Shown here: positions 1-12,302 of the stretch, piece by piece
How the letters are laid out: the number at the start of each line of letters is the position of its first letter
Numbering within the stretch: the first letter of the stretch is position 1
Virus record (IMG/VR): IMGVR_UViG_2529293038_000015
DNA: 12,302 nucleotides
Reading direction: 5' to 3' (one strand)
From: a virus
Taxonomy: Duplodnaviria > Heunggongvirae > Uroviricota > Caudoviricetes
The notes under the pieces: generated by a model
Database searches by the model: none
Seen by the model: only the letters and a program-made list of their open reading frames with translations
What the model was told of the DNA's origin: nothing
Translations under genes and position numbers: made by a program

Positions 1-360
1 GGAAAAATGACGGCCAGGATCCGCGTCAACCGGGGCAATCTGCCCGCCATTAAGCTGGGGACAGCCCGGGTCAGACTGGCCCGGCGTGGTGGAAAACTGC
101 AGTACCGTGGCAGTGTGCTGAAGGTGGGTAAATATCTTTTCCGGGATGCGTTTATTCAGCAACTGGCGAATGGTCGCTGGCATGTGATGCGGCGTATTGA
201 TGGCAAAAATCGTTACCCCATTGATGTGGTGAAAATCCCGTTGTCCGGACCGCTGACACAGGCATTTGAAGATGCCCGCGACCGCATCATTGCTGCGGAA
301 ATGCCGAAACAGTTGGGTTATGCACTGAAACAACAACTGAGGTTATGGCTGACCCGATGA
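1..360 (+). CDS. Z: Minor tail / tail completion protein Z, C-terminal part; 5' end lies upstream of the window
   Basis: Frame open from base 1 to TGA at 358-360. Translation (..RIRVNRGNLPAIKLGTARV..NGRWHVMRRIDGKNRYPIDVVKIP..LGYALKQQLRLW) matches my recollection of the C-terminal ~120 aa of lambda gpZ. Stop overlaps the U start (ATGA). Confidence 0.85.
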   Translation, partial: GKMTARIRVNRGNLPAIKLGTARVRLARRGGKLQYRGSVLKVGKYLFRDAFIQQLANGRWHVMRRIDGKNRYPIDVVKIPLSGPLTQAFEDARDRIIAAEMPKQLGYALKQQLRLWLTR

Positions 361-758
361 ACCGACATACACAAATCCGCCAGGTCGTACTGGCACGCCT
401 TCGGGAACAGTGTGGAGACAGCGCCACGTTTTTTGACGGGCTTCCGGCATTTGTTGATGCGCAGGAACTGCCTGCCGTGTCGGTGTGGCTGAGTGATGCT
501 CAGTACACCGGAAAAATGACGGATGAAGATGACTGGCAGGCTGTTCTGCATATTGCTGTCTTCATCCGGGCACAAGCACCGGATTCAGAGCTGGATATGT
601 GGATGGAGAGCACCATTTTCCCGGCCCTGAATGATGTACCGGCACTTTCCGGACTCATCGACACCCTGATCCCACTCGGTTTTAACTATCAACGTGATAA
701 TGAGATGGCCACCTGGGCGATGGCGGAAATCACGTACCAGATCACGTACACGAATTAA
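357..758 (+). CDS. U: Tail terminator protein U
   Basis: ATG 357 overlaps the Z stop; 133 aa; ..ATFFDG..ELPAVSVWLSDAQYTG..DSELDMWMES..ITYQITY aligns with lambda gpU (131 aa). ATG at 345 is an alternative start, but homology begins at 357. Confidence 0.9.
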   Translation: MNRHTQIRQVVLARLREQCGDSATFFDGLPAFVDAQELPAVSVWLSDAQYTGKMTDEDDWQAVLHIAVFIRAQAPDSELDMWMESTIFPALNDVPALSGLIDTLIPLGFNYQRDNEMATWAMAEITYQITYTN

Positions 759-768
759 GGAGGTGGTA

Positions 769-1512
769 ATGACCACACCAAATCCACTGGCAAAAACGAA
801 AGGTGCGGGAACGACGTTCTGGATGTATACCGGCAACGGCGACGCATTTGCGAACCCTTTGTCGGACACTGACTGGCTGCGTCTTGCGATGGTGAAGGAT
901 CTGCAACCTGGCGAAATGACCGCTGATGCAGAAGATGACACTTATCTCGATGATGAAGATGCAGACTGGAAAACGACAACCCAGGGGCAGAAATCCGTTG
1001 GTGATACTTCGGCGACGCTGGCCTGGCGTCCGGGTGACAGCGGGCAGAAAAAACTGGTTCAGTTGTTCGACTCCGGTGAAGTCTGCGCGTTTCGTATCAA
1101 ATATCCCAACGGCACTGTTGATGTTTTCCGTGGCTGGCTGAGCTCACTGGGTAAAACCATTGCCTCAAAAGACGTGATGACCCGCACAGTGAAAATCAGC
1201 GGTGTGGGGCGTCCGTATCTGGCAGAGGAGGGCACTGAAACTGTGGGCGTTACCGGGCTGACGGTGGCACCGGCATCTGCCAGTGTAAAAGTGGGAGCAA
1301 CCACCACGCTGACCTTTACAGTAAAACCTGACGGAGCCAGTGACAAAGCGATCAGTGTGCATTCGACAGATCCACAGACTGCCACGGTGACCCTGAACGG
1401 GCTTGTGGCCACGGTGAAAGGCGTGAAGCAGGGCAGTGTCAGCATTGTGGGCATGACTTCTGACGGCGATTTTGTGGCAGTGGCTGCGGTGGCTGTCAGC
1501 GCCGCAGGTTAA
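769..1512 (+). CDS. V: Major tail tube protein V with C-terminal Ig-like (Big_2-type) domain
   Basis: ATG 769 preceded by AAGGAGGTG (751-765); 247 aa; KGAGTT..ANPLSD..YLDDEDADW..GQKS.GDTS.TLAW..YPNGTVDVFRGW matches lambda gpV, though more diverged than the neighbouring genes. The ORF track's 694 start is an in-frame upstream extension overlapping U. Confidence 0.92.
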   Translation: MTTPNPLAKTKGAGTTFWMYTGNGDAFANPLSDTDWLRLAMVKDLQPGEMTADAEDDTYLDDEDADWKTTTQGQKSVGDTSATLAWRPGDSGQKKLVQLFDSGEVCAFRIKYPNGTVDVFRGWLSSLGKTIASKDVMTRTVKISGVGRPYLAEEGTETVGVTGLTVAPASASVKVGATTTLTFTVKPDGASDKAISVHSTDPQTATVTLNGLVATVKGVKQGSVSIVGMTSDGDFVAVAAVAVSAAG

Positions 1513-1532
1513 CAGGACGATACTCATCATTT

Positions 1533-1557
1533 GCCCCGGTTATCCGGGGCTTTTTTT
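1533..1557 (+). terminator. Intrinsic-terminator-like hairpin between V and G
   Basis: Perfect 7-bp GC-rich stem GCCCCGG (1533-1539) / CCGGGGC (1544-1550), 4-nt loop TTAT, followed by T7 (1551-1557); sits in the V-G intergenic gap. Confidence 0.55.
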
Positions 1558-1572
1558 CAGGTGGAGAACATG

Positions 1573-1959
1573 ATGTTTCTGAAACAGGGCACGTTTAATT
1601 ATGAAAAGCAGTCCGTGGTGCTCAGTGAGCTGTCCGGGCTGCAGAGAATTGAATATCTGGCGTTTGTTCAGCAGCGAACGGCAAAGTTTGATGCCGAAGA
1701 GGGAGAACTGCCGGAGGCTGAACGACAGATTGCTTTTCTGCGGATGGGGATGGATATCAATGCCTGGCTGGTTTCCCGCTCACAGTGGAATGCGGATCAG
1801 TCTAAGGATGTAGAGACGCTTTGCGCATCCGTTATTACAACATGGTCGTATGATGCCCTGGGTGCGGGGGCGGAGATGGTTCTGTCGCTGAGCGGTATGG
1901 GGACCATTGATAATGCCGGGGATGATGAGCATGAGGCGCTGACGCCGGAAAAGTCCTGA
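1573..1959 (+). CDS. G: Tail assembly chaperone G
   Basis: ATG 1573 (MFLK.., as in lambda gpG) with GGAG at 1564-1567; 128 aa; LSELSGLQRIEYLA motif; position immediately after V; ends TGA 1957-1959. Confidence 0.85.
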   Translation: MFLKQGTFNYEKQSVVLSELSGLQRIEYLAFVQQRTAKFDAEEGELPEAERQIAFLRMGMDINAWLVSRSQWNADQSKDVETLCASVITTWSYDALGAGAEMVLSLSGMGTIDNAGDDEHEALTPEKS

Positions 1960-2297
1960 CGCGGGAAATGCAGTTTGTCATGCGGCTTGCCCGGGAGTTC
2001 CGGCGGGCAGACTGGCGGCGGATGCTGTCGGAAATGTCGGCCACTGAGCTTGGTGAGTGGGGCGATTATTTCCGGATGCAGAGCTTCAGTGATGTGTGGA
2101 TGGATGCGCAGTTTGCCTCGCTGAAGGCATTGATCGTGAGAATGGTGTCCGGCAGCAGTGATGCTGCGGTGGCTGATTTCAGCCTTTTACCGGAAGAGAA
2201 CGGGATACCGGAGCGAACGGACGAAGAACTGATGCATCTTGGGGAAGGTATTTCCGGAGGTGTGCGTTATGGACCAGATAGCCAACCTGGTCATTGA
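1573..2297 (+). CDS. T: Tail assembly chaperone G-T fusion made by programmed -1 ribosomal frameshift near the 3' end of G
   Basis: The -1 frame is open from 1537 through 2297 with no independent RBS or start for T; a slippery-like heptamer G GAA AAG (1947-1953) lies 2 codons before the G stop. Arrangement is the conserved G/GT of lambdoid tail operons. T stop (2295-2297) overlaps the H start. Confidence 0.7.
1947..1953 (+). promoter_or_regulatory. Putative -1 frameshift slippery site for G-T (G_GAA_AAG)
   Basis: In the G frame GAA-AAG; in the -1 frame GGA-AAA. Lambda uses G_GGA_AAG; here the P-site codon is GAA rather than GGA while the A-site AAG to AAA slip is retained. Confidence 0.5.
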
Positions 2298-5200
2298 TTT
2301 GGGGATTGATGCGGCAGAGTTTAAAAATGAAATCCCCCGTATCAAAAACCTTCTGAATGGTGCAGCCAGCGATGCAGAACGGTCTTCTGCCCGTATGCAG
2401 CGTTTTATGGAGCGTCAGACTCAGGCCGCCCGGCAGACAACGCAGGCGGCTTCTTCGGCTGCAACAGCCGCATCCGTCCATGCGCAGACGGTGGAGAAGA
2501 ACGCACAGGCTCATGAACGCATGGCCCGCGAGGTGGAGAAAACCCGCCAGCGCATGGAGGCGCTGAGCCAGAAAATGCGCGAGGAACAGGCGCAGGCCAT
2601 GGCTCTGGCGGAGGCTCAGGATAAAGCGGCTGCTGCGTTTTATCGTCAGATTGACAGTGTGAAACAGGCCAGTGCGGGGCTGCAGGAATTACAGCGTATT
2701 CAGCAGCAGATCCGACAGGCCAGAAACAGTGGCGGGATTGGTCAGCAGGATTATCTGGCGCTGATTTCTGAGGTTACGGCGAAAACCCGTGTTCTTACAC
2801 AGGCTGAGGAAGAGGGTACCCGACAGAAAGTGGCGTTTATCCGTCAGCTTAAAGAGCAGGCAACCCGCCAGAATCTTTCATCTTCTGAGTTGCTTCGTGC
2901 TAAGGCTGCCCAGCTGGGGGTAAGCAGTGCTGCAGAAGTGTATATCCGCAAAATGGAGCAGGCAGGAAAAGCCACGCATTCGCTGGGTCTGAAAAGTGCA
3001 GCGGCCCGCCAGGAGATAGGCGTTCTGATAGGTGAACTGGCCCGCGGCAATTTAGGGGCGCTGAGGGGATCCGGGATAACGCTGGCTAACCGTGCCGGAT
3101 GGATAGACACACTGATGTCACCGAAAGGCATGATGCTGGGCGGGGTTATTGGCGGTATTGCCGCAGCTGTCTATGGTCTGGGTAAAGCCTGGTATGACGG
3201 TCAGAAGGAGGGGGAAGAATTTAACCGCCAGCTGTCGCTGACGGGGCATTATGCCGGAGTCACTGCCGGGCAGCTGTGGACGCTCAGTCGTGCTATTTCC
3301 GGGAATGGTATCACGCAACATGCTGCAGCCGGTGCGCTGGCTCAGGTGGTGGGGAGTGGTGCATTTCGTGGAAACGATATCGGTATGGTGGCGAGAGCTG
3401 CCGCACAGATGGAGCGATCGGTTGGCCAGTCGGTCAGCGATACCATAAGTCAGTTTAAGCGGCTGAAGGATGATCCTGTAAATGCCGCGAAGGCTCTGGA
3501 CAATGAGCTGCATTTTCTTACTGCCACTCAGCTTGAGCAGATACGCGTCCTTGGGGAACAGGGGCGTCCAGTGATGCGGCACGGATAGCCATGTCTGCAC
3601 TGGCAGAGGAAACCGGTCGGCGTACTGCGGATATTGATAATAACCTCAATGCGCTGGGCAGTACGCTGAAGTATCTGTCTGATTTATGGAGTCGTTTCTG
3701 GGATGCGGCCATGAATATTGGTCGTGAAGACTCGCTGGATGAACAGATTTCCGCTTTACAGGAGAAAGTGTCGCGGGCGAAAAGACTCCCCTGGACGGCA
3801 TCATCTTCTCAGGTTGAGTACGATCAGCAGCGTCTTAACGAGCTTCAGGAAAAAAAACGCCAGAAGGATTTGCAGGATGCAAAAGAGCAGGCAGAGCGGA
3901 ATTATCAGGAGCAACAGAAACGCCGTAATGCTGAAAATGCTGCACTGAACCGGATGAATGAAACGGAAGCAGCACGACATCAGCGTGAAATTGCGCGTAT
4001 TAATGCCATGCAGTACGCCGATCAGACTGTCAGGGATGCGGCGATACAACGTGAAAATGAACGTTACGAGAAAGCCCTGGCATCCGGTAAGAAAAAAACA
4101 CGCGAAACCCGTAATGATGAGGCCACCCGGTTATTGCTGCAGTACAGTCAGCAACAGGCACAGGTGGAAGGACAGATTGCTGCTGCCAGACAGTCAGCAG
4201 GCATTGCCACGGAAAGGATGACAGAAGCGCATAAACAGCTTCTGGCTCTGCAGCAGCGCATCAGCGACCTGGACGGGAAAAAACTGACGGCAGATGAAAA
4301 GAGTGTGCTGGCCCGTAAAGATGAACTGATTCAGGCACTGACGCTGCTGGATGTAAAACAGCAGGAGCTTCAGAAACAGACGGCACTCAACGAGCTGAAG
4401 AAAAAAACAATTCAGCTGACCAGTCAACTGGCTGAAGAAGAGCGTGCTCAGCGTCAACAACATAATCTGGATATCGCCACGGTGGGTATGGGTGATCAGC
4501 AGCGGCAGCGATATCAGGTACAACTGAGTCTTCGTCAGAAATACCAGCAACAGCTGGAGCAGTTGAGGCGGGATAGTGAGCAGAAAGGGACATATAACAC
4601 GGATGACTACAGAAAGGCCGAGCAGGCGCTGACGGAGAGCCTGAACCGACAACTGAATGAGAATCGCCGTTACTGGCAACAGCTTGAAATTGCTCAGGGT
4701 AACTGGAAAAACGGAGTCCTGCGTGCACTCCAGAATGTCACTGAGAATGCGGATAACACAGCCTGGACAGTGGAACAGTTGTTCACGTCTGCGTTCAGTA
4801 GCATGAGTGACTGGCTGGCGACATTCTGTACTACAGGCAAACTCAATTTCAAATCTTTTACTTCTTCTGTGCTGTCAGATATGTCCAGAATCATGGCTCA
4901 GATAGCTTTAATGAAAGCGGTAAAAGGCATTGCTTCCGCGCTGCCTTTTGATTTTGTAGCCAATGCTGATGGCGGTGTTTATCAGTCGGCTGATTTGAGT
5001 CGCTACAGTGGCACGGTGGTTAACCGTCCGACGTTTTTTGCTTTTGCAAAAGGCGCGGGTGTGATGGGGGAAGCGGGACCTGAAGCCATTCTGCCATTGC
5101 GTCGTGGTGCTGACGGTAAGCTGGGGGGTGTGGCGGATATTGGGGGTTCAGGTATGGCGATGTTTTCCCCGCAGTACAACATCGAGATCAATAACGATGG

Positions 5201-5324
5201 CACGAACGGGCAGATAGGTCCGGCTGCCCTGAAGGCGGTTTATGACCTCGGGAAAAAAGCGGCAGCGGACTTTATGCAACAGCAGGCCCGTGATGGTGGT
5301 CGGTTAAGTGGAGCATATCGGTAA
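2269..5324 (+). pseudogene. H: Tail tape measure protein H, split into two reading frames by a 1-nt frame disruption at about 3537-3588 (pseudogene or sequencing error)
   Basis: ATG 2269 (MDQIANLVIDLGIDAAEF.., cf. lambda H MAEPVGDLVVDLSLDAARF) with GGAGG at 2256-2260. The first frame stops at 3588; the second frame is open from 3537 and ends ..INNDGTNGQIGPAALKAVYD..ARDGG.. like the lambda H C-terminus. Both parts align collinearly to one tape measure protein; combined length ~1018 aa. ORF-track start 2239 is a TTG. Confidence 0.85.
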
Positions 5325-5653
5325 TGGAGACGTTTCACTGGAAAGTGCGCCCGGATATGAATGTGGTATCAGAGCCGAAAGTGGTGACAGTGAAGCTGGG
5401 CGATGGTTATGAACAGCGTCGTGCGGCGGGACTGAATAACCAGTTGTCGACTTACAGCGTGACGATACGTGTTCGTAAATGTGAACACCCATCTTTAAAA
5501 GCCTTTCTGGAACGGCACGGTGGCGTCCGCGCATTTCAGTGGACGCCACCTTATGACTGGAAACCGATTAGGGTGGTTTGTCGTAAATGGTCGGCAAGCG
5601 TGGGGGCGCTGTGGGTAACCATAACGGCAGATTTTGAACAGGTCGTGGCATAG
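5324..5653 (+). CDS. M: Tail tip assembly protein M
   Basis: ATG overlaps the H stop (TAATG at 5322-5326); 109 aa; METFHWKVRPDM..GDGYEQRR..TYSV..FLERHGG..F.WTPPYDWK..EFEQVV matches lambda gpM (109 aa). Confidence 0.92.
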   Translation: METFHWKVRPDMNVVSEPKVVTVKLGDGYEQRRAAGLNNQLSTYSVTIRVRKCEHPSLKAFLERHGGVRAFQWTPPYDWKPIRVVCRKWSASVGALWVTITADFEQVVA

Positions 5654-5662
5654 GAGGCTCTG

Positions 5663-6364
5663 ATGCAGGATATTCCACAGGAAACACATCATGAGACGAC
5701 ACGCCTCACTCAGTCAGCCCAGGTGGTGCTCTGGGAAATCGATCTGACAGAGGTCGGTGGTGAACGTTATTTTTTCTGTAATGAGCAGAACGAAAAAGGT
5801 GAGCCGGTTACCTGGCAGGGGCGGCAGTATCAGGCATACCCCATTCAGGGGACAGGATTTGAACTGAACGGCAAGGGCAGTGCTGCCCGTCCGACACTGA
5901 CGGTTTCTAACCTGCACGGCATGGTCACGGGGATGGCGGAAGACCTGCAGAGTCTGGTCGGCGGAACGGTGGTCAGGCGTAAGGTTTACGCCCGTTTTCT
6001 GGATGCGGTGAACTTCGTCAACGGAAACAGCGACGCCGATCCGGAGCAGGAGGTGGATCAGCCGCTGGCGCATCGAGCAGTGCAGCGAACTGAGTGCGGT
6101 CAGTGCCTCCTTTGTGTTGTCCACACCGACGGAAACGGATGGTGCTGTTTTTTCCGGGGGCGTATCATGCTGGCCAACACCTGCACCTGGACCTATCGCG
6201 GTGATGAGTGTGGTTATCACGGTCCGGCTGTCGCGGATGAATATGACCAGCCGACGTCCGATATCACGAAGGATAAATGCAGCAAATGCCTGAGCGGCTG
6301 TAAGTTTCGCAATAACGTCGGCAACTTTGGCGGCTTCCTTTCCATTAACAAACTTTCGCAGTAA
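5663..6364 (+). CDS. L: Tail tip assembly protein L
   Basis: ATG 5663 with AGGAGG at 5652-5657; 233 aa; N-terminal ~130 aa and C-terminal ~70 aa (..RIMLANTCTWTYRGDECGY..KCSKCLSGCKFRNNVGNFGGFLSINKLSQ) match lambda gpL (232 aa); the central segment differs (see findings). Confidence 0.9.
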   Translation: MQDIPQETHHETTRLTQSAQVVLWEIDLTEVGGERYFFCNEQNEKGEPVTWQGRQYQAYPIQGTGFELNGKGSAARPTLTVSNLHGMVTGMAEDLQSLVGGTVVRRKVYARFLDAVNFVNGNSDADPEQEVDQPLAHRAVQRTECGQCLLCVVHTDGNGWCCFFRGRIMLANTCTWTYRGDECGYHGPAVADEYDQPTSDITKDKCSKCLSGCKFRNNVGNFGGFLSINKLSQ

Positions 6365-6368
6365 TCCC

Positions 6369-7112
6369 ATGACACAGACAGAATCAGAGATTCTGGCGCA
6401 CGCCCGGCGATGTGCGCCAGCGGAGTCGTGCGGCTTCGTGGTGAGCACGCCGGAAGGGGAAAGATATTTTCCCTGCGTGAATATCTCCGGTGAGCCGGAG
6501 GCGTATTTCCGGATGTCGCCGGAGGACTGGCTGCGGGCAGAGATGCAGGGTGAGATTGTGGCGCTGGTCCACAGCCACCCCGGTGGTCTGCCCTGGCTGA
6601 GTGAGGCTGACAGGCGGCTGCAGGTGCAGAGCGATTTGCCTTGGTGGCTGGTCTGCCGGGGTGAGATTCATAAATTCCGCTGTGTGCCGCATCTTACCGG
6701 GCGGCGCTTTGAGCACGGGGTGACGGACTGTTACACGCTGTTCCGGGATGCTTATCATCTGGCGGGGATTGAGATGCCGGACTTTCATCGTGAGGATGAC
6801 TGGTGGTGTCACGGCCAGAATCTCTATCTGGATAATCTGGAGGCCACAGGGCTGTATCAGGTGCCGTTGTCAGCGGCGCAGCCGGGCGATGTGCTGCTGT
6901 GCTGTTTTGGTTCATCGGTGCCGAATCATGCCGCCATTTACTGCGGCGACGGTGAGCTGTTGCACCATATTCCTGAACAACTGAGCAAACGAGAGAGGTA
7001 TACCGACAAATGGCAGCGACGCACACACTCCCTCTGGCGTCACCGGGCATGGCACGCATCTGCCTTTACGGGGATTTACAACGATTTGGCCGCCGCATCG
7101 ACCTTCGTGTAA
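6369..7112 (+). CDS. K: Tail tip assembly protein K with N-terminal JAB/MPN (JAMM) and C-terminal NlpC/P60-like regions
   Basis: ATG 6369 (MTQTESEIL..); JAMM-type motif HSHPGG..SEAD at 6570-6610; Cys/His region (GVTDCYTLFRDAYH..NHAAIYCGDGELLHH). An alternative internal start at 6513 would give 199 aa. The 3' end overlaps I by 103 nt in a different frame. Confidence 0.85.
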   Translation: MTQTESEILAHARRCAPAESCGFVVSTPEGERYFPCVNISGEPEAYFRMSPEDWLRAEMQGEIVALVHSHPGGLPWLSEADRRLQVQSDLPWWLVCRGEIHKFRCVPHLTGRRFEHGVTDCYTLFRDAYHLAGIEMPDFHREDDWWCHGQNLYLDNLEATGLYQVPLSAAQPGDVLLCCFGSSVPNHAAIYCGDGELLHHIPEQLSKRERYTDKWQRRTHSLWRHRAWHASAFTGIYNDLAAASTFV

Positions 7113-7657
7113 AAACGGGGGCTGAAGCCATCCGGGCGTTGTCCACACAGCTCCCGGCGTTTCGTCAGAAACTGAATGACGGCTGGTATCAGGTGCGCAT
7201 TGCCGGGCGTGATGCAGGTGAAACCGAATTATCTGCCCGTCTTAATGAGCCGCTGGCAAATGGTGCCGTGATCCACATCGTGCCGCATCTGGCGGGAGCT
7301 AAAAGTGGCGGTGTGTTTCAGGTGGTGCTGGGTGCGGCGCTGATTGCGGTGGCATGGTGGAACCCTGTGGGCTGGCTGGGTGCCGCGGCTGTATCGGGCA
7401 TGTATGCGGCAGGGGCCAGTATGATCCTGGGTGGTGTGGCCCAGATGCTGGCACCGAAAGCCCGGACGCCCACAGCGACCAGCACGGATAACGGTAAGCA
7501 GAACACCTATTTCTCATCACTGGATAACATGGTTGCCCAGGGCAATGTTCTGCCTGTTCTGTACGGTGAAATGCGCGTGGGGTCTCGTGTGGTTTCTCAG
7601 GAGATCAGCACGGCAGATGAAGGGGACGGTGGTCAGGTTGTGGTGATTGGCCGCTGA
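7010..7657 (+). CDS. I: Tail tip assembly protein I
   Basis: 215 aa; MAATHTLPLASPGMARICLYGDLQRFGRRIDLRVKTGAEAIRAL.. and C-terminus ..DNGKQNTYFSSLDNMVAQGNVLPVLYGEMRVGSRVVSQEISTADEGDGGQVVVIGR are near-identical to lambda gpI as I recall it. Confidence 0.9.
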   Translation: MAATHTLPLASPGMARICLYGDLQRFGRRIDLRVKTGAEAIRALSTQLPAFRQKLNDGWYQVRIAGRDAGETELSARLNEPLANGAVIHIVPHLAGAKSGGVFQVVLGAALIAVAWWNPVGWLGAAAVSGMYAAGASMILGGVAQMLAPKARTPTATSTDNGKQNTYFSSLDNMVAQGNVLPVLYGEMRVGSRVVSQEISTADEGDGGQVVVIGR

Positions 7658-7675
7658 TGCAAAATATTTCATGTG

Positions 7676-7702
7676 AAACCGCCTCCGGGCGGTTTTGTCG
7701 TT
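7676..7702 (+). terminator. Hairpin with flanking A/T tracts in the I-J intergenic region (weak terminator candidate)
   Basis: 8-bp stem AAACCGCC (7676-7683) / GGCGGTTT (7688-7695), loop TCCG, followed by a T-rich stretch TGTCGTTT; located between the I stop (7657) and J start (7718). Confidence 0.35.
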
Positions 7703-7714
7703 TATGGAGCATGA

Positions 7715-12302
<4,588 letters not shown>

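What the first reader, a model, noticed from the sequence alone, without database searches (positions are those of the whole stretch)
1945..1956. G-T programmed -1 frameshift site with a variant slippery heptamer
T has no start codon or RBS of its own. Its frame is open from within the 3' end of G, and the overlap contains G_GAA_AAG two codons before the G stop. Lambdoid phages make the GT fusion by -1 slippage on G_GGA_AAG; here the P-site codon is GAA rather than GGA, while the A-site AAG to AAA shift on tRNA-Lys is retained. This may alter the G:GT ratio, which matters for tail assembly.
Basis: partly seen in the sequence, partly recalled or inferred. Interest (0 to 1): 0.4.

Follow-up and report, generated by a model that had tools for sequence, protein, structure and literature searches.

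The report
Phage tail G-T frameshift site
This is the ordinary ribosomal frameshift site that lambda-like phages use to make a small amount of a fused tail-assembly protein; its GGAAAAG slip sequence differs from phage lambda's by one base, but it is the commonest form in this gene family and is already annotated in phage N15.

Summary
G (1573-1959) and the -1-frame T reading frame (open 1935-2297) overlap by only 25 nt. The only sequence there on which tRNAs can re-pair after a -1 slip is G_GAA_AAG at 1947-1953. It lies at exactly the position of lambda's G_GGA_AAG, and the downstream T sequences align from the junction onward.

It is not an unusual variant. GGAAAAG occupies the homologous position in Gifsy-2, phi80, mEp043, Eeyore, a Klebsiella phage and N15. 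The N15 GenBank record labels it 'slippery sequence for -1 translational frameshift'. In a one-genome-per-species scan it is the heptamer in 18 of 26 sequence clusters; lambda's GGGAAAG is in 3. All seven bases are invariant across these diverged loci, including the wobble G of the preceding codon, although that residue varies (P/A/L/T/V).

Published in-vitro work used this same G GAA AAG as the 'less slippery' comparison to G GGA AAG, so a lower intrinsic shift rate is plausible but has not been measured in vivo. I found no conserved downstream structure. An SD-like GAGG 10 nt upstream is only suggestive.

This copy sits in a decayed prophage. Verdict: already known, low interest.

The parts
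1573..1959 (+). Gene G, tail assembly chaperone, 128 aa. An alternative ATG lies at 1570. GGAG at 1563-1566 is the likely ribosome-binding site. Stop is TGA at 1957-1959.
   Evidence: ORF list and translation. Pfam PF06894 Phage_TAC_2, E=1e-38. RefSeq annotates it as gpG in E2348/69.
1947..1953 (+). Shift heptamer G_GAA_AAG. In frame 0, GAA (Glu) is in the P site and AAG (Lys) in the A site. After a -1 slip these become GGA and AAA. Base 1953 is read twice; the next codon is GTC at 1953-1955.
   Evidence: Sequence. Same position as lambda G_GGA_AAG. Invariant in 32 aligned diverged loci. Present in 18 of 26 clusters. Annotated as the slippery sequence in N15.
1935..2297 (+). Reading frame T, in the -1 frame relative to G. 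It is open from just after TGA 1932-1934 and stops at TGA 2295-2297. Within GT it is translated from 1953. The predicted fusion is G residues 1-127 plus 114 residues, 241 aa, with junction ...ALTPEK|VLTREMQF...
   Evidence: Translation. Pfam PF06223 Phage_tail_T, E=5e-15. Alignment with T of lambda, N15, phi80, Gifsy-2 and others starting at the junction.
1932..1934 (+). TGA in the -1 frame. It closes frame T upstream and limits the possible shift window to 25 nt.
1968..1970 (+). In-frame ATG in the T frame, used by RefSeq, mEp460 and Tritos as the T start. It is not conserved and has no spaced SD. It is the candidate start under the rival 'independent T' reading.
   Evidence: It aligns with CTG, CTT and other non-start codons in relatives.
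1933..1936 (+). SD-like GAGG 10 nt upstream of the heptamer, a possible dnaX-style stimulator. This is inferred and weak.
   Evidence: Predicted duplex with the 16S 3' end is -5.6 kcal/mol here, -9.2 in the commonest close relative (GAGGTG) and -7.4 for dnaX. The positional peak across loci is explained by a conserved Glu codon, and the codon bias is not significant.
2269..5324 (+). Tape measure gene H, the partner of G and GT in lambda. It overlaps the end of T. In this copy a 1-nt deletion between 3565 and 3566 disrupts it.
   Evidence: Pfam TMP_2, TMP_4 and Tape_meas_lam_C on the two halves. Alignment with mEp460 and Ayreon. RefSeq flags it 'frameshifted'.

Best explanation
Positions 1947-1953 are the programmed -1 ribosomal frameshift site of a lambda-type tail assembly chaperone pair.

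Most ribosomes read ...CCG GAA AAG TCC TGA and release the 128-aa G protein. A minority slip back one base while Glu-tRNA is on GAA in the P site and Lys-tRNA is on AAG in the A site.

- Lys-tRNA (anticodon UUU, E. coli's only lysine tRNA) re-pairs perfectly with AAA.
- Glu-tRNA (anticodon UUC) re-pairs with GGA. The first and third positions are kept and the middle position becomes a G-U pair.
- Translation then continues at GTC (1953) in the T frame. The product is a 241-aa G-T fusion, ...TPEK-VLTREMQF....
- By analogy with lambda, the G part of the fusion binds the tape measure protein and the T part recruits the tail tube protein.

Shown here: the anatomy, the homology, the position and the nucleotide-level conservation.

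Inferred: that the fusion is actually made, its amount, and whether both tRNAs slip together or mainly the lysine tRNA slips.
For: - Gene order Z-U-V-G-T-H-M-L-K-I-J, with G = PF06894 and the -1 frame = PF06223.
- The overlap is only 25 nt and contains one re-pairable motif.
- Junction alignment: lambda GKVFDGELSFALKLAREMGRPDW against window GKVLTREMQFVMRLAREFRRADW. The heptamers occupy identical positions.
- The same GGAAAAG is found in Gifsy-2, phi80, mEp043, Eeyore and Klebsiella phage Kp4865-4.
- It is also found in N15, where the GenBank record marks 10027-10033 (GGAAAAG) as 'slippery sequence for -1 translational frameshift'.
- Census of one genome per species: GGAAAAG in 43 of 60 distinct loci and in 18 of 26 clusters at 85% identity.
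- Every other heptamer found in the two censuses keeps a lysine codon preceded by A, i.e. A_AAG or A_AAA: G_GGA_AAG, A_AAA_AAG, G_GTA_AAG, A_GAA_AAG, G_GCA_AAA, G_GGA_AAA.
- In the GGAAAAG class the heptamer is the only invariant block around the junction.
- The preceding codon is CCG, GCG, CTG, ACG, GTG or TTG. Its third base is always G although the residue varies. That G is not needed for either protein, which points to selection for P-site re-pairing.
- GAA and AAG are never replaced by their synonyms.
- Plaque-forming phages of the same lineage (cdtI, mEp460, Ayreon, Tritos, HannyBb) carry this G-T region at 98-99.9% identity. Where I read the sequence (mEp460 and Ayreon), the heptamer is identical.
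- A_AAG is the most shift-prone tetramer in E. coli (Sharma et al. 2014, PMC4066793).
- NNA_AAG sites are used naturally, for example G_CGA_AAG in IS1222 (Atkins et al. 2016, PMC5009743).
Against: - No protein or reporter data exist for this sequence.
- In a purified E. coli translation system, G GAA AAG gave mainly the 0-frame product under conditions where G GGA AAG shifted readily (PMC6924986).
- Without a stimulator, tetramer motifs are barely above background in vivo.
- I found no conserved downstream RNA structure: z-scores 0.08 and -0.56 and a consensus fold of -1.48 kcal/mol.
- An in-frame ATG at 1968 could in principle give T alone.
- In this copy the tape measure gene is frameshifted and J carries an IS insertion. 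The site is probably no longer under selection here.
Confidence: 0.9

Rival explanations
1. T is made as a separate 109-aa protein by initiation at ATG 1968, as RefSeq and several phage records annotate it. No frameshift is needed.
For: An in-frame ATG exists at 1968-1970, 9 nt after the G stop, so termination-reinitiation is conceivable. Records annotate T as 1968-2297.
Against: - GGGAA at 1963-1967 abuts the ATG, so there is no properly spaced SD.
- The ATG aligns with Leu or other non-start codons in lambda, Gifsy-2, N15, phi80 and most of the 32 aligned relatives.
- This reading does not explain why GGAAAAG, including two synonymous positions and a wobble G, is invariant just upstream.
- From established knowledge of lambda (Levin et al. 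1993; Xu et al. 2013, cited in PMC5009743), T is made only as part of GT.
Confidence: 0.05
2. The shift happens here but is essentially a single-tRNA event. Only Lys-tRNA slips on A_AAG, and the P-site Glu-tRNA contributes through its wobble properties rather than by re-pairing (the NNA_AAG 'hexanucleotide' mode).
For: - The P-site codon varies across the family (GGA, GAA, GTA, GCA, AAA), while a lysine codon preceded by A (A_AAG, or A_AAA in a minority) is constant.
- The NNA_AAG mode is documented in E. coli (PMC5009743).
Against: - Heptamer base 1 is G in 63 of 65 distinct loci. Within the GGAAAAG class it is always G, across six different preceding codons. That is what P-site re-pairing of the first codon position predicts.
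- GAA to GGA keeps two Watson-Crick pairs plus a G-U pair.
Confidence: 0.3
3. In this copy the site is an inert relic. The prophage is defective, so no functional G:GT balance is maintained and the heptamer is simply inherited.
For: H has a 1-nt deletion relative to mEp460 and Ayreon, which creates a premature stop (RefSeq flags it 'frameshifted'). J is interrupted by an IS4-family transposase gene.
Against: - G, the heptamer and T are intact and 99.9% identical to phage cdtI.
- This concerns current usefulness, not what the sequence is or how it would behave on a ribosome. It is compatible with the best explanation.
Confidence: 0.6
4. The frame change arises from transcriptional slippage of RNA polymerase on the A run rather than from the ribosome.
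For: The site contains a run of A.
Against: - The run is only 4 A. From established knowledge, productive transcriptional slippage in bacteria needs longer homopolymer runs, typically seven or more.
- The conserved flanking G and G, and the codon register, are features of ribosomal slippage.
Confidence: 0.01

Closest known systems
Phage lambda G/GT tail assembly chaperone frameshift (G_GGA_AAG; Levin, Hendrix & Casjens 1993; Xu, Hendrix & Duda 2004, 2013, 2014)
   Same: - Same gene families: PF06894 and PF06223.
- Same gene order between the tail tube and tape measure genes.
- Same -1 direction and same position of the shift site in the protein alignment.
- Same A-site slip of Lys-tRNA from AAG to AAA.
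- No recognisable RNA structure stimulator found here.
   Different: - The P-site codon is GAA (Glu) rather than GGA (Gly). Re-pairing leaves a middle-position G-U pair instead of a wobble-position change.
- The G stop follows after 1 codon rather than 5.
- The overlap is 25 nt rather than 64 nt.
- The G and T proteins are only about 33-38% identical to lambda's.
Phage N15 genes 14/15 (GenBank NC_001901; misc_feature 10027-10033 'slippery sequence for -1 translational frameshift')
   Same: Identical heptamer GGAAAAG in the same register and at the homologous position. The T proteins are 42% identical. phi80, mEp043, Eeyore, Gifsy-2 and Klebsiella phage Kp4865-4 share it.
   Different: N15 has 5 codons between the heptamer and the G stop and no SD-like motif at -10. 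The window's own lineage (cdtI/mEp460/E2348-69 prophage) has no joined GT or slip-site annotation in any record I inspected.
NNA_AAG 'hexanucleotide' -1 shift sites in bacteria (IS1222 G_CGA_AAG; B. subtilis cdd A_CGA_AAG; Licznar et al. 2003, as summarised in PMC5009743)
   Same: A non-canonical heptamer in which only A_AAG is fully slippery. The P-site codon ends in A.
   Different: Those sites work with strong downstream stimulators (in IS elements) or give incidental products. Here no downstream structure is conserved, and the P-site codon can still re-pair at two Watson-Crick positions plus a G-U pair.
E. coli dnaX (A_AAA_AAG with an upstream SD-like element and a downstream stem-loop)
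   Same: -1 shift on Lys-tRNA at AAG. The window has a GAGG 10 nt upstream, the same order of spacing as the dnaX SD-like element.
   Different: - No stem-loop.
- The SD-like element is weak (-5.6 against -7.4 kcal/mol) and not conserved across the family.
- The expected efficiency is far below the ~50% of dnaX.

Membership tests
Lambda-type G/GT tail assembly chaperone with programmed -1 frameshift | Two overlapping reading frames located between the major tail (tube) protein gene and the tape measure gene | tested here: met
   V (PF16461 + Big_2) at 769-1512, G at 1573-1959, T frame at 1935-2297, H (TMP_2 / Tape_meas_lam_C) from 2269.
Lambda-type G/GT tail assembly chaperone with programmed -1 frameshift | The upstream frame encodes a gpG homologue | tested here: met
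   PF06894 Phage_TAC_2, 132 bits against a cutoff of 27, covering 1-121 of 128 aa. tblastn to lambda G gives 32.6% identity, E=2e-8.
Lambda-type G/GT tail assembly chaperone with programmed -1 frameshift | The downstream frame is in the -1 register and encodes a gpT homologue | tested here: met
   PF06223 Phage_tail_T, 56 bits against a cutoff of 25.9. Frame relation shown. Alignment A1 has 28 invariant columns.
Lambda-type G/GT tail assembly chaperone with programmed -1 frameshift | A shift-prone sequence inside the overlap, at the position homologous to lambda's | tested here: met
   G_GAA_AAG at 1947-1953 aligns with lambda G_GGA_AAG. It is conserved in 18 of 26 clusters.
Lambda-type G/GT tail assembly chaperone with programmed -1 frameshift | A GT fusion protein is produced at a few per cent of G and is required for tail assembly | not testable with these tools
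   Needs a reporter assay, western blot or mass spectrometry. The only indirect support is that functional phages carry this G-T region at 98-99.9% identity.
Canonical X_XXY_YYZ tandem-slippage heptamer | The first three bases are identical and the next three are identical, so both tRNAs keep their non-wobble pairs after the slip | tested here: not met
   The heptamer is G-G-A-A-A-A-G. The P-site codon GAA becomes GGA, a second-position change. Peng et al. describe it as a second-position mismatch.
Z_ZZN tetramer / NNA_AAG hexanucleotide -1 shift motifs of E. coli | An in-frame A_AAG with the preceding codon ending in A | tested here: met
   GAA_AAG in the G frame. Motif class described in PMC4066793 and PMC5009743.
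dnaX-type stimulated frameshift cassette | An SD-like element about 10 nt upstream of the shift site | tested here: inconclusive
   GAGG at 1933-1936, spacing 10 nt, -5.6 kcal/mol. It recurs in several lineages, but a conserved Glu codon explains this and the GAG/GAA bias is not significant.
dnaX-type stimulated frameshift cassette | A stable stem-loop or pseudoknot 5-9 nt downstream of the shift site | tested here: not met
   Folding energies are no better than shuffles, z = 0.08 and -0.56. RNAalifold on 32 relatives gives no structure near the site and no covariation.

The most novel reading that the evidence does not exclude
The textbook lambda heptamer is the minority form. Most enterobacterial gpG/gpT pairs use G_GAA_AAG, which is a poor shifter in a purified system. 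Either these phages assemble tails at a much lower GT:G ratio than lambda's roughly 1:30, or they rely on an unrecognised stimulator that compensates. Candidates in this window are the SD-like GAGG (GAGGTG in most close relatives) 10 nt upstream and the G stop codon only one codon downstream.
Probability: 0.2. Interest if true: 0.4.

Novelty: already known. Interest (0 to 1): 0.12.

Why it matters
It matters little beyond annotation. RefSeq and the deposited records of the cdtI/mEp460 lineage list G and T as two separate proteins, with T starting at an unconserved ATG. The correct product is almost certainly a 241-aa G-T fusion made by slippage at 1947-1953. This same G-T region occurs in about a third of complete E. 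coli genomes (1846 of 5426).

One modest open question remains. How much GT does G_GAA_AAG give in vivo compared with lambda's G_GGA_AAG, given that lambda tail assembly depends on the G:GT ratio? In this window the question is moot, because the prophage has a broken tape measure gene and an IS element in J.

Tried and rejected
- **Downstream RNA stimulator.** Single-sequence folds of 1954-2040 and 1920-2010 are no better than shuffles. RNAalifold on 32 diverged GGAAAAG loci gives no structure near the site. Rejected.
- **Upstream SD-like stimulator.** SD-core 4-mers peak at spacing 10 (19 of 65 loci), but all peaks are frame-locked. The spacing-10 peak comes from a conserved Glu at codon -5. 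Its GAG:GAA usage (28:24) is not clearly different from the rest of G (286:384). Kept only as a lead.
- **Other shift sites.** I looked elsewhere in the 25-nt overlap and at +1 frame use. None exists, and the +1 frame closes after 34 codons and encodes nothing recognisable.
- **Transcriptional slippage.** Rejected, because the run is only 4 A.
- **Viral-contig scan with T.** It returned 80 loci, all 100% identical in T, so it was useless for diversity. It did show the heptamer is fixed in close relatives.
- **Literature searches.** 'GGAAAAG' plus 'frameshift' gave only irrelevant hits. Licznar et al. 2003 and Xu et al. 2004 are not held in the library. I therefore could not read the measured value for GAA_AAG or the published table of tail-chaperone slip sites.
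- **PRFect paper.** It names a 'twofour' backward motif for tail chaperones, which GGAAAA would fit. Its definition is in a supplement I did not read.

Full report
**What the window is.** The window is the tail module of a lambda-like prophage. Bases 1531-2300 are 99.9% identical to phage cdtI and to a prophage of E. coli O127:H6 E2348/69, and 98-99% identical to plaque-forming phages mEp460, Tritos, HannyBb and Ayreon. The same G-T region is present in 1846 of 5426 complete E. coli genomes. Pfam assigns the + strand genes to Z, U, V (tail tube plus Ig-like domain), G (PF06894), T (PF06223), H (tape measure), M, L, K, I and J.

**The observation.** G runs from ATG 1573 (or 1570) to TGA 1957-1959 and ends ...CTG ACG CCG GAA AAG TCC TGA.
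- The -1 frame carries TGA at 1932-1934 and is then open to 2295-2297, so the two frames overlap by only 25 nt.
- The single motif in that stretch on which tRNAs could re-pair after a -1 slip is G_GAA_AAG at 1947-1953.
- In-frame A_AAG is rare in the window's genes, 7 of 3308 codons. The chance of one falling in a 7-codon overlap is about 1.5%.
- The bare 7-mer is not rare: 5 copies against 1.5 expected. One more in-frame copy lies in J at 9964.
- The statement that T has no start codon is not correct. There is an in-frame ATG at 1968, which RefSeq, mEp460 and Tritos use as the T start. GGGAA abuts it, so no spaced SD is present. The codon aligns with Leu in lambda and Gifsy-2 and with non-start codons in most relatives.

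**Homology of the site.** I dissected the G/T overlap in lambda and nine other phages with the same script.
- Lambda, 21 and an Stx2a phage have G_GGA_AAG. An Stx1 phage has A_AAA_AAG.
- Gifsy-2, phi80, mEp043, Eeyore and Klebsiella phage Kp4865-4 have G_GAA_AAG.
- In every case the heptamer sits at the same place, and the -1 frame products align from the junction onward: lambda GKVFDGELSFALKLAREMGRPDW against window GKVLTREMQFVMRLAREFRRADW.
- Phage N15 has the same GGAAAAG. Its GenBank record carries a misc_feature at 10027-10033, which I read as GGAAAAG, labelled 'slippery sequence for -1 translational frameshift'.

**How common it is.** I scanned one genome per bacterial species with an alignment of nine T proteins. 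This gave 78 loci, mostly Enterobacterales.
- Among 60 distinct loci the heptamer at the homologous position is GGAAAAG in 43 and GGGAAAG in 8. Several of the latter are lambda DNA itself in unrelated assemblies.
- The remainder are GGTAAAG in 4, GGCAAAA in 2, AGAAAAG in 2 and GGGAAAA in 1.
- I then added the phage loci and clustered all of them at 85% identity over the 150 nt downstream. GGAAAAG is the form in 18 of 26 clusters and GGGAAAG in 3.
- All 80 close relatives from viral contigs keep GGAAAAG.

**Evidence that the bases themselves are selected.** In an alignment of 32 diverged GGAAAAG loci, the heptamer is the only invariant block around the junction.
- The codon preceding GAA is CCG, GCG, CTG, ACG, GTG or TTG. 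These encode five different residues, always with G in the third position.
- That G is not decoded in the T frame, because the shift occurs after it, and it is synonymous in the G frame. Its constancy is best explained by re-pairing of the P-site tRNA.
- GAA and AAG are never replaced by GAG or AAA in this class.

**Mechanism.** From established knowledge, E. coli's single Lys-tRNA (anticodon UUU) pairs better with AAA than with AAG and is the classic -1 shifter. A_AAG is the best tetramer motif in E. coli (5.6% with a pseudoknot stimulator). The tetramer motifs as a group averaged about 0.15% without one, barely above the no-motif controls (Sharma et al. 2014, PMC4066793).
- NNA_AAG sites such as G_CGA_AAG in IS1222 are used naturally (Atkins et al. 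2016, PMC5009743).
- For G_GAA_AAG, the Glu-tRNA moved onto GGA keeps its first and third positions and has a G-U pair in the middle.
- Peng et al. 2019 (PMC6924986) used exactly AUG GAA AAG as the 'less slippery' comparison to AUG GGA AAG in a purified E. coli system. They obtained mainly 0-frame product.
No in-vivo number was available to me.

**Search for compensating stimulators.**
- Downstream folding is unremarkable, and no structure is conserved among relatives.
- Upstream, GAGG lies 10 nt from the heptamer. It is GAGGTG in most close relatives, and Pantoea loci with G_GTA_AAG have GGGGAGGA at the same spacing.
- Predicted pairing with the 16S 3' end is -5.6, -9.2 and -11.5 kcal/mol respectively. 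The values are -7.4 for dnaX and about -2 for lambda and phi80.
- The positional peak is frame-locked and stems from a conserved Glu at codon -5. Its GAG/GAA usage (28:24) is not clearly biased against the background of 286:384. This remains a lead, not a finding.
- The G stop lies 0, 1 or 5 codons after the heptamer in different lineages. Here it is 1.

**Rivals.**
- Independent initiation of T at ATG 1968 is unlikely: the codon is unconserved, it lacks a spaced SD, and this reading does not explain heptamer conservation.
- Transcriptional slippage is excluded for practical purposes, because the run is only 4 A.
- Whether one or two tRNAs slip is open. The invariant first G favours a P-site contribution.

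**State of this copy.** H has a 1-nt deletion between 3565 and 3566 relative to mEp460 and Ayreon, which gives a premature stop at 3586-3588 (RefSeq flags it 'frameshifted'). J is interrupted by an IS4-family transposase gene on the minus strand, and its C-terminal tip domain resumes at 11739. The prophage is therefore very probably defective, and the G-T site is an intact part of a decaying tail module.

**Verdict.** Its heptamer is the common form in this family and is already annotated in N15. It is already known and of low interest. The practical point is that database records for this lineage should carry a joined GT product.

Noticed in passing
window 3565-3588 (gene H, 2269-5324): The tape measure gene has a 1-nt deletion (GGGGCGGTC to GGGGCGTC) relative to phages mEp460 and Ayreon. 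This shifts the frame and gives a stop at 3586-3588. RefSeq marks the E2348/69 copy as a 'frameshifted' pseudogene.
   Followed up: partly
window about 10259-11738: J (tip attachment protein) is interrupted by an IS4-family transposase gene on the minus strand. DDE_Tnp_1 lies at 10272-11225 and Nterm_IS4 at 11084-11614, in two overlapping frames, so the transposase itself may be frameshifted. The J C-terminal tail-tip domain resumes at 11739.
   Followed up: partly
window 1533-1557: An intrinsic-terminator-like hairpin, GCCCCGG-TTAT-CCGGGGC followed by T7, lies between the tail tube gene V and G. The equivalent element is annotated as a rho-independent terminator in mEp460, Ayreon and N15. It would lower G/T/H transcription relative to V.
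   Followed up: no
window 9964-9970 (gene J): There is a second in-frame G_GAA_AAG inside J. A -1 shift there would terminate after 10 codons. The heptamer is evidently tolerated in a gene where no shift is wanted, which fits a low intrinsic shift rate.
   Followed up: partly
L141-L143, L159 (Pantoea); L102, L104 (Kluyvera, Ewingella); L106, L107 (Morganella); L140 (Providencia): Other heptamers occupy the homologous position.
- G_GTA_AAG, preceded by a strong SD-like GGGGAGGA at spacing 10.
- G_GCA_AAA and G_GGA_AAA, each followed immediately by TAG.
- A_GAA_AAG, followed immediately by TAA.
The less re-pairable the P-site codon, the more often a stop codon or an SD-like element is adjacent. 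The sample is too small to test this.
   Followed up: partly
L146-L158, L165, L169 and similar loci from the genome-contig scan: Thirteen or more loci identical to phage lambda sit on short or ~48 kb low-coverage contigs. The assemblies are labelled Kitasatospora, Neobacillus, Oceanobacillus, Shewanella, Pseudomonas, Leeuwenhoekiella, Enterococcus and others. This is almost certainly lambda DNA contamination of those assemblies, and it inflates the apparent count of GGGAAAG sites.
   Followed up: no
window 1933-1935 and homologous codon -5 in 52 of 65 related loci: A Glu five codons upstream of the P-site codon is strongly conserved in the otherwise variable acidic C-terminal tail of G (pattern E-x-x-x-x-E-K). 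Whether it is conserved for the protein or for the mRNA (the GAG-G SD-like motif) is unresolved.
   Followed up: partly

Follow-up and report, generated by a model that had tools for sequence, protein, structure and literature searches.

A lambda-like tape measure gene lacking one G in a draft contig of Escherichia coli DEC2C, a probable sequencing or assembly artefact within a defective prophage

The stretch of DNA analysed here, hereafter the window, is the entire contig AIFB01000003.1 (12,302 bp) of the draft genome assembly GCA_000249195.2 of E. coli DEC2C. The tape measure gene H, which appears there as two ORFs, is one gene of the type found in phage cdtI, encoding 1018 aa, from which a single G is missing at position 3566. 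Comparison with related sequences makes it very likely that this split is a sequencing or assembly artefact. The true H gene of DEC2C is most likely intact and would encode a protein identical to the 1018-aa protein of other E. coli.

The + strand of the window carries a lambda-like tail module, running from Z to J, of a lambdoid prophage of the cdtI/mEp460 type. Z (7-360), cut at the contig start, is followed by U (357-758), V (769-1512) and the tail assembly chaperone genes G and T (1573-2297), which lie directly upstream of H. Beyond H come M (5324-5653), L (5663-6364), K (6369-7112), I (7139-7657) and J, which begins at 7718. This gene order, Z-U-V-G-T-H-M-L-K-I-J, is also that of cdtI. 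In both the window and cdtI, H thus occupies the position expected of the gpH family, between the chaperone genes and the tip genes M, L, K, I and J.

The chaperone pair consists of G (1573-1959) and of T (1968/1980-2297), which is open in the -1 frame; their products match the Pfam families Phage_TAC_2 and Phage_tail_T. G ends with ...CTG ACG CCG GAA AAG TCC TGA (window 1939-1970). The slippery heptamer of lambda, GGGAAAG, is missing at this place, its sole copy in the window being located at 6457. A frameshift between G and T would therefore need a variant site such as GGAAAAG.

Both contig ends fall within genes: it begins in Z, of which 117 of 192 codons are present, and breaks off in J (terminal regions 1-360 and 12050-12302). 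Among complete E. coli genomes with a match to the window, the median number of matching places is three. The two ends fit assembly breaks at sequence common to other lambdoid prophages.

The frame break in H was read directly from the sequence; no statistical pattern is involved for which chance could account. The 5' ORF terminates at the TAG codon 3586-3588, while in the -1 frame a TGA at 3534-3536 is followed by an open stretch from 3537 to 5324; both frames are therefore open over 52 nt (3537-3588, + strand). The list of ORFs gives the 5' ORF as 2239-3588 on the + strand, but the database record and the homology with cdtI gp13 place its start at 2269. From this start (2269-3588) it encodes the 439-aa protein EHU50554.1, made of 433 native residues followed by PVMRHG and the stop, and matches the Pfam family TMP_2 (E = 7.9e-50). 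The 3' ORF of the list begins at an internal Met codon, ATG 3591. Its product (3591-5324, + strand; 577 aa, EHU50555.1) matches TMP_4 (5e-17) and Tape_meas_lam_C (3.2e-22). The domains of the gpH family are thus present but shared out between the two ORFs, TMP_2 in the first and Tape_meas_lam_C in the second. As deposited, H lacks the single continuous frame of this family, being split between 3566 and 3588, and the addition of one G restores continuity.

Alignments with cdtI and with the corresponding gene of E. coli E2348/69 show precisely which base is absent. Relatives read CAGGGGCGGTCCAGT where the window reads CAGGGGCGTCCAGT, and the single-G form of the site as deposited is CAGGGGCGTCC. 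At 3565-3566 (+ strand) the relatives have C-GG-T, including the codon CGG of Arg433, whereas the window has C-G-T. The absent base is one G of this GG doublet, directly after C3565 and 3' of the second of two neighbouring G4 runs. When one G is added after C3565, a tape measure protein of 1018 aa is restored, and exactly the same protein is encoded on 18 other contigs according to a public protein collection and a look-up of contigs.

A preliminary description of this DNA, made from its letters alone, had reported a frame disruption with the TAG at 3586-3588 and the -1 frame open from 3537. It had also proposed that the two halves are collinear with one tape measure protein, that they form one gene lacking a single base and that the restored product has about 1018 aa. 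All of this holds: both halves align to cdtI gp13 (3057 nt, 1018 aa), the alignments with cdtI and E2348/69 each contain a gap of one G and the restored sequence exists elsewhere. The lambda-H-like C-terminus that it recognised is borne out by the match to Tape_meas_lam_C and by a 61-nt stretch that is 91.8% identical to lambda H. It had, however, placed the missing base in one of the G4 runs, at 3553-3556 or 3561-3564, and the base actually belongs to the GG at 3566. The alignment to intact relatives that it had advised was run, and it is this alignment that located the base.

The closest known tape measure protein is that of phage cdtI, gp13 (YP_001272526.1, 1018 aa), which is encoded by a single ORF, whereas the window, for want of one G after C3565, has two. 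The DNA of the two genes is 99.9% identical over 3086 nt, with two differences, one being the missing G and the other a G/T substitution at 5128; the restored protein accordingly differs from gp13 by one residue, G954V. Tape measure proteins of mEp460-like phages and of E. coli prophages have the same length as cdtI gp13. The relationship to gpH of lambda (853 aa) is more distant. Both genes have the same position in the tail module and their products share the C-terminal Tape_meas_lam_C domain, but, apart from the 61-nt stretch, most of the gene shows no near-identity in DNA, and the restored protein of the window is 165 residues longer. Tail length is proportional to the length of gpH, at about 0.15 nm per residue. 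By this proportionality, a tail about 25 nm longer than that of lambda is a reasonable prediction.

The single-G allele is private to this contig. The 351-nt neighbourhood of the site has matches in 1,837 complete E. coli genomes; identity reaches 99.7% in the best of these, which span 352 nt. A 61-mer across the site matched 681 of 5,426 complete E. coli genomes, none of them identically, and all the best matches span 62 nt. An exact 35-mer with the deletion had no match in 185,579 species-representative genomes, a weak scan since the set holds one genome per species. Among about 15 billion proteins, EHU50554.1 and EHU50555.1 are each found on exactly one contig. The extra G is present in all ten of the fetched loci that encode the intact 1018-aa protein. 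The deletion is thus absent from all near-identical sequences.

The missing G of H is not the only change of this kind. Gene L (5663-6364, + strand), which encodes a minor tail protein, carries three private 1-nt insertions within 102 nt: a G at 6055, T5 changed to T6 at 6153 and G4 changed to G5 at 6156. As a result, 33 codons are read out of frame before the original frame resumes. The stretch has matches in over 4,100 complete E. coli genomes, with the best matches spanning 178 nt for the 181 nt of the window, and the L protein EHU50557.1 is found on one contig only. That cdtI, and not the window, could be erroneous in L is ruled out by the agreement of these genomes, and of L015 (GCA_050053855.1), with cdtI.

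A second group of three lies in a copy of IS4 (10256-11680, - strand) carried by J. Its transposase gene is split into two ORFs by three changes lying within 45 nt, a T added at 11102, a CC reduced to C at 11123/4 and a G5 reduced to G4 at 11146/7, while the rest differs from a standard IS4 copy by one substitution. The copy is 1425 bp long, one base below the standard length of 1426 bp, and the net of its three indels is minus one base. Among thousands of IS4 copies in the 5,426 complete genomes, the closest reach only 99.2-99.4% identity. The last change is located in the 3' part of J (11681-12302, + strand), where a private reduction of C4 to C3 at 11959-11961 shifts the frame again. This change was found in no complete E. 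coli genome; the best matches span 232 nt for the 231 nt of the window and are identical save for this one gap. Together with that of H, which reduces GG to G at 3566, the private run-length indels thus amount to eight in 12.3 kb, all of the same type, that is a change of one base, up or down, in runs of one to six identical bases.

Next to these indels, substitutions are nearly absent. Compared to L015, positions 1-6442 of the window show no substitution and four gaps, the three of L and that of H. In the same way, L016 shows no substitution and one gap, that of H, over 5,752 nt, and L007 no substitution and one gap over the 622 nt of J at 11681-12302. With the one substitution and three gaps of IS4 relative to a standard copy, the comparison with the nearest relatives yields eight indels and at most one substitution. 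Indels make up about 10% of real mutations in E. coli. At this rate the probability of at least eight indels among nine differences is about 8e-8, and at an assumed rate of 30% it is about 4e-4. Furthermore, two clusters of three, 102 nt and 45 nt wide, account for six of the eight indels, an arrangement that has a probability of about 5e-6 under uniform placement. Clustered run-length changes without substitutions point to a stretch of poor reads rather than to independent mutations.

It is because eight private run-length indels, six of them clustered, stand against at most one substitution that the split of H is best read as an artefact. The preliminary description had offered a real deletion and a base-calling error side by side; these counts now favour the error and speak against the deletion. 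The GG doublet, which stands beside a GGGGC run, would have been recorded as one G in the draft. This miscall would split a normal 1018-aa gene into the two annotated halves of 439 and 577 aa, and miscalls of the same run-length type would have occurred at the seven other places in the contig. The likeness to the run-length errors of draft assemblies lies in all eight private differences being changes of one base in runs, in the clustering of six of them and in an excess of indels over substitutions of at least 8 to 1. The difference is that the cause is deduced here. The drafts of the DEC collection were presumably obtained by 454 pyrosequencing, a method that produces exactly such run-length errors; the platform used for DEC2C or for the collection was not found in the literature by accession or strain name.

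Several observations nevertheless argue against an artefact at this particular site. The indel of H is isolated, outside both clusters, and it affects a run of only two bases, in which run-length miscalls are rarer than in long runs. In addition, the prophage is already defective owing to the IS4 in J, so that selection would not act against a real frameshift in H, and E2348/69 shows that real decay of a near-identical gene does happen.

This IS4 insertion follows the 5' part of the tip attachment gene J (7718-10255, + strand), which matches the Pfam families FNIII-A_GpJ, Phage-tail_3, Ig_J and Ig_J_second and ends at the element. The element has intact ends, with 16 of the 20 first bases matching between its terminal inverted repeats, and is flanked by 13-bp direct repeats, CAGCAAACTGGAG, at 10243-10255 and 11681-11693. 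In L007, J is uninterrupted and the 13-mer CAGCAAACTGGAG occurs once. A chimeric assembly as the source of IS4 in J is ruled out by the 13-bp target duplication and by the single-copy target in L007, and the insertion looks real. The junction between J and IS4 was also sought in complete E. coli genomes as a clonal comparator and was covered by none of them; the truncated J protein of 846 aa is encoded on AIFB01000003.1 only.

Because IS4 interrupts J, the DEC2C prophage cannot form a working tail tip, whether or not H is intact. The failure of tail assembly that had been predicted from the break in H adds nothing either way, since the tail module is dead regardless. For the same reason, selection is a weakened argument against a frameshift in H, and a real deletion stays a live rival.

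J also stands apart from the rest of the module in its relationship to cdtI. From Z to I, only 16 positions differ from this phage, whereas J has about 90 substitutions within 1.8 kb (8377-10215), which are nearly all of the substitutions that separate the window from cdtI, and from 10215 to 11890 the resemblance to this phage disappears. This central concentration of substitutions and this loss of similarity indicate that J is mosaic relative to cdtI.

If the missing G were real and private to DEC2C, H would be a pseudogene in a prophage already inactivated by IS4. It would then encode a 439-aa N-terminal fragment, and translation may resume at ATG 3591, which lies two bases beyond the stop, to give a 577-aa C-terminal fragment. 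An independent inactivating lesion does exist in the same prophage, the IS4 insertion with its 13-bp target duplication, and slippage is an ordinary kind of mutation where short G runs occur. A precedent is provided by E2348C_RS05460 of E. coli E2348/69, a near-identical gene that also carries an independent one-base deletion and is flagged as 'frameshifted' by NCBI. In two aligned stretches (322 and 231 columns), this gene and the window are identical save for one gap each. The deletion of E2348/69 removes an A at the equivalent of window position 4380 (3982 of L002), which does not belong to a run, and it is known from a complete RefSeq genome; unlike the window, E2348/69 retains the GG at 3565-3566. 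Against a real deletion in DEC2C, the allele is in no other assembly, and the contig bearing it has seven further private run-length indels while differing by essentially no substitutions from its nearest relatives. Genuine divergence would give neither such a ratio nor such clustering. With zero to one substitution, far fewer than one real indel would be expected across the contig. A real deletion is therefore unlikely.

That the two-frame layout is functional, either through a programmed -1 frameshift joining the halves or through a tape measure naturally encoded by two genes, is scarcely credible. The downstream frame is indeed -1 relative to the upstream one, and the G/T genes of lambda-like phages are known to use a programmed -1 frameshift; however, positions 3480-3586 contain no slippery heptamer of the form X XXY YYZ in the upstream frame, and the two-frame state is seen in this contig only, which rules out a programmed frameshift. 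The naturally separate genes that the preliminary description had envisaged in homologues were not found either. Relatives, including cdtI and the ten fetched loci, have one continuous ORF of 1018-1021 aa (the shorter members of the protein cluster being labelled partial), and a naturally split H is ruled out, every homologue having a single ORF.

There is no new biology in the split of H. If the deletion were real, single-base losses would have knocked out this tape measure gene twice independently, in DEC2C and in E2348/69, and DEC2C would have one more lesion in a prophage killed by IS4, a routine situation for prophage remnants of E. coli. If, as the comparisons suggest, the split is an artefact, EHU50554.1 and EHU50555.1 would each be half of an ordinary tape measure protein of 1018 aa and EHU50557.1, the product of L, would contain 33 scrambled residues. 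The apparent pseudogenes of this draft contig should then not be counted as prophage decay without a check of the reads.

Follow-up and report, generated by a model that had tools for sequence, protein, structure and literature searches.

The window analysed here, 12,302 bases long, is the entire contig AIFB01000003.1 of the Escherichia coli DEC2C draft genome (assembly GCA_000249195.2), with which it is identical in sequence. It carries a lambdoid prophage tail module with the genes in the order Z, U, V, G, T, H, M, L, K, I and J, and the called genes and Pfam families along the contig place H-M-L-K-I-J collinear with phage cdtI and with the prophage of strain E2348/69. Over its first 8.3 kb the window shares 99.8% identity with a prophage of EPEC strain E2348/69 and close to 99.8% with both phage cdtI and a prophage of strain DCE7. 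A four-way comparison with cdtI, E2348/69 and DCE7 revealed 7 substitutions and 4 one-base indels that are private to the window over positions 1–8300, the substitutions lying at 1230, 1242, 1486, 1784, 6446, 6810 and 7333. The exact K protein of the window was found on no other contig in the gene-position index. Further along, the middle of J (8300–10240) differs from cdtI and E2348/69 by about 20–30 mismatches per 500 nt, with nearly none upstream; this divergence is the usual mosaic break of lambdoid host-range genes. At the G/T junction (1945–1959) the lambda G-T slippery heptamer GGGAAAG is absent, its single occurrence in the window being at 6457, inside K, and the 3′ end of G reads CCG GAA AAG TCC TGA.

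The features of the L gene are as follows.

5663–6364, plus strand: L gene, encoding a lambda gpL-type tail tip hub protein (PF05100; 233 aa; EHU50557.1), between M and K
6055–6056, plus strand: insertion 1, G to GG (GGTGGATC versus GGTGATC); the relatives all have a single G; the frame is moved by +1
6056–6157, plus strand: out-of-frame stretch, codons 132–165, 34 aa with 5 Cys
6148–6153, plus strand: insertion 2, T5 to T6; T5 in the relatives
6156–6160, plus strand: insertion 3, G4 to G5; the relatives have G4 or GGGA/GGGC/GGGT; the original frame is regained

These insertions were defined by aligning L with its counterparts in phage cdtI, mEp460, a lambda isolate and the E2348/69 prophage, each of which is 699 nt long and encodes 232 aa. 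Compared with the cdtI and E2348/69 genes, the window gene contains no substitutions and exactly three one-base insertions. All three are extensions of a homopolymer by one base and they are spread over about 100 nt, although insertion 1, in which a single G becomes GG, has a weak homopolymer context. The gene is thereby longer by a net 3 nt and encodes 233 aa without a stop codon. Elsewhere in L the off-frames also contain stop-free stretches as long as about 33 codons, so that an open shifted frame of this length is unremarkable.

The out-of-frame codons encode DQPLAHRAVQRTECGQCLLCVVHTDGNGWCCFFR, in which 34 residues substitute for 33 (I132–P164). Translation of the adjacent frame of the window yielded ISRWRIEQCSELSAVSASFVLSTPTETDGAVF, which matches lambda gpL residues 132–163 (PDB 8iyk) at 32 of 32 positions, an agreement that cannot be due to chance; ISRWRIEQCSELSAVSASFVLSTPTETDGAVFP, encoded in the same adjacent frame, represents residues 132–164 of gpL in that structure. 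Compared with lambda gpL (PF05100; PDB 8iyk, 8iyl, 8k35, 8xcg and 9e7m), the window protein has the same position between M and K, unchanged residues 1–131 and 166–233, and the four cysteines of the [4Fe-4S] cluster, which lie downstream of the shifted stretch (C174, C183, C206 and C213 in the window, corresponding to lambda C173, C182, C205 and C212). Unlike in lambda gpL, codons 132–165 are one base out of register, and unrelated residues stand in place of the HDI-domain strands conserved as ISRW...AVFP.

To compare the two frames, we used 84 L genes (80 from IMG/VR together with those of cdtI, mEp460, the lambda isolate and E2348/69), representing 68 distinct DNA sequences and all 699 nt long. 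Within the 99-nt segment there are 19 variable sites, 15 of which fall at the third codon position of the lambda frame. Read in the lambda frame, the changes comprise 17 synonymous and 4 non-synonymous ones, versus 2 and 19, respectively, in the frame of the window. In 30 homologues with identities down to about 60%, from Salmonella, Citrobacter, Yersinia and Edwardsiella, the segment contains 13 invariant and 3 nearly invariant residues; none of these 16 positions survives in the annotated frame of the window (0/13 and 0/3), whereas the adjacent frame encodes them intact. Judged by these patterns of substitution, the lambda frame is the frame under selection. Together, these results bear out what the earlier note had read from the DNA: that the middle of L does not use the lambda frame, as the alignments, the adjacent-frame match and the 84-gene comparison all indicate, and here the frame differs from that of all homologues as well; that a +1 change near 6056 and a further +2 in the T and G runs at 6147–6160 give a net +3 and 233 rather than 232 aa, with coordinates that agree with the alignment to within 1–2 nt; and that the resulting Cys-rich segment of about 33 residues (34, with 5 Cys) lies upstream of the Fe-S cysteines. 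The lambda gpL sequence that the note gave for residues of about 131–163 was also correct.

We next considered the effect of the shift on the protein. The window L remains a significant member of its family, scoring 274.7 bits against PF05100 (cut-off 25), whereas the wild-type cdtI L scores 331.6 bits; the frame shift thus costs 57 bits. In gpL, the HDI beta-sandwich comprises residues 1–166 and the iron-binding domain residues 154–232, with the cluster held by Cys173, 182, 205 and 212 (PMC10721106). Given these domain limits, the shift does away with the final strands of the hub domain and with its connection to the Fe-S domain and spares the cluster cysteines, and in its annotated frame the window L lacks a complete HDI beta-sandwich with the conserved segment 132–164. 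AF2 models of the window and wild-type proteins, built on a 30-sequence alignment, were of low confidence overall (mean pLDDT 43 and 49, respectively) and are read here for local contrast: the low-confidence wild-type model has strands at 131–143 and 147–153 with pLDDT of about 55–67, and the likewise low-confidence model of the window L has no secondary structure in the same region, with pLDDT of about 23–28. If the insertions are real, the L product is very probably non-functional.

The allele was then sought in other collections. L occurs at 10,585 places in 4,339 complete E. coli genomes, with a median of 2 and up to 11 per genome. The 702-nt allele was not among these 10,585 places or among 186 phage places, the best identity in either set being 99.6%, and among the matches listed in complete genomes and phage records each spans 699 nt. 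An exact 25-mer over insertion 1 had no matches in IMG/VR, the JGI metagenomes or the GTDB representative genomes, and the wild-type 24-mer at the same site had at least 120 matches in IMG/VR alone. Likewise, the T6-CC-G5 pattern had no matches in IMG/VR, the JGI metagenomes or the GTDB species representatives, and the T6-CC-G4 pattern had none in IMG/VR. In sum, neither the allele nor an intermediate was found in more than one independent isolate, in any of these collections for insertion 1 and T6G5, and in IMG/VR for T6G4.

Protein searches gave a consistent picture. Among about 15 billion proteins, the exact window L falls in a two-member cluster and is encoded on AIFB01000003.1 only, and the shifted segment used alone as a query returned no matches. 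Of 543 representative homologues of L, the 120 listed are each at most 85% identical to the window protein, and therefore none of those 120 can hold the shifted segment. All eight representative homologues for which the sequence was read contain the wild-type segment, and wild-type clusters have up to 10,043 members. The other member of the window cluster (P0002), 74 aa long, is a fragment encoded on an unrelated ENA contig of 523 bp; it starts with MVLFFRGRIML and lacks the shifted segment. This N-terminus implies, by inference from the protein, a T5-CC-G5 allele, from which alone it can be read; the G run would therefore have been lengthened or miscounted independently at least once.

L is not the only gene of the contig with a lesion. 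The others are listed below.

3561–3567, plus strand: one-base loss in H, GG to G at 3566 (GGGGCGT versus GGGGCGGT in the relatives); private to the window
10256–11680, minus strand: IS4-like element in J, with a 13-bp target duplication, CAGCAAACTGGAG, at 10243–10255 and 11681–11693
11102–11150: lesion cluster in the IS4 element, three private one-base homopolymer changes within about 50 nt
11959–11961, plus strand: one-base loss in the 3′ part of J, C4 to C3; the closest intact J, that of strain SCU-172, has C4

The loss at 3566 splits the tape-measure gene H (2269–5324) into ORFs 2269–3588 and 3591–5324. Complete E. coli genomes offer 2,016 homologous places, the best of which is 99.5% identical over 202 nt; all 2,016 therefore have the extra G, and the loss occurs in none of them. 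The IS4 element represents a genuine transposition, because a 13-bp target duplication flanks it, and removing the element together with one copy of the duplication from the sequence makes J continuous again. The J::IS4 junction was not found in any complete E. coli genome of the collection, and the exact fusion ORF is on AIFB01000003.1 only; strain PI7, an apparent carrier of the junction, was rejected, as its match consisted of separate pieces joined together. Within the element, the three changes (T4 to T5 at 11102–11106, CC to C at 11124 and G5 to G4 at 11147–11150) split the transposase into ORFs 10269–10907 and 11081–11596; the best identity of the window element to 9,755 IS4 places in complete genomes is 99.4%. 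Last, the C3 lesion splits the C-terminus of J into ORFs 11739–12002 and 12050–12302.

In total, the 12.3-kb contig has 8 private one-base changes of homopolymer length, 6 of which lie in two clusters of three, and both clusters are in multi-copy DNA, namely the L gene and IS4. In a simulation, two clusters of three within 110 nt arose among 8 independently placed events with P of about 1.25e-5, and the clusters are therefore not expected from independent events. There are also nearly as many private indels as private substitutions on the contig (8 versus about 9), whereas the mutation spectra of E. coli usually contain many more substitutions than indels.

The indels with their homopolymer context, their uniqueness to the contig, their clustering and the selection on the lambda frame are direct observations; from these we infer that the three insertions in L are most likely sequencing or assembly errors in a 2012 draft contig rather than mutations of the bacterium. 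Because an E. coli strain commonly has several lambdoid prophages whose L genes are almost identical, the L region would be repeat DNA, and the consensus of this stretch may have rested on very few or poor reads. The probable source is a flow-based platform that miscounts homopolymer length, possibly aggravated by the mixing of reads from paralogous prophage copies. Three errors that by coincidence were all insertions would have brought the frame back after 34 codons, and with no stop in the off-frame there the gene caller would report an intact 233-aa 'L'; the true gene would be an ordinary 699-nt, 232-aa L, as in cdtI and E2348/69. For three random single-base gains or losses, the chance of all being insertions is roughly one in four, and it is because of this coincidence, together with the stop-free off-frame, that the ORF looks intact and escaped flagging as a pseudogene.

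The L changes have the characteristics of an artefact: each is a one-base change in a mononucleotide run, they are private to one assembly, and they are clustered locally beyond what independent events would give. Private homopolymer changes with a second cluster in a repeat and no substitutions are the expected signature of a flow-based consensus built from thin reads. Other E. coli genomes from the same centre and year were sequenced with 454 Titanium reads and assembled with the Celera assembler (PMC3491183), which may bear, circumstantially, on the platform used for DEC2C. Homopolymer miscalls and consensus errors at thin coverage are likewise single-base changes in mononucleotide runs, confined to one assembly, clustered, located in repeats and apt to split or shift ORFs; unlike usual homopolymer errors, those in L sum to +3 without a stop, so that the gene passes as intact. 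Most probably, then, EHU50557.1 is a mistranslation over 34 residues and DEC2C has an ordinary L. The split H, the split IS4 transposase and the split J C-terminus of the contig are also suspect. The biological importance of the L finding is little. Its practical lesson concerns data quality: when clustered homopolymer errors add up to a multiple of three, checks for frameshifts and pseudogenes miss them, and the product is entered in protein databases as an odd but intact variant.

An alternative explanation is that the insertions are real slippage mutations in a decaying prophage, one frameshift having inactivated L and two more nearby having followed by drift, with the frame restored by chance and the product non-functional. 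The prophage is independently defective, as shown by the IS4 element in J with its proper target duplication, and every indel sits in a run in which replication slippage can happen. Four of the seven private substitutions in the 8.3 kb are non-synonymous (one in V, one in G and two in K), which is compatible with relaxed selection in a phage with an interrupted J, and these seven could themselves be real strain-specific changes or more consensus errors. Natural frameshifts do occur in this lineage: the decayed E2348/69 prophage likewise has one-base frameshifts in tail genes, with its own deletion in H at the equivalent of window position 4380 and a J annotated as frameshifted. The E2348/69 deletion differs from that of the window and, being present in several independent complete assemblies, appears to be real. 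The E2348/69 lesions stand singly and apart and recur across several independent complete assemblies, in contrast to those of the window, which are clustered and unique. Decay would also have to account for three indels in about 100 nt without a substitution in a 702-nt gene, in addition to the IS4 triple (P of about 1e-5 if independent); for the failure to find, in IMG/VR, the single and double intermediates that were searched there, or the final allele in any collection; and for private indels being about as numerous as private substitutions, against the usual E. coli spectrum. We therefore regard decay as an unlikely source of the insertions.

It is far less probable that the allele is a genuinely compensated '+ + +' arrangement kept by selection, in which the 34-residue Cys-rich segment is tolerated or confers a new property beside the Fe-S domain. 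The ORF is open with a net +3, and the Fe-S cysteines and everything else outside codons 132–165 are unchanged. Formally, the arrangement is the same as in the triple-plus revertants of T4 rIIB. The T4 rIIB triple mutants (the Crick–Brenner '+ + +') have their altered residues in a region that is dispensable, and they were obtained as revertants by selection for function. As there, three nearby +1 insertions restore the downstream frame and leave a short altered stretch; unlike there, the stretch in L is a conserved structural one, the prophage of the window is defective, and the allele, a singleton, is probably not real. The lost segment is among the best conserved of the family, with all 13 invariant and 3 nearly invariant positions gone; the shift lowers the Pfam score by 57 bits, and in the low-confidence AF2 models the strands at 131–143 and 147–153 vanish as pLDDT falls from about 55–67 to about 23–28. 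Moreover, no selection on tail function is possible with J interrupted by IS4 and both the 3′ part of J and H split on the same contig, and the allele has been seen once. A viable 233-aa gpL with a rewritten hub stretch and five Cys added upstream of the [4Fe-4S] domain, possibly with altered metal binding or tail-tip assembly, is accordingly a product that we hardly expect to exist; if true, it would offer a rare natural case of a conserved virion protein with a frameshift compensated by three insertions. When the earlier note called the indels compensating, it was right that the frame is restored and the ORF intact, and it left open whether the new segment is tolerated; the word most likely describes three errors that coincided rather than evolutionary compensation.

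The lambda tail module normally has programmed frameshifting at the G-T junction. That ribosomes likewise shift at the insertion sites of L to give wild-type gpL can be all but dismissed, even though the annotated frame gains a U UUU UUC heptamer through the T6 run, since ribosomes would have to shift three times, each at a different site, to make the wild-type protein, the first of these sites (GGUGGAUC) is not slippery, and the insertion-site sequences are in no homologue, the homologues having GGTGATC and T5CCG4; with no conserved slippery sequence at any shift point, programmed frameshifting was rejected.

The reading of the insertions as errors finds a parallel in other public L genes, several of which contain one-off lesions. 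In IMG/VR, one locus (L112) has 11 single-base deletions in L, nearly all at third codon positions; two others (L159 and L141) lack one or two bases at polymorphic third positions, in part at sites that are also deleted in L112; and L087 and L179 have one one-base indel each. In the window, the extra T and G lie directly beside polymorphic sites 489 and 495, a coincidence that is not significant given 10 polymorphic sites within wild-type positions 480–500. A consensus of collapsed repeats as the sole cause of the window insertions was rejected, and is considered as a possible contributor only. Among singleton L proteins, six (P0003–P0006, P0008 and P0009) contain internal tandem duplications of 30–60 residues. 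The one-off L lesions in other drafts have the appearance of consensus or assembly artefacts that arise when paralogous prophage copies are collapsed, and assembly artefacts are evidently common in multi-copy prophage genes.

What the first reader, a model, noticed from the sequence alone, without database searches (positions are those of the whole stretch)
7010..7112. 103-nt out-of-frame overlap between K and I
The K reading frame remains open 103 nt past the I start codon, so the C-terminal ~34 aa of K are encoded in the same DNA as the N-terminus of I in another frame. This is consistent with lambda-type organisation but constrains evolution of both proteins and implies translational coupling.
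Basis: seen in the sequence. Interest (0 to 1): 0.2.

Follow-up and report, generated by a model that had tools for sequence, protein, structure and literature searches.

The report
Known lambda K/I tail-gene overlap
The 103-base overlap between tail-assembly genes K and I is real and is the same one annotated in phage lambda, so it is ordinary; both reading frames are kept by selection, but nothing here shows that translation of the two genes is coupled.

Summary
K (6369-7112, JAB + NlpC/P60 peptidase) stays open 103 nt past the ATG of I (7010-7657), which lies in the -1 frame. Reference lambda (K 14276..14875, I 14773..15444) and phage cdtI (99.3% identical) have the same geometry.

Databases give I three different starts: 215/223 aa, 200/202 aa from Met14, and 182/190 aa from a GTG at the K stop. 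Comparison supports ATG 7010. It is invariant in all 263 lambda-clade loci, whereas the Met14 codon is CTG in 88, GTG in one and TTG in one. An invariant GAGAGG lies upstream of 7010.

The substitution phase switches from K-type to I-type near 7047-7053. I-synonymous sites in 7059-7088 are almost frozen (6 of 10 unchanged, against 1 of 62 elsewhere in I). So the K tail motif SAFTGI(Y/C)NDL is also under selection.

In 12 distant relatives K and I overlap by only -5 to +20 nt, so the long overlap is derived in the lambda clade: K gained about 18 aa and I gained 13 aa.

Translational coupling is not supported. The K stop lies 100 nt downstream of the I start, I has its own conserved SD-like motif, and the RNA is less structured than shuffled controls. 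There is no frameshift site. Already known; low interest.

The parts
6369..7112 (+). Gene K, tail tip assembly protein K (247 aa): Prok-JAB domain at residues 3-105, NlpC/P60 domain at 111-224, and an 18-23 aa C-terminal tail
   Evidence: Translation; Pfam PF14464 and PF00877; 96-97% identical 247-aa homologues with thousands of members; same stop position in 260 of 263 lambda-clade loci
7010..7657 (+). Gene I, tail tip assembly protein I (215 aa): 13-aa N-terminal extension, ubiquitin-like domain (residues 14-97), glycine-rich/hydrophobic linker, and the C-terminal domain seen in the virion tip
   Evidence: Translation; Pfam PF06805 at residues 14-97; full-length match to lambda gpI chain 8iyk_I, E = 7e-107; ATG invariant in 263 loci
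7010..7112 (+). The 103-nt K/I overlap; the I frame is the K frame shifted by -1
   Evidence: identical in lambda and cdtI annotation
6993..6998 (+). GAGAGG, the likely Shine-Dalgarno sequence of I, 11 nt before ATG 7010. It is embedded in K codons GAG AGG, and AGG is a rare Arg codon
   Evidence: Invariant across divergent clades while the flanking synonymous sites vary; 0-2 changes per site against a mean of 7.3 at K third positions. Function is inferred, not shown
7010..7048 (+). Overlap part A. K residues 214-227 form the last helix and strand of the NlpC/P60 fold and dominate here. The I N-terminal extension MAATHTLPLASPG is the variable partner
   Evidence: Substitutions peak at K third positions (3.31 changes per site against 0.92 and 1.85). 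KWQRRTHS(L/I/A/V)WRH is conserved while the I extension varies. The AF2 model has helix 213-218 and strand 219-225
7049..7051 (+). ATG for Met14 of I. It is the ancestral family start and the start chosen in many database annotations, but it is not conserved as a start codon in the lambda clade
   Evidence: Most distant homologues begin at this residue. The codon is CTG in 88 loci, GTG in 1 and TTG in 1. No SD-like sequence lies upstream
7059..7088 (+). Dual-coding core. The K tail reads SAFTGI(Y/C)NDL and I reads ICLYGDLQRF, with both frames constrained
   Evidence: 6 of 10 I-synonymous sites have zero changes, against 1 of 62 in I-only sequence (Mann-Whitney p = 5e-5). T234, G235, I236, N238 and D239 of K are invariant among homologues down to 67% identity
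7110..7112 (+). K stop codon, TAA here and TGA in lambda. It lies within I codons 34-35
   Evidence: TAA/TGA interchange counted 10 times on the tree

Best explanation
This is the ordinary lambda-type K/I junction, a genuine 103-nt out-of-frame overlap in which both frames are translated.

Gene products. I most likely starts at ATG 7010, served by its own GAGAGG motif at 6993-6998, and carries a 13-aa leader ahead of its ubiquitin-like domain. K reads on to TAA 7110-7112 and ends in a tail of about 18 aa beyond the point where distant K homologues stop.

Origin. The overlap is a derived feature of the lambda clade. The ancestral junction was a short one (-5 to +20 nt), with I starting at the Met14 equivalent. 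In the lambda clade the K stop moved about 60 nt downstream and the I start moved 39 nt upstream.

Selection. It is partitioned. K dominates 7010-7048, where it encodes the last helix and strand of the NlpC/P60 fold. I dominates 7049-7109, where it encodes the first strand of the ubiquitin-like fold. In a roughly 30-nt core (7059-7088) both frames are constrained.

Expression (inferred, not shown). I is initiated independently inside the K reading frame, not by termination-reinitiation.
For: Anatomy and identity with lambda and cdtI.

I start:
- ATG at -39 from Met14 is invariant in all 263 lambda-clade loci (I identity 50-100%). The Met14 codon is CTG in 88, GTG in 1 and TTG in 1.
- GAGAGG is invariant, including its K-synonymous positions.
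- A clade whose K is JAB-only still has a 13-aa extension on I (MNMTTAFPETARS).

K end:
- The stop is at +64 from Met14 in 260 of 263 loci.
- The motif S-A-F-T-G-I-x-N-D-L is conserved in K homologues down to 67% identity.

Selection:
- Fitch changes per site on a tree of 180 haplotypes show a phase switch. In K-only sequence the peak is at K position 3 (7.33). In 7010-7048 it is still at K position 3 (3.31). In 7049-7109 it is at I position 3 (5.35). In I-only sequence it is at I position 3 (9.87).
- I-synonymous sites are suppressed in the overlap (p = 0.0016 for all of part B; p = 5e-5 for the core).
- K-synonymous sites are suppressed in part A (p = 0.007-0.018).

Derived state: in 12 distant phages the K/I overlap is -5 to +20 nt. 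Their I starts 0-4 codons before the Met14 equivalent, and their K ends about 3 aa after the LRH motif, which corresponds to K residue 229 here. Most distant I homologues align their residue 1-3 with residue 14-16 here.

Independent initiation: RNA 6960-7130 folds less stably than 198 of 200 shuffles (z = +2.1). There is no Rfam match, promoter or terminator in the overlap.
Against: - No experimental N-terminus of gpI or C-terminus of gpK was found. Virion structures resolve only gpI 134/135-223, and gpK is not in the virion (PMC10721106, PMC12617516). The supplementary files held for PMC10721106 contain none of the N-terminal gpI peptide strings searched.
- The 11-nt spacing between SD and ATG is longer than the E. 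coli optimum (own knowledge).
- The 30-nt core was delimited after seeing the data, so its p-value is optimistic.
- The loci are related prophages that recombine, so parsimony counts are not independent events.
- The last 7 K residues are variable, and the AF2 tail helix has only pLDDT 55-68.
Confidence: 0.85

Rival explanations
1. I really starts at Met14 (ATG 7049). The overlap would then be 64 nt, and the 13 upstream codons would be an untranslated by-product of the K frame.
For: The Pfam I domain begins at residue 14. Most distant homologues start at this residue. Thousands of near-identical database proteins are annotated as 200/202 aa starting MARICLYG, although the upstream ATG is present in their DNA. 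The extension varies in sequence, and its changes fall at K-synonymous sites.
Against: The Met14 codon is CTG in the whole Stx-phage clade (88 loci), GTG in L133 and TTG in L142, while ATG -39 is invariant in all 263 loci. There is no SD-like sequence before 7049, against an invariant GAGAGG before 7010. The K-synonymous third base of AAA at 7010 never changes. A 13-aa extension is kept in a clade where it is not overlapped by an NlpC/P60 domain.
Confidence: 0.1
2. The K tail (residues about 230-247) is functionless read-through. Its apparent conservation comes only from the I frame beneath it.
For: Distant K homologues end about where residue 229 lies here. The last 7 residues vary freely. 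In part B most substitutions are I-synonymous and K-altering. AF2 confidence for the tail is moderate to low.
Against: Selection on I alone leaves I third positions free. Yet 6 of 10 in 7059-7088 never change, against 1 of 62 elsewhere in I. The T-to-C change at 7067 seen in several clades is synonymous in K (Phe) but alters I (Tyr to His). No RNA structure offers an alternative reason.
Confidence: 0.2
3. The overlap exists to couple translation of I to translation of K.
For: K and I are functional partners: a JAB peptidase predicted to process a ubiquitin-like domain (PMC1779556). They are co-transcribed and adjacent in nearly all relatives. Distant relatives have classic 4-20 nt coupling-type overlaps.
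Against: Here the K stop lies 100 nt 3' of the I start, so terminating ribosomes are far from it. I has its own conserved SD-like motif. The region is less structured than shuffled controls, so there is nothing for K ribosomes to unmask. A GTG overlapping the K stop (GTGA in lambda) is GTA here and ATA in Citrobacter, so a reinitiation start is not conserved.
Confidence: 0.12
4. The overlap hosts a programmed -1 frameshift that makes a K-I fusion, by analogy with lambda G/GT.
For: I is in the -1 frame of K. Scattered database proteins are K-I fusions (P0002, P0006, P0020, P0284, P0303, P0358). Iyer et al. report a TAPI-JAB fusion in one E. coli prophage.
Against: No X XXY YYZ heptamer occurs in the K frame of the gene (6369-7112), nor in any frame of 6900-7112. 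No stable downstream structure is predicted. The fusion proteins are almost all single-member clusters with different junctions, as expected from indels or sequencing errors.
Confidence: 0.02

Closest known systems
Bacteriophage lambda genes K and I (NC_001416: K 14276..14875, I 14773..15444)
   Same: The overlap length (103 nt), frame relation and K stop position are the same. The overlap DNA is nearly identical: 3 differences in 103 nt, one of them TAA versus TGA at the stop. The I N-terminus MAATHTLPLASPGMARICLYG is identical.
   Different: Outside the overlap, I is only 77% identical, with a shorter hydrophobic linker (215 against 223 aa). RefSeq lambda K is annotated from an internal start (199 aa), which cuts into the JAB domain. 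Here the full 247-aa frame starts 4 nt after the L stop.
Enterobacteria phage cdtI orf16/orf17 (NC_009514)
   Same: 99.3% DNA identity over 6300-7720 and the same annotated 103-nt overlap.
   Different: cdtI K is annotated 8 codons shorter at its 5' end. The cdtI tape measure gene is intact, whereas this window lacks one base in it.
K/I junctions of distant lambda-like and T1-like siphophages (Ralstonia Dina, Pseudomonas PseuP_224, Serratia Scapp, Cronobacter phiES15, Escherichia JLBYU41 and phiEB49, Salmonella SSU5, Rhizobium TM16 and others)
   Same: The gene order L-K-I-J is the same, as are the JAB + NlpC/P60 K and the ubiquitin-like I.
   Different: Overlap is only -5 to +20 nt. K ends just after the LRH motif, and I starts 0-4 codons before the Met14 equivalent. 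These phages have neither the K tail nor the 13-aa I leader.
Long out-of-frame overlaps formed by overprinting, a general class known from small phage and viral genomes (own knowledge)
   Same: Each gene's newly added segment lies over an older, more constrained segment of the partner. Substitution rates drop and codon periodicity switches within the overlap.
   Different: Here both genes were extended in opposite directions over each other's ends. No wholly new gene arose inside an old one.

Membership tests
Lambda tail tip assembly protein K (JAB + NlpC/P60 peptidase) | N-terminal Prok-JAB/MPN domain | tested here: met
   PF14464, E = 4.7e-14, residues 3-105
Lambda tail tip assembly protein K (JAB + NlpC/P60 peptidase) | C-terminal NlpC/P60 (C40) domain | tested here: met
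   PF00877, E = 5.8e-13, residues 111-224, full profile length
Lambda tail tip assembly protein K (JAB + NlpC/P60 peptidase) | Encoded between L and I in the tail tip module | tested here: met
   L (PF05100) at 5663-6364, K at 6369-7112, I at 7010-7657, J from 7718; same order in lambda and cdtI
Lambda tail assembly protein I (PF06805, TAPI) | N-terminal ubiquitin-like Lambda_tail_I domain | tested here: met
   PF06805, E = 3.8e-24, residues 14-97
Lambda tail assembly protein I (PF06805, TAPI) | C-terminal domain homologous to the gpI part resolved in the lambda tail tip | tested here: met
   Residues 131-214 match PDB 9e7m gpI chains (E = 7e-44). The full length matches 8iyk_I. gpI 134/135-223 is resolved in virions
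Lambda-type K/I overlap | 103-nt overlap with I in the -1 frame of K and the K stop inside I codons 34-35 | tested here: met
   Window 7010..7112 against lambda 14773..14875
Translationally coupled gene pair (termination-reinitiation type) | Upstream stop codon overlapping, or within a few nt of, the downstream start codon | tested here: not met
   K stop 7110-7112 lies 100 nt 3' of ATG 7010 and 61 nt 3' of ATG 7049. The I-frame codon at the stop is GTA here, which is not a start
Translationally coupled gene pair (structure-unmasking type) | Stable mRNA structure sequestering the downstream ribosome-binding site | tested here: not met
   6960-7130 folds at -38.2 kcal/mol against -47.2 for shuffles, z = +2.13
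Translationally coupled gene pair (any type) | Dependence of I synthesis on K translation | not testable with these tools
   Needs a K nonsense mutant and measurement of I
Programmed -1 ribosomal frameshift (lambda G/GT type) | Slippery heptamer X XXY YYZ in the upstream frame within the overlap | tested here: not met
   None in the K frame of the gene (6369-7112), nor in any frame of 6900-7112

The most novel reading that the evidence does not exclude
The overlap records a two-way extension specific to the lambda clade: K gained about 18 aa and I gained 13 aa over each other's ends. The K tail motif SAFTGI(Y/C)NDL would be a functional, newly evolved C-terminal element, predicted to be helical. 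It could, for example, dock K to the assembling tip or to its predicted substrate I, and it would be kept by selection acting on top of the I coding constraint. The conservation signal is measured here. The function is speculation.
Probability: 0.45. Interest if true: 0.25.

Novelty: already known. Interest (0 to 1): 0.1.

Why it matters
It matters little as a discovery. The overlap is part of the reference lambda annotation and recurs unchanged in hundreds of E. coli, Shigella, Salmonella and Citrobacter prophages.

The practical value is for annotation. Databases carry three incompatible I starts (215/223, 200/202 and 182/190 aa) and two or more K starts. The comparative evidence here favours ATG 7010 for I and the full 247-aa K.

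The junction is also a clean small example of partitioned selection in an overlap. It gives a testable handle on whether the K C-terminal tail does anything.

Tried and rejected
- -1 frameshift fusion: no slippery heptamer.
- RNA element in the overlap: no Rfam match at E <= 1 within 7010-7112, and the fold is weaker than shuffled controls.
- Internal promoter or terminator in the overlap: none found.
- I start at the GTG overlapping the K stop, which gives the 182/190-aa database forms: the codon is GTA here and ATA in Citrobacter, and that start would delete the first strand of the ubiquitin-like domain.
- A genome-contig scan with a diverse I alignment failed because no stretch was conserved enough. 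The single-protein scan that replaced it returned mostly lambda DNA sitting in unrelated assemblies.
- The lambda ribosome-profiling paper (PNAS 2013) and the Casjens-Hendrix lambda review are not held in the library. The supplementary files held for PMC10721106 contain none of the N-terminal gpI peptide strings searched. No direct experimental evidence on the I start was therefore obtained.
- The AF2 model of K gave only moderate confidence for the tail, and I did not take it further.

Full report
**1. What is there**

The window carries a lambda-type tail tip module. The coding frames are:
- M at 5324-5653
- L at 5663-6364 (Pfam Phage_tail_L)
- K at 6369-7112
- I at 7010-7657
- J from 7718

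K (247 aa) has a Prok-JAB domain at residues 3-105 and an NlpC/P60 domain at residues 111-224. I (215 aa) has the Lambda_tail_I ubiquitin-like domain at residues 14-97. Its C-terminal part matches the gpI segment resolved in lambda tail tips (PMC10721106 and PMC12617516).

The K frame ends at TAA 7110-7112, and the first ATG of the I frame is at 7010.

**2. It is the lambda overlap**

Over 6300-7720 the window is 99.3% identical to phage cdtI. It has 80-99% matches in 269 phage records. cdtI annotates K at 13819..14538 and I at 14436..15083. Reference lambda annotates K at 14276..14875 and I at 14773..15444. Both overlaps are 103 nt. Across the junction, the window, lambda and four E. coli prophages are 99% identical in DNA. 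The K stop is in the same place, TAA here and TGA elsewhere.

**3. Is it more than chance?**

An open out-of-frame run of 34 codons is not unusual in this sequence. It occurs from 22% of positions in the same relative frame of the window's own genes. The evidence that both frames are real is comparative, as set out below.

**4. Which start does I use?**

Databases disagree.
- Near-identical I proteins are annotated as 215/223 aa from the upstream ATG.
- Others are 200/202 aa from Met14 (MARICLYG), with thousands of member sequences.
- Others are 182/190 aa from a GTG at the K stop. A review even quotes 190 residues for gpI (PMC7291167).
- The 200-aa records have the upstream ATG in their DNA, so the difference is annotation only.

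Two observations at first favour Met14. The Pfam domain starts at residue 14. In a search of 1.8 billion representatives, most distant homologues (35-55% identity) align their residues 1-3 with residues 14-16 here.

Within the lambda clade the picture reverses. I collected 263 loci with I identity of 50-100% from IMG/VR, GTDB genomes and GenBank phages.
- The ATG 39 nt upstream of Met14 is invariant in all of them.
- The Met14 codon is ATG in 173, CTG in 88 (the Stx-phage clade), GTG in 1 and TTG in 1.
- GAGAGG at 6993-6998 is invariant, while the neighbouring synonymous sites vary. It includes the rare Arg codon AGG.
- Nothing SD-like precedes 7049.
- A related clade whose K is JAB-only (124 aa), and overlaps I by only 26 nt, still has a 13-aa leader on I (MNMTTAFPETARS).
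- The GTG start is excluded here because the codon is GTA. It is ATA in Citrobacter.

I conclude that ATG 7010 is the functional start in this clade. Whether Met14 is used as well cannot be told from sequence.

**5. Does K really run to 7112?**

The K stop is 64 nt past Met14 in 260 of 263 loci. Two loci have it at 67 and 97 nt, and one has ambiguous bases. Among K homologues down to 67% identity (Salmonella Gifsy-type, Edwardsiella, Citrobacter), the first part of the tail is as conserved as the domains. T234, G235, I236, N238 and D239 are invariant, and S231, A232, F233 and L240 are at least 90% conserved. The last 7 residues vary.

**6. Selection in the overlap**

I built a neighbour-joining tree of 180 distinct 550-nt haplotypes and counted Fitch changes per site.

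| Region | K1/I2 | K2/I3 | K3/I1 |
|---|---|---|---|
| K-only (6830-7009) | 2.10 | 1.05 | 7.33 |
| Overlap part A (7010-7048) | 0.92 | 1.85 | 3.31 |
| Overlap part B (7049-7109) | 0.85 | 5.35 | 1.81 |
| I-only (7113-7298) | 2.34 | 9.87 | 3.24 |

- Codon periodicity switches from K-type to I-type at about 7047-7053. This is where the K NlpC/P60 domain ends (residue 224, nt 7040) and the I domain begins (residue 14, nt 7049).
- Part A encodes the last helix and strand of K in the AF2 model (helix 213-218, strand 219-225). The I leader above it varies: MAATHTLPLASPG, MATPHTLHMATQG, MATTNAFSLASPP.
- In part B, I-synonymous sites are suppressed relative to the rest of I (p = 0.0016).
- In 7059-7088, six of ten such sites never change, against 1 of 62 elsewhere (p = 5e-5). 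Selection on I alone does not explain that. The K tail motif SAFTGI(Y/C)NDL does.
- K-synonymous sites in part A are modestly suppressed (p = 0.007-0.018).

Three caveats apply. The core was delimited after inspection. The sequences are related and recombine. Counts are changes on one tree, not independent tests.

**7. The long overlap is derived**

In 12 distant phages with adjacent K and I, the annotated or inferred overlap is -5 to +20 nt:

| Phage | Overlap (nt) |
|---|---|
| SBP9 | about -5 |
| Dina | -3 |
| TM16 | 0 |
| PseuP_224 | 4 |
| phiES15 | 4 |
| Scapp | 10 |
| phiV208 | 11 |
| SSU5 | 13 |
| Holland_MM2 | 16 |
| PMBT64 | 16 |
| JLBYU41 | 20 |
| phiEB49 | 20 |

In these phages I starts 0-4 codons before the Met14 equivalent. 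K ends about 3 residues after the LRH motif that aligns with WRH 223-225 here. The lambda clade therefore extended K by about 18 aa downstream and I by 13 aa upstream. In this window nothing is mutated relative to its clade.

**8. Mechanism of expression**

Termination-reinitiation coupling requires the stop and start to be close. Here the K stop is 100 nt 3' of the I start. The segment 6960-7130 folds less stably than 198 of 200 shuffles (z = +2.13), so no structure masks the I ribosome-binding site for K ribosomes to open. There is no Rfam match, promoter or terminator in the overlap and no slippery heptamer for a -1 shift into I.

The best-supported reading is independent initiation of I at its own SD-like motif, inside the K reading frame. 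This is an inference. No expression data were available.

The functional link between the two proteins remains plausible: a K JAB peptidase predicted to cleave the ubiquitin-like domain from I (PMC1779556). It is consistent with only gpI 134/135-223 being resolved in virions and with gpK being absent from them. It does not, however, require the overlap.

**9. Verdict**

The feature is already known and ordinary. The modest additions are:
- comparative support for ATG 7010 as the I start
- evidence that the proximal K tail is under selection
- the inference that the long overlap arose in the lambda clade from a short ancestral junction

Noticed in passing
window 2239-5324 (break near 3566): The tape measure gene is split into two frames (ORFs 2239..3588 and 3591..5324). 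Against phage cdtI, which has one 3057-nt gene, the window lacks one G in CAGGGGC(G)GTCCA and is otherwise identical over the 601 nt compared. This is either a frameshifted, possibly defective, prophage tail gene or a sequencing error.
   Followed up: partly
window 6369 vs L002 (lambda NC_001416 14276..14875): RefSeq lambda annotates K as 199 aa from an internal start, which removes about 48 residues of the JAB domain. Here, and in thousands of database homologues, the frame starts 4 nt after the L stop and gives 247 aa with a complete Prok-JAB match (residues 3-105).
   Followed up: partly
window 7677-7696 (I-J intergenic region): An 8-bp GC-rich hairpin (AAACCGCC-UCCG-GGCGGUUU) is followed by a U-rich run. 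A 53-nt fold gives z = -2.8. It is conserved in lambda with a different loop base, and a 'terminator' is among the features annotated under the matching stretch in phage Ayreon. It is absent from the Stx and Citrobacter relatives compared. The simple terminator scan did not flag it.
   Followed up: partly
window 7010/7049/7109; proteins P0001, P0090, P0063: Public annotation gives near-identical I genes three different starts (215/223, 200/202 and 182/190 aa). The shortest form removes the first strand of the ubiquitin-like domain, apparently to avoid calling an overlap.
   Followed up: yes
L104-L117 (genome-contig hits): About 14 hits, all 76-77% identical to the window's I (the same value as lambda's own I), sit on short, often low-coverage contigs in unrelated genomes such as Collinsella, Neobacillus, Shewanella, Bradyrhizobium and Paenibacillus. 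They look like lambda DNA contamination of assemblies. I did not compare the contigs with lambda DNA directly.
   Followed up: no
L143-L155 (IMG/VR): A related clade has a K of only 124 aa (JAB domain alone, no NlpC/P60) directly upstream of I. It overlaps I by 26 nt, and I keeps a 13-aa N-terminal leader.
   Followed up: partly
P0002, P0006, P0020, P0284, P0303, P0358; L129: Scattered database ORFs fuse K to I in one frame. Their junctions differ and the clusters mostly have one member. L129 has a frame break inside the ubiquitin-like domain region. These are most likely indels or sequencing errors and not a programmed fusion.
   Followed up: partly
L087 (Stx2a_1447) 2200-3233; L093 (HK446) 1015-1279: In Stx2a_1447 an IS66-family transposase lies directly downstream of I, where J is expected. 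In HK446 an extra small gene and an annotated terminator separate K from I.
   Followed up: no
window 6362-6371: The L stop (TAA 6362-6364) and the K start (ATG 6369) are 4 nt apart with no SD-like sequence. This L/K junction, unlike K/I, has the geometry expected for reinitiation coupling.
   Followed up: no
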